64,000 nucleotides of DNA from an uncultured Pseudomonadales bacterium (GTDB taxonomy: Bacteria; Patescibacteriota; Microgenomatia; UBA1400; MFAQ01): the NCBI GenBank assembly GCA_964487665.1, contig CAZARR010000004.1, positions 816-64,815 of the forward strand. The letters run 5' to 3'. Below are positions 1 to 64,000 of the stretch, piece by piece. Within the stretch, counting starts at the first letter, position 1. Each line of letters begins with the position of its first letter. The notes beneath the pieces were generated by a model. The model searched no databases. It saw only the letters and a program-made list of their open reading frames with translations, and was not told the origin of the DNA. Made by a program: the position numbers and the translations under genes.

Positions 1-504
1 GCATAAAAATACAGAGGGTTGGTTGATGGTGTTAAAGCAGAGCAAGGGCCACCCAGACCAATGAATAGGCCAGAGGTGTTTTAGCCAGAAAGTCCATCTG
101 AGTTTTGGGTCAGAGACAAGACAATTACCGACAACCCAAAGTTTATCGGGGTTTTTATGAAAATATTGAACTACCCTTTGAAATGCTCCGGGAAGGTAGT
201 AATCGTCGGAATTAATATATGCCACGATTTCTCCGGTGGCCTGGTTAAGTGCTTGATTTATTGCGTTGACTTGCCCCTTGTCTTTTTTGGATTGCCATTT
301 GATGACTTTGGGGTATTTTTTTGCGTACTTTTGTATTATTTCAACAGATCCGTCGGTTGATCCTCCGTCGAATATTAAATATTCTAGGTTTGGATAATCT
401 TGATTTAGTACCGATGTTATCGTCTCCTCGAGATAGGAAGCTTGGTTAAATGAGGGGGAAATGACGGTGATCTTCGGATAATTATTTACGTTTTTTGATT
501 TCAT
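1..504 (-). CDS. Glycosyltransferase family 2, 3'-truncated by the window edge (not in the ORF track)
   Basis: Manual reverse-strand translation from the ATG at 504..502 gives MKSKNVNNYPKITVISPSFNQASYLEETITSVLNQDYPNLEYLIFDGGSTDGSVEIIQKYAKKYP...VAYINSDDYYLPGAF, which has the classic GT2 N-terminal IPxxN / DGGSTD / SDD motifs. The frame stays open to position 1. The start overlaps the stop of the upstream DUF2304 gene. Confidence 0.7.
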   Translation of the reverse strand, partial: MKSKNVNNYPKITVISPSFNQASYLEETITSVLNQDYPNLEYLIFDGGSTDGSVEIIQKYAKKYPKVIKWQSKKDKGQVNAINQALNQATGEIVAYINSDDYYLPGAFQRVVQYFHKNPDKLWVVGNCLVSDPKLRWTFWLKHLWPIHWSGWPLLCFNTINQPSVFLC

Positions 505-832
505 CCTTGATGGCTCTTTCACTAACCATTTTTTGTATCCTTCGCTGTAGGTCCTTGACCCCAACATGATTTTGGAAACCGAGGTAAGTTAAGACCATAA
601 ACGCGCCAATGGTGAGAAGGTCAAATACCCTAATTACGTTTAGATCGCTAAGAAAGGGGTTGAGTAGGGTGGGAAAAATTGTGAAGAACAGAAACCCCGA
701 CCAGAGAACAAGCCAAATATAATATTCCTTTTGGTCAATATTCCCCCTTTTGTGATGAAGGAAAATAAGATAGAGCATGAATAGCCCGAAAAATAGCGCA
801 ATTAATTGCACCCCGAAAAAGGCTTGAATCAT
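482..832 (-). CDS. Small membrane protein, DUF2304-like (GT2-associated)
   Basis: 116 aa with 3-4 TM helices and a basic C-tail (KDEIKKRK). It is sandwiched between two GT2 genes on the same strand, the typical GT2-DUF2304 arrangement. Confidence 0.55.
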   Translation of the reverse strand: MIQAFFGVQLIALFFGLFMLYLIFLHHKRGNIDQKEYYIWLVLWSGFLFFTIFPTLLNPFLSDLNVIRVFDLLTIGAFMVLTYLGFQNHVGVKDLQRRIQKMVSERAIKDEIKKRK

Positions 833-872
833 ATTTTGATTTTATCCTATTCCCCTTAGGTAAGTAAGGTAT

Positions 873-1544
873 CTAGGATAACTTCCACCAAAACGAATTG
901 ACTAGAATTTTAAAGGCGTCAACGATAGTTACTCCTTTGTACTTATCCACATAAATGGTTTCGATGGGAACTTCGATAAACCTTAGAAGGTGGCGATGTT
1001 TCCCCAGTCGGGCAATCATTTCCGTCTCTACTCCGTACCCCGGAGGAGGAGACGGCTTCCACTTAATTATTTTGTATGTTTTTTTGTTAAAAGCTCTGAA
1101 ACCTGAAAGTAAATCACTGACATAGACGCCAAACAGTAACCCTATGTAGACAGAGGCGAACTTGTTACCCAAAAATCGGACAAGAGGGGTGTCAATAGAT
1201 TTTTTGCGTGACCCGAGAACAAAATCATATCCTTCCCTGAGTTTACGTAAAAACTGGGGAATTTCTGCAGGGTTGTGCTGTAGATCTGCATCCATTAGCA
1301 CGAAGGAGTCGGCTCCCTGTTTGATGGCGTATTGGATACCAGTGAGAAGTGCCGCGGATTTGCCCAGGTTGAGATGATGGCGTAAAAGATGTTGGTGCGA
1401 TTTCAGTTTTAGTTTGGTTGGTTTTTTTGACCCATCGTCAACGATAACGATGGGAATATTCGGTGCAACATGATTTATCCGAGAGAGCAACTTCATGAGG
1501 CGGTCGCCTTCGTTGTACGATGGGATTATTAGGTAGGTATTCAT
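873..1544 (-). CDS. Glycosyltransferase family 2, DPM1/polyprenyl-phosphate sugar synthase-like
   Basis: MNTYLIIPSYNEGDRL...IVIVDDGSKK...VLMDADLQHNP. This is the N-terminal GT-A fold with a DxD (DAD) motif; it is short (223 aa) and soluble. Confidence 0.8.
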   Translation of the reverse strand: MNTYLIIPSYNEGDRLMKLLSRINHVAPNIPIVIVDDGSKKPTKLKLKSHQHLLRHHLNLGKSAALLTGIQYAIKQGADSFVLMDADLQHNPAEIPQFLRKLREGYDFVLGSRKKSIDTPLVRFLGNKFASVYIGLLFGVYVSDLLSGFRAFNKKTYKIIKWKPSPPPGYGVETEMIARLGKHRHLLRFIEVPIETIYVDKYKGVTIVDAFKILVNSFWWKLS

Positions 1545-1565
1545 CTGTTGCAGTTTGGCTATTCT

Positions 1566-2702
1566 TCAACCTATAAAATATCCTCGGGAAAAGAGACTGA
1601 TTGAAATGATGCTAGTGAGAACCAGTATTAGGTACACAATTTTCCTTACCCAAAGAGCTTGAGTTGATAACCAGTGTGCGGCGACCATAAAAAGAGGGAA
1701 GATGACGATTAAATATCGAGGCATAGAGGAGAGGGTTCCTGTGAGCGTTGGGAGAATGAACGAACCGAGCGAATAGATAAAATAAGAGATGGGTAATCTT
1801 TTGTAAACAAGGTAAAGTAATGGCAGGCTAATTATGCCCGAGGAAAATTCGATCATGGCTGTAAAATAAGTGGGGGTGAGGGGATTGCTGAAAAACATCA
1901 TTTTGAGGTAACGGTAAAATACCTGGTGAAGAAGAATCAATTTGTCGACTGTTCGACTTGCTCCGAATGCCGGCTGGCTGTTTACAAAATAGAGAGGATC
2001 CCCGGTAACAAAATTTTGGTAGAAAATATAACTGATTAACCCCAGAGGTGGGATTACCAACCAGACGATATTGGGATCTAGTACAGTTTTTTTGAAATTC
2101 TTTTTATTTTCGATGAAAAGTTGTCCTGCAATTGAGAACCACAAGAATATTCCCGGGATCCGGCTAAATGATGCAATTCCGGCCATAATACAGGCCAATG
2201 GGTAATTTTTTTTAGCTATAAAATAAAAGGTAAGCAGTGAAACCAAAAGAAAGGTAGAGTCACTATAAACTGAGACTAAAAAAAAGGCTGTTGGGAAAAC
2301 AGCCATTAATTGAAGTGTGGTCTTGGCCACGCTAATTTTAAAAAACCTAGTTGTTAGTTTAAATAGTAACAGAATAGATAACAAGGTTGACAGATTTGAG
2401 ACAAATAACCCGCTACCTAAATAGCCAAAAATTGGTGCAAATAAACGAATTGAGGCCGGATACAGAGGAAAGAAGGCATATAACTGATTAGTGTAAATTG
2501 TGTTGTACCAGTGCTGGGCAAGAATTTGGTAGTGGATGCCGTCAAAATTGGCCCAAACGTTTACTAGATATTCGGCGGTTAGCCTTTCCGGTAACTTTGT
2601 ATATCCAGGATGGAGTGGTAAAAGAAAGAAGGCTGGAATGATAGAAATTAGTAGGGCCGCCCTCCAAATAATAAACAAACGAACCAGCTTAAGATTGCTC
2701 AT
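1566..2702 (-). CDS. PIG-V-like (GT76-like) polytopic mannosyltransferase
   Basis: 378 aa with about 10 TM helices. The motif FDGIHYQILAQHWY...YAFFPLYP matches the PIG-V signature WDxxHFxxIAxxGY...AFFPxxP. Confidence 0.55.
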   Translation of the reverse strand: MSNLKLVRLFIIWRAALLISIIPAFFLLPLHPGYTKLPERLTAEYLVNVWANFDGIHYQILAQHWYNTIYTNQLYAFFPLYPASIRLFAPIFGYLGSGLFVSNLSTLLSILLLFKLTTRFFKISVAKTTLQLMAVFPTAFFLVSVYSDSTFLLVSLLTFYFIAKKNYPLACIMAGIASFSRIPGIFLWFSIAGQLFIENKKNFKKTVLDPNIVWLVIPPLGLISYIFYQNFVTGDPLYFVNSQPAFGASRTVDKLILLHQVFYRYLKMMFFSNPLTPTYFTAMIEFSSGIISLPLLYLVYKRLPISYFIYSLGSFILPTLTGTLSSMPRYLIVIFPLFMVAAHWLSTQALWVRKIVYLILVLTSIISISLFSRGYFIG

Positions 2703-3769
2703 TATGCGACAAATTTTCCTGATAAAAATAATTTAAACAGATACACCTGAAGGATAACACACAATAATAAAAATATATAAAAAATATTCCGTCTTTTGGT
2801 GCCCGCGCAAATAAAATAGATAGGAAACAACACCATCATATACCGGGGAAACGATGACAGGGTGCCAGTTAAACTAGGGATAAGTGTGCCTAGCAAGACG
2901 TAGAGCGCCTGTGGAAATTGCTTTACTTTAAATAAAATATATGAAAAAAATATTCCTAAGGTAAAAGAAAAAACCTCGAGTAAAGCAATTTTGTACTGGT
3001 GAAGTGTCGGGGAGACAGTTAATAGTATCCTGATATAGCGATAAACTGTTTGAAGAGGAAGGGTGACGTTTGATTTATTCCATAGCGATAGCGAGTGCAC
3101 AAATGACAACGGGTCGTTAAAAGCGAAAAATAGATATAGCATATAAACGAATAATCCTAGTGGGATTAGGAATAGATATGCGTGTTTCTTTTCTAATCTC
3201 TTGTGCTTTAGGTATAAATCACTAATAAGTAACGGAAATAACAGAATTCCATAAAAGCGGGTCAGAGCAGCCAAGAATCCAAACGTGCCAGAAATAAAAA
3301 ATTTATCTTGTTTGTATGAATACCAACTAACTAACGATAAGAGCAGAAATAGACTCTCTGTATAGCTAGAAACGAAGAAGAAGGCTAGTGGGTAAGAAAT
3401 TAGCGCCAACGATGAGGAAAATGTTTTATCTAGACGGTTAAATATTATTAACGACAAAATAAGGCAACAAAGTGAAATTACAATCGATCCTAACAAAGGA
3501 TCGATAAAATTTGAAAAGATGCCTATCAACCGTGGGAACAGTGGGAAAAAGGCAGTTTGAAATTGCATTTTATACCCGGAACTAGCAATGTTTTGATAAT
3601 GGGCTCCGTCGAAATTACCAAGGTGCCAAAGAAATTGAGGTGAAGTTGTGTATAGTCCGGTGTCTTTTTCGAAAGAGTATGGAAAAAAATTATTATGTGG
3701 TAGAAGTAACACCAATGTCAGTAAGGTTAACCAGGCCACAAATAGTCCCCAAAAGTGTACAGCTTTCAT
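2702..3769 (-). CDS. PIG-V-like (GT76-like) polytopic mannosyltransferase, paralog
   Basis: 355 aa. FDGAHYQNIASSGYKMQFQTAFFPLFP is the same signature as the adjacent gene. It is a tandem paralog, and its stop overlaps the neighbouring start. Confidence 0.55.
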   Translation of the reverse strand: MKAVHFWGLFVAWLTLLTLVLLLPHNNFFPYSFEKDTGLYTTSPQFLWHLGNFDGAHYQNIASSGYKMQFQTAFFPLFPRLIGIFSNFIDPLLGSIVISLCCLILSLIIFNRLDKTFSSSLALISYPLAFFFVSSYTESLFLLLSLVSWYSYKQDKFFISGTFGFLAALTRFYGILLFPLLISDLYLKHKRLEKKHAYLFLIPLGLFVYMLYLFFAFNDPLSFVHSLSLWNKSNVTLPLQTVYRYIRILLTVSPTLHQYKIALLEVFSFTLGIFFSYILFKVKQFPQALYVLLGTLIPSLTGTLSSFPRYMMVLFPIYFICAGTKRRNIFYIFLLLCVILQVYLFKLFLSGKFVA

Positions 3770-4785
3770 TGTGAGTTTGAATTCACGTGATAATAGACAT
3801 CAGCGGTTCTTGTAGCGGTTTCTTTCCAGGAAAATCGCTTTGCTTGCTGATATCCGGATTGAATGTGCTTACCTTTGGCGTTTTCCGATAAACCAATTGC
3901 ACTTCTTATAGCGTTTATCATGCTCATAGTGTTTGTCGGGTCAAAATTTATTGCTTCGGGATAATACAACTCGGGCAAACTGGATGAATTTGAGCTGACT
4001 AGTAAGCAACCTGAGGCCATGGCTTCGAGAACGGGGATACCAAAACCTTCATACAGAGATGGCTGACAATAAACAGTTGCCAGTCGGTAGAAACCAGGTA
4101 GATCGTCGGTGGGGACAAAACCTGGATATAGTATGTGATCGTAATCTTTAAGCCTAGCTAAATCGGTCAATTCAGCATGTATCGGTCCGGGGGGAAGATT
4201 TTTTGCTACATCTCTACCCACTATCACCAGCTGAAGTTTTAGTTGTTTGGTTGCTTTTGCTAAGGCGGGGAGGTTTTTGTTGGGGTTAGGTCCCCCTGCT
4301 ACGGTTAAGACAAATTTATCAGGGAGGTGATATTTTGTTTTGATTGCTGCCATATTTTTGGGCGAAATTGGCTTGGAAAAGATTTGGTCGAAAGCGAGGT
4401 AAATGGGAAATATTTTCGATGGACTTATTTTGAAAAACTTTACGATATCCGCTTTTGAGTTTTTTGAGTCCGTAATAATTGCCTGGACATTATGAAGGGA
4501 GATCCTTTGGTGGAACAAACCAAGCCGTCCGCGAATTCCCTTAGGATACAGTTTGGACAAAACCAAAGGGGTTAGATCATGGATGGTGATGATTGTGGGA
4601 AGGGTTTTTACTAGAGGAAGCGTGCAATAGAAGGGGTCAAAGAAAAGATAGTGGATTAAATCTGGATCATCGTTGACAATTGCTACATTCGGTAGTTTGT
4701 GCAATTCATTGGCTAAATTGTCTGCATACAACCCGATTCCCCTACCGCCAGAATGGTCAGATGAGGCTAGTTTAACTTTTAGCAT
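3766..4785 (-). CDS. Glycosyltransferase family 4 (GT-B, 'group 1')
   Basis: The EGFGIPVLEAMASGCLLVSS motif (EX7E region) is typical of GT4, and the protein is 339 aa. Confidence 0.8.
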   Translation of the reverse strand: MLKVKLASSDHSGGRGIGLYADNLANELHKLPNVAIVNDDPDLIHYLFFDPFYCTLPLVKTLPTIITIHDLTPLVLSKLYPKGIRGRLGLFHQRISLHNVQAIITDSKNSKADIVKFFKISPSKIFPIYLAFDQIFSKPISPKNMAAIKTKYHLPDKFVLTVAGGPNPNKNLPALAKATKQLKLQLVIVGRDVAKNLPPGPIHAELTDLARLKDYDHILYPGFVPTDDLPGFYRLATVYCQPSLYEGFGIPVLEAMASGCLLVSSNSSSLPELYYPEAINFDPTNTMSMINAIRSAIGLSENAKGKHIQSGYQQAKRFSWKETATRTADVYYHVNSNSQ

Positions 4786-4812
4786 GGTGTGTATAGACTA
4801 TAGTATAACCAT

Positions 4813-6327
4813 ATGAAAGGGTTGTGGATGGCTAGAAGAAAAGAAATATTGGGTTGTCTATGTGTGTTTTTGGGAATATTCTGTTTCGCTTTAGGGAATT
4901 GGGTTTTTCGTACTTTTATGATCAACGTGGACGAAAAAGATCATCTAGTCGTTGGATATTTGATGTCAAAAGGGTGGGTACTCTATAAGGACATCTTCAC
5001 CCACCACTTTCCATTTCCATATTATTGGGTAAGGATTTTTGATTTTATGTGGGTAAACCTGATTCCTCACCGTGGAATTGCAATGTTTAGAACAACACTG
5101 AATATATATTACCTATTTTGCTCAGCATTGGTTTTGATAAACCTTAGGGCTTTTAGGGATCGGTTGTTTTTTGTTGTTTTTTTAAATAGCACGGTTTTAT
5201 TAATGCCCTTGTTTCATGGTAATTTGTTGTTAAGCGAAACGTTTGGTTTTTTCCCGGTAATTATGATTATCTGGCTGGTGTTTTCGAACCTAAGTAACGT
5301 TCTTCGCGAAAATTGGATTTTGGTATTAAGTTCGCTTGTGTTGTGTAGTATGGGATTTTGGTCGCAACCACTGGTGTTTCCTGTCTTTTTTTTGCCGTTG
5401 CTCTACTTGCGCAAAAAAAGGAGAGCCTATTTGGGGCTTGTAATAGCCATTCAAGTATTACTGCTTTTGTTTCTTTGGCAAAATGGTTCGTTAGCAGCCT
5501 TTACCCAAATGGGTATTTGGTTTAATTTTAATGTTTATTCACCTTATTACTATGACATTGAAGGTGTTAATCCGGGGTTATCGGGATTTATTACGAAAAT
5601 AATTGATAATCAATTCACAATGATGTTTAGACCTGACATTAAAAATGCCGTATTATCGCTCCAGTTTATTGGAAGCTGGGTTTTGTGTTTACTTGGAATC
5701 AACCTAATACTGAAAAAAAACTATAGATTGCTTGCTGGTCTATTGCTATGCATTTTTCTGGTTAGAGTGCGAGAGGCAAAAGTTAACCCTGGACATATGT
5801 TTAACTTTGGGGTGTGGCCTTATATGATGTTTATCAATCTTGTGCTTATTTGGTTGATACGATCTACCCGAGGTTTAGTGCGGGTCTTTGTAGTGGCTAG
5901 TTTTTCGTTATATTTTTTTTATGTCATATTTGGGTCTAGGACTATTGTTTTACAAAGCTTGATTCAAGGTTACAATTACCATATATTTTGGGGTGATCGA
6001 GAAGCGATCGGTAACGAGATGGCAAAACTCGCAGGGGATGATAAAAATGTGTTAGTTTATCCGCACGATGTTGATCTGTACTACTTTGCTAGAAAAGAAC
6101 CCCCCGATAGGTTCTTGTATTGGTTCCCCTGGGTGAACCAAATTAGTAGTTATAGAAAGGAACGAGAGAGGGCTATTGAGCAAAAAAGCGTTAGGGTTAT
6201 GTATTTAGGGGGTATGAGTTTTAAGGGAGAAAATAATTATTATCTAAATATGTGGCCAGATTTGAAAAAAGGATTTAAGGTTGCTACAACCGAGGGAAAG
6301 TTTAGCAATATTTGGGTCAGGCAGTAA
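4813..6327 (+). CDS. Polytopic membrane protein, unknown family
   Basis: 504 aa with more than 10 predicted TM helices and a soluble C-terminal ~120 aa. No motif recognised. Confidence 0.45.
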   Translation: MKGLWMARRKEILGCLCVFLGIFCFALGNWVFRTFMINVDEKDHLVVGYLMSKGWVLYKDIFTHHFPFPYYWVRIFDFMWVNLIPHRGIAMFRTTLNIYYLFCSALVLINLRAFRDRLFFVVFLNSTVLLMPLFHGNLLLSETFGFFPVIMIIWLVFSNLSNVLRENWILVLSSLVLCSMGFWSQPLVFPVFFLPLLYLRKKRRAYLGLVIAIQVLLLLFLWQNGSLAAFTQMGIWFNFNVYSPYYYDIEGVNPGLSGFITKIIDNQFTMMFRPDIKNAVLSLQFIGSWVLCLLGINLILKKNYRLLAGLLLCIFLVRVREAKVNPGHMFNFGVWPYMMFINLVLIWLIRSTRGLVRVFVVASFSLYFFYVIFGSRTIVLQSLIQGYNYHIFWGDREAIGNEMAKLAGDDKNVLVYPHDVDLYYFARKEPPDRFLYWFPWVNQISSYRKERERAIEQKSVRVMYLGGMSFKGENNYYLNMWPDLKKGFKVATTEGKFSNIWVRQ

Positions 6328-7981
6328 TCACTCGGGCGTTTTTTAACCAAAAAATATAAAGAAGTGATCCGGCAATTGATAGATAATTTGATATTTTTCT
6401 TGTGGGAGTGTCCGTGAGGGAGGCAGACAAATGATAATTCCCTGGTGGTAGAGAAAAAACTGGGAAGCCAGGGTTTGAAGGATCGTTAATCTGATATCCA
6501 ATGGCCTTTCCATTGATACTTATCACCCAGGTTGGAAAATAGAATTGATTTAGGCGCAACTGACTGTGATCATAAAGTAGCAATTGAGCCGATAGATGAG
6601 TTGAGTCGGTCACGAGGTGGGTGACTTCTCCTTTACCCAAAATAAGGCTGATTTTATCTGGGGGTGCCTCAACATCAGTAGCGACAGCCCATGTGGGGAG
6701 ATGTTCGTCCCAGGACGTGGTGGTTTGGTTTGATGAGACGATATCGGCTTGGGATATTTTGACAGTTTCGTTAATACGAAGGTGGTTACGGTTTGCATAC
6801 AAGGCGATGGTAAGAATCAGTAAACAGTAAACTATTTGACGTTTCTTTGTTAACAACGAGGCTGTATAGGCCGCGGCTAAGCAGGATAACAAAGTAGCAA
6901 GACCAAGAAATCGGTGGGGGTATTGGACCATTTGTATTAAAGGCACTGCTTCCCAAAGAAATTTGCTAATTTTGAGAGCCAAGAAGATTGAAAAGTAACT
7001 GAGAAGTAATAATAGGATCTCGAAACGAATATTTTTGGTATTTTTTCTGGCAACATTGACTGCAACAATTATCGAAAAAGAAAGGAGCCCAAACCAGTTG
7101 GCTATCCCCAGTTGGAACGACATTCCGTCTTCTTTGCCATCGGGGTTGGATAGACCGTAGCCCCAAGGCGAGTAAAGTATTTGTTTAAAAGAAGGGAATT
7201 GGTCTTGATAGTGAAACAGAAGGATTTTATCGTAGCGAGTAAATGGTTTTTCGATAATTGCCGGAAAAAGGAAGAAAGCGGCCAATATTATGCCTATTAC
7301 TACCGGGGTGATAAATCGGAGAATTATTTTTGTCGTTGTCAGGGTATTTTGCAAAAAGAACAACAATATAAGGCAGGGTGGCAGGAAAATTAGTGCGCTT
7401 ACGTTGTGCATTAGTAACAAAGCGGCAAGGAGTAAGGGAGAAAATAAACCTGATTTTTTGTTTTGCAGTAAACCGAAAAGTGACCACAATAACCAAGGTA
7501 AAAGTGCGAATGATATGCAGGCTCCCAACGATGCTGAGACATAAAGGTTGATAAATCTTACGGGGCTGTAGATATATATGATTGACCCAGCAACGGAAAC
7601 TAGGTGGAAACGTGATGGGAGCCAGGCTTTTAAGAACAAATACATTCCGACGGCCGAAAATGGCACTGATAAAAAAAGTAATATCTTGACGCTGTCAACA
7701 TAACCTATACCAAAAAAAACGAACAATTCCCCCAAGGCCGATGGTAAAGGATAGATATAATTAAACAATGGATAACCCCAACCATGGTAGAGCCAACTGG
7801 CCCATCGGGGAGGAATTTGCCCTTCGTGAATAAGCCTGTCAAAAACTGCCAATCGACGAACGTTATGCAGCAAGTCGTGACTAGTGAAAGCACCCGGGGT
7901 GAATAAGGTCCAAACAGCTGGAAGACAAAAGGCAATGATAGTAACAACTTGAGCGAAGGGACTATTTAGAATCTTCTTCAC
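6317..7981 (-). CDS. Polytopic membrane protein, family A (PTPS-related-like putative GT-C)
   Basis: The N-terminus TPGAFTSHDLLHNVRRLAVFDRLIHEGQIPPRWASWLYHGWGYPLFNYIYPLP shares the HD..H..R....G.hPxRW...GYxP.FNY..PLPY motif with the three tandem ORFs at 38-43 kb. Confidence 0.5.
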   Translation of the reverse strand: MKKILNSPFAQVVTIIAFCLPAVWTLFTPGAFTSHDLLHNVRRLAVFDRLIHEGQIPPRWASWLYHGWGYPLFNYIYPLPSALGELFVFFGIGYVDSVKILLFLSVPFSAVGMYLFLKAWLPSRFHLVSVAGSIIYIYSPVRFINLYVSASLGACISFALLPWLLWSLFGLLQNKKSGLFSPLLLAALLLMHNVSALIFLPPCLILLFFLQNTLTTTKIILRFITPVVIGIILAAFFLFPAIIEKPFTRYDKILLFHYQDQFPSFKQILYSPWGYGLSNPDGKEDGMSFQLGIANWFGLLSFSIIVAVNVARKNTKNIRFEILLLLLSYFSIFLALKISKFLWEAVPLIQMVQYPHRFLGLATLLSCLAAAYTASLLTKKRQIVYCLLILTIALYANRNHLRINETVKISQADIVSSNQTTTSWDEHLPTWAVATDVEAPPDKISLILGKGEVTHLVTDSTHLSAQLLLYDHSQLRLNQFYFPTWVISINGKAIGYQINDPSNPGFPVFSLPPGNYHLSASLTDTPTRKISNYLSIAGSLLYIFWLKNARVITA

Positions 7982-8840
7982 GATAAAGTTCCCAAAGTTT
8001 CATATAACCAAAAGCATGGTGGAATCCTGAATAAATTGAGAAAACAAAACCTGGGAATCCATCTAAAAATCCCCTATATCGTACGTAAAGACGAAAAAAG
8101 GTTAGTACAGGTTTGATAAAAAGATAATTTATTGTATTAAATACTGTTATTTTTACTTTCCGTTTGTAAAGTTCATCGGCGAGAAGACTGGAATATCTAT
8201 TTTCTCTGGTTAGATATCTAGAGAAATTTGGTGTTGCATAATGATCTAATTCTCCTTTTAACCAACCAATTTGTCCGACCACTTCCATTTGCTCATGAAC
8301 ATCTTTGGCCGGTAGAAATGCTTTTCCTTTTTGAAATAGGCGGATAACCGGATCGGGGTACTGACCAGTGTTCATTAGGTATCGATTTAGAAAAAAGTTT
8401 TTTCGGACAAGATAATATGCTGAAGCGGGAGCAGACAATTTATTCGGCTTGTGGAACAAAGGTAAAACTCGCCCAATCATTGCCTTTAATGGAGATTGCC
8501 ATGAGTCGTAACCAAAGTATGAACCGGTAAGTAGATTACAGATTTCTTCTTTTAATTGTGAAGTGACGACCTCGTCAGCGTCAAGCTGCAGGACCCATTT
8601 TGATTTGGCTTGATCGTTAGCCATTTTTTTGTTGATATGAAAGTTTGGCTTGTTGGTGGTTAATGTAATTTTTGCCCCATATTTACGAGCAACTTCAACT
8701 GTTTTGTCGGTAGACATACCATCGAAAATAACGATTTCACTAGCAATGTCTTTGATGGCCTCTAAACATTTGCCTAAGATAGCCTCTTCGTTAAAAGTAG
8801 ACAGGGTGACGGAAAGAGGTAATTTTTTATTCTTGATCAT
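7962..8840 (-). CDS. Glycosyltransferase family 2
   Basis: LSVTLSTFNEEAILGKCL...IVIFDGMSTDKT...LQLDADE gives GT2 motifs; 292 aa. Confidence 0.75.
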   Translation of the reverse strand: MIKNKKLPLSVTLSTFNEEAILGKCLEAIKDIASEIVIFDGMSTDKTVEVARKYGAKITLTTNKPNFHINKKMANDQAKSKWVLQLDADEVVTSQLKEEICNLLTGSYFGYDSWQSPLKAMIGRVLPLFHKPNKLSAPASAYYLVRKNFFLNRYLMNTGQYPDPVIRLFQKGKAFLPAKDVHEQMEVVGQIGWLKGELDHYATPNFSRYLTRENRYSSLLADELYKRKVKITVFNTINYLFIKPVLTFFRLYVRYRGFLDGFPGFVFSIYSGFHHAFGYMKLWELYREEDSK

Positions 8841-10479
8841 CGGTGGAAATTATTTTGAACATAGTTTGCCCACCTAGTGATTTTACTTCAGAAAGCACTT
8901 TGGTGCCGTATGTTTCTTCTGTGGTTGTAATTAAGAGGGTGTTCTTGCGCATCATGTCGGAAGTAATATTTATTTGCCTGAACTCAAATTTGCCAAAGCT
9001 TCTTACTGTGCTGAATCCAAACTTATCTCTGGGGGTAAGTTTAATTTCGGTTTGAATAACTTTAGGAGAATATTTTAAGAAAAAGGCAATAATTATATAA
9101 GGTTGATCGTACTTATCAGAAATAACAATATGATCGTATTTCCGGCTATTAGTTTTCAAGTAATCGGCAACTTGGTCAAAACCATATTCCCATGCGTTAG
9201 GAACTTCACGCGGATATCGGTAGAAATAGGAATATAAAAAATTCCCGGTTTGATATATCAGAATGATCGAAAAAAAGGTGATTGCAAACAGCCGAAGATT
9301 TGTTTTTAGAGGTTGAACCAGCTTACCAAATACGTCCACACCGCCCAAAGCAATAATCAAACTTAGCGGTATGATCATGTTCTGCGATCGAAGTGCATGG
9401 GGTGATTGAAACGTAAGCGAGGCCGCGATCGGGGCTATTAATAACCAGATTAAAATAAGCCAAGATGAGGGATTGTTTAAACGCACTAGACTAATAAGTC
9501 CGGTTAACAAAAGTGGCGCGAGAATTAAATAAAGTTGAGCTTGACCAGGAATGTGATTTCGTGAAATGTCATCTCCTTCAACAAATAGAAATCTGGGAGA
9601 ATAGTGAGAATAATAATTCTGGATAAATCTAGAGGGGTAAGTAATGTATTTACTATGGACCAATTTGGGTAATATTGGTTGGGAGTGAAGACGTCTTAAC
9701 TCGAGTGCTTCCCAAAGCGGCCCAGAATCAGCAAATATGGAAACACCGTTAAAGCGGGATCTACCCTCTATTGACGTCATTTGCTTGATAAGGGGAATGG
9801 TGACAAGAAGAAATATTAATCCCGCTAAGATAAAATTTCGTAGATCAGAACGGTGACGGACATTTGATAATATTTCCGATTTATAAAAAACTAAAAGGGA
9901 CAAACCCATTAGGGGGGCAATAACTCGAAGAGAGTGGTAAGAATATAAACCGGCAGAAAGTGCCAATGCAGATATTACAAAGAACTTGGAACGCTTTAGA
10001 CCATAGAGAAATGTCAGAATAGAAAGGGTGAGGAAAAAGGTCGAAATGTTTACCTCCCACGCACCCCTAGAAAAATGAATATGCCAGGGTGAGATTGCCA
10101 AAACAAGAGCACTAAATAAGCCGATTTTAGGTTTAAACTGAGGAAATAAATGATTAGCGAGTAGATATACCAACCATATGGTAGCAATACCAAGCAGTGC
10201 TGATGGTAGCCTGATGGCAAACACATTTAAGCCAAAAATTTTGATAAATGGAATCGATATATAAACATAAAGTGGTGGTTTGTAGTCGTTAAATGATTTG
10301 AAGGTTAGGGGCCAACTGGTTCCAAACTCATCCTTACTGGTTTGAAGAAGTGAATATGAGTTGTATCCCAAAGCGGCTTCGTCACTATTGAGACCGGAGG
10401 GGTAATTACCCAACTGGAATAAACGAATCGATGATGCGACAACTAGTATAAGAGCTAGTAAAATTTTTTTATAGCGCAT
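8827..10479 (-). CDS. GT39/PMT-ArnT-like GT-C glycosyltransferase (paralog 1)
   Basis: LFQLGNYPSGLNSDEAALGYNSYSLLQTSKDEFGTSWPL is the PMT_2/ArnT-type N-terminal loop with a DE motif. 550 aa with 12+ TM helices and a C-terminal periplasmic domain. Confidence 0.6.
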   Translation of the reverse strand: MRYKKILLALILVVASSIRLFQLGNYPSGLNSDEAALGYNSYSLLQTSKDEFGTSWPLTFKSFNDYKPPLYVYISIPFIKIFGLNVFAIRLPSALLGIATIWLVYLLANHLFPQFKPKIGLFSALVLAISPWHIHFSRGAWEVNISTFFLTLSILTFLYGLKRSKFFVISALALSAGLYSYHSLRVIAPLMGLSLLVFYKSEILSNVRHRSDLRNFILAGLIFLLVTIPLIKQMTSIEGRSRFNGVSIFADSGPLWEALELRRLHSQPILPKLVHSKYITYPSRFIQNYYSHYSPRFLFVEGDDISRNHIPGQAQLYLILAPLLLTGLISLVRLNNPSSWLILIWLLIAPIAASLTFQSPHALRSQNMIIPLSLIIALGGVDVFGKLVQPLKTNLRLFAITFFSIILIYQTGNFLYSYFYRYPREVPNAWEYGFDQVADYLKTNSRKYDHIVISDKYDQPYIIIAFFLKYSPKVIQTEIKLTPRDKFGFSTVRSFGKFEFRQINITSDMMRKNTLLITTTEETYGTKVLSEVKSLGGQTMFKIISTDDQE

Positions 10480-11440
10480 TACTAAGTTGATTAATAAAAC
10501 CTAGACCGAGGTATACAAACTTGGAGTCCAAAACTCTATATAGATGAACGAAGTAAAGATCTAAACTTAGGATGTTTAGAATAATTACGAGTGTACAAAT
10601 TACGATAAATAAGGCGAGTGACTTTTTGAAGATTGATACCGCACCGATACTAATTAGAATTGATATTGGCAATATCATTGAAAAAACCTGAGCGGCCGGA
10701 AACTGGCAGGGTATTAGTAGGGCAGAGATTGGAGCAAGAAAGAAAATTAACAAATAATTAAACAGGTTATTTCTTATCAGGTAGAACGAGCCAATAAGGC
10801 CGATAAACAATAATGACAGGTCTGAGTAATTTAACAAACCGACCTTCAATACCCTATCACTGGTAGCCAGAGTTCGGCCAGTAAAGGTAAGAAATTGAGG
10901 AGAGAAGAAAAAGAGATATCTATCCCCCAGTTGGGGTGATATACCAAAAATTATTAAGCAAAAGATAATTGACAAAGTTAACAAAAACATTCTCTTGTGA
11001 TCTAGTCTAATAAATAGCAGGCTGACGAAGAATAATATAAAAGGTGAAGAGGGTAGGTAAACCAGGGCTGAAATGATGACGAGAGGAATAGAAAGTAAAT
11101 AATTGCGAAAGCGGTCGTATAGATAAAAAGAGATTATCAATAGGGTCAGCTGTAAGCTGGGGGGGAAGGCGTCCTTTGAGAGGGCAACATGCCAGGGGTT
11201 AAAAGAAATGAACGAAGTAACGACGAGGGAAAACAGTTTTTGAGTTGACTTTGAATACCCAAGTTCCATTCTTTGGACAAGTTGATAAAAAACAAAAATA
11301 CCAATTGTGGCCACAAGGGCTGATGGAAAATAGACCTGCAACTGGCTGATGGTAAAAGACGGAATACCGGAGGAATAATTTATTGGCCAAATCCTAATGA
11401 TGAAGGCTAACAGAAGTAAGGGGAATAGAAGGATATGCAT
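10469..11440 (-). CDS. Polytopic membrane protein, possibly a Wzy-like polymerase or ligase
   Basis: 323 aa with about 9 TM helices and no soluble domain. Its context between GT-C genes supports the guess, but no motif was recognised. Confidence 0.35.
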   Translation of the reverse strand: MHILLFPLLLLAFIIRIWPINYSSGIPSFTISQLQVYFPSALVATIGIFVFYQLVQRMELGYSKSTQKLFSLVVTSFISFNPWHVALSKDAFPPSLQLTLLIISFYLYDRFRNYLLSIPLVIISALVYLPSSPFILFFVSLLFIRLDHKRMFLLTLSIIFCLIIFGISPQLGDRYLFFFSPQFLTFTGRTLATSDRVLKVGLLNYSDLSLLFIGLIGSFYLIRNNLFNYLLIFFLAPISALLIPCQFPAAQVFSMILPISILISIGAVSIFKKSLALFIVICTLVIILNILSLDLYFVHLYRVLDSKFVYLGLGFINQLSNAL

Positions 11441-11452
11441 AATTTATCGATT

Positions 11453-13126
11453 TTATATAAATTTGGCGATAATAAAGGCAGTTGAGCCATCTAAAAATTT
11501 GATTTCTTTAAGAATTTTTGTATTTATCGGTAAACGCCCCGCTTGAGCTACGAGTAAAGAGTTCATAACGGGGATAGTAGTGCCGCTTTCTAATTTTAGG
11601 TAATTTGTAGAATCGGTATATGGAATGGCATCGTTGTTAACAAAAAAAATATTATCAATCTTATCTGTCCAAAACCAATCAGATTGTTTGAATCTAATGC
11701 TGTTACCGCCGGGCTGAAGTAGGTGTGGGTTGATGTTGCCAAAAAAAGCATAGAACATATGTGGTTCCCCTTGCCATTTGGAGATATAAAAATTTGAATA
11801 TTCTTTTTGGTGTTGGGCTATGTAATCGAAAGCTTGTTTATACCCATATTGCCAAGATTGGGAAAAATTGTTCTTGTAATTGGTGAAATATTCTTTTTGG
11901 TAACTGACAAAATCGATGGAAACAACTATTAACAAAACTGTGATGGTCGTTGTTTTAATTAAGTCAGTTTTTAGGAAACGATTTAGTAGGGCAAGACCAT
12001 AGAGAGAAATAATTATTAGTGCGGGAATCATAGGCGAAGGTCGCAGAGCCTGTGGTGGGCTGTTGGTAACCGAGGCGGCAATGGGGCTTAAAAGTAACCA
12101 GGAAAGGACAAAATTATAATTTTTATGAGGTTTTGACAAAATCGCAAGCCAACTAAAAATTGCCAGCATTAGTATTGGTAAGGTGAATAAGTTTCGATCG
12201 GGGATGGCGAATTGTGTCTGGGGGGCATTGGTTTGGTAAAAAAAGCCAGGACTAAAATATGATAAATAATTCCTTCCTGAATGGACCAAGAAATAACTGG
12301 GTTTGTTGTAAACCAATCTTTTTATAAAAGGAGGTAAAGAGCTTTCCTCGCGCATCTCTCCTATCTCATATTCTATTGATGGTGGTATGATTTTGAGTTT
12401 GCCGTACCGTGCCGTCCCCTGCCCATTAAATATCTGGAGTCCTATAAGTAAAATACCAATCGAAGTAAGGAAAATTGCTAAGATATTGGATTTTGCAAAG
12501 TTTATTTTCGGTCGGTAAATTAGCCACCAACAAATTAGTAGTATCGGAATGAAGATTCTGTACGTATTGTAGGTATGCATGGACAAATTCAATAAAATCG
12601 CAGGAGCCAACCAAGACTTTGTGTGTAAACCGCGCAGTAGATAATATAAGCCAAATATCGTCAGCGTTAAGGCCAGATTTGCCTCAAGAGCAGGGCGAGA
12701 TATGAAAAAATGCCAAGGGTTGATTGTAAGAAGAATGGCGGCTGCGAGTCCATAATCAATTTTCCATTTGTGGAAAACGAGTTTCTCCTTACCAAAAAGT
12801 TTGTTGGTTAATAAGTAGATTCCAAGGACGGCAAGAGTTCCCGACAAGGCTGAGACAAAACGAGTTGAAAAGGTATTTAGGCCAAAAATAAAAATAGGAA
12901 GAATTGAGAAGTAAATATAAACCGGAAGTTTGTAGTCACCATAAGCACGGAATAACGTAGGTAAACTTGCGCCCCATTCATCTTTGCCGGTTTTTAATAC
13001 CGAGTAGGCGTTATAACCAAGGCTGACCTCATCCCAGTTCGGGGACGGGGGCATGGATGACAGGTTCCAAAATCGGAGACAACCTGCGATCACGGTAATT
13101 AACAAAATTGGAACTAATCGACGCAT
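11453..13126 (-). CDS. GT39/PMT-ArnT-like GT-C glycosyltransferase (paralog 2)
   Basis: SMPPSPNWDEVSLGYNAYSVLKTGKDEWGASLP has the same signature as 8827..10479; 557 aa. Confidence 0.6.
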   Translation of the reverse strand: MRRLVPILLITVIAGCLRFWNLSSMPPSPNWDEVSLGYNAYSVLKTGKDEWGASLPTLFRAYGDYKLPVYIYFSILPIFIFGLNTFSTRFVSALSGTLAVLGIYLLTNKLFGKEKLVFHKWKIDYGLAAAILLTINPWHFFISRPALEANLALTLTIFGLYYLLRGLHTKSWLAPAILLNLSMHTYNTYRIFIPILLICWWLIYRPKINFAKSNILAIFLTSIGILLIGLQIFNGQGTARYGKLKIIPPSIEYEIGEMREESSLPPFIKRLVYNKPSYFLVHSGRNYLSYFSPGFFYQTNAPQTQFAIPDRNLFTLPILMLAIFSWLAILSKPHKNYNFVLSWLLLSPIAASVTNSPPQALRPSPMIPALIIISLYGLALLNRFLKTDLIKTTTITVLLIVVSIDFVSYQKEYFTNYKNNFSQSWQYGYKQAFDYIAQHQKEYSNFYISKWQGEPHMFYAFFGNINPHLLQPGGNSIRFKQSDWFWTDKIDNIFFVNNDAIPYTDSTNYLKLESGTTIPVMNSLLVAQAGRLPINTKILKEIKFLDGSTAFIIAKFI

Positions 13127-13181
13127 TGTTTGGTTTAATTATATTCTAGTGGACACAGTAAATGGGTGTTACACTCAAAGA

Positions 13182-13724
13182 ATGGGTGGGCAGAGTTGGC
13201 GTAGAGTCATACTAAAGATTGCGTGTTTCTATGGCGTTTTTTTAGTGTTTGGGCTATTTTTATTTTTATCTTTGGGTTCATATTATCGTAATAATTTTCG
13301 CCAATCTGAACTAGACAGAATGATGAAAAGTACTTCAATATATCGAGATAAAACTGACAACCCGTGTCTTTATAGCATCTTTGGAGATCCAATCGACGCA
13401 GGTGAAAAATATGTAAAAGTAATTCTAAATTGTGCTGATGGAACCCGATCAACTAACACTATAGATCTACGCGCGATCGAGGGAGATACCTGGCTTGATC
13501 TTTTGATCGAATTAGGTCGAATTAATGGTTTTGACGTTATTATGAAAAACAACAGCCTAATTATTGGTAAATCGACGATTGGAGATGAATTGGTACGGTG
13601 GAATTGCTTTTTAGGTAGTAGAAAAATAGCTGATTTTTCTGAATCAGTGACACAAAGGAGTGAGATTAGTTGTCGCCCTGAGGTAATTAAACAAAACTTA
13701 CATTCATCTAATGGGAAAAGTTAA
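13182..13724 (+). CDS. Membrane-anchored hypothetical protein with a Cys-containing soluble domain
   Basis: The track ORF starts at 13053, but its first 43 codons overlap the convergent minus gene. An internal ATG at 13182 precedes a single TM helix (ILKIACFYGVFLVFGLFLFLSL) and a ~130 aa soluble domain with four Cys residues. No family recognised. Confidence 0.4.
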   Translation: MGGQSWRRVILKIACFYGVFLVFGLFLFLSLGSYYRNNFRQSELDRMMKSTSIYRDKTDNPCLYSIFGDPIDAGEKYVKVILNCADGTRSTNTIDLRAIEGDTWLDLLIELGRINGFDVIMKNNSLIIGKSTIGDELVRWNCFLGSRKIADFSESVTQRSEISCRPEVIKQNLHSSNGKS

Positions 13725-15123
13725 GTTGGTCATTTTTCTAGTTGCTACGATTGTTATCTTGGGCTTGGGATACAAATTGAGACTTAGGAATTACGATTTG
13801 GTTCCATTTCCTGGTGAATCTACTGACGAATATAGCAATACATGGGTTGGGTTGAGTTTGTTGAAATTAGGAGTCCCTGTGGGAATTTCGGATATTAGAG
13901 GGTACGACAAGACACAGCTTAGATACATTAACGTTGACAGAATTTATCAGAAAACGGTTAATTTTGGCCCACTACAAATAAATCGGCCGTGGTTCGACCA
14001 TCCTCCTGCCATGGGGCTTTTAATTGGTACCTATGCCCGGGCTAAAAATGTGGGTGTTTTTGAGGATGCAATTTTGGTAATTGGCCGTAAACCCATGGTG
14101 TTTTTGGGAACATTTACTATTTTGTGCGTAATGATCTTTGCTTTAGTGAATTTTGGACTTATCGTCTCACTTTTGTCTGGTATCATTTACGCTACTTCAG
14201 CGCTTATTGTGGTTGATAGCAGGATGATACAAGCTGAAAATGGTTATGTTAGCTTATTTTTGATTACGCTAACATTGATAAAAAAATATGAACACGGGGA
14301 TAAGGAGGTTTACCTTTGGATGGCTGGGTTGATGGCGGCGTTAGCAGTCTTATTTAAAATCCCTGCTTTGGTGGTTGTGGTAACTGGCGTTTGTTTGCTG
14401 TTGACCCAAACATCAAAAGGATTTGACCAAAAAATTAAAGAGGCAATAGCTTTTGGTTCGATAGCCATTACAGGTCTGTTTACTTTTTTTATCTACGGAA
14501 GCGTATACGACGGAAATTTGTTTAGAAAAATTTTACTGAGTAACGGTACTCGCTATTATGGGATTGGGTTCAATTCTTTTTTCGATTTGTTAGTTACGAC
14601 AAAGATTACGATTTCTAAGTATATTACTGACGGCTGGCCGTTGTTGGGGTGGCTGTCTGTCTGGGGTTTATGTTCAAAAGGCATTTTTAAAAAGACTAGA
14701 TATGTTGTAATCCCAATTGTGATTTACCTGGCTCTGTATTGTTTGTTGGGCAGCTTGTCATATGGTTGGTATCGAATACCATTTATGCCATTTTTATTCG
14801 TCGCTTGTGCCTACTTTTTGAATTCGGGAAGAAAAGTAATTGAAAAAGGTATTTTGTCGATATCTGGTATGTTCATTCCTATCGGGGTAAACTTGCAGAA
14901 AATCTATGAGGGGGTAACGAATGCGCCTACGTACGCATGGAGGTTCTTTATTCCGATGACAATATTTTTTTTGGTAGGGTTGGTAATATTTAAAGATAAC
15001 AAAAGGATTAATGTTCGTGCCATTATGACTGTGATACTCGTCGGTTATCTATTTTTCGCTCTTTATACAAATCTTTTATACAACAACATGATTACGGCCG
15101 AGTATTGGTATAAATCTAATTAA
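13711..15123 (+). CDS. GT-C fold membrane glycosyltransferase ('DHPP' type)
   Basis: 470 aa and polytopic. The motif NRPWFDHPPAMGLLIG resembles the PMT/ArnT second-loop D-x-PPL. Its start overlaps the upstream stop by 14 nt. Confidence 0.45.
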   Translation: MGKVKLVIFLVATIVILGLGYKLRLRNYDLVPFPGESTDEYSNTWVGLSLLKLGVPVGISDIRGYDKTQLRYINVDRIYQKTVNFGPLQINRPWFDHPPAMGLLIGTYARAKNVGVFEDAILVIGRKPMVFLGTFTILCVMIFALVNFGLIVSLLSGIIYATSALIVVDSRMIQAENGYVSLFLITLTLIKKYEHGDKEVYLWMAGLMAALAVLFKIPALVVVVTGVCLLLTQTSKGFDQKIKEAIAFGSIAITGLFTFFIYGSVYDGNLFRKILLSNGTRYYGIGFNSFFDLLVTTKITISKYITDGWPLLGWLSVWGLCSKGIFKKTRYVVIPIVIYLALYCLLGSLSYGWYRIPFMPFLFVACAYFLNSGRKVIEKGILSISGMFIPIGVNLQKIYEGVTNAPTYAWRFFIPMTIFFLVGLVIFKDNKRINVRAIMTVILVGYLFFALYTNLLYNNMITAEYWYKSN

Positions 15124-15143
15124 CACTATTTGTCAGTGAGAGG

Positions 15144-16805
15144 TTATTCTTTTTGCACAAGTGTGAAGAGGGGGTCTTTGTACATGTCTTTGACAACCGA
15201 GATTACCTTGAAACCATTAGGTGGCTCTTTTGACCAATCCCAGTTACCAGGGATTTCAATTTTTTGGGCGGCTAGATAAACATCACCTCGGCTGAGTAAT
15301 TTGGATAAATCATAGCCCGGATTTAGTTGTCCGAAGTAAATATTATCGCCAAATTTAAAGCCCGAAAAACCGGGGACAACATCGGTCGCTGTCGCGTCTC
15401 CTTTAAAATTTTGTTGAAAATATTTAGGTGGATATTTGGTAAAGAAAGCGAATTTGAGTAGAGACGGCTCGTAGGTATTGTTGATAAACAACCGGTTTTT
15501 ACTGTTTTGAACATCGGGAAACTGGCTGAATATTTGTTCGTAGCCGTATTGCCATATTCTGGCGGATTGGTATCGATAGTGAGACGAATAGTAATGCCAG
15601 TAATTAAGGGTGGATGTGGCCAAGATGAATAAGAAAATAATGACAAAACAAGCCCTAATAAATATCGATTTGATAAGCGAGACTAGGGTGGACAGGCCGA
15701 CACCGGAAAGTATCATCAGGGGGGGCAACATAAGGAATAAACGGGTGGCGTGTTCTCCCCCGCCTTGAGTCAAGGCTGAAGGAATTGGAGCCAGAAATAG
15801 CCAGGAGACGATTAGTTGGTGTTCTTTTTTAGTAAAATTTGTTATTGCAACAGCGAAGCCGACCAAAAGCAGAGGGGCTAATACCATAAATAACTCTCCC
15901 CCATTGGCGATAGAATGACGAAAATTGGGATCACCATTTAGGAAAAGAAAATTGGTCGAAAGGGCAGAGGCGTAGTTTTTGAAAAAAATATTCAGATATG
16001 TAACTGGCTTATTGTGAAACAAGGGTTCTAGCTTTGAATCAAGCACCCAAGGTTCGGTTCGAATTGTAATAATTTTGTCGACTGTGGTTGGATTATTGAA
16101 AATACTGATTCCACGGAATCTCCCCGCGGCCGGGCCCGATAAAACGAAATAAAGAATTGGTGTGAGGGAAATCAAGAGGATCGTTACTTTTATCCAGTTT
16201 TTTTGAAGATTTAGTTTTGGTCTAAAAATAGTAATTAGAGAAATTAACAGTAGTGGTGTAAAAATATTTGCTGTTGAATATGTATAAAAGGTCAGGATAA
16301 AAATAAAAACCGCTAAATAGTACTTGGAATATACAAAGAAAAGGGTCCCTAATAGAATGAGACTGGTTAATAATGAGACTTCGAATGCAGTTCGGCTGTA
16401 ATGTATGTGCCACGGTGAGGTGGCTAGCAATAGAGCAGCAATTAAACCTGTTTTTTTGTCCAAAAACAATTTGGTCGAGAGGATAAAAACTAAATAAACG
16501 CTTACGATGCCCAAAATTGCTGATGGCAACCTGACTGCAAATGAGGTTGGTCCTAAAATTCCAACAAATGGAGCGGTGACATACATTAATAAGGGAGCGC
16601 GCCACTCTGAAAGGCTCTGTATATAAAGGGGGGATAAATGACCCATATAGTCTCTGCCTGTATTGAATAACGACCAGGCATGATATCCAACGTCGATTTC
16701 ATCACCAAATAGAGAAATGGGTAGTCGAGCCAAGTCCCACATTCTGAGAAATGCCCCAAAAACCAGAATTAAGAATAAAGAAAACTTAATATTTAACTTA
16801 GACAT
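15144..16805 (-). CDS. GT39/PMT-ArnT-like GT-C glycosyltransferase (paralog 3)
   Basis: ISLFGDEIDVGYHAWSLFNTGRDYMGHLSPL has the same signature as 8827 and 11453; 553 aa. Confidence 0.6.
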   Translation of the reverse strand: MSKLNIKFSLFLILVFGAFLRMWDLARLPISLFGDEIDVGYHAWSLFNTGRDYMGHLSPLYIQSLSEWRAPLLMYVTAPFVGILGPTSFAVRLPSAILGIVSVYLVFILSTKLFLDKKTGLIAALLLATSPWHIHYSRTAFEVSLLTSLILLGTLFFVYSKYYLAVFIFILTFYTYSTANIFTPLLLISLITIFRPKLNLQKNWIKVTILLISLTPILYFVLSGPAAGRFRGISIFNNPTTVDKIITIRTEPWVLDSKLEPLFHNKPVTYLNIFFKNYASALSTNFLFLNGDPNFRHSIANGGELFMVLAPLLLVGFAVAITNFTKKEHQLIVSWLFLAPIPSALTQGGGEHATRLFLMLPPLMILSGVGLSTLVSLIKSIFIRACFVIIFLFILATSTLNYWHYYSSHYRYQSARIWQYGYEQIFSQFPDVQNSKNRLFINNTYEPSLLKFAFFTKYPPKYFQQNFKGDATATDVVPGFSGFKFGDNIYFGQLNPGYDLSKLLSRGDVYLAAQKIEIPGNWDWSKEPPNGFKVISVVKDMYKDPLFTLVQKE

Positions 16806-18798
16806 GTTTGAAGATAATAATTTCGTTATTCTTGAAAACCTCTTTTAGATAATTACCGTCGTTGATAATGGGATATTCTATTTCGTCTAGCCTGAAGTAT
16901 AGGTAATCTATCGAATTTTTGGAAAGGAAATCCTTCGAGAAGTTTACGTCTTTTTGTGCCATAAATTTGTTGGCTAATTCCAGATCATTCTTAATATCGT
17001 AGCCAGTAATCATAAGTTGTTCTTCCCCAGATAAAAATGTTTTACGATTCGAAATTGAATGAACGTACATTGTTGGATACCAGGCATTAATCGGTATCGG
17101 TTGGCTGTTGTAGCGATTGCGGGCGTATTTATCAAACGGTTTGGTAAAAATGACGCTATCTACGGGAGTATTATTTTTTAGCCAATATAAACCATCGAGT
17201 TCAGAATTTGAAATTTGTGCCAATGGCTTTCGACCGTGTCCATAGAAATCAAACAAATTACCAATTGAGGTGGGTAGAGAAAAGAATAAAATTAGGCCGA
17301 TTAATGCTAATTTAAGCATAGATGATTTTATCTTTTCTAATACATAGACAAAAACAATGGCAGAAAATATTCCGGAGAAATGAAGTCCTATTTGAATAAA
17401 CTGAATTAAATTGAAGGTGATACCTTTTTGGGTAAAAAACAAAACAATTAATATTGGTAAAACTGAGGAAGAAAAAATGAGCACTGAGAACGAGTCAATC
17501 TTAGTTAAAAACTGAATAATTACAGAAACCAATCCTATTACACGAAGACCGAAATTACCAAGTATAAAAATACAAATCGCATATGCTTCATGAAGAACTA
17601 GATGGACGTTGGCCCTGAAATTGTGAAGTGATTGATAGTGTTGCCGACGAAGTTCCCATTCAACATTGTCGAGTTTGGCAACCATCATAGTTCGGGGGAA
17701 CCATAGTGGCTCGAACCTTATGAACGACTGAGCAGAAGGACTAATGATTTTAAGTGACAGATAGTTCGAAATAGCTAGTGCTAATGCAGTAACAAGGGGA
17801 ATAAGTTTTTTGAATTTTATATAATAATATATTCCATAAAAAATAAAGCTGGAAGTAAAAATTACACCCGTTGAAACTTTGATGGTTGCTATAGCAAAAC
17901 CCATAATAACCAGAAGAAAAAAGAATATAATTTTGTTTTCTTTTTCCCAAAGTAAAATTAGGTAATACAAAGTAGTAATAAAAATAATGCCAATGGTGTG
18001 GGGCGGATTTCCTAAGATACTATTTCCCTGCGAAGCCCAAAATGTTGTTTCTCCACTAAAAAAAGGGCCTTGTTTAAGTATTGAATAAATAAAACCGAGA
18101 CTACCACAGCACTGAGTGATATAGACTGCCATTTTTGCACTATGGTCACCGAATTGGCGGTAGACAAAAGAATAGACAGATAAGCCTATTAAAATCGAAA
18201 ATAAAATCGGGTAGAAACGAAAATATAGATCAAGTGTAGAAAAAAAGGGGAATAAGCGATTAAATTCGCCCATAAGAATATCACCTAGGTAATGGTAGTT
18301 TTTTAATGGATGGCTAGCATAAAGGGGATTACTGGGAGGAAAATTACTCTTGATTTCTTCTATTAGGGAGACATGCCAGAGACCATCGTGCCCCTGAGAA
18401 CTCCAAAAATTAATTCCATTTGAATAATGAAATCCGCTTGGGAAATTTATAAAACCTTGTAATATTAGTCCGAACACAAGTAAGACGAGCAAGGCTCTGT
18501 TTTTAAGAAGAGATTCCAGAGGGCGAAAAATTTCAGAACGGTAAAGATAAGTTGAAATAGATGAAACTAAAATAAGCGTAAATAAACCAAGGAAGCGAAT
18601 TTGTAGTAAACCAAAGACGACTCCCTGAAGGGTAATTATGGCAAGACCGGTTACTAGTGATAGAAAAAGAATTTCGATATTTGATAGAGTGCTTCTATTG
18701 TGATTGATGACAAAAAAACCAGGTAGGTAAACAAAAAAGAAACAAGTTACCAAGAAAACTATTAATAAACCGACCGTTGTTAGTAAGCCAGTTATCAT
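16798..18798 (-). CDS. Polytopic membrane protein, 'GHD' family (putative GT-C)
   Basis: 666 aa. The motifs FWSSQGHDGLWHVSLIEEI...NPLYASHPL..YHYLGD...LDLYFRFYPI and a later LGNPPH also occur in the membrane half of 33399..36608. Confidence 0.5.
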   Translation of the reverse strand: MITGLLTTVGLLIVFLVTCFFFVYLPGFFVINHNRSTLSNIEILFLSLVTGLAIITLQGVVFGLLQIRFLGLFTLILVSSISTYLYRSEIFRPLESLLKNRALLVLLVFGLILQGFINFPSGFHYSNGINFWSSQGHDGLWHVSLIEEIKSNFPPSNPLYASHPLKNYHYLGDILMGEFNRLFPFFSTLDLYFRFYPILFSILIGLSVYSFVYRQFGDHSAKMAVYITQCCGSLGFIYSILKQGPFFSGETTFWASQGNSILGNPPHTIGIIFITTLYYLILLWEKENKIIFFFLLVIMGFAIATIKVSTGVIFTSSFIFYGIYYYIKFKKLIPLVTALALAISNYLSLKIISPSAQSFIRFEPLWFPRTMMVAKLDNVEWELRRQHYQSLHNFRANVHLVLHEAYAICIFILGNFGLRVIGLVSVIIQFLTKIDSFSVLIFSSSVLPILIVLFFTQKGITFNLIQFIQIGLHFSGIFSAIVFVYVLEKIKSSMLKLALIGLILFFSLPTSIGNLFDFYGHGRKPLAQISNSELDGLYWLKNNTPVDSVIFTKPFDKYARNRYNSQPIPINAWYPTMYVHSISNRKTFLSGEEQLMITGYDIKNDLELANKFMAQKDVNFSKDFLSKNSIDYLYFRLDEIEYPIINDGNYLKEVFKNNEIIIFKHV

Positions 18799-18802
18799 TT
18801 TG

Positions 18803-20257
18803 TTATTTAATTCTGCTGCCGATTATTAGATCAATTTGACCAAAGCTGATTCTTTTTTGTGGTTTGGCTCTGAAAGTCTCAATATTAATTAACTTTTTTT
18901 GATATTCGATAGGCACCCTAGACGTCTCAACAATAAGAAAATCGATGTCTTCATTACCGTCCGAGAGTTGATGAAATTCTCCACCTGGCATACCTGTTTG
19001 ATCGTTTCCATGCCAATCGGGGACGAATCCATATCGACTTTTACCATACCAGTCAAATAGATAGGCCCAGGTGGTGTTGGTAAAAAGTGGAGCGGTGACT
19101 GAGTTGTAGGATAATTTTCCATGGTGCGAATATACAGAATCAATAATACTTAGCTCGTCCCCAAGTATCATGCCTGTCTCGGATCCGGTAAAGGTGGAGT
19201 TGGATTCGACACCTCTGGCTACATAGGGAAGGTTTCTCACAAGTGAGAATATAATAACGACGATGCCCAACAGCGGTATAGTCTTTACTGTCGAGGCTAT
19301 AAGTATAAGTATCGGCAGTACGATACCGATAGTAAAAAAAATCGGTCCGGGAGATGCATAAATAAATAATGGCAAAGTCGTCAGCGAAAAAAACAACAAA
19401 AATGAACTCGTTTTTCGGTCTGTTCGTTTGTACAAGAAGAATACTATCGTCCCCAATAATATGAGGCTTAACCAACTAGGAAAGTGAAAAATATTCCTTT
19501 CAAGTAGCCCTACGTAACTACCAGCGATTCGATTGAGGATTTCAATAATGGCAACCGATTGGTGAGTCGAAAATTCGAGAAATCGACTAAAGCCTCTAAA
19601 ACTGAACTTTAATTCCGAGACAATGTAAGGGCTAATGACGATAAGGTAAGTTGCCGCAAAGCGAAAAATTGCTTTTAAACCAGTCTTTTTTAGAAATAGA
19701 TATATCAACGCCAAAGGGAAGAGCGAAAGTAAAAAGAATTCAGCCTGAGCGGCCAAACCCAAGCCGATTGCCGCCAAAAGTATAGATTTTGTTCTGGGCA
19801 TAAACCAGAGGCCCAACAAACCAACTGAAATGGTTGGTATAACCAAAGAGACATTGGAGATAAACCGTCCATAAAAGATCATTTCGGGGGAAACCGCGAA
19901 TAAGAGGACAAAAAACCAGGTAACTAATTTTGAGTTAAATAACTTGTTAACCAGAATCGAAAGAGGTACTAGGGAGATCAAATTGATAACCGTAAAACAA
20001 ATAACAGCAAAACGGGGATCGCGGCTAAAGAAATATATTATTGATAAAACGTAATAATAAAATGGCCCGTGGAATACTACCTGTAAGTCGGTGGGGGGGC
20101 CGATAATTTTCAGATTTCCATGAATTATTTCTTGGGCTGAAAAAGCGTCACGCGCCTGGTCATAACTAAAGGAGATATTATCGATTTTATTCAGGCGGAA
20201 AAATAAACCAAGAAATATTGGTATTAGCCAGAGAGCAACTAGATATCCTCGGCGCAT
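18803..20257 (-). CDS. Polytopic membrane protein, family B (ArnT-like DE/DQ-RD motif)
   Basis: The motif SFSYDQARDAFSAQEIIHGNLKIIGPPTDLQVVFHGPFYYYVL plus the C-terminal domain TTWAYLFDWYGKSRYGFVPDW are shared with three other ORFs; 484 aa. Confidence 0.5.
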   Translation of the reverse strand: MRRGYLVALWLIPIFLGLFFRLNKIDNISFSYDQARDAFSAQEIIHGNLKIIGPPTDLQVVFHGPFYYYVLSIIYFFSRDPRFAVICFTVINLISLVPLSILVNKLFNSKLVTWFFVLLFAVSPEMIFYGRFISNVSLVIPTISVGLLGLWFMPRTKSILLAAIGLGLAAQAEFFLLSLFPLALIYLFLKKTGLKAIFRFAATYLIVISPYIVSELKFSFRGFSRFLEFSTHQSVAIIEILNRIAGSYVGLLERNIFHFPSWLSLILLGTIVFFLYKRTDRKTSSFLLFFSLTTLPLFIYASPGPIFFTIGIVLPILILIASTVKTIPLLGIVVIIFSLVRNLPYVARGVESNSTFTGSETGMILGDELSIIDSVYSHHGKLSYNSVTAPLFTNTTWAYLFDWYGKSRYGFVPDWHGNDQTGMPGGEFHQLSDGNEDIDFLIVETSRVPIEYQKKLINIETFRAKPQKRISFGQIDLIIGSRIK

Positions 20258-20284
20258 ATTTAGATCGAATTGTAATGTGTTTTT

Positions 20285-21853
20285 TTGCTAATATATAGAG
20301 CAGTGGACAAACGAACCTGGCAATTGTTGAAAATTATATTTATTTTTGCGTTATTGGTTCGCTTTGCTTGGTTTAAAAATTCAACCTATTTTGGTTTTGA
20401 TGAAGCTAGGGATGCATACGTTTCTCAGGCTATTTATAGAAATTTAGATTTGAAGCTTATGGGGCCGCCAGCAAATGCGCCCGGATTAAACCATGGTGTT
20501 TTGCACTGGTATGTTTTGGGCATTGTTTATCTCGTTGGCGGAGGTAATCCTTATTTCGTATCTTTTGTTTTTAGACTGGTAAATGCATTGGGGGTATTTG
20601 TGGTGTTTTTTATAACAAATAAAATGTTTGGGAAAAGGGTTGGTTTGTTAGTGTCTTTATTGTTTGCCTTCTCATTTGAACAAACACAGTACGCTTTGTA
20701 TATGGGGAACCCAAGTTTAGCAATATTTTCATGGATGGCGATATTTTCCGGTTTTTCGATAATATTGAAAGAAAAACACAAATTCTGGGGTTTGCCCTTG
20801 GTTGCCTTGGGTGTCTCAACCGGAGTACAATTGGAATTGTTTTTGGTAACTTTGATAGGCCTAGCAATGGTTGGTGCGATTGTGCTACGAAGAAAGATGG
20901 GTAAGATATCCATTCAATCCTGGGTTTTGTCGATTTTTTTAGGCATGATAGTGGTGTCGCCTTATGTAATTTCGGAACTTAAGTATCGATTCAATGGATT
21001 TAAATCTGCCCTAAATTTGGTTACCCATGGTTATAACGTAATCGGAGATAGTGAAACAAAATGGTCTGTGTATTTAAAACGATTTATATTAATGTTTCAC
21101 GATAATGTTTTTCCAACCTCTAATATCTTATTGAAGGTTGTCGCCTTGCTGATAATTGGATTTTTGGTAGTCAAGGCTATAAACAATAGGGCATATCGTT
21201 TGGTGTTGCTGTGGATATTCGGTGGGTTGTTTTTGCTTTTGTTTGGAGCATATAACGCTTATTACGTAAACGTGGGAATTGGTACCGGAATTATTATTGG
21301 TGTAGCTTTATTCCTCAACTGGATTTTTGGCAAATCAAAGTTGGTTTTCATTCTCTGCTTGGGGTTAATTTTGGCGGGAAATATAAAGCAAATTGTTCAA
21401 AATAATCGAGTCGGATTAATTGGTGATATAAAAACCCAACAATTTATGCTTTTGTCAGATGAGTTGAGGGTGGTGGAGAAAATGTATACCATTGCCGATG
21501 GGAAAGCTTTTACAATAAGAGCTACCAGTATGCCATATTTAATACCGACCGTGTGGGCTTATCTGTTTGAACATTTCGGGCTAAGTAGGTATGGTTATCT
21601 CCCCTATTGGGAAACGGGTTCAATCCTTGGTTTCCCCGGTGAATTACCCCAACCAAAAAATGGATCCACATGCCTCAGATTTTTATTACAAGAACCTTCG
21701 GGCGGTATTCCAGACCATTTGTATCAACTAGATTTAAAGGAAGAGAATAAGTTTTCTACAATAGAAGCCCAAGAGAAAATTGGGCACTTTGTAATCCAGC
21801 AAAGGCAGTCGGTTGATGCTACTTGCCATAACCATAAGCCATCTGATCGGTAA
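20285..21853 (+). CDS. Polytopic membrane protein, family B paralog
   Basis: FGFDEARDAYVSQAIYRNLDLKLMGPPANAPGLNHGVLHWYVL and PTVWAYLFEHFGLSRYGYLPYWETG. The track start at 20285 is TTG, so the true start is uncertain. Confidence 0.5.
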   Translation: MLIYRAVDKRTWQLLKIIFIFALLVRFAWFKNSTYFGFDEARDAYVSQAIYRNLDLKLMGPPANAPGLNHGVLHWYVLGIVYLVGGGNPYFVSFVFRLVNALGVFVVFFITNKMFGKRVGLLVSLLFAFSFEQTQYALYMGNPSLAIFSWMAIFSGFSIILKEKHKFWGLPLVALGVSTGVQLELFLVTLIGLAMVGAIVLRRKMGKISIQSWVLSIFLGMIVVSPYVISELKYRFNGFKSALNLVTHGYNVIGDSETKWSVYLKRFILMFHDNVFPTSNILLKVVALLIIGFLVVKAINNRAYRLVLLWIFGGLFLLLFGAYNAYYVNVGIGTGIIIGVALFLNWIFGKSKLVFILCLGLILAGNIKQIVQNNRVGLIGDIKTQQFMLLSDELRVVEKMYTIADGKAFTIRATSMPYLIPTVWAYLFEHFGLSRYGYLPYWETGSILGFPGELPQPKNGSTCLRFLLQEPSGGIPDHLYQLDLKEENKFSTIEAQEKIGHFVIQQRQSVDATCHNHKPSDR

Positions 21854-23144
21854 TTGATTTCTTCTGACCCTTAGGGTGAACAATCGATGGAGAGGTAATG
21901 AGAAAAACTAGGCAACCCACAATACCGGCTCGGGCTAATGAGATAAGAGTAACAAAAATCGGGTGTAGTTTAATTGCACTAGAGATTGTTAGCGTCGAGT
22001 TAATAAATAACTGAGTATTGAGAGACTCATCAAAAGAAAAAAGGACAAGCAGCCAGCATATTGTGATTAAGCCAACAGACATATATTCTGAAGTTAGGAT
22101 TGCTCTGATTAGGAATAGTGGTATTACCCAGACCATCCATTGGGGATGGAAATGGGTGAAGGCCAAACTAGCAAGAAGAATGCTGATTGTTGCATCTAGG
22201 ACGGTAATTTTTCGGGACCAATATAACAGTAGGACAATGGTGTAAAGAATAAAAAATAACGGAATATCGTGACCAGAGGCTATAGAAATGCTCGCGTAGG
22301 TACTTTTGGACAACTGCTCAGCGAATAAGGCGTAGTGCCGGTAGGAGCCCGACTGTACGTACGGGGAAACACCGATTAAATATGTGATAAATCCTATCAC
22401 ACAGGTCGACACCAATAGACTTAACTTGTTTTTGTAATGGAAATGATATATTGCCACCACTGGCAATAGGATCAGACCTATTGGTTTGAATAATGCTGAT
22501 AGAGCGATAAGTGCTGCGGAAAGATAAACATGCTTTTTTTGAAGATAATAGTAAGAGGTCAGAAGCAATAGAGCGATTATTATATCAACCTGACCCATCA
22601 TGGAGCTAACAAAAATTGCCAGTGGATTGTATGCCCACAGAATTGTGGCAATGGTCTGGTGCCTGGCTGCGATGAAAAATTTAGGCAAGAGGTAAAGGAT
22701 GGCTACATCTGCCAAAATCATTGGGAGTTTGTAGATTAGTAAAATAAAACGAATTGAAATAGGCTGGTGAGAAATCCATTGCTTGTTAAGTAATAACTCG
22801 CCCGTTTGGTCAATTATTCCCTTGAATGGCAGATAGACTGTTGAGGGAATCAAATAAGCTAATGGCTGATAATTAAAAACCATATCATCTCGGTGGACAA
22901 CCAGCATACCAGTTGAGTTTTTTGAAGCAATGGAGTCGTAAAAACTTAACCATTTTCCTTCCCCTGTAATATATTTACCGGCTAAAGCAAAAGCCCCAAT
23001 ATCTGTGTGGTATGTATTAATTGCCAAAACTAATCTTAAGAAAATTGCTGTTATGAGTAGAACGATTCTTAGATATTTTATTTCCGTAATAATTTGGGTA
23101 ATATTTGAAAAGATTGTCTGTTTATTGAAGTTAATTTTTGCCAT
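21819..23144 (-). CDS. Polytopic membrane protein, unknown (DUF2029/GT87-like?)
   Basis: About 441 aa with 10+ TM helices. The track start at 23159 overlaps the upstream GT2 by 82 nt, so the second ATG at 23144 is used here. Confidence 0.4.
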   Translation of the reverse strand: MAKINFNKQTIFSNITQIITEIKYLRIVLLITAIFLRLVLAINTYHTDIGAFALAGKYITGEGKWLSFYDSIASKNSTGMLVVHRDDMVFNYQPLAYLIPSTVYLPFKGIIDQTGELLLNKQWISHQPISIRFILLIYKLPMILADVAILYLLPKFFIAARHQTIATILWAYNPLAIFVSSMMGQVDIIIALLLLTSYYYLQKKHVYLSAALIALSALFKPIGLILLPVVAIYHFHYKNKLSLLVSTCVIGFITYLIGVSPYVQSGSYRHYALFAEQLSKSTYASISIASGHDIPLFFILYTIVLLLYWSRKITVLDATISILLASLAFTHFHPQWMVWVIPLFLIRAILTSEYMSVGLITICWLLVLFSFDESLNTQLFINSTLTISSAIKLHPIFVTLISLARAGIVGCLVFLITSPSIVHPKGQKKSITDQMAYGYGK

Positions 23145-23911
23145 TTTTGCCCCAACCATAAGGTTAAATTTAACAAATATGAGTAAGTTTTACCATGGTA
23201 GATTTGGGCTGACCGCGCCAAGGGACTATCCAAATGGCAGGTGAATGAGCCACTGGCTCCGTGGGTATGTTTGATTTTTGCCAGATGATAATAGACGACA
23301 GGCAAATTATGTTTCTTTAGTCGGCGACAATATTCGATGTCCTCATAGTAGAGAAAGAATCGTTCGTCTAAAAAACCAACTTTGTCAATTACCGATCTAG
23401 GGATTAGTAGAGCGGCCATGACAGCGACATCTACATTCGTTATTTTTTTCCCAGGAAAATACTTACCAAAAGATTCCCTTTGGTCTAGAAAATACGCTTT
23501 AAATGCATTTGTTATGGTGGGGAATTTAAAAACTGACGCCTGAACAGACCCATCTTCATTAATTAGTTCGGGGGCGACAGCCCCAATTTTATTATCGCGG
23601 CTATACTCGATTAATTTGGTTAGGGCATTACCGATTATTTGAGTGTCGGGGTTAAGAAGAAGTATAAATTTCCCAGATGAATTTCGGATCCCAATATTTG
23701 TGGCTTTGGCATAGCCAATGTTCTGATCGTTTTCAATTAGTTTCGGCTTAGTTTTGTGATGCTTGGCTATCGATGGAGTTTTGTCGGGGTAATTGTTAAC
23801 GATAATTATTTCAATCTTTAAATGGTCTTTGTGTCGATCTATCGAGTCTAGGAGACGTTTAATCTTATCTTCGGATCGGTAGGTAACACAGATGATTGAG
23901 AGATCGATCAT
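23078..23911 (-). CDS. Glycosyltransferase family 2
   Basis: MIDLSIICVTYRSEDKIKRLLDSI...IIIVNNYPDK...LLLNPDTQI gives GT2 motifs; 277 aa. Confidence 0.75.
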   Translation of the reverse strand: MIDLSIICVTYRSEDKIKRLLDSIDRHKDHLKIEIIIVNNYPDKTPSIAKHHKTKPKLIENDQNIGYAKATNIGIRNSSGKFILLLNPDTQIIGNALTKLIEYSRDNKIGAVAPELINEDGSVQASVFKFPTITNAFKAYFLDQRESFGKYFPGKKITNVDVAVMAALLIPRSVIDKVGFLDERFFLYYEDIEYCRRLKKHNLPVVYYHLAKIKHTHGASGSFTCHLDSPLARSAQIYHGKTYSYLLNLTLWLGQKWQKLTSINRQSFQILPKLLRK

Positions 23912-24780
23912 AAGATCGGTTTATTCACTTTGGCAAAGACCTGGTCGTCGCTGATGACTTGGGGTGTCGTGAGAGAAATTTTCCGGATTTTTGGAATAGC
24001 TGCGAGCAATATTTTTATATATCCGGGGTGTTTTGCAAATCTAAGTATAGAGTAACAAAGAAAATTAAGCCGGTAACTCAACTGGGTGAAATTTTTCCAA
24101 TTGAAAACGAACTCGTTAACTTCCTTCAGTGTGGCGACAAAATTTGCATTGAGATTTTTGAAAGTCGACTCGTGTTGGTGGAGTACCTTTGGTTCAGGGG
24201 CCCAGATAATTTTGTATCCAGATTTCCAAGCTCGCCAGCCCAGGTCAATGTCTTCCCAATAACCCGGGGAATAGATCGGGTCGAAACCGCCTAGATGGTC
24301 CCAGATAGCCTTTTTGAAAATTGCACTTCCTCCTGAAGCCCACGCAGTATAAAACGACTGCGATTTGTCTAGAGCTCTTCGATATTGTAGTTTTCCGAAG
24401 TGAAAATCTACAAAAGGCCAGGAAGAATCCTTTTCGTTAAAGGACACGGCGAAAACCTTCGGATCTGAAAAATAACTGAGTGAATATTTGAGAAAATTTT
24501 CTTTGGGTGAAACATCATTATTAAGAAGGACGACGTATTTGGCCGTGGAACTTGAAACAGCTAAGTTTACAGACTTGACGAAACCTAAGTTGGTGGAGTT
24601 TATTATCAACCTAATCTTCGGATAGTGATGCTGAAGAAATTCAACAGTGTCGTCATTACCCCCATCGACAACAATTGTGGTGGAAAAACCTGATTCTGCG
24701 AGAAATAGTTCCGGTAGATGTTGTTCTAGTAGTTTTTTGCCATTGTAACTGGGAATGATTACTTCAACCTCAGAATCCAT
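23908..24780 (-). CDS. Glycosyltransferase family 2
   Basis: VEVIIPSYNGKKLLEQHL...TIVVDGGNDDTVEFL...VLLNNDV. Its stop overlaps the start of 23078..23911. Confidence 0.75.
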   Translation of the reverse strand: MDSEVEVIIPSYNGKKLLEQHLPELFLAESGFSTTIVVDGGNDDTVEFLQHHYPKIRLIINSTNLGFVKSVNLAVSSSTAKYVVLLNNDVSPKENFLKYSLSYFSDPKVFAVSFNEKDSSWPFVDFHFGKLQYRRALDKSQSFYTAWASGGSAIFKKAIWDHLGGFDPIYSPGYWEDIDLGWRAWKSGYKIIWAPEPKVLHQHESTFKNLNANFVATLKEVNEFVFNWKNFTQLSYRLNFLCYSILRFAKHPGYIKILLAAIPKIRKISLTTPQVISDDQVFAKVNKPIL

Positions 24781-24782
24781 TT

Positions 24783-27098
24783 GTGGTATACAGTATATCA
24801 GTGAAGAAATTGTTTAGGTTGTGGCCATTCTTTCTTCTGATTTTGTTGGCGATAGTCTATTACTGGAAGGTATTTTTTAAGGGATACGTGCCGTTTCCGG
24901 GTGATTTGCTAGTAGGTGCCTATTTACCCTGGCTCGAGAGTAAATGGGGGTATCCGACGGGGGTACCGGTACAAAGTGGCCCATCGATATCTGATGTTTA
25001 CTCTCAATTCTTTATTTGGAAAAGTTTGATTGCCCAAAGTATCTTAAATTGGCAATGGCCACTATGGAATCCATATTCATATTCGGGTTATCCGCTACTG
25101 GCAACTTTTCATAGTGCGGCTTTGTATCCCTTAAATTTGTTAATGGTATTTTTTGGTGATGTATCCGGTTGGACGGCGATGGTTATCGCACAAACGATCG
25201 GTAGTTCAATAACTTTTTATCTCTTGGCCAGGCAATTAAAGATTAGTAAATTATCATCAGTAATTTCCGCCACGGCGTATGCTTTTGGGGGTTTTTTGTG
25301 TTCTTGGTCCCAGTTTATGACCGCGGGCAATGCAATGATTTGGGCACCTCTTTTGTTGATGGTAATAAATCGTTTTAGTCTTGGTGGGAAATTTCAGACA
25401 CTCTATCCGATACCATTATTACTATTTTTATTAGTTACGTCTGGCCACTTTCAGCTTTTGGTCTATGTCTGTCTGATGATGATTACTTATTTTTTTTGGT
25501 GTTTTCGTTGTAATTTTTCGCCTTCGAAACTAATAATTTTTTTATCTTTTTGTGGATTGGGTACGGCATTGTGCGCTGTTCAGCTGATTCCCACTTTTGA
25601 GCTTTCTCATATGGTGGTGAGGTATCAGGAGGCAGCTGTTGGTAGTAGAGATTTTGGCTTGGCACCGTGGTGGAACTTGATTACCCTTTTGGCTCCGGAT
25701 TATTTTGGTAATCCGGCAACAGGTAATTTTTGGGGCTTTTTTATGTATCACGAAACAATTTTTTACATGGGCATATCTAGTGTCATTGCATTTGTCTGGG
25801 GAATAATGAACTTCAGACACCTGGGTGAGGGTAAGTATTTTTTGGTGGTATCGATCGTTGGATTATTGTTTGGTTTTAATACCGTTTTCGGACAAGCAGT
25901 CTATCGTTATCATCTACCGTGGATTTCTACAAGTGATGCCGGTAGGGTTGCGTTTCTGTTTCTGTTTGGAACAGCGATTGTACTGGGGTTCTTTGTTGAC
26001 TCAATCCCGAAAATCCGATTAAAACAAATCATTTCTATTTGTTTACTATTTATTGGTTTGACTATACTACTATGGCTGACTACGTATTTTTCCAATTATT
26101 TAATGGAAATGAATAAGGACTCCAATCTGGTCTTGGAAGTTCGAAGAAGAGTCGCACTAAGGAATTTAATTCTGCCAACAGTACTGTTAACCGTTAATTG
26201 CATTCTTTTGTTTTTGAGCAAATATCGCCCGAGGGCTGCTCTGTGGGGTATTTTGTTAGTTCTTAGTCTTGATCTGTTTAGGTTTGGGTGGAAGTACATT
26301 GCTATGGTTCCCCCACACATAGTATTTCCAGAAACACCAGTTTTAGAATTTTTGGAAAGGAAAGGGGAGGGGGAAGTTTTTCGGGTTGAAAGGGAAAGAG
26401 GAGAAATTTTACCTCCGAACACCTGGGCTTATTATCGCTTGATGAGTCCGTCGGGGTATGATCCAATGGCGTACATTAATTATGTGAATGAGTACCAGAA
26501 ACAGATAAATGGAAGTAACGATGGTAATGTTTCTCGATACTCTAACTTAGACCGCTACGACGCAAGTGCTTTGGGGATTTTTAATGTCAAGTATTTAATG
26601 GTTGTTAAACGAGATAAGATAGGTAGAATTTCTGGTGACAAGATTAATGACAAGATAAACTTATTGGAATGGAAAAAAGTATTTGAAACAGGTTCAACTG
26701 CGATACTAGAAAATCTGTTTTATCAACCAAGGGCAAGATTCATAACTTCTACCGGAGAATGGTACAAAACGTCAAATGCAAAGATAACCCTATATACACC
26801 CAATAACATTGAGCTTGAATACACAAGTAAGGGTGGAGAGTTGATGCTTTCTGACACTTGGTATCCCGGATGGAGGGCATATTCGGGGGGAAGAGAAATT
26901 CCGATAAACAGGTGCCAGGGAATATTTAGGTGCGTGAAGGTAGAACAGGGAAATGGTTTAATCCAATTTGTTTATAGACCGAGAAGTTTCATTGTTGGAG
27001 CACTAATTAGTTTGGCTAGCGGATTCGTATACTTAGGGGTTATTTTGTTTACTGGCATGGGATTCTTTTTTCCACCACGGTTTCCCAGGGTAAAGTGA
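24783..27098 (+). CDS. YfhO-like large membrane protein (GT-C superfamily)
   Basis: 771 aa. An N-terminal TM bundle with GDLLVGAYLPW...W.P.SYSGYPLLATFHSAALYPLNLL resembles the YfhO N-region, and there is a large C-terminal extracytoplasmic domain ending in one TM. The track start is GTG at 24783, and a GTG at 24801 (VKKLFRLW) is equally plausible. Confidence 0.5.
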   Translation: MVYSISVKKLFRLWPFFLLILLAIVYYWKVFFKGYVPFPGDLLVGAYLPWLESKWGYPTGVPVQSGPSISDVYSQFFIWKSLIAQSILNWQWPLWNPYSYSGYPLLATFHSAALYPLNLLMVFFGDVSGWTAMVIAQTIGSSITFYLLARQLKISKLSSVISATAYAFGGFLCSWSQFMTAGNAMIWAPLLLMVINRFSLGGKFQTLYPIPLLLFLLVTSGHFQLLVYVCLMMITYFFWCFRCNFSPSKLIIFLSFCGLGTALCAVQLIPTFELSHMVVRYQEAAVGSRDFGLAPWWNLITLLAPDYFGNPATGNFWGFFMYHETIFYMGISSVIAFVWGIMNFRHLGEGKYFLVVSIVGLLFGFNTVFGQAVYRYHLPWISTSDAGRVAFLFLFGTAIVLGFFVDSIPKIRLKQIISICLLFIGLTILLWLTTYFSNYLMEMNKDSNLVLEVRRRVALRNLILPTVLLTVNCILLFLSKYRPRAALWGILLVLSLDLFRFGWKYIAMVPPHIVFPETPVLEFLERKGEGEVFRVERERGEILPPNTWAYYRLMSPSGYDPMAYINYVNEYQKQINGSNDGNVSRYSNLDRYDASALGIFNVKYLMVVKRDKIGRISGDKINDKINLLEWKKVFETGSTAILENLFYQPRARFITSTGEWYKTSNAKITLYTPNNIELEYTSKGGELMLSDTWYPGWRAYSGGREIPINRCQGIFRCVKVEQGNGLIQFVYRPRSFIVGALISLASGFVYLGVILFTGMGFFFPPRFPRVK

Positions 27099-28587
27099 TC
27101 GATTCCGCCACACATAAACTGGAAAAATGAGCCAACCAATTTGCTCTTCTTTGCGGTTGCTCATCTCTCTCAATAATCAGAAAGGTTGCTGATTGTGGGG
27201 TGATGGGGCGTTTTTTTGTCCAAAACCGGTCGTGGTCCTTGATATATTCAGGCTGGTTGGGGAGGTAAGAAATATTCGCTGGTTGATATTGATATTCTTT
27301 TGTACCATACCACCAAAAGACATATTGATATGGGTAATCGTAAACAGAAGGGAGGTAGTTGTAAACCGAAAAAGCTTGGTTGTTTGCATGTTGATATACC
27401 CAATCAATGGCGGTGATCTCGTTTCGAAGGTTACTTGGGTCGTTTGATTTTAGCCGGACTATTTGTCTGTATCTATCTAACTGGAAAATAGCTGTAAAAA
27501 AGAGGGTTGTTACGATGATTAACACGCCTATGAATTTCCCGGCATGTTTACTAATAAGTAAGTCTGAAATGGCTAGGCTGGGAATATTTATCAGTGTTAT
27601 TCCGAGGCCAAGTAAATACCATCCTTTTACTGGCAACGGGAAAATAAGGTAGAAAACAAAAGCAAAAATAATCAATCCAAGATTCAAATAATAGTTTTTC
27701 TTTATTGGATCGATTAATCTATTGGATCTTAATAATAAATAGATAATTGAGAACACCATTAAGATAAGGGCAAACTGCCTGGGCGAGCTGTTGGCTTTGG
27801 TAGCTAAATCTACTATTTGATTCCATCTTTGTTCAAGACGGTGTGTGAATATCAACTTTTGACCGAGCATCCCCCCTCCGGAAATCTCACGTAGGAAAAG
27901 ATTGGTCATTATAAAGCCATGTCGAAACTCAAAAATGATTTGGGGAGATAAAGTAATTAAAAACCCAAAAATTAAAGCGAAAATAGTTTTTAATTTTCGC
28001 GATTGAAAAAGAATAACAAAACTCAAAAACGGGAAAAATAATACGCCAAAGGCAGCTTCAATTTGAAGACAAAGCCCACTAAGCACAGCAAGAGCGAACC
28101 ACTTGAATGTACTTGGTGACAGAAGCGTGTGTAGTAACAGGGTTAAGTATAAAAAAGTAAACATGGGCATGGCATTGGCATTCCAAAAATAGTGGTTCAC
28201 ATTGAAACCAAGAGGGGCAAGTAAATAAAATGTACTTGTGGCGTATGCGAATGTTGGATTTATTTTTTTAAATAGAATTACAAATATGATCGCAAATACT
28301 TGATACCAAAAAATCTGCCATAGCATTACCCATCCAGGATCTCCGCTTGATAGTAAAAATGGAGGTAGATTAAAGTAATACCAAAAAGGACCCAAGAAGA
28401 GACCGTTGATGCTGGTGGTTGGTCCAATTAATCTTGGAGCATGAGTGACATATATGTGTCGGATGTCAATTAGGTCTCTCCCCTGGTCCATGGTAAAGGG
28501 AAAATTGTAGTTGCGTACAGCCAAGAACCGAAATAAGGTCGATATTAGCAGAGCCAATAAAAACAATACCAGACCGGCCTTTTTCAT
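27049..28587 (-). CDS. Polytopic membrane protein, family B paralog
   Basis: FPFTMDQGRDLIDIRHIYVTHAPRLIGPTTSINGLFLGPFWYYF and the C-terminal LPSVYDYPYQYVFWWYGTKEYQYQP; 512 aa. Confidence 0.5.
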   Translation of the reverse strand: MKKAGLVLFLLALLISTLFRFLAVRNYNFPFTMDQGRDLIDIRHIYVTHAPRLIGPTTSINGLFLGPFWYYFNLPPFLLSSGDPGWVMLWQIFWYQVFAIIFVILFKKINPTFAYATSTFYLLAPLGFNVNHYFWNANAMPMFTFLYLTLLLHTLLSPSTFKWFALAVLSGLCLQIEAAFGVLFFPFLSFVILFQSRKLKTIFALIFGFLITLSPQIIFEFRHGFIMTNLFLREISGGGMLGQKLIFTHRLEQRWNQIVDLATKANSSPRQFALILMVFSIIYLLLRSNRLIDPIKKNYYLNLGLIIFAFVFYLIFPLPVKGWYLLGLGITLINIPSLAISDLLISKHAGKFIGVLIIVTTLFFTAIFQLDRYRQIVRLKSNDPSNLRNEITAIDWVYQHANNQAFSVYNYLPSVYDYPYQYVFWWYGTKEYQYQPANISYLPNQPEYIKDHDRFWTKKRPITPQSATFLIIERDEQPQRRANWLAHFSSLCVAESITLPWETVVEKRIPCQ

Positions 28588-29657
28588 ATAATTAACTTGA
28601 ATTTATCAGAAAAGTTTGAACGCGAATACTTAATCGAGTCAGCAATTGCTTGGGAAGATACCCTATCGACTATTTTGCTGTCTTCGATTGCCTTTGTTGT
28701 CCATAATACGATTTCACTGATATTGTGTGCAAGGAAACCATTTGAACCGTGATTGATAATTTCTTTTTGTCCTCCTTTGGCAACGACAATGGGGACACAT
28801 CCGGCTGACATAGCCTCGACCGTGGCCATACCAAAATGTTCTACTTTTTCGGGACTTGCCATTTCATCGATTCCATAGCCGGCTGAATGCCAGAAAAACC
28901 TAGCCTGAGAGTATAGTTTGGCTAGTCTATCTATTGATGGATTGGTAAGAATCTCAACAGGGTATCCGAACGACAGTTTCTTTAAAGGTTCAATTTGTCT
29001 TAAATCTTCACCAATACCCCCCGCTAATATAAGCTTGTATTGGGGGTATTTTTTATAAACCACCTTGAATGCTTTGATTAGAATGTCCTGTCTTTTGTTA
29101 TGCGCTTGCTTTGGTGAGTTGAAGCGTGCAACAGATAGTATTGAATCGTTTTTGGTCGAGGAACTAAATCGATCGATATCTATCGGTGGATAAACAACTG
29201 TACCTTTATTGAAATTTAATTGTGACTCAATAACATTTTGGGTGAATTTTGAGTTATATACAATTTTGTTAATTAAAGTTAGTTTAAGTTGATTCATGAC
29301 TCTGTTCCCTCCCAGATGCTGAAAGGGAACCTGAAAGTGTAATAGATTTTTTTGGGCAAATAGGAAAGGAATGCTTCCATCACTAACAAAAAAAATTAGG
29401 TGGTAGTTGCTCGTATATATATACTTTTTAATAAGTGAGACACGTTTGGTTAATAATGAGTAGGCCAATGGGTTAATCGATATAGACAAGAGGTCTAGCC
29501 CAAATCTTTGTTGGGCTTGTCTAAAGATGTCTTCGTTGTCCCAGGCTATTTCTGTATGATAACCCATACTTTTGAGAGTAGTGGCTACAGTTAGGGAATA
29601 CCTTTCTCCCCCGCCCATGGTATCGAGGTATGGATCAAAGATTAGGGCCTTTTTCAT
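28584..29657 (-). CDS. Glycosyltransferase family 4 (GT-B)
   Basis: The N-terminus DPYLDTMGGGERYSL and the motif HFGMATVEAMSAGCVPIVVAKGGQKEII are GT4 hallmarks. Confidence 0.75.
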   Translation of the reverse strand: MKKALIFDPYLDTMGGGERYSLTVATTLKSMGYHTEIAWDNEDIFRQAQQRFGLDLLSISINPLAYSLLTKRVSLIKKYIYTSNYHLIFFVSDGSIPFLFAQKNLLHFQVPFQHLGGNRVMNQLKLTLINKIVYNSKFTQNVIESQLNFNKGTVVYPPIDIDRFSSSTKNDSILSVARFNSPKQAHNKRQDILIKAFKVVYKKYPQYKLILAGGIGEDLRQIEPLKKLSFGYPVEILTNPSIDRLAKLYSQARFFWHSAGYGIDEMASPEKVEHFGMATVEAMSAGCVPIVVAKGGQKEIINHGSNGFLAHNISEIVLWTTKAIEDSKIVDRVSSQAIADSIKYSRSNFSDKFKLII

Positions 29658-30462
29658 ATGTTAATTTTTTTAGTAGTTCCCGATCGATCGATCGATAGGT
29701 CTGTCCTAAGGAGGGTTTACGTTGCATTTCCCAAAGCCGCTCGTACGAAATAAACCTTGAGAACATTTGATAAATAACCTCAATGATACCTTCGGTTCCA
29801 TCACGCCATAGACCCTGGATGACAAACCTATCCCAAAACTCTGTTGCCAAAATACGAAAAAATCGCCACCCTTTCATCTGCGGATGACCAATACTGTAAA
29901 GCATTTGTGCCTCGAGCTTGGACCACTTGAGGGTGCTTGTTAACTTTTCGTCAATATTTTTGTGGGACAAGTGAAGTATTTTGTTTGTCAGCTTGCCTAT
30001 TGAGCCATCGATTTGAGGTTGTTCATGGAGCTTTCCGTGCCATTTTTTAAGTGAGTCTTTTTTCATCAGGCGAAGAACAAAGGGGTGTGGCCAATAATCC
30101 AAATGTTTTCCTAAAAAAATTTCATATCTGGGAATTGCATAGGCTGTGTGCTGGTTCATCGAAATGACTCTGTTAACTTCTTGGGCTAGCTCGGGAGGAA
30201 TGCGTTCGTCTGAGTCTAGGTACAGTAACCACTCACCAGAGGCATTGGCCGCCCCATCGTTTCGCCACTTGGAAAAATTGTAGCCAGGACTTTCGACAAT
30301 TTTTGTGGCGTATTTTTTGGCTATCTTGAGTGTGTTGTCGGTTGAACCTGTGTCTGTATCTACATAAATAATTTCATCAGCAAACAAAGAACTTTTGAAT
30401 GCAGGTTCGACTTCGGCTGCTACATTATTTCCTAAAATTATTATTGAAATTGTGTTTTTCAT
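29635..30462 (-). CDS. Glycosyltransferase family 2
   Basis: ISIIILGNNVAAEVE...IIYVDTDTGSTDNTLKIAKKY...LYLDSDE; 275 aa. Confidence 0.7.
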   Translation of the reverse strand: MKNTISIIILGNNVAAEVEPAFKSSLFADEIIYVDTDTGSTDNTLKIAKKYATKIVESPGYNFSKWRNDGAANASGEWLLYLDSDERIPPELAQEVNRVISMNQHTAYAIPRYEIFLGKHLDYWPHPFVLRLMKKDSLKKWHGKLHEQPQIDGSIGKLTNKILHLSHKNIDEKLTSTLKWSKLEAQMLYSIGHPQMKGWRFFRILATEFWDRFVIQGLWRDGTEGIIEVIYQMFSRFISYERLWEMQRKPSLGQTYRSIDRELLKKLTYEKGPNL

Positions 30463-31584
30463 TTAGTTTTTTGCAACTTTTAATTCCAGACTCATATTGT
30501 TCCGGGAAAGATTATTTTCCAGAAACAGAATTATTAATGGCGTTAGTAAAAAAGGGATTGTAAATATGTCTGGGAAAAGGGCGTGGTTCCAGCTTCCAGA
30601 TGATAAATAACCACCATAGCGAATAAGTAACGTGAAACCCAAAAGAAATAATATAACCCAGCTAGACCGTCTTGAAGTAACCAATGGTAGACCCATGTAG
30701 AGCCAAGTGAAATACCATGTGTGAACTTTGCTAATATTTGCTACGAGGTAAATGAGCATTGCGTAAGTTATGATTGATATTAGGTGTTTATTCTTTCTGA
30801 ATAGAAAGATGGGAAAATAAATTAGGCTGATGAACTTTGTGGTCCAGGATAATAAGAAAAATTTGAGTCCTCGCGTGATGTTGATCGGAAAGTAATATAT
30901 TGCAAGGAAAAAAAGAGCAATCATAATTAGGTCGTTGTGCGCATTGATTACAAGTTCAAATAAGAGAAGTGGATTGAAAAACCAGATAGGATAAATATAT
31001 TTAGTGGCGATTAGTTTTGAAAGAATCCAACCCGCGACCAGAAAAAGCCCTCCGCTCATAAGTTTATATAGGTAGAAGTTAGTAATAAATTTACCGGACG
31101 ACAGTAAAGAAGATATTATTGAAAAGAGAAGGGACGGAAATCCGTATGAATAAGTCGAATCAACCCAGTGGGTAAACCTTAGCCAAGAATCTGGACTAAG
31201 GGAAATTGGTGTTGTCGAGTAAGGATTGGAGTGGTAATACCAAACAATTTTTGCTCCGAACAGATAGCTGAAGATATCGTGTGAAGACATAGGGTAGGCA
31301 AAACAAAGTATCAATGTGATGACGAAAGAATAAAGTGGCAATTTAGTATCATTTAAGATTTTTTGGCTAAATAACATAAGTATTTGGACTGACGTTTGAG
31401 CGGCAATGATGAAGACGTAAAGATATAGGCTTGCAGTGGAAAAGGCGAGATTATTTCTTAATAGGGAAATAAAATTGACAACTGATGAGTTGTTGACTAG
31501 GGTGAGATTGCTATCGGTAAAGGAATAAGAAAAGATGACTAAAAAGAGCGAAATAACGATGAATATTATTGGAGCAAATTTCAT
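30463..31584 (-). CDS. Polytopic membrane protein, possibly a Wzy-like polymerase
   Basis: 373 aa with about 10 TM helices and no soluble domain. Its stop is adjacent to the next start. The function is a guess based on context with the Wzx-like gene. Confidence 0.35.
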   Translation of the reverse strand: MKFAPIIFIVISLFLVIFSYSFTDSNLTLVNNSSVVNFISLLRNNLAFSTASLYLYVFIIAAQTSVQILMLFSQKILNDTKLPLYSFVITLILCFAYPMSSHDIFSYLFGAKIVWYYHSNPYSTTPISLSPDSWLRFTHWVDSTYSYGFPSLLFSIISSLLSSGKFITNFYLYKLMSGGLFLVAGWILSKLIATKYIYPIWFFNPLLLFELVINAHNDLIMIALFFLAIYYFPINITRGLKFFLLSWTTKFISLIYFPIFLFRKNKHLISIITYAMLIYLVANISKVHTWYFTWLYMGLPLVTSRRSSWVILFLLGFTLLIRYGGYLSSGSWNHALFPDIFTIPFLLTPLIILFLENNLSRNNMSLELKVAKN

Positions 31585-32498
31585 TTAGCGATAAACGATC
31601 CCTTGCCTAAGTTACCAAGGAAAAAGTCTTTGATGGCAGTTTTCTGGGCCTGGTTGCCAGTTATCAGTTTCTTTAGCGCTTCTCGCAAGAGAGCAACCTT
31701 TGTTCTTATGCTAGCGTGCTTGGAACCGAATAATAATCTATTTCTGGTAATAAAGTAATCGTTTAATGGTGAGCCTATTCCAGAGCTCTGGGCGACTTTG
31801 TGCCAGATTTTAATCGAGGGATCAAAGATCAACTTCATCCCAGAGGATCGAATGCGGGTACAAAGATCGACATCCTCGAGATACATAAAAAATTTCTCGT
31901 CAAAAAGACCTATCTTTTGAAAGACGGTGGTTTTGGATATAAAGAGAGCGCCTGAAATGAAGTCAGTTTCGGCCTCAACCAATTTACCGTTGTCGACTTG
32001 ATCAACGTATCGGTGCGCGCCAAGTACGTTGGCCGCATCGAAAGTTCCCCCAGCGTACCAAATCACCCTGCCTAAATCGTGTTTGCGATATTTCTTTTTA
32101 AATTCGTAACCCTTGGCGAAGTATATGAGTCCTCCCAAGACGCCAACATCGGGGTTCAAAATCTTAGATCGAGCTATCTGTTCGAAAAAATCGCTACCAA
32201 CTAGGCAATCGTTGTTGATGAGAATAATAATATTTGAGCCATATTCTATTGCCCTTTTTATTGCGATATTATTCCCAGCGGCAAATCCGGTATTTGTTTT
32301 GCTCTTGATAAGAGTAATTCTCTTATCATTTATTAACTTATTTACCGAATCATCAGTGCTGGCGTTATCCAAAACATAGATACTATTTTCCCATTTTGGT
32401 GGTAGGGGGGAACTTGATAAACTGTCGATTAGTTCTAGAGTATCAGTAGCTCCATTGTAGTTGATAGTGATGGTGGCAACTTTGACACTCATTGGCAC
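31581..32498 (-). CDS. Glycosyltransferase family 2 (rhamnosyltransferase-like)
   Basis: ATITINYNGATDTLELIDSL...YVLDNASTDDS...ILINNDC...YLEDVDLCTR is the WbbL-like GT2 pattern. Confidence 0.75.
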   Translation of the reverse strand: MPMSVKVATITINYNGATDTLELIDSLSSSPLPPKWENSIYVLDNASTDDSVNKLINDKRITLIKSKTNTGFAAGNNIAIKRAIEYGSNIIILINNDCLVGSDFFEQIARSKILNPDVGVLGGLIYFAKGYEFKKKYRKHDLGRVIWYAGGTFDAANVLGAHRYVDQVDNGKLVEAETDFISGALFISKTTVFQKIGLFDEKFFMYLEDVDLCTRIRSSGMKLIFDPSIKIWHKVAQSSGIGSPLNDYFITRNRLLFGSKHASIRTKVALLREALKKLITGNQAQKTAIKDFFLGNLGKGSFIAK

Positions 32499-33409
32499 TT
32501 GATCTTTCGTGTCAACTTTAGTAATGCCCGAACAATTTTTTTTGGGTTTTGTTGTATGAGCATGGTGTAGTACCAGTAATTAAATTCATTAATTTTTCTT
32601 TTTAGTGGTTTTTTTATCAACCGTTGCACCTCGATTTCTTTGTGTGCGGGGAACGATTGTTTTTGCCATACCTTTAGATAGACCAAAAAGACTGAAAATG
32701 CCTGTAGAGTGGCAAGAACCAAACCATGCAGGCCATCCTTGTAACCCTCGCCAGCAAAATAACGGCTAAGAAATTCGCTCACTGGTCTTGTGAAAGCATC
32801 GATGGGATCAAACTGATACTTTTGTTCAATTAGTTCGAGTGCCTGGACCTCACTATAGCGAAGTGAACGAGATATGTATTGCTCAACTGAAGTGTAGTGG
32901 TTATGCTTGATAGCGAATTTTTCCTCTTCGGGTAAGTTTAAACCCCTTCCTTGGGTGATAGGTATCGAGTGAATGGTATTTTGCCATTCAACAAAGTTTT
33001 TTTTAAAAAATCTGATATTGTAGTCGGGCCACCAACGCGAGTGTTTGATCCAATTACCAAAAATAATGTTTTGCCGAGGAAGACGAACAAAATCGGCTTG
33101 ATCCTCATTAACAATTTGGCGTAATTTTGCAGCCAGATTTTTTGGAATGGTTTCATCTGGATCGACTACAAGAATCCATTCGTACTTGGCTTTTTTGATG
33201 GCAAAGTTTCGTGCTGGTTCGACGAAATTTAGTGGTTCATGCAAGTAGACCGAATCAGTATAGCGATAAGCGATATCACGGCTTTTATCTGTCGAGTGCA
33301 TATCTACAACAACAATTTCGTCTACAAAAGAAATACTCTGTAGGCACGATTCTAATAATTCGGCCTCATTTAGGGTGTTAACCACCGCTGAGATTTTCTT
33401 ATTGTTCAT
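32489..33409 (-). CDS. Glycosyltransferase family 2
   Basis: ISAVVNTLNEAELLESCLQSI...IVVVDMHSTDKS...LVVDPDE; 306 aa. Confidence 0.75.
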   Translation of the reverse strand: MNNKKISAVVNTLNEAELLESCLQSISFVDEIVVVDMHSTDKSRDIAYRYTDSVYLHEPLNFVEPARNFAIKKAKYEWILVVDPDETIPKNLAAKLRQIVNEDQADFVRLPRQNIIFGNWIKHSRWWPDYNIRFFKKNFVEWQNTIHSIPITQGRGLNLPEEEKFAIKHNHYTSVEQYISRSLRYSEVQALELIEQKYQFDPIDAFTRPVSEFLSRYFAGEGYKDGLHGLVLATLQAFSVFLVYLKVWQKQSFPAHKEIEVQRLIKKPLKRKINEFNYWYYTMLIQQNPKKIVRALLKLTRKIKCQ

Positions 33410-36400
33410 GACAGTTAAATTTATAGATGTTTATACCTTGGTAGTCAAAGATATTGTCGAGGCAAATGTCACGGTAATTGACAGATAATTTGAGATGGTG
33501 AGGTAAATATACATAGCTTATGTTGTTGGTTGCGAGAAATTGGAGCATCCAAGTAGTATCCAAGGTGTTAAAAAAGCGTTGAATTTGCTTTAATCGAAGT
33601 GAATAATCGTAACCTGTTATGTCTAAATTAATAGTGTCTGCTAAATACTCTGGTTGCCCCGAAAATGCTGAGATGTATCCGGTTGATGAATATGCGTATA
33701 GTGGTTTTGGTGACGGGGGATCGGAAATAATTGAGCGGAGGAAACTATGGGGTGGTGATATGACAATCCCCCTTGGCTGGTTCTGAAGCATCTGCAGAGC
33801 TCTAAGTTCGCTATAGCTTATTCGTGAGGCGGATAGGTTGGTGAGATAGTCCTTGAGCGTACCGATTGTCGTAGGTGAGATAAGGGTGACCACAATTAGC
33901 ACAACGACGAACCGACGAAGACGACTGGGGTGTTGGAGCCACGAGGCGATGCTAGCTACGGCGAAAAGGCTAAGAAAAAATTGTGCATAGTAAAAGAACT
34001 GAATAGTGTTCCATGGGTTGGATTTTTGTACAAGTATGAGGGGGGTAATAATACCCGCTAAAACAATAATCGAGGTTAGGTTTTTGGTTGGATAGTTCTC
34101 TTTGCTAAGTGAAAACTGGATAAAACCAACTATTCTTGCACCCAGATTACCCAAGACAAATACTGTCAGCGCAAAGATGTTTATTATGGTTAGTTTTATC
34201 AGATCGCCATTAATTTCGTATGCTTGCCAAGCAGTGACTAGTTTTTGCCAGTTCAGATGGTCTTGAGCCGCAAACATACTTTTGTAAAACCAAAAAGGGT
34301 GGAAAATAAATGGTGAACTTGCTTGAGTAAGTAATGGAAACACTAGTAACAAACCAACAATGAAGACACCAATAAAAAGTTTGTAATTTTTTTGTAATAG
34401 TAGGGCAAGTGCTAATAGTAAAAAACTATAAAACTTAATTTGGGCAAGCAAACCCCCGAGCAGAATTAATACGAGAGTTCGTCTGGAGGTGAGTGGTTGC
34501 ACTTTGCTTCGCTCTAGTAAGATAAGAAATATCAAGATAAAGACAATGGATAATGCAAAAGGGGGGTTTAGCAGAATGGATATTGATTGATTAGACCAAA
34601 AAACTGATTCTCCTGAAAACACCGAACGTCCTGATATTAAAGCTGGGATAAAGCCCAGTGATCCTGTTAAGAAACAGCCAATAATGCTTAGAGTAATGGC
34701 TTGGTCGGAATAATTCCACAAGCGGAGGAGCTTGATTAAAAGAATAATTATCAGGGTAGTTGTGGTTATCGGGATTATTCGAAAGTATAAATCCAAGGGT
34801 TGGATGTGGGAAAAGCGGCTAATAATAGCAAGAAGGTAATCGAATCCCAAGTGATAACTTTGCAATAGGTGACCTGAAATCATCGGGTTAAGAAAGTTGG
34901 TTAGGGATTGCCGAAATGAGGAAATTAGCGAAAGGTGAAAGATGGCATCGTGCCCATTGGGACCCCAGAAACCCATTCCAAACACATACAGCTGGCCACT
35001 CCTAAACATTGTAAGTAGAACCAAAAACTCAGTAACAATACCTGTGGCGAATACTAACATTGAGGAAAAAGGGTTTTTTCGAAACTGATATGCGATAGAT
35101 AGGATAGCAAGTGCGATTAGGATGGTTACAACAATGGTGTTTTTATTGGTGTTGGCGTATGGAAGTTGGGGTCGAATTTGCCAAACAGTACCATGTTTTG
35201 TTTTGACTGTTTTAACATCTGGTAATTTGACCTGGGGCACTTGAAGATTAAGAAGTTCTATTTCTTGCGGTTTTAGAATAATTTGTTTTTGTTGATCAGC
35301 TAAAGTCACTACCCAACTATTTTCTAAGGTTTTGAATTCTGTGATACCAAATCCAAGTGATATGACGGAACTGGGATATTTGACAGAGTCAATGGCTGCA
35401 TAGTTTTCGGCTAGAAGTTGTTGCGAATAATTCGGAGATAAATAATTATCCTCGGCCTCCTTTTGATTAAAGATCCGTAAATCAATAATTTGGGTATCGT
35501 TTGGTGTCGATCGTAGACCGATTCGATAAAATGAATTTTGATACCAAATTAACTCGCCATTTTGGTTACCTGTGACATCGGGGGAGCGATACATAAACGA
35601 CGGTGAAGATTCTGGGTAAAAGGAACGGAACCAATGACCGAAATTTGAAAGTGATATTGGGGTGAGCTCGTACTCTTTGCTTTTTTCACTGATAAGTTGG
35701 TAGGTGTTTATGATTTCTTGGTGGTAGTGGTTTGGAGATAAGCTATTATCTAAACCAACGATAATTTGGGAAAACTCATTATATGAATGGTCGCTGTATA
35801 TTTTTAACAGTCTATCTAAATATCTAGTATCGAGACCAGAACTAAGATAATCGTTTGCCTGAAGAGAGTAGCCATTGTCTTGGTAATTTGTATAGAAGTT
35901 AAATGGATCGCGCACAGCCCATTTGACAATCGGAAGTGGCAACCTGTTTTTACTTGAGGATGCCGGTATCAGAGTGTTTGTTTGGGATGGGTAATAGGGA
36001 CTGGCCAAGTAGGAACCCCAAAGACGGTAGTCACTGCCTAAAAATTGTTCGTCATGGACAGCGGCAGCAGTCACGGCGTAGTTATCGGTAAGGTATTTAA
36101 GGGAAAAACTATCAATGTACCAAGCGCCAACTGTTTGCGGGAAAAAACCAAAACGTTGGTAAAATTGATTCATATATGAATCAATTAGTTTTATTCGGTC
36201 GGCCTGATCATAATCGGCAAGCGATATTGACCTTGGTTGCTTGAGAAATTCTCCCGGGGGAAATTTTACAGTCGCAAGGGACGAAAGATTTGGGGTAATC
36301 TCGAGATAGGCCCCCACTGACTGGGACGAGTCTGAGGAAATTATTTTTTTGAAAAAGCTTGAAATTGCTTGATCGGAAATGGCGTCATAACGGAGTAGCC

Positions 36401-36608
36401 ATGTGATTGGAAGGGCTGACGGCGTTGATTCCTGATATTGTAACCTGGGCAGGTCAAGGGGGGTGTGTGTTTTTTCTTGACCCCAGCCTTCCCAGCCACT
36501 AACAGGGTTAACAATAGAAACAAAAGTTTGTCTTTCGAAAGATCTGACCGGAAAAAATACACCTGATAGTAAAAACATGACGATGAAGAGTGGCACAATC
36601 TTATGCAC
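33399..36608 (-). CDS. Large fusion protein: N-terminal extracytoplasmic domain (~500 aa) plus C-terminal 'GHD' family polytopic membrane domain
   Basis: 1069 aa. It has an N-terminal signal/TM segment. Its C-half motifs FWGPNGHDAIFHLSLISSF...NPMISGHLL.SYHLGFD...LDLYFRIIPI and LLNPPF are homologous to 16798..18798. Confidence 0.5.
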   Translation of the reverse strand: MHKIVPLFIVMFLLSGVFFPVRSFERQTFVSIVNPVSGWEGWGQEKTHTPLDLPRLQYQESTPSALPITWLLRYDAISDQAISSFFKKIISSDSSQSVGAYLEITPNLSSLATVKFPPGEFLKQPRSISLADYDQADRIKLIDSYMNQFYQRFGFFPQTVGAWYIDSFSLKYLTDNYAVTAAAVHDEQFLGSDYRLWGSYLASPYYPSQTNTLIPASSSKNRLPLPIVKWAVRDPFNFYTNYQDNGYSLQANDYLSSGLDTRYLDRLLKIYSDHSYNEFSQIIVGLDNSLSPNHYHQEIINTYQLISEKSKEYELTPISLSNFGHWFRSFYPESSPSFMYRSPDVTGNQNGELIWYQNSFYRIGLRSTPNDTQIIDLRIFNQKEAEDNYLSPNYSQQLLAENYAAIDSVKYPSSVISLGFGITEFKTLENSWVVTLADQQKQIILKPQEIELLNLQVPQVKLPDVKTVKTKHGTVWQIRPQLPYANTNKNTIVVTILIALAILSIAYQFRKNPFSSMLVFATGIVTEFLVLLTMFRSGQLYVFGMGFWGPNGHDAIFHLSLISSFRQSLTNFLNPMISGHLLQSYHLGFDYLLAIISRFSHIQPLDLYFRIIPITTTTLIIILLIKLLRLWNYSDQAITLSIIGCFLTGSLGFIPALISGRSVFSGESVFWSNQSISILLNPPFALSIVFILIFLILLERSKVQPLTSRRTLVLILLGGLLAQIKFYSFLLLALALLLQKNYKLFIGVFIVGLLLVFPLLTQASSPFIFHPFWFYKSMFAAQDHLNWQKLVTAWQAYEINGDLIKLTIINIFALTVFVLGNLGARIVGFIQFSLSKENYPTKNLTSIIVLAGIITPLILVQKSNPWNTIQFFYYAQFFLSLFAVASIASWLQHPSRLRRFVVVLIVVTLISPTTIGTLKDYLTNLSASRISYSELRALQMLQNQPRGIVISPPHSFLRSIISDPPSPKPLYAYSSTGYISAFSGQPEYLADTINLDITGYDYSLRLKQIQRFFNTLDTTWMLQFLATNNISYVYLPHHLKLSVNYRDICLDNIFDYQGINIYKFNCHEQ

Positions 36609-38061
36609 GATCGGGAAGAAAATGGTTAATTGTGGTTAAAAAAATTGCTTTTCCCTCAAGTAGGTAGACCATAAAGAGGTAGGTTAGTACTCCGCCAGTC
36701 GAAATACACATGAACAGAGGGAGGGTTGTGGCATAGGGTCTAAGAATCAAAAGATATAGTCCTAGGGCGGTTGAAGCGATTGTCGGAGTACCCAGTGATC
36801 GATAGACACCAAACCCGATCATTCTTTTGATGACCATAATAACCGCAAGGGATGATAAGGCGATAAGTCCGACTGAGTAACTTACTCCCAGATAACCCCA
36901 TTTAATGGCAAAAATTGGCATCAATACCCAGGTCAAGACTGTCCACATAACCATAAGTTTGAACGTCGTTTTTATTTTCCCTATGGCGTTAAGGGCATTG
37001 GTCATCATAGTTGAAATGCTAGCCCAAGCCGCATTAAAGAGATAAAGGTAGAGAGGTGTGACGGCAGGGAGCCATTTGGTATAGTTTGGGATGAGATAAA
37101 TTAGTGGAATGATTAGAAAAGCCATGGCAGTAAAAATAGGAAACAATAGTAGAGTGAGATATTTAATACTAATTTCTATCGCTTTGGTAAGACGCGTGCG
37201 ATCGTGCTGCAATCTGGCGAACGTTGGAAAGGCGACTTTGGTTAGGTTGTCCATAAACATCCTCATGGGAAGCTCAGCGTTTCTTTTTGCCCAGCCGATG
37301 TAGCCAAGGCCATTTTGACCGATTAATTTACCAAGGACGATGGTCATACCGTCGTCCTTAATTACTGCCAAAAAGGTATTGATCTGATAAGGTATGCCGA
37401 ACTTAAGTAGGTGTGAAAGTGATTGTTTGCTAATTCCTAGAGATGGTTTCCATGGAGAAACAACATACATGGCAACGAGGCCGACAAATCCTCGGACAAG
37501 AACTGCAATTGTAAATGTCGTTATTCCCCAATGGTTCCAGGCCAAGTAAACAGCCACCAGGTTAAAGGAGAGTGTCTCTAGAACAACCGGTATGATTAAC
37601 TTATCGAACTGGATGTTACGCTCTAAAATAACTGATGGAATGGTTTTGAATGAACTAAGCAGCAGAGACACACCCATCGCCCAGAGAAGGTAAACGCCAG
37701 CGGGGTCTATTCCAAAAAACAGTTTGATGGTAGGTGTGAATATAAAGAGTAGTAGTATCAAAATAGCCACAAGAATCTGCTGAACTGTAAACGTGGTACG
37801 TAGATCATCGGATGTTAACGACTCCTTTTTTTGAATCAGTGCACCAGCCAGACCAATGTCGGAAAAGTAAGCTAAAAAGTTTACTACTGAGCCGACAAGG
37901 TAATACACCCCATAAGTACTAGGGTTAAGAAAAACTGATAGAACGAACTGGGAAACAAGGGCGATGATCTGAACGATAAACGAGCGTGAGACTAAGGCCA
38001 CAAACCCAACTATTGCGCGTCTTTTAATCTCGGTTATATCAATTTGCGAGGCTTGTGGCAC
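36601..38061 (-). CDS. Wzx-like oligosaccharide flippase (MOP/polysaccharide biosynthesis protein family)
   Basis: 486 aa with about 14 TM helices. The N-terminus KRRAIVGFVALVSRSFIVQIIALVSQFVLSVFLNPSTYGVYYLVGSVVNFLAYFSDIGLAGALIQ is typical of the Polysacc_synt family. Confidence 0.65.
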   Translation of the reverse strand: MPQASQIDITEIKRRAIVGFVALVSRSFIVQIIALVSQFVLSVFLNPSTYGVYYLVGSVVNFLAYFSDIGLAGALIQKKESLTSDDLRTTFTVQQILVAILILLLFIFTPTIKLFFGIDPAGVYLLWAMGVSLLLSSFKTIPSVILERNIQFDKLIIPVVLETLSFNLVAVYLAWNHWGITTFTIAVLVRGFVGLVAMYVVSPWKPSLGISKQSLSHLLKFGIPYQINTFLAVIKDDGMTIVLGKLIGQNGLGYIGWAKRNAELPMRMFMDNLTKVAFPTFARLQHDRTRLTKAIEISIKYLTLLLFPIFTAMAFLIIPLIYLIPNYTKWLPAVTPLYLYLFNAAWASISTMMTNALNAIGKIKTTFKLMVMWTVLTWVLMPIFAIKWGYLGVSYSVGLIALSSLAVIMVIKRMIGFGVYRSLGTPTIASTALGLYLLILRPYATTLPLFMCISTGGVLTYLFMVYLLEGKAIFLTTINHFLPDRA

Positions 38062-39761
38062 AGTGAAATTGTAGCATTAGATTTGGTATGGGCCACAAAG
38101 CTGATCGCGGTAATAACGATAGATATCAAACTAATTATGTTGGCATATCGACGCAAAGGTGTGTCTGCATATATAGCCCTAATTTGATGGGTACCTTGGG
38201 GAATTGTGAAACTTATAGCGCCAATCTGACTAAGAAAGACTGGAGTATTTTGACCGTCGACTAAAATTTTCCACCCGGGATAATAGAAACTGTTGAATGT
38301 GGCGGTTGTGTTCGACGGTGTAGTTGTCAATACAAGATAGTCCAGCGGATTTTCTCTGATCTGGGTAACCAGTGCTCCGGGCAAGGGAACCTCAATTTTA
38401 GATGTCGGCATACTATCCGGTCTGATCGCATTTAAAGGGAGTGGATAATAGTTTTCTGTGTAATCAAGATATTCGGACGATACATTTTCATTTGAGTGGA
38501 TAATTTGATTGGGTAAATAACGACGGAGATAATAATCATCATTACGATTAACCCGCTCACCAACCTGAAAATAGTGAATGTTTACTGCAATAATTGATAA
38601 AGCAATTAGTAGGGCCAGGATTGGTCTTTTTACAAACATAGGAGTGGAAGAGACTAGTAGAAAAATCAGAGTTGTCAGAAAAGTAGTCGACATAAGCAAT
38701 CTCCAAGGAAACTGGATCGAATCAGTAAAGGGAAAGATTTGCCAAAGAAAAGCAGATCTGGTGTTCATAAGAAAAATAGTTGCAAAAAAGAACAAAAGAG
38801 CAAAAAGTAAAAAAAGATAAAAATTGTTTTGCCTTACTTTCCATGTTTTCGAGCGAAATATTGTAAAAATCCCTACAGCCACAAAAAGTAAATTGAAAGC
38901 GCCAATTTGAAATGACATTTGATCATCCGGTCCCCAATGAGACGATCCGTACCCCCACGCTGAGTAAATTAATTGTTTGACAAAAGGGAACTGATCGTAG
39001 AAATTAAACGGGGCTACTTTTTGTATGAAATGTTGTTCAAGAATAACTGGGAGTAAGTAGAAGGCGGAGAGTCCCGCAGATAAGATGGGTACGGCCAATA
39101 GTTTCTTTATTGCTCTGGTATTTTTCTCCATAGCTGCCGTTAGAAAGACAATGCCAAATATTACTGGGGCTACAAAAACCGTGGCAGGTTGGTGGGTAAT
39201 TATTAGTAGGGCACAAAAAATCGATGATAAAAAGACATCTCGATTCATATTATGTCTTAATATTCGAAAAAGGTAGTGAAATAACCAGGGGAAAAGTGCG
39301 ATGGCAGCAGATTCACCGATAGTTCCCCGGACATAAATATCGACGGCCCGATAGGGCGTGTAGGTATAAAGTACAGAGGCGGCTAGGGCATAAACTGGAG
39401 TGGCCATCGTTAACCCAAGAATATACATACCTAGTGCTCCAACGACTACTGAAATCAGCAGGATAATTTTGTAGGTGTCTACCAAGGTGAAACCGAGATG
39501 TTTGATGAGGTAGCCAAGATAGTACGGGAGCTGATAGTTAAATTCTGGATAGGGCGAGCCATATGTAAAATGCATATCGGGTGCCCACCGTGGTGGAAAT
39601 TGGCCTAAATCCATTACTTTGATAAATTGATGGAGGTTGGCGATTTGGGTCTCGTCATGAAAAGTAAAAAACCCTGGGTGGACGAGAGGAACAATCGAAG
39701 GGATTGTCAGCAAAAGAGTGGCTAACAAACAGATAAGTTTATTTTTGCGGGTTTCTTTCAT
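38034..39761 (-). CDS. Polytopic membrane protein, family A (PTPS-related-like), tandem copy 3
   Basis: HPGFFTFHDETQIANLHQFIKVMDLGQFPPRWAPDMHFTYGSPYPEFNYQLPYYLGY; 575 aa with a C-terminal extracytoplasmic domain. Confidence 0.5.
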   Translation of the reverse strand: MKETRKNKLICLLATLLLTIPSIVPLVHPGFFTFHDETQIANLHQFIKVMDLGQFPPRWAPDMHFTYGSPYPEFNYQLPYYLGYLIKHLGFTLVDTYKIILLISVVVGALGMYILGLTMATPVYALAASVLYTYTPYRAVDIYVRGTIGESAAIALFPWLFHYLFRILRHNMNRDVFLSSIFCALLIITHQPATVFVAPVIFGIVFLTAAMEKNTRAIKKLLAVPILSAGLSAFYLLPVILEQHFIQKVAPFNFYDQFPFVKQLIYSAWGYGSSHWGPDDQMSFQIGAFNLLFVAVGIFTIFRSKTWKVRQNNFYLFLLFALLFFFATIFLMNTRSAFLWQIFPFTDSIQFPWRLLMSTTFLTTLIFLLVSSTPMFVKRPILALLIALSIIAVNIHYFQVGERVNRNDDYYLRRYLPNQIIHSNENVSSEYLDYTENYYPLPLNAIRPDSMPTSKIEVPLPGALVTQIRENPLDYLVLTTTPSNTTATFNSFYYPGWKILVDGQNTPVFLSQIGAISFTIPQGTHQIRAIYADTPLRRYANIISLISIVITAISFVAHTKSNATISLCHKPRKLI

Positions 39762-41412
39762 TTGATATCACCACCCAGCTAATCAATGTGGCAGCACTAA
39801 TAAATGTGAGAAGGTTGGCTAATTGTCTAATTGGGGTATTTTCAAACCAGGCTTGAACTAGCTGTGGTCCTTTCCCAAGTTTAATAGTAATCAATCCGAG
39901 ATCATTATCAGTAGATATATCAACAGGCTTGGATTGTCCATTGATGTATACATGCCATCCGGGAAAATACATCACCGGGAATTCAACGGTGGCATCAATT
40001 GAGTAAACTTCTATTTCGCTAGCAAAATAATTCGATCTTTTGACAAATTTTTGCACATGTCCACCCCCCGTTTTCGTGGTGGGATTATCAGGGGCGAATT
40101 TTATGGGGGGGTTTTTGACGGTACGGGGAAGATAATCCAGTAAACCGCCTGCACTTTGGGTGACGAAAGAATCACCGGTAAGAATGTCCCGATCGGTTGT
40201 GGTAGGTAAATAGTCTCGAAAGCGGAAATGGTTGAAGCTTGGAAAGATTAATAGTGCGATAACCATCGAAAGAATAATCTTCTTTTGTTTAAAGTTGATC
40301 GAATCAAATGATAAACCTATTAAAAATGAGGTTCCGATGGCGACGAGGGCAAGAAACCTCCATGGAAATTGTGCATACGATAATAGTGGTAAGTTTTTCC
40401 ACAATGGCCACGATCGTCCATGGGTCATAAATAAACTTGCGAAAGTTAGGAATAAAAAGAAGATACTGATGGCGAATTTTTCTTTTTCATACTTTTTTAT
40501 CTGCCAGATAATTAAAATGGGTGAAAACACCAAAGTTATTAATGGGATAAGTCCAATAAAAAATGATAGCCCATCGATTGGACCGGACCGAGATGGACCA
40601 TACCCCCAGTAAAAGTCGAACAAAAGTTGTTTGATAGTTGCGAAGTGAATGAATACATTGAAGTAACCCTTGGTAAGGCGTTCGGACTGTATGAGGCTTG
40701 TCTCAAAAAATGCCGGGATAACAAAGAACGACGATAAACCAAAAGCAAGAACAAAAGCCGCCAAAAGGTATTTTAGAAGATTGGTATTTTTCTTGTGGTG
40801 GATAAATTGAATGATAGTGAAAATAATAATAAAAGGCGCGCATAATAGCGAAGTGATGTTGTGCGTAGCGAGAAATATCGCTAATGAAATAGCGCTACCC
40901 GCTGTATGGGTAACGGTGGCTTGTTTCACCAGTTTGGTTATTGAATAAAGAACAAGGGGGAATAAAGCCATTCCCCATAATTCGGCCAGAGCCCCGCGAA
41001 CAAAGACGTTGAGGATGTGATATGGCGCAACGATGTACGCCAAAGCAGCGATAAGGCTAGCCATCCTGCCTAGGTAATTTTTAAATAGTAGGTAAGCAAA
41101 ATACCCCGAGAAAAATATTGGAAGAAAGAACAATATCTTGACCGCATCCACGTACGATACCCCGAGCACGGTGAACACAGCCCCTAGATAGTATGGGAAA
41201 GCCGAGTAAAAGTTGAACATTGGCTGTCCATAACCCAATCCCATATCGGGTGACCAACGACAGGGAATTTGGCCATCTGCAAGACACTTGTTCATCTGGA
41301 AGAGACGCATTACGTGTAAGTCATCCTGAACCCAAAAGTATCCAGGCCTAAACAGCTGCCAACCGACAAGAAACGAAAAAACTAAGAGAATGACGAGGTC
41401 AACTTTCCGCAT
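39739..41412 (-). CDS. Polytopic membrane protein, family A, tandem copy 2
   Basis: RPGYFWVQDDLHVMRLFQMNKCLADGQIPCRWSPDMGLGYGQPMFNFYSAFPYYLGA. It overlaps the next gene by 23 nt. Confidence 0.5.
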   Translation of the reverse strand: MRKVDLVILLVFSFLVGWQLFRPGYFWVQDDLHVMRLFQMNKCLADGQIPCRWSPDMGLGYGQPMFNFYSAFPYYLGAVFTVLGVSYVDAVKILFFLPIFFSGYFAYLLFKNYLGRMASLIAALAYIVAPYHILNVFVRGALAELWGMALFPLVLYSITKLVKQATVTHTAGSAISLAIFLATHNITSLLCAPFIIIFTIIQFIHHKKNTNLLKYLLAAFVLAFGLSSFFVIPAFFETSLIQSERLTKGYFNVFIHFATIKQLLFDFYWGYGPSRSGPIDGLSFFIGLIPLITLVFSPILIIWQIKKYEKEKFAISIFFLFLTFASLFMTHGRSWPLWKNLPLLSYAQFPWRFLALVAIGTSFLIGLSFDSINFKQKKIILSMVIALLIFPSFNHFRFRDYLPTTTDRDILTGDSFVTQSAGGLLDYLPRTVKNPPIKFAPDNPTTKTGGGHVQKFVKRSNYFASEIEVYSIDATVEFPVMYFPGWHVYINGQSKPVDISTDNDLGLITIKLGKGPQLVQAWFENTPIRQLANLLTFISAATLISWVVISNERNPQK

Positions 41413-43075
41413 GCTTTGGTTTGTATAGAAACACTAATACTACTGCTGTTAGCCCCATAAAGGTTAGAAAGTTGCCAAATGTTCTGATGGGGGTGTTTTG
41501 AAGTCTTAGAACAACTTCGTTGGTACCTGCTGGCAAGATAAAGGTGGTTAAACCTAACTCGTTGTTGTGGTTGTGAATTGTCTTTTTACCGTTGGTCCAC
41601 ACCGTCCACCCAGGAAAGTCAAACTGGGGAACTCTAATTGTGGAGGGTTTTTGTGAAATAGCGCTAAAGGAAATTAAATTTGATTTTTTTGTATAGCGAA
41701 GAATCTGAGTGTCACCAGAAATAACTTCCGGAGAAATTGGAGCGACAAAAACAGGTGGGAATTTGGCGTAAATTGGCAAGTAATCGAAAATGCTGATAGT
41801 CATTTGTTTGTCCCACTGCTGACCTGATAGCTTTTCTTGCTGGGTGGTCTCGATCCAATAGTCTGGTCTGAAAAACGCAGCATTAGTGAGAAAGACAATT
41901 GAAATAACTGTCAGTAATAGATATTTACCAACGTTTTTTTGTAATGTAACAAACGGAAAGCCACAGGCAAGGGAGAAAAAGAAAGTTGATAGGGTTAAAA
42001 AACGCCAGGGGAACTGGAGATACTTTAAAACGCCAACACGTTGCCAGATAAAAGACGATTTTGAGTGGGTCATATACAGCGAAATGAGCCCGATTAATAC
42101 AAGGGTAAATCCTAAAATTACGGTCGGTCGCTCGTTTCGTGACCGGAGACGGGAGAGGGCGATAGTAACAGTTACTACCAATAGTAAGAGTGTAACCGGA
42201 CTGGTAAAGAAAGAGAGCTCATCGGTTGGACCGAGTACCGATGATCCCCGCCCCCAAAAACTAGTAAAGAATAACTGATTGATATTAATAAAATGAGCTA
42301 AATAATTGAAGTACCCGCTGATCATGCTTTCGGTGTGGGCGTATTGTTGTTCGAAAACCACGGGTAAAAAGAAGAAGCCGGCAATGGCAACGGACCAAAG
42401 CGTTCCTGATAAATGTAGTAAGATTTTCTTCTTGATTAAGGGTCTGTCCTTAGACAAGATGATGTTTACAAAGACAAAAATGGATGCCAGAGGTAAAAAA
42501 ATTAAACTGGTGATGTTATGAGAACATAATAAACAAGCTAAACTGATAGCAAAGAAGGCGACGTCTTTGGTTTTTTGTTTGGAAATAATTCTTTGTGAAA
42601 AATAGAGAATCAGCGGCATAAACATAAACGCCCAAGTTTCACCCATTGCCCCACGGGAATAGACATCTGATGCCCTATAGGGAGCATATATATACATAGC
42701 TGCAGATAGCAGACCTCCCATTTTGCCCCACATTTTCCGGGCTAAAAAGTACATAAATAGGCCACTTAGCAGCAATGGGGTAACAAACCCAAGTTTTACT
42801 GAATCAAGAAAGTTTAGTCCTAATAGGTGACTGACCTCCATGTAATAATATGGCAGGGGGCCATAGTAGTTGAACTGTGGATAACCGTATCCATAGCCCA
42901 TATCGGGGACCCATCGGCAGGGTATTTGAAGATCACTAAAACACTTGTCCATTTGATAAACCCGCATCACTTGCATGTTGTCATGCATCGGAAAGAAACC
43001 CGGTCTAAGAAGTGACGAAAAAGTGGGAATGGAAAGAAAGATGACGAGAAAGTAAGGCAAATAACGAGTAAACAT
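41399..43075 (-). CDS. Polytopic membrane protein, family A, tandem copy 1
   Basis: RPGFFPMHDNMQVMRVYQMDKCFSDLQIPCRWVPDMGYGYGYPQFNYYGPLPYYYME. The start is moved to the internal ATG at 43075 because the track start at 43144 overlaps the upstream gene by 68 nt. Confidence 0.5.
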   Translation of the reverse strand: MFTRYLPYFLVIFLSIPTFSSLLRPGFFPMHDNMQVMRVYQMDKCFSDLQIPCRWVPDMGYGYGYPQFNYYGPLPYYYMEVSHLLGLNFLDSVKLGFVTPLLLSGLFMYFLARKMWGKMGGLLSAAMYIYAPYRASDVYSRGAMGETWAFMFMPLILYFSQRIISKQKTKDVAFFAISLACLLCSHNITSLIFLPLASIFVFVNIILSKDRPLIKKKILLHLSGTLWSVAIAGFFFLPVVFEQQYAHTESMISGYFNYLAHFININQLFFTSFWGRGSSVLGPTDELSFFTSPVTLLLLVVTVTIALSRLRSRNERPTVILGFTLVLIGLISLYMTHSKSSFIWQRVGVLKYLQFPWRFLTLSTFFFSLACGFPFVTLQKNVGKYLLLTVISIVFLTNAAFFRPDYWIETTQQEKLSGQQWDKQMTISIFDYLPIYAKFPPVFVAPISPEVISGDTQILRYTKKSNLISFSAISQKPSTIRVPQFDFPGWTVWTNGKKTIHNHNNELGLTTFILPAGTNEVVLRLQNTPIRTFGNFLTFMGLTAVVLVFLYKPKHAES

Positions 43076-43076
43076 T

Positions 43077-44570
43077 TTACAGAAGAGTGTAGAGTTGAAG
43101 AGCCTCTCTTGTCCCGTCCGGTCTGGCAGCCTTGGGGTATTCATTGATTAGACGTAATTTGTGTAAAGATGAATCGTCGAGAAGGTTGCGTGATTTATTT
43201 AGCAACAAATATATGTCATTTTCGCTCGAAGTATTGAGAAGTGCGGTCGGGATTGACCGAACAGGCTGGCCGATACCGATAATAATAATATTGCGGATTC
43301 CTTCGGTATATATTTGCAACCCATCGGGTAGAGTCCCAAAATATCCTTCTGTACCAATAACGATTCTTTTCCCTTTGGCTGATTCATTTATTAAGTACTT
43401 TGCCACTTGTTTTTGGCCAGTGCCAGCCGTCCATTCTTCAAAATAACCACTACGCATATCCCGACTCATGGGACTTTTTTCGGGAATATATATATAACCC
43501 AAACTTAATAATAAGGGCCAGGTAAAGATTAGAGTGATAAGAATAACATTAAATCGTTTGGGAATATTCGATGCGCTAAGTGCTGCGGTAACAAATAGTG
43601 CTGGGGTAATAAACAAGATATACCTAGAGGTGTAAACCTTGGCTATTGAGGCCTGAATAACTAATGGCAAAAAAGCGATTGCCATCAATGCAAGGGTGGT
43701 TTTGGCTTTGTACAACCATGGTGAAATCAGTACAAATATTAATATCGGAGGAGTAAGCAATAACCACAGCCAGTTGATGCTGGTAAGAAGATTGCCCCTA
43801 AAGGGGTTCAGAGGGTGATGAAGTACTTCGCTAAAACTAAAAAGATAGTCCTGGTTTCGAGAATTGATCATATGAAACGCAGGTCCCAGACGTAGAATGT
43901 TGAACATCGCCTGGGATATTACAAAAGCAACCAGCCAGCCGCCAATAATCTTGAGATAGTCGTATTTTTGGTAAGATCTGTGTTCGAGATGGTAATAAAG
44001 GGCCAAAATTGGTTGCCAAAGATAGAAGAATATTGCTGGGGATTTGGTAAGCAAACCACCTCCAATGGCAAAGCCTAACAGCATGGCCATATCTAAGCGT
44101 TTGGTGCGGACAAAAAGCAATCCTAGAACCAAAGACCACACCCCAAACATGCACAAGAGGCTATCTACTAAGGCCATACGGTCAAAAAAGACGGTAAAGG
44201 GGGATACGGCATAAAGACTGGCGGCCAGTAGTGATGTAACAAGCTTTTTTGAAAGTAAGAATGTTAACAGGCTAGTTCCCACTAGCGTCCCTAACCCCGA
44301 TATCGTGGACAGTGACCTACCAGCGATTAGCGGATCAGAAAAGATTTTGAACATTGGTATAGTCAACCACATAAATAGTGGCTGTTTGCCATCGGTCTGA
44401 GGAAGAAACCGCAATGTGGCCTCGTTCTTCATAACCTGTGACCAGCGGACATATATGGCTTCGTCGACAAAAACTGGAATCTTGTCTATGTTAACCAATC
44501 TCAAATAGCAGAAAACGAGAAAGGTGGTGACAAATAGTGCAAGGGTCCAATATTTAGACAAGCTTTTCAT
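43077..44570 (-). CDS. ArnT/PMT-like GT-C glycosyltransferase
   Basis: LVNIDKIPVFVDEAIYVRWSQVM is an ArnT-type DEaxY motif. It is polytopic with a C-terminal periplasmic domain. The start is taken at MKSLSKYW (44570), and the track start at 44624 is the alternative. Confidence 0.55.
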   Translation of the reverse strand: MKSLSKYWTLALFVTTFLVFCYLRLVNIDKIPVFVDEAIYVRWSQVMKNEATLRFLPQTDGKQPLFMWLTIPMFKIFSDPLIAGRSLSTISGLGTLVGTSLLTFLLSKKLVTSLLAASLYAVSPFTVFFDRMALVDSLLCMFGVWSLVLGLLFVRTKRLDMAMLLGFAIGGGLLTKSPAIFFYLWQPILALYYHLEHRSYQKYDYLKIIGGWLVAFVISQAMFNILRLGPAFHMINSRNQDYLFSFSEVLHHPLNPFRGNLLTSINWLWLLLTPPILIFVLISPWLYKAKTTLALMAIAFLPLVIQASIAKVYTSRYILFITPALFVTAALSASNIPKRFNVILITLIFTWPLLLSLGYIYIPEKSPMSRDMRSGYFEEWTAGTGQKQVAKYLINESAKGKRIVIGTEGYFGTLPDGLQIYTEGIRNIIIIGIGQPVRSIPTALLNTSSENDIYLLLNKSRNLLDDSSLHKLRLINEYPKAARPDGTREALQLYTLL

Positions 44571-45315
44571 ACTTGCCTTGTATATCCAAAAGCTTAACTC
44601 TCGATATTTGTTTGAGCATATCAAGAGATTCCTTGATAAATTTACGGGATTTGCTTGAAGAAGTGTCCTCGTTTCGCCATTCTACGGGCACTTCTTTTAT
44701 TTTTCCTCCCATTTTTTCGATCATAAACAAAAGCTCTACATCAAATGCGCTCACAACCCAGCCCGTCACTTTTTTGTTCGATGAAAAATTACCAAGTTTT
44801 GGGAATATTTTTTTTAGAATATCTGATTGATATAATTTGAAGCCGCACTGAGTGTCAACAATATCTCCTAACAATAGGGAGCGCCTAAAAAGAATGAAAA
44901 TATTTGAAGCGATTCGTCGAAATATTGTTGATGCCTCTCGCTGACGTCCCCGAGAGCCGATAATTGCAGCATACCCTTGGTCAATATATGACATAAGTTT
45001 ATCAATTTCAGAAAATGGGGTCGATTGGTCCATGTCGGTGGTAAGAATATACTTGCCTGTGGCGGCAGAGATACCAACCTTTAACCCTCCGGCTTTGCCG
45101 ATATGTTCGTTTTCGAGAACAATTAACCGGGGTTCATTTTTAGCGTATTCCCTAATAAATTCTCTACTGCCATCGGTGGAGTTGTCCTCGCAAATAATAA
45201 CTTCGTAAGAATATTTCTTTTGCCTCAAGTAGTCAAAAACTTGGTCTAAAACTCCTCTTTTTAGGTTTTCTAGTTCGTTGTAATTGGGTATGACAACTGA
45301 CAACAGCGGCTGCAT
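44554..45315 (-). CDS. Glycosyltransferase family 2, DPM1/polyprenyl-phosphate glycosyltransferase-like
   Basis: LSVVIPNYNELENL...VIICEDNSTDGSREFI...ILTTDMDQSTP; 253 aa and soluble. It lies directly upstream of the ArnT-like gene, an ArnC/ArnT-like pairing. Confidence 0.8.
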   Translation of the reverse strand: MQPLLSVVIPNYNELENLKRGVLDQVFDYLRQKKYSYEVIICEDNSTDGSREFIREYAKNEPRLIVLENEHIGKAGGLKVGISAATGKYILTTDMDQSTPFSEIDKLMSYIDQGYAAIIGSRGRQREASTIFRRIASNIFILFRRSLLLGDIVDTQCGFKLYQSDILKKIFPKLGNFSSNKKVTGWVVSAFDVELLFMIEKMGGKIKEVPVEWRNEDTSSSKSRKFIKESLDMLKQISRVKLLDIQGKYEKLV

Positions 45316-45323
45316 AAGGAGAA

Positions 45324-46313
45324 TTATAACTTGTTTTGCCTTTTGAGTTGCTCGATGCAGGCAACAAACCTGTCTTCCAAATGGTGCATACTTCCCCGAA
45401 ATAAGAAAGAGGCTGAGGCGGCGTGGCCACCTCCACCAAAAATATGGGCCACCTGAGATACGTCAACAGACGGATCCCGGCTCCTAAGAGATACCTTGAT
45501 GTACTCGGGGTCTTTTTCGACCATAATTGCCCCAAACTTGGTGTTTTGAATTTTTCCGGCAAATTTGTTAGCTATTATTCCAGTACCCGGAGACAGGCCA
45601 ATCTTAAGGTAATCTGGGTAGGTAAATTTCATCCAAGCATAATCACCAGAAGGTGACAATTTGAGCGATTGGAGACAAACACCCCAGGCTAAATAATCTT
45701 TTTGAGTAAAGTTTTTTTCTAATTGAGTCTGGCAGAAATTATAATTTGCGCCAGATTTAATCAGTTTGGCCGAAATTTGAAGGGTTGTGGCTGTAGTGTT
45801 TGTGTTGGCAAATGTACTGGTGTCAGAAATTATTCCTGAGAGCAAACAAGTGGCGATGTCTGAGGATAGATGAATATCAAGATTGGGGAGTAGGCGTGCG
45901 ATCATTTCGCAGGTGGAGGAATAATTTGGATCGACCCAACTGAAGTTTGATCTAATCTTGCTGTCGGGATGATGATCAATGTTAATAAGATGATTTTTAT
46001 CCAATTTCGGTGTGGTGCTACGAGAAACTAAATTCCAATTGGCAGTGTCCAAACTGAGGTAGCATCGATACGGATACGAGAGGGCTGTTTGAAGAGAAAT
46101 GGTTTCGATTGAATCTGCCCAAGGTATAAAAGTCATGCCATGAGGAATTGTGTCCTCACAAAATACTTGGACGGTTTTGCCAATCGATTCAAGGGCAATT
46201 TTTAATGCCAAGGCAGAGCCGATCGAGTCCGGATCGGGACCGAGGTGTACGTGGCAAAGAAAGGAATCTGTGGTATGAATTAATTTAATAATTGAATTTG
46301 GAGGAGTTGTCAT
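45324..46313 (-). CDS. DHH-family phosphoesterase (NrnA-like nanoRNase/pAp phosphatase)
   Basis: CHVHLGPDPDSIGSALAL (DHH motif I), LINIDHHPD (the DHH motif) and the GGGHAASASF DHHA1 glycine motif. The start is at the internal ATG 46313, giving an ATGA overlap with the upstream stop; the track's N-terminal extension is discarded. Confidence 0.7.
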   Translation of the reverse strand: MTTPPNSIIKLIHTTDSFLCHVHLGPDPDSIGSALALKIALESIGKTVQVFCEDTIPHGMTFIPWADSIETISLQTALSYPYRCYLSLDTANWNLVSRSTTPKLDKNHLINIDHHPDSKIRSNFSWVDPNYSSTCEMIARLLPNLDIHLSSDIATCLLSGIISDTSTFANTNTTATTLQISAKLIKSGANYNFCQTQLEKNFTQKDYLAWGVCLQSLKLSPSGDYAWMKFTYPDYLKIGLSPGTGIIANKFAGKIQNTKFGAIMVEKDPEYIKVSLRSRDPSVDVSQVAHIFGGGGHAASASFLFRGSMHHLEDRFVACIEQLKRQNKL

Positions 46314-47788
46314 TGTGAATGTATAAGTCGGTAGATGGAAATGTAATCGATTTGCCATTTCTCTACTACCTTCGCCGGTCCAAAAACTGCAATTTGCCAT
46401 TGGGAATTTCCCTCTGGTTGGCAGGTGTCACCGTCTTCGCACACAACAAATAGTTGGTCCGTAATACCATTCTCACCTCTGATTAATTTGGCTTTTTCAT
46501 TCTCGAAAAAATAACGGTACGACTCGTCGTAATTCTGTTTGGCTATTAGGCCGAAGTTAAAAGGGCGATCGTTTGATTTGTCTCTGATAAGTTCGGTAAC
46601 GGCCCTGGTCCGCCAAAGCAACCGGTTTGGCGACTGAAATAATGGGTTGTTAGCAATGTTGATAATAGTCAAGCTAAATAACCCCAGACCGCCAATAAGT
46701 TTTAGAAATAGCCTGGATTTTCTAATAAAAAAGCTTACGGATATTCCAATTAGTAGGAAATATGCAGGGTAGCTCATTCCAAAGTAATGCGAGTAGATCG
46801 GTTGATGATAGAACGCCAAACCAAAAATAGGAGCTAAACTCCAGATGTATAGAATCGAATATTGTAACTGATGTCTATGGCGAAAAACGTGCGCAATGGT
46901 GATAAGAAACAGAATTACAAGAATTGCTGGGTAAATTGTTAGTGGCCTGTAAAAAAGATAAACTGTAAGTTTTTCTAACATCTGCGCTAGATGTTGAGGT
47001 GAGGGTATTGCAAAGTTGGATTGATCTTTGACAGAAAAAAATGTGCTAAGACTATGCAGGTTGAGGAAGTTATGTTTGATATCATAAAGTAACAGAGGTA
47101 TTTGAAATACAAAAAAGACTAGTAAAGCGCTGATGGTGTGATCAAAAAGTTTGTTTTTGGAATTTTTAGACAGTATTAGTTCTCGTACCCAGATAAATAA
47201 GAACAGTGGTAGTAAAAATACGGCCAAGTAATGTAACTGAATAGCTAAGCCAAAAAGTGCAGCCGATATCAGCAAGTATACTTTTCTGGAGGATTTTGCG
47301 TATTTGTAAATAAACCAGGTCACCAGTAACGAGGCTAGAGGTAACGGGTTAGGATTCCAAGAAAAGGTAGACGTTTTTATCGTCAGTGGTGAGGTGGCGT
47401 AAAGAAATGCACCAATAAGTGCCGCCATTTGGCCAAACCATACTCTTCCTATTAGCCAAATTAGGAATACAGTAGCAACTGAAAGCAAAGCAACGATAAT
47501 AGCTGGGCCAGAAGGATCTGATGAAATAAATAGTGATGGAGCGATAAGGTAGTAATAGAATGGTCCAAGATAAGCATTGCCCACACTTGTTTGCGGTCCA
47601 ATGAATACTAGGTTTCCTTTTAATAGGTCGCGAACAACCCTCATATCCCTGCCTTGATCGCCTAAAAAGATTAGGTAGTCGTTGATGCGATACAAACGCA
47701 AGAAGGCGGAAATAATTACCACAAAAGCTATCAGAAAAAGTTCCCGTTTATTTGATCTGACCCAGGCGGTTATTTTAGCTTGCGCCAT
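46310..47788 (-). CDS. Polytopic membrane protein, family B paralog
   Basis: IFLGDQGRDMRVVRDLLKGNLVFIGPQTSVGNAYLGPFYYYLI; 492 aa. It is immediately downstream of a DPM1-like GT2. Confidence 0.5.
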   Translation of the reverse strand: MAQAKITAWVRSNKRELFLIAFVVIISAFLRLYRINDYLIFLGDQGRDMRVVRDLLKGNLVFIGPQTSVGNAYLGPFYYYLIAPSLFISSDPSGPAIIVALLSVATVFLIWLIGRVWFGQMAALIGAFLYATSPLTIKTSTFSWNPNPLPLASLLVTWFIYKYAKSSRKVYLLISAALFGLAIQLHYLAVFLLPLFLFIWVRELILSKNSKNKLFDHTISALLVFFVFQIPLLLYDIKHNFLNLHSLSTFFSVKDQSNFAIPSPQHLAQMLEKLTVYLFYRPLTIYPAILVILFLITIAHVFRHRHQLQYSILYIWSLAPIFGLAFYHQPIYSHYFGMSYPAYFLLIGISVSFFIRKSRLFLKLIGGLGLFSLTIINIANNPLFQSPNRLLWRTRAVTELIRDKSNDRPFNFGLIAKQNYDESYRYFFENEKAKLIRGENGITDQLFVVCEDGDTCQPEGNSQWQIAVFGPAKVVEKWQIDYISIYRLIHSQ

Positions 47789-48486
47789 AGGCGGAACAAG
47801 TCAACAAAGCTCTTGACAATTACGTTGAGTTTGGCTCCGGTAGCCTCACCATTTTTACGTGGATAGTGGTTGACGCCAATTTCGACAATCTTGAATCCCA
47901 AATTTTGGGCTTTGATAAGAAATTCACTACTAATGAAGGCGCCTCTTTCGCTTTCGAGCTTGGGAATAGAATCGACGATTCGTTTGGAAATTAATTTAAA
48001 TCCACAGTCTATATCACGAACTTTTAGACCAAAAAGAATGTAAACAATGCTTTGCCACAATTTTGAATTTAGCTTCCGGGCAAAGGATACTTTACGGTCG
48101 AGATAGTAGCCGATGACTGCGTCTGCGCGGGTCTTTTTTTGGATGGTGATAAATTTATTAATTTCAGAAAAATCAAATTGCCCGTCTGCGTCAATAAAAG
48201 CGATCCACGGGTGTTTAGAGGCATATAGGCCTGCTTTGAAAGCTCCGCCGTACCCGCGGTTGGGACGATGGTGAATCACTTTGATGTGGGGGTCTTTGGC
48301 GGCTAATGAATCGGCAAGCCGGCCAGTGTCATCCGTTGAGCCATCGTCAATGATTATTATTTCGTAGTCTCTGGCTACTTTACGTAGATTGGAGGCAACG
48401 TTTTGGGCGGTCTTTTGTATGTTTAAAGCCTCGTTGTAGCAAGGCAGGAACACAGACAGACTATCGAGATTATTTGGCTGGGGCAT
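47770..48486 (-). CDS. Glycosyltransferase family 2, DPM1/polyprenyl-phosphate sugar synthase-like
   Basis: LSVFLPCYNEALNIQKT...IIIIDDGSTDDTGRLA...AFIDADGQFDF; 238 aa. Confidence 0.8.
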   Translation of the reverse strand: MPQPNNLDSLSVFLPCYNEALNIQKTAQNVASNLRKVARDYEIIIIDDGSTDDTGRLADSLAAKDPHIKVIHHRPNRGYGGAFKAGLYASKHPWIAFIDADGQFDFSEINKFITIQKKTRADAVIGYYLDRKVSFARKLNSKLWQSIVYILFGLKVRDIDCGFKLISKRIVDSIPKLESERGAFISSEFLIKAQNLGFKIVEIGVNHYPRKNGEATGAKLNVIVKSFVDLFRLWRKLK

Positions 48487-48501
48487 ATATGAGGTATTAT
48501 A
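48487..48501 (-). promoter_or_regulatory. Putative -10 box (TATAAT) placed 9 nt before the ATG of the GT2 gene 47770..48486, giving a near-leaderless transcript
   Basis: The minus-strand sequence reads cactagcacTATAATacctcatatATG. The same 15-nt spacer carries a GAGG Shine-Dalgarno site for the divergent plus-strand GTG gene at 48502. Confidence 0.3.
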
Positions 48502-49650
48502 GTGCTAGTGACAAAAAGTTGGAAACATGGGTTGGCAGTTATTGGAGTAACGTTGCTAGTAATACTAACGGTCCAACTCCCATTTCATCTGAAAGTGAAG
48601 AACTTGTTAGGAATGGATTTTTCTCGGGGAAGTGAGGTCTTGTGGATGAACTATGACGGACCAAATTACCTGGTGGTGGAAAAGACTTGGTATAACCCGA
48701 AAGAAATCGCGCGGAACTTTTCTAACCCGATCCCAATCGAATACTATCCTGCACATTGGCCTTTATATCCGCTAATTATCCGGTTGTTCGATTCGTATTT
48801 ATTGGGCCCAACAGCGATGCTTGTAGCAACAATTATTGGCTCGTTGGTATTATCATTAGCGATATTTTTTTATTCGAGGGAAGTCGGAATTGATCAAAAT
48901 TCTGCGTTGATACTGGTCTCTGTGGGGCTTTTTCTACCCGCTAGGATGGTAATCTTACGATCCATTGGCTCTCCCGAACCATGGTTTGCTGCTTTTTGTT
49001 TGTTGTGCCTTTACTTTTATCGGAGGCAAATGTACTGGCCGGCTGGATTAATGGCTGCACTGGCCCAAGCAACTAAGGCCCCCGGGGTATTGTTACTGTT
49101 GGCTGTGGTGGTGTATGAGGGGGCAGGATATCTTTGTGGTAAAAGAGAAAGCATTGGGAAAATTCTGGGGAGGATATTGCCCTTCGGTTTGGTTGGGGTG
49201 GTTATCGGAATTGTGTTTGGGATTTATTATATTCGCACAGGAGACTTGATGGCATACTTTCACAGCGGTGATAATTTTCATTTGTTTTTGCCCCCCTTTC
49301 AGATATTTACTAAAGTAAGTGCTTGGGTAGGCGATTTTTGGCTTGAGGAGGTGATTTGGATGTGGGGTATATATTTGGTGGGAGTATTGGGGTTGTTTAA
49401 ACAAAAACTTAACCTGGAAGGAATTTTTGCCTTAACCTTTGTCGTGGTCACTTTTTTTGTAGCTCATCGTGACATATCTCGGTATATCATTCCAGTTTCT
49501 CCACTTATCCTGATCGGGTACCAAAAGGCAGTACTTAAAAAGGAAGTACTGGCAATTTTGCTATTGATGATCGTTCCTATAGTACTGTATAGCTGGAATT
49601 TTGTACTTCATAACAACGCCCCGGTAGCTGACTGGACACCCTATCTTTAA
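48502..49650 (+). CDS. Polytopic membrane protein, PIG-V/GT76-like (third copy) or DUF2029-like
   Basis: 382 aa. WMNYDGPNYLVVEKTWY...YYPAHWPLYPLI resembles the xDGxxY...GY...FPLxP signature of 1566..3769. It has a GTG start preceded by a GAGG Shine-Dalgarno site. Confidence 0.4.
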   Translation: MLVTKSWKHGLAVIGVTLLVILTVQLPFHLKVKNLLGMDFSRGSEVLWMNYDGPNYLVVEKTWYNPKEIARNFSNPIPIEYYPAHWPLYPLIIRLFDSYLLGPTAMLVATIIGSLVLSLAIFFYSREVGIDQNSALILVSVGLFLPARMVILRSIGSPEPWFAAFCLLCLYFYRRQMYWPAGLMAALAQATKAPGVLLLLAVVVYEGAGYLCGKRESIGKILGRILPFGLVGVVIGIVFGIYYIRTGDLMAYFHSGDNFHLFLPPFQIFTKVSAWVGDFWLEEVIWMWGIYLVGVLGLFKQKLNLEGIFALTFVVVTFFVAHRDISRYIIPVSPLILIGYQKAVLKKEVLAILLLMIVPIVLYSWNFVLHNNAPVADWTPYL

Positions 49651-49653
49651 TAT

Positions 49654-50832
49654 TTACTTCTTCTTCCAGATAAACTTGTTGTACATTAGCCAGTTGTAGG
49701 GGAGCACCAGAAATAGAATTATGAAGGGTAATAAAAGTTGTCGGTAGTTCGCGCCTAACATAAGTACTCCGATTGATCCCGTAACTGTCTGTATTAGCAA
49801 AGCGCCCGAAGAGCTCAGGTTGAATTGAAGAAACTTTTTTAATAGGTTTGCGAGCCCTGAAATCTGGTCGGATTTGAACGTCCAAAGATTGTTAAGGGTG
49901 AAGTTACTAATAATCGCGGCTTCTGTGGATACTGCCCAAGCTACCCATTCCGGTTGACCAATACGAGAGAGCAATCCCAAAATGCTAGCGTTTACTACAT
50001 AGCCGACAAAACCAACGGTACCAAACTTGATGAACTTCTGAGTAGTTTCGTCGTGCCAACGAAGTAATACTGCCACACGAAATATATCTTTCGCAGTTTG
50101 GGGCTCAATTTTCGATTCACCAGCATTTCTGACTTGAAACCTGAGGGGAACCTCTTTGAATTTGGCTCCTAACTTAAGAGTTTCGAAGAGAAGCTGAAGT
50201 TTGTAACCGAAACTTTTAGTATAAAGATGTGATCCGTTTAGATTAAGACGATCGAGAAAACCTTGCACTCTGGTAACCTTGAAGCCTGTCGTCGGGTCTG
50301 TAACGTCAAAGAAATGTTTAAATGGAAAAAACAAAATAAATCTGGCCACTAAACCACCAAACTCACTAAAGAAAAGACGTTTAAATCCCCACCCGCTTGG
50401 ATTACTACCACCTTTGATTTTACGTGAGCCTATGACATAGTCGAACCCGTCTTCAAGCGCCTTGAGAGCTAGAGTGATTGTCTCCGGAGGGTGTTGAAAA
50501 TCACCATCCATTTCAAAAACATAGTCAGCACCAAGTCTGTCAATTGCAAATCTAAACCCATCAAGATATGCACTGCCTATTCCGGTTTTGTTTGGACGTT
50601 GTAGAAGGTATAAATTGGAATACTTTTTGGAAATTTTCTCGACAATGGCAGATGTACCATCCGGTGAGTTGTCGTCAACCACTAAGATGTTGATTCTCCA
50701 ATCTTGAGATAGCCCTCCTTCTTTTGACTTAATATCAGGAATTGTCTTTTCGCAAAGATACTTGAGCATTTGGCCAATAGTCCCTGCTTCGTTGTAAGTG
50801 GGAATAACGATCGTCGCAGTGCTTTGCTTCAT
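49654..50832 (-). CDS. GT2 polyprenyl-phosphate glycosyltransferase fused to a C-terminal GtrA-like membrane domain
   Basis: TIVIPTYNEAGTIGQ...ILVVDDNSPDGT...FEMDGDFQHPP, followed by the C-terminal KFIKFGTVGFVGYVVNASILGLL...AIISNFTLNNLWTFK, which is GtrA-family. The start is taken at MKQSTATIVIPTYNE (50832) and the track start is 50874. Confidence 0.75.
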   Translation of the reverse strand: MKQSTATIVIPTYNEAGTIGQMLKYLCEKTIPDIKSKEGGLSQDWRINILVVDDNSPDGTSAIVEKISKKYSNLYLLQRPNKTGIGSAYLDGFRFAIDRLGADYVFEMDGDFQHPPETITLALKALEDGFDYVIGSRKIKGGSNPSGWGFKRLFFSEFGGLVARFILFFPFKHFFDVTDPTTGFKVTRVQGFLDRLNLNGSHLYTKSFGYKLQLLFETLKLGAKFKEVPLRFQVRNAGESKIEPQTAKDIFRVAVLLRWHDETTQKFIKFGTVGFVGYVVNASILGLLSRIGQPEWVAWAVSTEAAIISNFTLNNLWTFKSDQISGLANLLKKFLQFNLSSSGALLIQTVTGSIGVLMLGANYRQLLLPFIILFLVLPYNWLMYNKFIWKKK

Positions 50833-50908
50833 GAGATGAAGTATAGCAAAAGATTGTTCGAAATATTGATACATTAATCTCAGTATTCTGTTATAAAATC
50901 ACTGCATA

Positions 50909-51577
50909 ATGAAGATTGATGTTTTAACCGCGTTCCCAAAAATGTTTCAGGGACCATTTGATGAAAGTATTATTGCCAGAGCAGTTAAACAAGAATATCT
51001 AGATTTAAACATCTATGATTTACGAGATTGGAGTTCTGACAACCATCGAAGTGTTGATGATTCGCCTTTTGGTGGTGGGGCGGGTATGGTGATGCGGGTG
51101 GATGTAATCGATCGGGCAGTAGAAGACCTAAAAAGTAAACACCGCCAAAAGGCCAGGGTAATTCTTTTGGATACTAAAGGTGAGATTTATCGTCAAAATA
51201 CCGCGAAGACATATGCCACAGCTGAGTACTTGATATTAATTGCTGGTCATTATGAGGGAGTGGATCAGCGGGTACATGAATATATTGCTGATGAGGTAGT
51301 TTCGATCGGTGAGTTTGTATTGACGGGGGGTGAGCTTCCTGCGATGGTTCTGATTGATAGTATAGTCAGACTAATTCCGGGGGTTCTAGGAAATAGCGAG
51401 TCGTTGACCGAAGAGTCGTATAACCAGGAAGGAATGGTAGAATATCCGCAATTCACACGTCCTGCAGAATACAAGGGTTGGAAAGTACCTGAAGTGTTAC
51501 TATCTGGTAACCATAAAGATATTAATAGGTGGAAAAAAGAATCTGGGTTATTCCTTGGGAATTCCAACGGGCATTAA
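50909..51577 (+). CDS. trmD: tRNA (guanine37-N1)-methyltransferase
   Basis: MKIDVLTAFPKMFQGPFDESIIARA...VDDSPFGGGAGMVMRVDVI...ILIAGHYEGVDQRV are canonical TrmD motifs; 222 aa. Confidence 0.85.
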   Translation: MKIDVLTAFPKMFQGPFDESIIARAVKQEYLDLNIYDLRDWSSDNHRSVDDSPFGGGAGMVMRVDVIDRAVEDLKSKHRQKARVILLDTKGEIYRQNTAKTYATAEYLILIAGHYEGVDQRVHEYIADEVVSIGEFVLTGGELPAMVLIDSIVRLIPGVLGNSESLTEESYNQEGMVEYPQFTRPAEYKGWKVPEVLLSGNHKDINRWKKESGLFLGNSNGH

Positions 51578-52306
51578 ATACACAGGCTCTTCCGACTGGG
51601 GTAACGATAGCAAGTCGTGAATTTTGGCGACATCAAAACTTGAGATGGCGACCGTACCAAGCCCTATTGACTCTGATTGGAGATAGATATTTTGCGCAAT
51701 GTGGCCAACTTCTAGATAAATATTTTTATCAAGTTCCGAAATTGGAAAAGAATCTTTGAGCTTATCTTTCTGGGCAGTAATAAGAAGCACAACTGGAGTC
51801 GATCGAAGAGAATTTTGATTGACGATCTCAAAAAGTTTGGTTTGAAAGTTGCCAGGTTGTAAAAGTTGGATCCGGTGTATGGGTTCGCGATCGCCGGCTA
51901 AATACCGATAAAGTCCCGGGTTGAGAGTCTCGACATTAAACACAAGTGCGTATAGAGTATTGGGGTAAATTGATTTTGCCGACGGGGCGGTGCGGCCTCC
52001 CCAGTTTGTCGTTACCCCCTGTCCGGCCCAAAGAAGTTGAGAAAGTTTTGATAATTGAAGAGTATCATTTTGGAACAATCTACGGCTTCGTCTCTGGTAT
52101 AGGGCTTTTTCTATGCTGTAGGATGAGTTTATCGCAGGTTTGGGAAGCGATATTGGTTCAATAACCTGTACTGTGTTTGTGTCGACTGGTTGGCTGCCTT
52201 TGGATGGAGATGGTTTGGGCTGTATTAGTAATCCCAGACCTAGGATAAAAAAAAAGGAAATAACTACATAAATGGGTGTAGTGATAGCTTTGGAAAACCC
52301 TGGCAT
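51548..52306 (-). CDS. Nitroreductase-family / SagB-type dehydrogenase domain protein, membrane-anchored
   Basis: An N-terminal TM helix, then SIEKALYQRRSRRLFQNDTLQLSKLSQLLWAGQGVT...GRTAPSAKSIYP, the nitroreductase/SagB fold signature. The start is taken at MPGFSK (52306). Confidence 0.5.
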   Translation of the reverse strand: MPGFSKAITTPIYVVISFFFILGLGLLIQPKPSPSKGSQPVDTNTVQVIEPISLPKPAINSSYSIEKALYQRRSRRLFQNDTLQLSKLSQLLWAGQGVTTNWGGRTAPSAKSIYPNTLYALVFNVETLNPGLYRYLAGDREPIHRIQLLQPGNFQTKLFEIVNQNSLRSTPVVLLITAQKDKLKDSFPISELDKNIYLEVGHIAQNIYLQSESIGLGTVAISSFDVAKIHDLLSLPQSEEPVYLMPVGIPKE

Positions 52307-52314
52307 ACCAGAGG

Positions 52315-53034
52315 CTAAATATAGGTTCGGATCTGGGCTTTTGAACGTTGATCTTTGAACCATTCGGTGAATTTGTCTTGCAGTTGTTGCTCTTTGAGAT
52401 TTGTCTTTATTTCTTCTTTGACATCCTCATATTTCTTATCTTTGAAGTACGAGGAGTAGTCTGTAAAGTACTTCTTAACTTCATCTTCCTTTGGCTCGAC
52501 ATTGGTAAAGAGTTTGACTTTTAGCTTGGCTTCGGTAACCATGGCCTTGAGCCGACTTAAAAAGTCTTTGTCTGTAAGTCCACTTTGGGAAAGGGCATTT
52601 TTTAGAGCCTCTTCACCACCCAAACGATCTACAATCTTTTTTCTTTCCTCATCTAGGTCGCTTTGCGCAATAGTGACATTGTTCTTTTTGGCTAAATCTG
52701 CAAGTAAGGCTGTGTCTACCATTTCCTGAAGGGTTGCCTGACCATAACGCTCTACCAACTTTTTGTTGAGTTCGAATCTGGTAATAGGCGTAGTGTTGAT
52801 TGAGCCAGCGATGATGTAACCCCGATATTTTTTGGCCAAATAATATGCACCGATACCTAAAAGGATAACTAGACCAACCGTAAAAGCTAAACGTAGGCCG
52901 GAGGTTTGTGGTTTCGAACGAGTTGGGGTTGGGTCAACGGCTGTGCTTTTTTCAAGAGATTCTAGAGAAGTTCGACCTGGTTTACGCTGGTTCGATCGTG
53001 GTTTGGTAATTGTAGCTTTGATTTTTGTTGCCAT
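52315..53034 (-). CDS. Membrane-anchored SurA-N-domain-like periplasmic chaperone (no PPIase domain)
   Basis: A low-complexity N-terminus, one TM helix, then the helical domain LNKKLVERYGQATLQEMVDTALLADLAKKNNVTIAQSDLDEERKKIV..., typical of the SurA_N/PpiD-like family. Confidence 0.45.
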   Translation of the reverse strand: MATKIKATITKPRSNQRKPGRTSLESLEKSTAVDPTPTRSKPQTSGLRLAFTVGLVILLGIGAYYLAKKYRGYIIAGSINTTPITRFELNKKLVERYGQATLQEMVDTALLADLAKKNNVTIAQSDLDEERKKIVDRLGGEEALKNALSQSGLTDKDFLSRLKAMVTEAKLKVKLFTNVEPKEDEVKKYFTDYSSYFKDKKYEDVKEEIKTNLKEQQLQDKFTEWFKDQRSKAQIRTYI

Positions 53035-53053
53035 TAGCAGATTGTAGCATGAA

Positions 53054-54634
53054 TTATTGCAGTGATTTGATTAGGTAGGTTTTTTGTGGTTGGTAGCCAA
53101 GTTTGAAATAGTATTCCCTCGTACCAATGGCAGAAATAACAGCAATTTTATTGAAACCATTTTTCTTAGCAATTGTTTCTGCCACCGAGATTAATCTTTT
53201 GCCCAGACCTTGATGTTGGGCAAATCGTATATTTTTCTTGGAGATTGCAACGACCCGACCAAAAGTGTGAACTTCGCGAATTATGGCTGAGCTGTCTAAC
53301 TCTTTAAATATCAGGTTCTTCTTCGTTTCGGGTAAACGCATGCGGAGTAAGGAATAAAGTTGATCTTTATTTTCGAAACTGAGGAAATACTCGACCCCTC
53401 CGAGTGTGAGGATTTTGCGTGTGTGTAAGTCTGGAATTACTGAATAAAGCCTATCTCCAACTTCACGGCAGCGGATACAGGCACACTTTTGACCGTTTTT
53501 GGCTAACTCCATTTGGATTTGTTGCCGCATGTTCGAGATCTGAGTGCCCGCTACTAGCCACTTTTTGGAAATATCACGAACCAAGCGGTCGATACGAACC
53601 CAAGGGGGTGTAATTTTTTTTATTTTAGTTAGGACACGCTTAAGATCCTTGTCGGAGTATGGTTTAAATGAACCAGAATGAAATTCTTTTTCGAGGGCGG
53701 TTCCTGGTAGTATGGCGCAGGGGTAGATTTTTATGCTATCAGGTTTAAAACGTGGATCGGAATAAATTAAACGGGCCATGCTAACATCTTTTTGGGGGTT
53801 AGAACCTGGTAGGTTAGGCATAAAATGATAACAAACTTTGAAACCTGAGTCGCGTAGCCTTTGTGTGGCAGAGGCAATGGCTGAAAGATTATGCCCCCTT
53901 TTGATGCGTTGTAAGATTTTCTCGTCTGGGGCCTGGACGCCCAACTGAACTTTAGTGACCCCTAGGCGGCGAAGCAACCGGATCTCCTGATCACTAAGCC
54001 AGTCTGGACGGGTTTCAATACTAATACCAACTATCCTGATTGATGCATTTTGATTTAGCTTTTGCGCTTGGACTAGGTTTTTTGAAGAACATTGATTACA
54101 CGCGTCTACCATATCTTTAAAAAACTTAATCCTATATGCCTTTGGGTAAGCAGAGAATGTCCCACCAATAACAATCAATTCCACTTTTTGAAGTGAGTGA
54201 CCGGTTTGGCGAAGCTGTTCAAAACGCGAGTGTATTTGGGCTTTGGGGTCAAATTCTAATGATTTAGCCCTTTGCGCCGCAGGTTCGTCGGATAGATAGC
54301 TTTTGGGCATGCCTGATTCTAAAGGACAAAAGGTACACTGACCCGGACAGGCAAAAGGTTTTGTCATGACAGCAAGCGGAGTAACCCCAGACTGAGATCG
54401 AATTCGACGTGTTCTAAGAGAACTAAGCAGAAGGTCATTTGGGGGTATTCTATTTGTAGACGAAAGGTTTAGGTAGGCTTGTCTAATGTGAGAATTTTTG
54501 GGAACAAATTTTAGTTTGGTAGACCAAAGTAACCTATATTGGTCAATATTATTATGGTTAAGACGTGTAAAATCCTTTGAGATGAGATCCTGCAGCGCGA
54601 CAAGATCAGATGGTGTCCGGGTTGTGTATGACAA
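53054..54634 (-). CDS. elp3: Elp3-family protein: radical-SAM domain plus C-terminal GNAT acetyltransferase (putative tRNA U34 carboxymethylation enzyme)
   Basis: 526 aa. A CX3CX2C cluster (FACPGQCTFCP), the radical-SAM core (LIVIGGTFSA...ISIETRPD), and a C-terminal GNAT motif (RFAQHQGLGKRLISVAETIAKKNG). Both the architecture and length match Elp3. Confidence 0.75.
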   Translation of the reverse strand: MSYTTRTPSDLVALQDLISKDFTRLNHNNIDQYRLLWSTKLKFVPKNSHIRQAYLNLSSTNRIPPNDLLLSSLRTRRIRSQSGVTPLAVMTKPFACPGQCTFCPLESGMPKSYLSDEPAAQRAKSLEFDPKAQIHSRFEQLRQTGHSLQKVELIVIGGTFSAYPKAYRIKFFKDMVDACNQCSSKNLVQAQKLNQNASIRIVGISIETRPDWLSDQEIRLLRRLGVTKVQLGVQAPDEKILQRIKRGHNLSAIASATQRLRDSGFKVCYHFMPNLPGSNPQKDVSMARLIYSDPRFKPDSIKIYPCAILPGTALEKEFHSGSFKPYSDKDLKRVLTKIKKITPPWVRIDRLVRDISKKWLVAGTQISNMRQQIQMELAKNGQKCACIRCREVGDRLYSVIPDLHTRKILTLGGVEYFLSFENKDQLYSLLRMRLPETKKNLIFKELDSSAIIREVHTFGRVVAISKKNIRFAQHQGLGKRLISVAETIAKKNGFNKIAVISAIGTREYYFKLGYQPQKTYLIKSLQ

Positions 54635-55235
54635 GATAGGGACATATTTTAGCCGAACAAGAAATTTTGTGTGGCCAGAGTTGAGACCTTGGCTTGACTG
54701 CTTGAAGGATGGGGACTCGGTTCTTGACGTGGGGTGTGGAAACGGAAGGTTGTTAATGGGGATTAATAAAAGTGTTAGTTATGTTGGAATAGATTTTTCA
54801 AAGAGTTTACTTAACGAAGCCCATAAATTACACCCCAGCCACCGATTCGTTTACGGGGACATAAACGAGGAAGGGACGTGGAAAGCTTTGGGTAAATACA
54901 AGGCGACTTTTTGTGTGGCTGTTTTGCATCATGTATTCAACTTTACCGATCAGAAAGAAGTTGTAAGAAAGATGGTTAGCCACACTGACAAGGGTGGGTT
55001 TGTATATATAAGTGTCTGGAATTTGTGGAGTAAAAGACACTGGATAAACCATTTGAGGAGTATTTTTCTGAAATTTAGTCATTGGCGATTGGTTAATGTT
55101 CCTTTTAGAACTATAGATCGATTGTATTTTGCTTTTGACGAGGGGTATCTAAGACGGTTAACAGCGGATATTGGTGCGAAAAAAACAACAACTTTTTCTA
55201 GTGGTGGTAATTTGTGTGTGGTGCTAGATGTTTAG
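54582..55235 (+). CDS. Trm9/ALKBH8-type class I SAM methyltransferase (putative tRNA cm5U34 methyl-esterase)
   Basis: VVYDKIGTYFSRTRNFVWPELRPWL / VLDVGCGNGRLLMGINKSVSYVGIDFS / FCVAVLHHV / GGFVYISVWNLW / RLYFAFDEGYL / GGNLCVVLD align motif-by-motif with yeast Trm9 (VYNEIAPHFSQTRYKPWPIV / IDVGCGNGKYLGVN / ISIAVVHHW / GGQALIYCWALEQ / RYYHLYREGEL / RDNWWVVAQK). The first ATG is at 54582; the track ORF starts upstream at 54498. Confidence 0.65.
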   Translation: MRSCSATRSDGVRVVYDKIGTYFSRTRNFVWPELRPWLDCLKDGDSVLDVGCGNGRLLMGINKSVSYVGIDFSKSLLNEAHKLHPSHRFVYGDINEEGTWKALGKYKATFCVAVLHHVFNFTDQKEVVRKMVSHTDKGGFVYISVWNLWSKRHWINHLRSIFLKFSHWRLVNVPFRTIDRLYFAFDEGYLRRLTADIGAKKTTTFSSGGNLCVVLDV

Positions 55236-55492
55236 GTTAGGGACATTACGATAAATCCCTTGACTTGGACTTCGGATTGGGGCCAATAGGTGAGGTCCTT
55301 GGTCTTCAGGACAAAGCCGATCGTTTTAGAGACTTCTCTACCAGTGTATTTTTGTTTCTGGGGATCGTATTCTTGAAGAATCAAGGTGTCGCCTTCCTGA
55401 CAATCAAAATCAGCCAGACGTAGATCAAATTTCTTTTCACCTGATAGGATTTTCTGAAACATATTGGGCCAGGTTTTTTTCTTGAAGATCAT
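55232..55492 (-). CDS. ASCH/PUA-like small protein (DUF3850-like)
   Basis: 86 aa. FQKILSGEKKFDLRLADFDCQEGDTLILQEYDPQKQKYTGREVSKTIGFV is the DUF3850/ASCH beta-barrel pattern. Confidence 0.5.
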   Translation of the reverse strand: MIFKKKTWPNMFQKILSGEKKFDLRLADFDCQEGDTLILQEYDPQKQKYTGREVSKTIGFVLKTKDLTYWPQSEVQVKGFIVMSLT

Positions 55493-55534
55493 TTTAGCTT
55501 TTCATTAGGTGTAAGTACTGTGGTGTTAGTATTC

Positions 55535-56503
55535 TTATTTTCTAATTAATTCCTCGAGCCAGGGAGTGTTTCCGTGTTTTCTTTTCCACCATGTATCTTC
55601 CCAAACATAATGCACTGCGAGTTGTTTATATATTCCGTATTTGTTGAAATGAGATAAAAGTTGGTCGACCGGGAGCGGATCGTGAGGATCACGGTCGAAA
55701 AAAATCTTTGAATAAATTTTCTGCTCCCAAGGAGAAATGTGATTAAAAAAGTCCCAATGATGAAAAACATCAAAAAGTATATACCAGACAGTTGCCGGCC
55801 CAACGCCGAAGAGATGAAGAAGCTGTTTTTGTTGCTCAGCTAGACTCAAGGTCCTGAGATTGATCTCGTCAATTAGACCGGCACGAAATTGATCGTCAAT
55901 TTTTTTAATTGATTTGGCTCGATATCCAACTTTTAACAAGCGGAGATCATTTTCGGAAACTGAATTAAGTTTACCCGGGCACCAGAAACACCATAGTACT
56001 TTACCATCGAACTCAAGCTTGTCTCCGAACTGTTCGATAAGAGTACGAAACATTTCAGCAGACCGCTTAACTGTGGCATTTTGGAGAGTAATGCCTATGA
56101 TCAAATAATCGTAAAGTGAGCTGGGGTGGCCAGGGCGCATACCACGCCATTTTGAAATTATTGGCTTTAGTACCGGATCATTTGCGAACAACTGATAAAA
56201 AGGATTCAGATCTAACTCTAAGTTGTATCTATATTTAATTTCGTCAATTAAAGTTTTGAGTGCTTTGATGGTAAGTTCTTTTGACGCATAAATCGAAATG
56301 GCAATTTTAGGATTATCAACAGTCCAAAGATTTTTAAATTTAATTCCTAGCGGTACTTTCCCCCAGCGCCACGTTTGCCAACGAACACCTGGTTCCCAAA
56401 GACTATCCCCGGTGGTGAAATGGTCAGGTTTGTGAAAAGTAGCATCAAAATTAAACGGGGATACTGGGGACAACGTGATGGTGTGAATGTGTTTAAGTTG
56501 CAT
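55535..56503 (-). CDS. HhH-GPD superfamily DNA glycosylase (AlkA/Ogg-like)
   Basis: 322 aa. A helix-hairpin-helix LLHLFGVGPATVWYILFDVF follows an AlkA-like N-terminal domain. Confidence 0.55.
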   Translation of the reverse strand: MQLKHIHTITLSPVSPFNFDATFHKPDHFTTGDSLWEPGVRWQTWRWGKVPLGIKFKNLWTVDNPKIAISIYASKELTIKALKTLIDEIKYRYNLELDLNPFYQLFANDPVLKPIISKWRGMRPGHPSSLYDYLIIGITLQNATVKRSAEMFRTLIEQFGDKLEFDGKVLWCFWCPGKLNSVSENDLRLLKVGYRAKSIKKIDDQFRAGLIDEINLRTLSLAEQQKQLLHLFGVGPATVWYILFDVFHHWDFFNHISPWEQKIYSKIFFDRDPHDPLPVDQLLSHFNKYGIYKQLAVHYVWEDTWWKRKHGNTPWLEELIRK

Positions 56504-56520
56504 AAATAGATTGAAAGTGT

Positions 56521-57693
56521 TTAAAAGTATTTTTTGTTTTGTAATTCTCTAGGTAGGAGGGATGTAGTGGTATACATCTCGTAACCTTTACCATACCCTA
56601 GGCTTTTCATTAACCTAGTGGGGGCGTTACGCAAATTCATGGGGATTGGTAAGTTACCCAATAGTTTTACATCGTTTTGGGCAGAACGAAAAGCATCGTA
56701 GGCAGATCGGTCTTTTTTTGACTGGGAAAGGTAAATTGTTCCGTAGGCTAAGTTGATGGAACACTCAGGATATCCAATGACCTCGCAGGCGCGAAACACC
56801 TCATTGGCAACGACTAATGCGGTTGGTTGGACGACACCTATATCTTCACTAGCGAAAATGATCATACGGCGGGCGATAAATAGAGGGTCCTCGCCCGATT
56901 CGATCATTCGGGCCAAGTAATAAATAGCTGCGTTTGGGTCACTGGCTCTCATCGATTTTATAAAAGCAGAAATGGTGTTGTAATGTTCTTCGCCCTGTTT
57001 GTCGAAACGTAGGTGTTTTGACTGGAGAGTATTTTTAAGCGACTCAATAGTAATTTCAGAATAAAGCGAACTGGTATTTTCGAGCATTGTTATAGCCTGG
57101 CGGGCATCGCCGTTGGCCATGGAGATCAACCAGTCTCTGGCTTTTTTATCAATTGAAAACTTGGTAGTACGATTCTGATTCAGTTCTTTGATTGCTCGAG
57201 AGATGACTTGTGACATTTCATCAGACTTTAATTCGTGCAATACGAAAACTCGACAACGAGACAGGAGAGGTGAGATTACCTCGAAACTGGGGTTTTCTGT
57301 GGTAGCACCGATTAATATAATCGTGCCACGCTCGACGTAGGGCAAAAGATAATCTTGCTGCGCTTTGTTGAAACGATGAATTTCGTCTAGAAACAAAACT
57401 ATCGGATTGTTCATCTTTGATGATAGGTCAATAATATTTTTGATGTCTGCCTTACCGGCAGAAACGGCCGAAAGTTCGGCGAATTTAGCGCCTATTTCGG
57501 ATGCATAAATTCGACCAAGAGTGGTTTTCCCTACCCCTGGTGGACCCCAAAAAATCATAGAAATAAGCTGTTTGCGTTCAATTGCCAAGGTCAGAGGCTT
57601 GCCCACACCAACTAGATGATTTTGACCGATAAAGTCGTGGATCGAAGTGGGTCTAATTTTTGCCGCTAATGGCTCGTATGATTTAATAGACAT
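56521..57693 (-). CDS. rarA: Replication-associated recombination protein A (AAA+ ATPase)
   Basis: PLAAKIRPTSIHDFIGQNHLVGVGKPL...WGPPGVGKTTL...LFLDEIHRFNKAQQDYLLPYVERGTIILIGATTENPSFEV...NGDARQA aligns along the full length with MgsA/RarA. Confidence 0.85.
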   Translation of the reverse strand: MSIKSYEPLAAKIRPTSIHDFIGQNHLVGVGKPLTLAIERKQLISMIFWGPPGVGKTTLGRIYASEIGAKFAELSAVSAGKADIKNIIDLSSKMNNPIVLFLDEIHRFNKAQQDYLLPYVERGTIILIGATTENPSFEVISPLLSRCRVFVLHELKSDEMSQVISRAIKELNQNRTTKFSIDKKARDWLISMANGDARQAITMLENTSSLYSEITIESLKNTLQSKHLRFDKQGEEHYNTISAFIKSMRASDPNAAIYYLARMIESGEDPLFIARRMIIFASEDIGVVQPTALVVANEVFRACEVIGYPECSINLAYGTIYLSQSKKDRSAYDAFRSAQNDVKLLGNLPIPMNLRNAPTRLMKSLGYGKGYEMYTTTSLLPRELQNKKYF

Positions 57694-57743
57694 GTTCGGG
57701 TTTTTTCCGGCAGCTTGAGTCTAAACGAGAGAGTGTAAAAAGT

Positions 57744-58214
57744 CTAGTTTGTCTTTGGGTCGATGGTGATGTCGTAGTCGAGCTGGGGGGAAATGGGGTC
57801 TGGTAGACTGGGGTTAAAATCTTGGATTGTCTGACGAAGTGGCTCGTAAGCCGAGTAGAATTTGATAATTGGGGTGGGGGTGATTGTGGGTATCTTGGGG
57901 GTGGTGTAACCATTATCTTTGACTCGTTGGTTTAGGGATGTTCCAAGTGATACACCAATGTACAACACAACTAGGATAGTTAGTATGGGAATAACAATCT
58001 TTAAGATCGGGAACCGACTAAAGACGCTAACCTTGCCCCATTGGGTAGAAAGCTTTGAGAAAAGAACTTGTTTGGCAAGAATAAGTTGGGCCAGTATCTG
58101 ATTGAGTCCAGTTTTATCTAACGACATAATTTTTGTCCAGATCAATAATGCGATCAACGAGATGACTTTGAATTGACTGAATTGGCGGTAGTTTGGCTCC
58201 AAATTTGGAGACAA
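57744..58214 (-). CDS. Hypothetical small membrane protein
   Basis: 156 aa with 2 TM helices and a Pro/Thr-rich tail. It overlaps the upstream gene by ~100 nt, so the true start is probably the internal ATG near 58127. Confidence 0.3.
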   Translation of the reverse strand: MSPNLEPNYRQFSQFKVISLIALLIWTKIMSLDKTGLNQILAQLILAKQVLFSKLSTQWGKVSVFSRFPILKIVIPILTILVVLYIGVSLGTSLNQRVKDNGYTTPKIPTITPTPIIKFYSAYEPLRQTIQDFNPSLPDPISPQLDYDITIDPKTN

Positions 58215-58920
58215 TACTTGGGCTCACGATAGTGTCCGGTTGGGTCGTTTGAAGATCGGTTAAAAGTTTCTCAATCGCTAGGTTGTTTTGGCCGAGGAGG
58301 CGGTCTGATTCTGATAGACCACTTGCAACTAAGGGTAGGTCTTTGCTCGGAGCTAGGCTTGTACGGAGCTGCTCTAAAGATTGTCCCAGATCTAAAGAGA
58401 TTCTCATCAGTTGAGTCACTTTGTTGATTATTTGGGCGCGATTCAGAGTGGAGAGTCTGGCGGATTGACTGGCGTTATATTCCTGGTTATATATGACTAG
58501 ATCGTTTTTTGTTTGGATTGAATTGGCTCTTTGAGCATAAGTCTCATAGTCTTTTATAAGCAAATTTAATTCGTTGATGCTATTAATAGTTTGAATGTGG
58601 TTAACCCGCGAGCGGCCTATTGATTCGAGGAGGATACGACAAAAACTAGACATAGTAAGTTCGCGGGCAATCAACGTATTCCTACCAGCAATCACGCTTT
58701 TTTGTTCATTTTCGAGAGTATTGTTTTTGCGATAGTCACCTCGAAATAGAATAAACTCGGAATAACTACGGCGGTATTGTTCGAGTTGAAATTGAAAATC
58801 TGATTGTGGACTGTTGTCTGGCTGGGGCAAGGAAGTACCTTGGGCATAGACCTGGCTGGGCACGCCTAGGAAAAATATAAATAGGGAAATTAATTTGAGG
58901 AGTCTGAACATTTTAAACAT
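58114..58920 (-). CDS. Secreted hypothetical protein
   Basis: It has a signal peptide MFKMFRLLKLISLFIFFLGVPSQVYAQG and a Q/N/S-rich, coiled-coil-like body; 268 aa. Confidence 0.4.
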   Translation of the reverse strand: MFKMFRLLKLISLFIFFLGVPSQVYAQGTSLPQPDNSPQSDFQFQLEQYRRSYSEFILFRGDYRKNNTLENEQKSVIAGRNTLIARELTMSSFCRILLESIGRSRVNHIQTINSINELNLLIKDYETYAQRANSIQTKNDLVIYNQEYNASQSARLSTLNRAQIINKVTQLMRISLDLGQSLEQLRTSLAPSKDLPLVASGLSESDRLLGQNNLAIEKLLTDLQTTQPDTIVSPSIVSKFGAKLPPIQSIQSHLVDRIIDLDKNYVVR

Positions 58921-59176
58921 AGAAAATTAAGGCTAGGCAACAGACCAATCCGACTAAAGCGACAGAGAAATATTCTGCAATTATTTCTGGGTAAAAAGTT
59001 TTTTCGGTAAGGTGATGAAACATACCCCAAAGGACGTAAGATAAAGAAAAGACACTGACAATACTCACCAGGGCAGGTCGGTTGCCGGTAAAATAGACGA
59101 CGCCGAGAAGACATATCGACGACATGGCGACCAGGACGATTTGATGACTGAGGTGGGTTAAGGGTATTTTTTTCAT
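58913..59176 (-). CDS. Hypothetical small membrane protein (2 TM)
   Basis: The start is taken at MKKIPLTHL (59176), directly after the upstream stop at 59173. The track gives a longer 126 aa version overlapping the CAP-domain gene. Confidence 0.3.
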   Translation of the reverse strand: MKKIPLTHLSHQIVLVAMSSICLLGVVYFTGNRPALVSIVSVFSLSYVLWGMFHHLTEKTFYPEIIAEYFSVALVGLVCCLALIFYV

Positions 59177-60039
59177 AGAACCAAGCCAGGCTTGGCAAAA
59201 ATGATAATAGCAATAATCGTAATTAAAAAGGTTACGTGAGCCCAATTCTTTCCCGATATCCTGATTATGTTGGCTCGAAAAACTATAAACCAATCGAGCA
59301 ATAAGGTGAAGACCAACACTGCTGTGATTGAGATCGAAATTGTCTGAGAGACCTGATGTGGCGAAATTCTAGATTGAATTGGTGTGGGAGTTGGCGAAGG
59401 GTATTGTGTCTGGTCTGTTGCGTAAGCCTGAGCGACTAAGGCCGGTTCGCGAGTTTGGGTGGTGGGGTTAGAAGAGCGACTAGATCCGAACATTTGAACT
59501 ACCAAAGTGGTTGATACGCCATTTAACTCACCGTTTACCACGGCGACACCAATATCGTGATAATTTTGACTAAGGAGATTTTTGCGGTGGCTATCAGAAT
59601 TCATCCAGGCCGTAACAACATCGGGGGCATTGTTGAAGTCACGGGCCAAATTTTCACCCGCCTGGAGATAGTTGTACCCGGTGTTAGTAATAAAATACCA
59701 TGGTTGTGTACCATCGGGGGCATTGTGGGCCCAGTAGCCTCTGGCAAACATATCTCTGGCTTTTTCTTGCGCAGCTCGTGCGAGTTGAGAGTTTTGTCTG
59801 AGCTCTGAAAGTCCGTGATTGTGGCGTTGTATGTTGGAAAGCTGGATAATATCGGTTGAACTGATTGAGGTGGCATATCCAAGAATGTTTGGCCGGGTTT
59901 TTTGGACTAACAAAAGTCCGCCCTGGGAAGAAATGATGAGTAGACAAAAAACAAGCAGTGATCTGAAGTGAAGTATCTTTGCTTTGTGATTATTGTGAGG
60001 ATGTGGAATAAATAAACCACAAAATAAATTGAATCGCAT
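59173..60039 (-). CDS. CAP/SCP/PR-1 domain protein, membrane-anchored at both ends
   Basis: HNHGLSELRQNSQLARAAQEKARDMFARGYWAHNAPDGTQPWYFITNTGYNYLQAGENLARDF...AWMNSDSHRKNLLSQNYHDIGVAV are the CAP motifs (HN, GEN, the HxxN region). It has an N-terminal TM/signal, a Pro/Thr/Gln-rich linker and a C-terminal TM helix. The start is taken at MRFNLF (60039). Confidence 0.65.
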   Translation of the reverse strand: MRFNLFCGLFIPHPHNNHKAKILHFRSLLVFCLLIISSQGGLLLVQKTRPNILGYATSISSTDIIQLSNIQRHNHGLSELRQNSQLARAAQEKARDMFARGYWAHNAPDGTQPWYFITNTGYNYLQAGENLARDFNNAPDVVTAWMNSDSHRKNLLSQNYHDIGVAVVNGELNGVSTTLVVQMFGSSRSSNPTTQTREPALVAQAYATDQTQYPSPTPTPIQSRISPHQVSQTISISITAVLVFTLLLDWFIVFRANIIRISGKNWAHVTFLITIIAIIIFAKPGLVL

Positions 60040-60046
60040 CAATTCA

Positions 60047-60247
60047 TTATCGCAAATTTTTGTCTTTGGGCAACTGATCAAATGTCAGCTGTATGGGTCC
60101 GGGGAAAATTATTGTGGCTTTGGCCTTGTCAACTTGGTAGTGGACATTAACCTCTGAACCAGAATGAATGCCAAATATTCTGGCCATTTTTGCGGGAATT
60201 GTGATCGCCAAGGAGTTGCCAACACGAACTATTTTTTGTGGATGCAT
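60047..60247 (-). CDS. AbrB/MazE (SpoVT-AbrB) domain small DNA-binding protein
   Basis: 66 aa. IVRVGNSLAITIPAKMARIFGIHSGSEVNV is a swapped-hairpin beta-barrel signature. Its start overlaps the stop of the upstream regulator gene. Confidence 0.5.
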   Translation of the reverse strand: MHPQKIVRVGNSLAITIPAKMARIFGIHSGSEVNVHYQVDKAKATIIFPGPIQLTFDQLPKDKNLR

Positions 60248-60828
60248 TAATGGTGGAGTTTGATTTCGTCCCCAACTAAGACAACGAGGGGTTGGTTGAG
60301 AACTTGTTGGATAAAGGGGTCTCGCCGTTCTTTTCGATAGTTAAATTCGTCCTCAGTCATGGCAGAGTAATTAACTGAACTACCTGTTTCTTGTTCGTAG
60401 GTGGAAATGAGGTTAGCCAGTTGGGGCATAATAATGTCCCCTATTATCATCAAGTCGACATCTTCTGCCTCGCGAGGGTTACCTCGTAGGAGCTCTTGCG
60501 AGACAAAGGCGTATTTTATAAACCCAAGCTTGCCTTCGTATTTGACAATAGTCTTACCGAGACCAGTGCTTTTGGCAACCATACTAAGAAGTTCTGGGAA
60601 AAATGGGTAGCCTTGGTTGAGATAATAGTAAGATCGATTCCCCCTTTTTTCCTGTTTAACAACACCAACCGATTGGAGGTGTATTAATTCACGCCGAACT
60701 GCGTTTATTTCTTCGTCTAGCATCCGGGTCAGTTCGCGAACGTAATACATCTCCTTGGGTTTTTCAAAAAAAACAGATAGAAGTTTTGATCTGACCCTCG
60801 AAGTGATAAAATCCCCCAGCTTCGCCAT
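60247..60828 (-). CDS. Winged-helix transcriptional regulator with a C-terminal minimal nucleotidyltransferase-like domain
   Basis: The N-terminus KLLSVFFEKPKEMYYVRELTRMLDEEINAVRRELIHLQSVGVVKQEKRGNRSYYYL is wHTH. The C-terminal KYAFVSQELLRGNPREAEDVDLMIIGD resembles the MNT motif hFGSxARGxxxxxSDIDL. Confidence 0.45.
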   Translation of the reverse strand: MAKLGDFITSRVRSKLLSVFFEKPKEMYYVRELTRMLDEEINAVRRELIHLQSVGVVKQEKRGNRSYYYLNQGYPFFPELLSMVAKSTGLGKTIVKYEGKLGFIKYAFVSQELLRGNPREAEDVDLMIIGDIIMPQLANLISTYEQETGSSVNYSAMTEDEFNYRKERRDPFIQQVLNQPLVVLVGDEIKLHH

Positions 60829-60861
60829 GGGTGCTATTGTAACGCTAAGTTAATTAAATGT

Positions 60862-62094
60862 TTAGCTAAAGGTCACTTTTGAGGTTTTGGGTAAGATTTC
60901 TACCCAAACCTTCCCTGGTTGCATAACCATTTCCTTACCCTTTGCATCAAAATAGATTGTTCTTGATTTTTGATCAAGTTTTTTCCATTTTATTTCCAGA
61001 ACGCTTCCCTTGGTAAAATAGAGAGCTTTGCCCTCGCCAATTACGGAATAGAACATGTGTTTGTGTTCGTCCAGGGGTCCTTCCTCAGTGACAAACTGAG
61101 TGATAACGTTTTTAGCAGAGATAGTTTGTTTTGTCTCGAAGTCAACATGTGGAGAACCCCCCATGTTACGAAGATAGGTACCGGTTTTTTGGTCGTAATT
61201 CCAAATCACATCAAAATCTTTGTATCCCTCCCAAAATGAAAGGTTAACGGTGTTAGCCGGCTTGGAATTGGGGTCTGGCTGAGTTTGAGTATCAAACTTC
61301 CAGGATTTGAAACCTGAGATCCAAGAGGTGCCATTGGTCATGGTAGCGGCAAAGCCTCGTTTTTCGGCTTCTTTCCATAGCTTCTCGAGGTTGCCCACCA
61401 TTGTGTGTTCGGTAGCTGGATTTTGGTCAGGTCCGAGACGGTTGTAATCTCGCGTAAGCGAGGGCGCGCTGCCATCGGCTGTCGTGTCGAAATCATTACC
61501 CCCACGTTTTCGCCAGCCCAGCTTTCCTAGCTCCTCGATGGCTAAGGCCTTTTTGTTGGTAGTGCAAACACCAGAACCGTCTGGGGCGCTACAGTTTGCT
61601 CCGCCTACGTGAACATAGAATGGTTGGTTGTATTCGGCTGCTATATTTACAAAATAAATACGGGCACTACGTACTGGAGCAACCTTACCCAATGATAAAG
61701 AAGCATCGCAATAATAAACACCCATGAAGCGGGTAATCCCCCCTTCTGCAATAGCTTCGTAGACAATGTCGGCATAGGAAAGACCGGACTGTGGACGAGC
61801 ATCGGGGTGATTTTCAATCATCGTAAGGATGGGACGACGCTTTTCCCAGGCTAGCAAATGGGTTTTTGTGTAGAGCTCACCATTAATCGGGCAGGGTTCC
61901 GTCTTTGGTTCGTTTGGGTTGATATTGGAAAAACCGTTGGTTGTTTTTGGTGAACCGTCCGATGAGGTTGGTGAGATTAGCTCAGATGGTTGAGCTTTTG
62001 AAATTGAAGTGAAGAAGAAAAAAGATACACCCGCACTAATGAGATAAAACGCTATAAGGGTGGTGAGAGATTTAAGTTTTTTTCTTGAGTTCAT
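60862..62094 (-). CDS. DUF3048 domain protein (YerB-like secreted/lipoprotein)
   Basis: RPILTMIENHPDARPQSGLSYADIVYEAIAEGGITRFMGVYY is the DUF3048 N-domain signature. An N-terminal TM/signal follows the start, taken at MNSRKK (62094). Confidence 0.55.
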   Translation of the reverse strand: MNSRKKLKSLTTLIAFYLISAGVSFFFFTSISKAQPSELISPTSSDGSPKTTNGFSNINPNEPKTEPCPINGELYTKTHLLAWEKRRPILTMIENHPDARPQSGLSYADIVYEAIAEGGITRFMGVYYCDASLSLGKVAPVRSARIYFVNIAAEYNQPFYVHVGGANCSAPDGSGVCTTNKKALAIEELGKLGWRKRGGNDFDTTADGSAPSLTRDYNRLGPDQNPATEHTMVGNLEKLWKEAEKRGFAATMTNGTSWISGFKSWKFDTQTQPDPNSKPANTVNLSFWEGYKDFDVIWNYDQKTGTYLRNMGGSPHVDFETKQTISAKNVITQFVTEEGPLDEHKHMFYSVIGEGKALYFTKGSVLEIKWKKLDQKSRTIYFDAKGKEMVMQPGKVWVEILPKTSKVTFS

Positions 62095-62551
62095 TATGAT
62101 TTTGTTGCGCTTGTCTGACCACTTCAGCTTCCTCTTTGGAAAGTGCCTGACCTGAAGATTTGCCGCAGTCGATTTTCTTGGCGTAAATTCTAGTCGACTC
62201 ACGACTATGTAAAGAGCTTATCACAACTCCACTATTGTTTGCATCTAACAACGCCAAAACAAAACTTTGGTCACCTCCGGTGTCGGTGAAAGGATTGAAT
62301 CTGGTAAACCCAACTTTTTGTAAATATTTCTTGGAGTTTTCATTTTCGATAATAAGTTGTTTTTTTATTTTTACGACCTGATCAGAATTATCCTGCCCTA
62401 ATGATATAAGATGATTGAGACTAGAGATTAGGTCTTTTTTGTTTACTCCTGAGGTTAAGTTGCGATAGTGGAGGTATAGCAACAACAAGGCGGTGCTGAC
62501 GATACCTAACCAGGAACCAATAATTATCAAGGCAAGTGACTGAATGTTCAC
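62072..62551 (-). CDS. DUF4446-like membrane protein
   Basis: 159 aa. One N-terminal TM helix, then VGFTRFNPFTDTGGDQSFVLALLDANNSGVVISSLHSRE. It has a GTG start. Confidence 0.45.
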   Translation of the reverse strand: MNIQSLALIIIGSWLGIVSTALLLLYLHYRNLTSGVNKKDLISSLNHLISLGQDNSDQVVKIKKQLIIENENSKKYLQKVGFTRFNPFTDTGGDQSFVLALLDANNSGVVISSLHSRESTRIYAKKIDCGKSSGQALSKEEAEVVRQAQQNHNELKKKT

Positions 62552-62582
62552 AGTTTTGATTTTAGCAAATTTTCAACCAGAC

Positions 62583-62611
62583 TTGACAAGTGACTCAAGG
62601 CTAACTATGCT
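62583..62611 (+). promoter_or_regulatory. Sigma-70-type promoter for the DUF5679 mini-gene
   Basis: TTGACA (62583-62588), a 17-nt spacer, then TATGCT (62606-62611). An AAGGAGGTG Shine-Dalgarno site lies at 62667-62675, about 8 nt before the ATG at 62684. Confidence 0.4.
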
Positions 62612-62683
62612 TGCGGTAGGTTCAGAGCCTGGCAATAGCTATTAATATCAATGGCTCTTGAAAATTAAGGAGGTGAATATAGA

Positions 62684-62824
62684 ATGCAAATGTACTGTGT
62701 AAAATGTCGAGCGAAAAAAGACGTAACGAATTTTGAAACTGTTACCATGAAGAATGGAAAGAAAGCTGCTAAAGCGGTTTGTCCTTCCTGTGGCACCAAG
62801 ATGTTTAAAATTGGGGTTAAGTAA
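62684..62824 (+). CDS. DUF5679-like zinc-ribbon small protein (46 aa), not in the ORF track
   Basis: MQMYCVKCRAKKDVTNFETVTMKNGKKAAKAVCPSCGTKMFKIGVK has paired CxxC motifs (CVKC...CPSC). It has a strong Shine-Dalgarno site upstream and a terminator downstream. Confidence 0.55.
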   Translation: MQMYCVKCRAKKDVTNFETVTMKNGKKAAKAVCPSCGTKMFKIGVK

Positions 62825-62833
62825 CAGTAAGTA

Positions 62834-62877
62834 AGCCCGGGCTTGTTTTATTTAACTTAAAACAGCCCGGGTTTTTA
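62834..62877. terminator. Rho-independent terminator hairpin, likely bidirectional
   Basis: AGCCCGGGC (62834-62842), a loop, then GCCCGGG (62865-62871) followed by TTTTT. It sits between the convergent DUF5679 gene and the 62875..63567 gene. Confidence 0.5.
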
Positions 62878-63567
62878 CTTGTCCCGAAGATTGTTTTTGT
62901 ACCAGTTTTCGAGAATGTTTTTGACTAGGTCTTTTGAGCCTAGCCCCACGCTAAGGCCAAAAGCAATAGCAAGCGTGGCGACAAAACCGATGAATAGTAT
63001 ATTAATAAAATTTTCTGCTATGCCCAATTGGGACATCGCAGCCAAAGCAGCAAAAGTTACCACGGTATAACTACCCGCTTTGGCCATAGTACGGCTAAGT
63101 GTTAGATCGATTTTCTGGAGGGAGACCTTGATTACTTTCTCGACAAAACCTCCAACAATAACCCCAATGGTGAGGATCAGAATTGCCGCTAGAATTTTGG
63201 GGATGGAACTTAGCAGGCTGATTAAGATAATATTAAGAGTGCGAATTTCAAGTAGATTAAGTGCTGTAATGGTAAAAAGAATTAGGATGGAATATCGGAC
63301 AATTTCTCCTATGAGGCTATCAATGGTATGAGAGATATTAGAATTTTGTAAAAATTCGCGAAAAGTCGCCGAAAAGCCTAATTTGGATAATTTGAGTGGG
63401 GTAAGAATCTTGAGTGTCAGACTCTTCATCCACCGGGAGAGGTAAACACCCATATAAAATACTACTAGGGCACTTGCTAGCGTTGGTAAATATGAAAGCA
63501 TGCTCGCGGACAAAGTGCTAAGAGCTGTGCCAAGCGCACTGACAAATACAGACATAATAGGGTTCAT
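62875..63567 (-). CDS. Polytopic membrane protein with repeated TM helices (conserved-TM-helix type; possibly small-channel related)
   Basis: 230 aa with 5-6 TM helices and internally repetitive hydrophobic segments. No catalytic motif was found. Confidence 0.35.
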   Translation of the reverse strand: MNPIMSVFVSALGTALSTLSASMLSYLPTLASALVVFYMGVYLSRWMKSLTLKILTPLKLSKLGFSATFREFLQNSNISHTIDSLIGEIVRYSILILFTITALNLLEIRTLNIILISLLSSIPKILAAILILTIGVIVGGFVEKVIKVSLQKIDLTLSRTMAKAGSYTVVTFAALAAMSQLGIAENFINILFIGFVATLAIAFGLSVGLGSKDLVKNILENWYKNNLRDK

Positions 63568-63599
63568 AAGACAAAGCTAGCACGTAGATGGTAAAATGT

Positions 63600-63935
63600 C
63601 TAGGTTGCTCTAGGTTCGAGAAGACGCCTTGGCTTCGTGCTAGGGAGGAAAGTCCGGACAGCAAAAAGAAAGAGTGACCCGGGAAACGGGGTTTCTCTCG
63701 GAGTGATTCGAGGGACACGATAGGGCCACAGAGACGAATAAGGTGAAACGGTATTGATTGCAATGTCAATACGCCTTAACTAGGTAACTAGATAAGGTCG
63801 GTAACCCGCCTCGCTGCAACCTCTGACCTGAGTAGTTTGGGTTTCTTTTCCCAGCCTCTTGATTGGGGCCTACTCTAAAATTGAGGGCACAGATAGATGT
63901 CTTCTTTGAAACAGAATCCGGCTTACGAGACCTGG
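63600..63935 (+). ncRNA. rnpB: RNase P RNA (bacterial, type A-like)
   Basis: The universal motifs are present: GGAAAGTCCGGAC (P4 5' strand), AAGGTGAAACGGT (P10-P11 junction) and ACAGAATCCGGCTTAC (P4 3' strand). The 5' CTAGGTTCGAG and 3' GAGACCTGG can form P1. The ends are approximate and the 3' end may extend. Confidence 0.75.
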
Positions 63936-64000
63936 GGCAACAATCAACTAGACAATTTCTGGCTGTTTTTTGTCGAAGTTGTAGTGGAGGTGAGTATAGA

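Follow-up and report, generated by a model that had tools for sequence, protein, structure and literature searches.

Does a bacterial elp3-like gene lying head to head with a Trm9-like gene encode an archaeal/eukaryotic-type route to a modified wobble uridine (U34)? Bacteria modify U34 via MnmE/MnmG, and Elp3 has been described in essentially one bacterial clade (Dehalococcoides); direct evidence for cm5U or mcm5U, and for xcm5U in general, is lacking in bacteria, including Dehalococcoides (PMC7663514). Bacterial homologs of Trm112-dependent methyltransferases, Trm9 included, have been reported to be undetectable (PMC5372719). In the 64,000-nucleotide stretch of DNA analysed here (the window), which originates from an uncultured member of the Patescibacteria, an initial annotation had proposed such a pair, and both ORFs are found at the positions that it gave. 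The features of the locus are collected in Table 1.

Table 1. Features of the Elp3/Trm9-like locus, in window coordinates.
Feature	Position	Strand	Basis
Elp3 homolog, 526 aa	53054..54634	(-)	TTG start; TIGR01211, PDB matches
Elp3 N-terminal basic extension, aa 1-77	54404..54634	(-)	Composition; TIGR01211 alignment from model position 26
Radical SAM domain, aa 95-284	53783..54352	(-)	Pfam PF04055, 2.7e-19
Radical_SAM_C domain, aa 298-378	53501..53743	(-)	Pfam PF16199, 2e-19
Zinc site and KAT (GNAT) domain, ~aa 384-526	53057..53467	(-)	DmcElp3/MinElp3 alignment reaching the last residue
Overlap of divergent 5' coding ends, 53 nt	54582..54634	Both	Read from sequence; starts via homolog alignments
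Trm9-like class I SAM methyltransferase, 217 aa	54582..55235	(+)	ORF open from 54498; ATG 54582 as inferred start
DUF3850 protein, 86 aa	55232..55492	(-)	Pfam 2.4e-17

The reverse-strand ORF is confirmed as a full-length Elp3, predicted from its sequence to be a stand-alone radical-SAM/KAT tRNA U34 carboxymethylase. It scores 484.3 bits against the TIGR01211 ELP3 model (cut-off 350), with residues 37-525 aligned to model positions 26-522. A sequence search of the PDB retrieves, over the whole length of the protein, the Elp3 proteins of Dehalococcoides mccartyi (DmcElp3; PDB entry 5l7j; 1.3e-112) and Methanocaldococcus infernus (MinElp3; PDB entry 6iad; 1.5e-109), followed by the human and yeast structures (1e-94 to 6e-86). 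No canonical start other than TTG 54634 precedes the N-terminal region shared by the homologs, which are typically 514-520 aa long; the gene call by NCBI (P0121) is shortened to 437 aa.

The cysteines of the radical-SAM cluster are C96-x3-C100-x2-C103, and those of the zinc site are C384, C386 and C389 within the motif K-C-A-C-I-R-C-R-E. The KAT region, which is matched weakly by Pfam Acetyltransf_10 (0.0024), contains the motifs R-E455-V-H, A-Q473-H-Q-G-L-G-K (the acetyl-CoA motif) and R-E-Y508-Y. The full Elp3 architecture that had been claimed, with its CX3CX2C cluster and GNAT motif, is thereby borne out. Acetyl-CoA binding and hydrolysis require Lys77, Lys193, Glu386 and Tyr441 in DmcElp3 and Lys150, Lys266, Gln461 and Tyr517 in MinElp3. 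Lys150 and Lys266 of the window protein are situated in the radical SAM domain, where the alignment with DmcElp3 is ungapped, and correspond to the two lysines of each of these proteins, with numbering identical to that of MinElp3. Glu455, Gln473 and Tyr508 are at positions aligned with Glu386 and Tyr441 of DmcElp3 and Gln461 and Tyr517 of MinElp3, and the set of acetyl-CoA pocket residues (Lys150, Lys266, Glu455, Gln473 and Tyr508) is complete.

Residues 1-77 contain 12 Lys and Arg versus five Asp and Glu (net charge +7, pI 10.6), and in the homolog alignment this extension is kept in relatives from about residue 12 onwards. The equivalent region of MinElp3 (residues 1-75) binds tRNA and is missing from DmcElp3 (PMC6367351). 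By analogy with MinElp3, the N-terminus of the window protein would be of the archaeal/eukaryotic type and putatively tRNA-binding. The Elp3-specific lysines and tRNA-binding region, the loss of which the initial annotation had named as speaking against its assignment, are both present. Pairwise Elp3 identities are 42-49% between candidate phyla radiation (CPR) and archaeal proteins, 40-45% between CPR and Dmc proteins and 39-55% within the CPR; these values do not discriminate between possible origins of the gene and are taken as evidence neither for nor against horizontal transfer.

An alternative substrate has to be considered at this point. Elp3 has historically been described as a lysine acetyltransferase and the bacterial enzyme is weakly active on tRNA in vitro (PMC7663514), so that Elp3 and its partner might act on something other than tRNA, for example in protein acetylation or another radical-SAM reaction. 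We regard this as very unlikely: both DmcElp3 and MinElp3 are tRNA-binding proteins that hydrolyse acetyl-CoA specifically in response to U34 tRNAs (PMC6367351, PMC7663514), the window Elp3 carries the basic, putatively tRNA-binding N-terminus and its partner is homologous to a U34-specific tRNA methyltransferase.

For this partner, the divergent forward-strand gene, Pfam and NCBIfam contain no Trm9-specific model and return generic class I methyltransferase, UbiG and UbiE matches only. Sequence searches against the PDB, profile searches and fold searches were therefore used, with a structure library that holds one Trm9 structure (Yarrowia Trm9, 5cm2_Z) and with YlTrm9 and Escherichia coli CmoM as the named reference proteins. 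The start at ATG 54582, which gives a protein of 217 aa, is supported by the homolog alignment. As a single sequence, this protein finds 5cm2_Z as the top match in the PDB (5.8e-14, next match 1.3e-5). The family profile matches 5cm2_Z over its full length (2.5e-26, profile positions 26-222 of 223), and the runner-up (7e-16) covers the SAM-binding half alone. With an AF2 model of the protein (pLDDT 91.3), Foldseek again ranks 5cm2_Z first (2.2e-14, 27% identity, TM-score 0.78 normalised to the target length). E. coli CmoM was rejected as an identity, with 31.6 bits to the family profile versus 94.6 bits for Trm9.

The generic database matches, together with public annotations that read 'class I SAM-dependent methyltransferase' or 'UbiE/UbiG-like', would fit a small-molecule or UbiE/UbiG-like enzyme that sits beside Elp3 by chance, leaving Elp3 alone to make cm5U. 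This reading is already disfavoured and we give it hardly any weight. The scores are far below the cut-offs both for UbiG (TIGR01983, 34 bits, cut-off 103) and for MenG/UbiE (TIGR01934, 31.5 bits, cut-off 158), and neither identity was retained; sequence, profile and fold searches all place Trm9 first, and over the full length; and the adjacency to Elp3 is kept in two distant phyla. The earlier proposal of a match to Trm9 thus holds; rather than lying nearer to UbiE or generic enzymes, the protein has a match to Trm9 that surpasses those to UbiG, UbiE and any other solved methyltransferase by about ten orders of magnitude.

The active site is in agreement with this assignment. Mutation of Arg29, Asp72, His116, Trp145, Trp168, Arg241, Tyr243 or Asn271 abolishes or strongly reduces the function of yeast Trm9 (PMC4678810). 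Seven of these eight residues are identical in the window protein (Arg27, Asp71, His117, Trp146, Arg180, Tyr182 and Asn210, respectively), while Trp168 is replaced by Phe175; yeast His115 is also retained, as His116. Among 55 family members the key positions are kept in 52-55, save for those of Trp168 (34 Trp, 15 Phe and six Tyr), Tyr243 (39 Tyr and eight Cys) and His115 (His in 45). The Trm9-specific terminal motifs Y..I...FS.TR...WP, R-x-Y and an Asn near the C-terminus align as well. The one solved Trm9 structure and the residue mapping together support the enzyme being specifically Trm9-like.

The same mapping bears on the product of the pair. Glu148 and Gln149 of Trm9 are replaced by Trp and Ser, which together with the Phe at the Trp168 position and the lack of a visible Trm112 near the pair could mean that the two enzymes act on U34 with an end product other than mcm5U: a different Elp3-derived intermediate or position might be methylated, or cm5U might be converted further (to an ncm5U-like, hydroxylated or other form). 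Deletion of trm9 in Haloferax volcanii does not lead to accumulation of cm5U (PMC6144793), and additional conversions in prokaryotes therefore come into view. The residues proposed to contact the cm5U carboxylate and the uracil ring (equivalents of Arg29, His115/His116, Arg241, Tyr243 and Asn271) are, however, kept in both bacterial clades, and we consider a product other than mcm5U unlikely, albeit the most serious of the alternatives.

That the two genes belong together is indicated by their relatives. The best 80 of 468 confirmed methyltransferase relatives, taken from species-representative genomes and almost all from Patescibacteria, yielded 72 informative loci. Elp3 is encoded at most 10 kb from the methyltransferase in 57 of these and is divergent to it in 51, either directly adjoining (42 loci) or at a distance of 0.7-4.7 kb (nine loci); in the other six it is found on the methyltransferase strand, 4-9 kb upstream. 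The remaining 15 loci have no Elp3 nearby. When the neighbouring ORFs were clustered, every family except Elp3 was confined to 23 or fewer of the 80 loci. Of 60 informative loci around Elp3 genes of the Dehalococcoides type, 44 have a full-length Trm9-like gene divergently upstream; one of them encodes an Elp3 100% identical to DmcElp3, and in the D. mccartyi locus (L093) the Trm9-like gene spans positions 9271-9945. The D, HH, W, W, R, Y and N residues are kept in 44-45 of 45 Dehalococcoides-type Trm9-like proteins. These pairs are an independent replication of the pairing in a second phylum, and with its recurrence in 57 of 72 loci the adjacency of Elp3 and Trm9 is far beyond chance. The description of bacterial Elp3 homologs as sporadic falls short, as they are abundant in Patescibacteria and Dehalococcoidia and the pair is a conserved module in both. 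A pathway that bacteria were believed to lack almost entirely is probably widespread among them.

In the window the divergent 5' coding ends overlap, as had been noted, although by one nucleotide more than the 52 nt given originally; if the methyltransferase started at the alternative GTG 54624, the overlap would be 11 nt. The loci of the nearest relatives (L012, L021 and L027) show this overlapping geometry too. A scan of the shared 5' region for a sigma-70-like promoter found none, and co-regulation of the two genes is therefore something that we infer rather than observe. At its other end the methyltransferase gene overlaps the 3' end of the DUF3850 ORF by 4 nt. The 86-aa ASCH/PUA-like protein had been suggested to be possibly RNA-associated; it is syntenic only in a same-species contig (L001), so that nothing ties it to the Elp3-Trm9 pair. 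As a candidate third component it was discarded after tblastn and phmmer searches of 80 other loci gave no homolog in the vicinity of the pair. The same contig matches the window from 44.7 to 64 kb, and in it the methyltransferase was called by JGI at a shortened 188 aa (P0001).

Positions 1-39.7 kb of the window form a single very large glycosyltransferase/PMT_2/PTPS_related cluster, and an intact DHH-family ORF is located at 45324-46400. The tRNA-related content consists of TrmD (Pfam) and a bacterial-type RNase P RNA only, and no tRNA genes are present in the 64 kb. Genes for MnmE, MnmG, MnmA, Trm112 or other U34 enzymes are absent from the ORFs that were scanned, which cover the window up to ~39.7 kb and from ~44.6 kb onwards, apart from several short ORFs between 57.7 and 63.8 kb.

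Eukaryotic and archaeal Trm9 depend on Trm112. A Trm112/YcaR-like gene was found neither in the window nor near the pair in 160 loci, using a search that is insensitive for proteins of ~60 aa; tblastn with E. coli YcaR gave E > 0.4 and ORF clustering brought up no conserved small ORF beside the pair. A zinc-ribbon ORF that recurs in Dehalococcoidia, considered as a Trm112 candidate, is not PF03966 according to Pfam. A missing activator, along with the weak activity of DmcElp3 (PMC7663514), could indicate that the module was acquired horizontally and is a relic with little or no activity, while MnmE/MnmG do the real work. We find this highly improbable, given that the catalytic residues of both genes are intact in hundreds of reduced-genome species and the architecture of the pair is maintained, which implies purifying selection.

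We thus consider it likely that the Elp3 and Trm9-like genes constitute a self-contained cm5U34-to-mcm5U34 module of the archaeal/eukaryotic type. The evidence consists of the family membership of both proteins, the retention of the required residues and the strongly conserved divergent pairing in Patescibacteria and Dehalococcoidia. Judging from its orthologs, the stand-alone Elp3 would bind tRNA with the aid of the basic N-terminal extension, and its [4Fe-4S] cluster would cleave SAM to produce a 5'-deoxyadenosyl radical. Acetyl-CoA held in the KAT domain would be turned into an acetyl radical that is added to C5 of U34, giving cm5U34. The Trm9-like enzyme, on the basis of orthology and of the conserved mapped active site, would then transfer a methyl group from SAM to the carboxyl group, forming the methyl ester mcm5U34. 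Thiolation at the 2-position of the Lys, Glu and Gln tRNAs may come next, through an enzyme encoded elsewhere. A wider proposal, that Patescibacteria/CPR and Dehalococcoidia rely on mcm5(s2)U34 made by Elp3 and Trm9 to decode split codon boxes, in place of the cmnm5/mnm5U of MnmE/MnmG, is put forward tentatively and is rather doubtful at present.

A conserved Elp3-Trm9-like pair is thus present across many lineages of the candidate phyla radiation and also beside the crystallised Elp3 of D. mccartyi; in public annotation the methyltransferase carries a generic label and both genes are truncated in the source organism. The pair predicts mcm5U-type wobble chemistry in bacteria, provides bacterial Elp3 with a downstream partner and offers a natural test of whether Trm9 can work in the absence of Trm112. 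It also bears on whether U34 modification of the Elp3 type predates the split between the domains. The prediction of mcm5U is directly testable, as D. mccartyi and a small number of Patescibacteria have been cultivated.

Compared with the bacterial MnmE/MnmG system (with MnmC or MnmM), which makes cmnm5U/mnm5U, the target position and the role are the same, namely xm5U34 on tRNAs of split codon boxes, but the enzymes are unrelated and the cofactors (GTP, FAD, methylene-THF and glycine) and the side chain differ; neither MnmE nor MnmG is encoded in the scanned parts of the window. E. coli CmoM (SmtA), a class I methyltransferase that converts cmo5U34 to mcmo5U34, likewise acts on a carboxyl group of a U34 side chain and shares the N-terminal F/Y-D-x-I-A-x-x-F-S motif with the window methyltransferase. 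The alignment of the two stops at about residue 150, with hhalign covering the N-terminal ~135 residues (13-148 of 217 in the window protein); CmoM lacks the HH, VW and R-Y-Y...N motifs and has no link to Elp3.

Eukaryotic Elongator with Trm9-Trm112 or ALKBH8-TRMT112, which produces mcm5U34/mcm5s2U34, has the same two activities as are predicted here. The radical-SAM and KAT domains of Elp3 with all key residues are common to both, as are the Trm9 fold and the active site mapped by mutagenesis. Elp1, Elp2 and Elp4-6 are not expected in the window organism, as prokaryotic Elp3 is stand-alone, and the window methyltransferase is devoid of the AlkB and RRM domains of ALKBH8. No Trm112 was found beside the window pair, and the eukaryotic pathway in turn has no counterpart to the physical pairing of the genes and their overlapping 5' ends.

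In the archaeon Sulfolobus solfataricus, the genes for Elp3 and Trm9 lie in a cluster (PMC6144793), as they do in the window, and Trm9-Trm112 of H. volcanii (HVO_1032) makes mcm5U (PMC6144793), which has been demonstrated there but in no bacterium; the host of the window pair is bacterial, as seen from its RNase P RNA and TrmD. MinElp3 is stand-alone and 42% identical to the window Elp3, and its extended basic N-terminus has the same length. DmcElp3, the sole structurally studied bacterial Elp3, shows 41% identity and the same domains and residues, but lacks an N-terminal extension like that of the window protein. The D. mccartyi methyltransferase is ~26% identical to that of the window, and the Elp3 locus of this organism has a divergent Trm9-like neighbour just as the window does.

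The radical-SAM protein of the pair is, judged by sequence, a bona fide Elp3. It scores 484 bits against NCBIfam TIGR01211 (ELP3; cut-off 350) over residues 37–525 and aligns up to its last residue with the solved Elp3 structures of Dehalococcoides mccartyi (DmcElp3; 1.3e-112), Methanocaldococcus infernus (MinElp3; 1.5e-109), and human/mouse and yeast (1e-94 to 6e-86). C96, C100 and C103 of the radical-SAM motif and C384, C386 and C389 of the zinc site are all in place. The acetyl-CoA pocket retains K150, K266, E455, Q473 and Y508, which in the alignment match pocket residues that are experimentally important in DmcElp3 (K77, K193, E386 and Y441) and MinElp3 (K150, K266, Q461 and Y517) (PMC6367351). 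A basic N-terminal extension of 77 residues (pI 10.6) is absent from DmcElp3 and equals the tRNA-binding N-terminus of MinElp3 in length. The PGAP product name of TIGR01211, 'tRNA uridine(34) 5-carboxymethylaminomethyl modification ...', denotes the MnmE/MnmG-type cmnm5 side chain and not the cm5 (carboxymethyl) group reportedly installed by Elp3.

For the divergent neighbour, Pfam and NCBIfam return generic class-I methyltransferase matches only. The initial annotation proposed Trm9, with a place among UbiE or other generic enzymes as the opposing outcome. The NCBIfam scores are far below the UbiG and UbiE cut-offs, which disfavours a UbiG/UbiE identity. Searching all PDB sequences with the single protein places Yarrowia lipolytica Trm9 (5cm2_Z) at the top (5.8e-14), followed by UbiG (1.3e-5). 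The family profile A1, built from 37 members, matches Trm9 at 2.5e-26 over positions 26–222 of 223, and its next hit (7e-16) covers the SAM-binding half only. An AlphaFold2 model (pLDDT 91.3) submitted to Foldseek again retrieves 5cm2_Z first (2.2e-14, 27% identity), the later hits having 11–20% identity. Escherichia coli CmoM, the bacterial enzyme that methyl-esterifies cmo5U34, reaches 31.6 bits with the profile compared with 94.6 for Trm9 and aligns with the family over the N-terminal two thirds only. Mutations of R29, D72, H116, W145, W168, R241, Y243 and N271 abolish or strongly reduce yeast Trm9 function (Letoquart et al. 2015; PMC4678810). Their counterparts in the window protein are R27, D71, H117, W146, F175, R180, Y182 and N210; seven of the eight are thus identical and the remaining one is a Trp-to-Phe replacement. 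Yeast H115 is also kept, as H116. On these primary-structure and predicted-fold comparisons the protein is specifically Trm9-like.

Features of the window and of the D. mccartyi Elp3 locus (L093)
Feature	Position	Strand	Remarks
TrmD	50909-51577		Pfam 9e-54
SagB-type nitroreductase-fold dehydrogenase	51548-52363	-	TIGR03605 78.6 versus cut-off 78.4
Elp3, 526 aa	53054-54634	-	TTG start; divergent from methyltransferase ORF
Trm9-like methyltransferase ORF	54498-55235 (open)	+	start ATG 54582 by homolog alignment; 217-aa numbering
DUF3850 (PUA/ASCH-like) protein, 86 aa	55232-55492	-	converges on methyltransferase, 4-nt 3' overlap
Ogg-like protein, 322 aa	55535-56503	-	sub-threshold: TIGR00588 51 bits versus 398; Pfam HhH-GPD 0.003
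Bacterial class-A RNase P RNA	63608-63941	+	Rfam RF00010, 113 bits, full-length model
Trm9-like methyltransferase, D. mccartyi	L093 9271-9945	-	
Elp3, D. mccartyi	L093 9989-11368	+	

Both ORFs lie divergently where they had initially been placed, and their 5' regions do overlap; the overlap is 53 nt with the starts TTG 54634 and ATG 54582, not the 52 nt first given. The same overlapping geometry is found in loci L012, L021 and L027. The two genes may be transcriptionally co-regulated, although a search of 54200–55000 detected no sigma-70-like promoter. Public gene calls shorten both genes. The NCBI call for Elp3 (P0121) begins at M90 and has 437 aa. It is truncated, since TTG 54634 is the sole ATG, GTG or TTG upstream of the conserved Elp3 N-terminal region, as seen from the sequence and homolog alignments, and Elp3 homologs have 514–520 aa. 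The 188-aa JGI methyltransferase call from a same-species contig (P0001) starts at a GTG within the conserved N-terminal helix, which removes the conserved Y..I..FS.TR motif. A tendency of gene callers to avoid a TTG start and divergent genes that overlap by 53 nt is the likely cause.

A scan of one genome per species (GTDB) with the methyltransferase alignment confirmed 468 relatives; the 80 best loci were carried forward, and their record titles assign nearly all of them to Patescibacteria (Collier-, Woese- and Beckwithbacteria; Peri-/Peregrini-, Gracili- and Abawacabacteria; Komeili-, Falkow-, Magasanik- and Nealsonbacteria; Parcubacteria; and one Saccharibacteria locus). Elp3 was positioned in each locus by tblastn with the window protein. 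It is divergent and directly adjoining in 42 loci, divergent at 0.7–4.7 kb in nine and on the same strand 4–9 kb upstream in six; it was not found in 15 loci despite an upstream flank of 2.5 kb or more, and in eight the flank is too short to judge. Elp3 therefore lies within 10 kb of the methyltransferase in 57 of the 72 informative loci among the best 80, compared with about 2% of loci expected by chance for a single-copy gene, by our own estimate assuming a genome of about 1 Mb. In ORF clustering of the 80 loci Elp3 is the only neighbour family present in more than 23, and seven contigs examined individually give the same picture.

About 30 of the best 80 loci are TPA metagenome-assembled genomes titled 'uncultured Pseudomonadales' or 'Gammaproteobacteria' (for example L013, L017, L020, L030 and L032). 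Their Elp3 and methyltransferase are 45–55% and 30–40% identical to those of the window, their contexts are CPR-like, and we suspect that the titles reflect mislabelled taxonomy. In many loci of Parcubacteria/Peregrinibacteria type (L006, L010, L011 and about 22 others) the methyltransferase gene lies directly 3' of a RecQ-like helicase gene, with stop and start overlapping in some, and SHMT (GlyA) and FolD are encoded upstream. Elp3 is located farther upstream on the same strand in L006 and L010, the latter also with LigT-like and HD-domain genes. This arrangement may be a meaningful operon, possibly for one-carbon/SAM supply, or plain synteny.

The pair is not confined to Patescibacteria. 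Metagenome contigs were scanned with the DmcElp3 sequence, giving 80 loci (identity 100% in L093, 92% in L094 and 63–68% in the remainder), and their ORFs were searched with the A1 profile. An upstream flank of 1 kb or more is available in 60 loci, and in 44 of these (L093 included; the others in the range L094–L172) Elp3 is preceded by a divergent gene for a full-length Trm9-like protein, which scores 80–95 bits over profile positions of about 11–211. Each catalytic position (D, HH, W, W, R, Y and N) is kept in 44–45 of 45 Dehalococcoidia-type proteins. With L093 identical to DmcElp3, the sole structurally studied bacterial Elp3 therefore has such a partner adjoining it. Beside the D. mccartyi pair (L093 7092–9242) are genes for QueH (epoxyqueuosine reductase, likewise acting on tRNA position 34), a RimI-like GNAT, part of an ArsP-type permease and a small zinc-ribbon protein (CxxC...CxxC). 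The zinc-ribbon family recurs in 12 Dehalococcoidia-type loci and has no Pfam Trm112p match.

The window (G+C about 40%) is bacterial, as it encodes TrmD and an RNase P RNA of bacterial class A; an 83-aa ORF that overlaps this RNA on the other strand is spurious. The nearest relatives of its genes are Microgenomates-type Patescibacteria (Collierbacteria and Woesebacteria). Outside the pair region, the scanned parts code mostly for glycosyltransferases. Positions 1–50874 (about 50 kb; ORFs at 39.7–44.6 kb were outside the scan) form a near-continuous cell-surface glycosylation cluster. It contains at least seven PMT_2/PMT (ArnT-like) membrane glycosyltransferase paralogs (six from Pfam scans, one from the same-species contig L001), two PTPS_related membrane proteins, a YfhO-like protein, a Polysacc_synt_3 flippase, numerous GT2 and GT4 enzymes and a 1069-aa protein (33399–36608) with no Pfam hit. 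The SagB-type dehydrogenase has an N-terminal membrane segment; its gene overlaps both trmD and a gene for a PrsA/SurA-like protein, and its surroundings contain no obvious RiPP partners.

The DUF3850 protein is 100% conserved in L001 but has no homolog near the pair in 80 other loci, so no functional link is evident. The Ogg-like protein, for which the precomputed L001 annotation lists no Pfam hit, is possibly a diverged DNA glycosylase. Synteny of these two and the remaining flanking genes is limited to L001, and nothing ties them to the pair.

The core interpretation of the initial annotation is supported, and the finding is broader than it supposed: family membership and active-site conservation of both proteins are accompanied by gene linkage across two phyla. 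By orthology, Elp3 would convert U34 to cm5U34 using SAM and acetyl-CoA, and the Trm9-like enzyme would then form the methyl ester mcm5U34; this product and the tRNA targets are predictions. A search of the window and of the surroundings of the pair, insensitive for proteins of 60 aa, found no gene resembling the Trm9 activator Trm112 (YcaR/PF03966); the methyltransferase may be active independently of Trm112.

The full-text literature searched (Glatt et al. 2016 not covered) contains no description of a bacterial Elp3–Trm9 pair, in agreement with the initial view, and nothing on MnmE/MnmG in these lineages. A 2026 paper places Elp3 in 'numerous bacteria' and does not mention a partner. Databases already name the Elp3 proteins of CPR bacteria Elp3 or 'elongator complex protein 3', and JGI labels one methyltransferase family member TRM9 (P0116); the parts are therefore partly annotated and the module is undescribed. 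By orthology both belong to characterised families of a known pathway, and what is notable is the unexpected phyletic distribution, the conserved two-gene architecture and the Trm112 question. The pathway assigned to the pair is the Elongator/Trm9–Trm112 (ALKBH8–TRMT112) route of eukaryotes; among archaea it has been demonstrated in H. volcanii, whose Trm9 was given tRNA from yeast trm9-delta as substrate, and the Elp3 and Trm9 genes are clustered in Sulfolobus solfataricus (PMC6144793).
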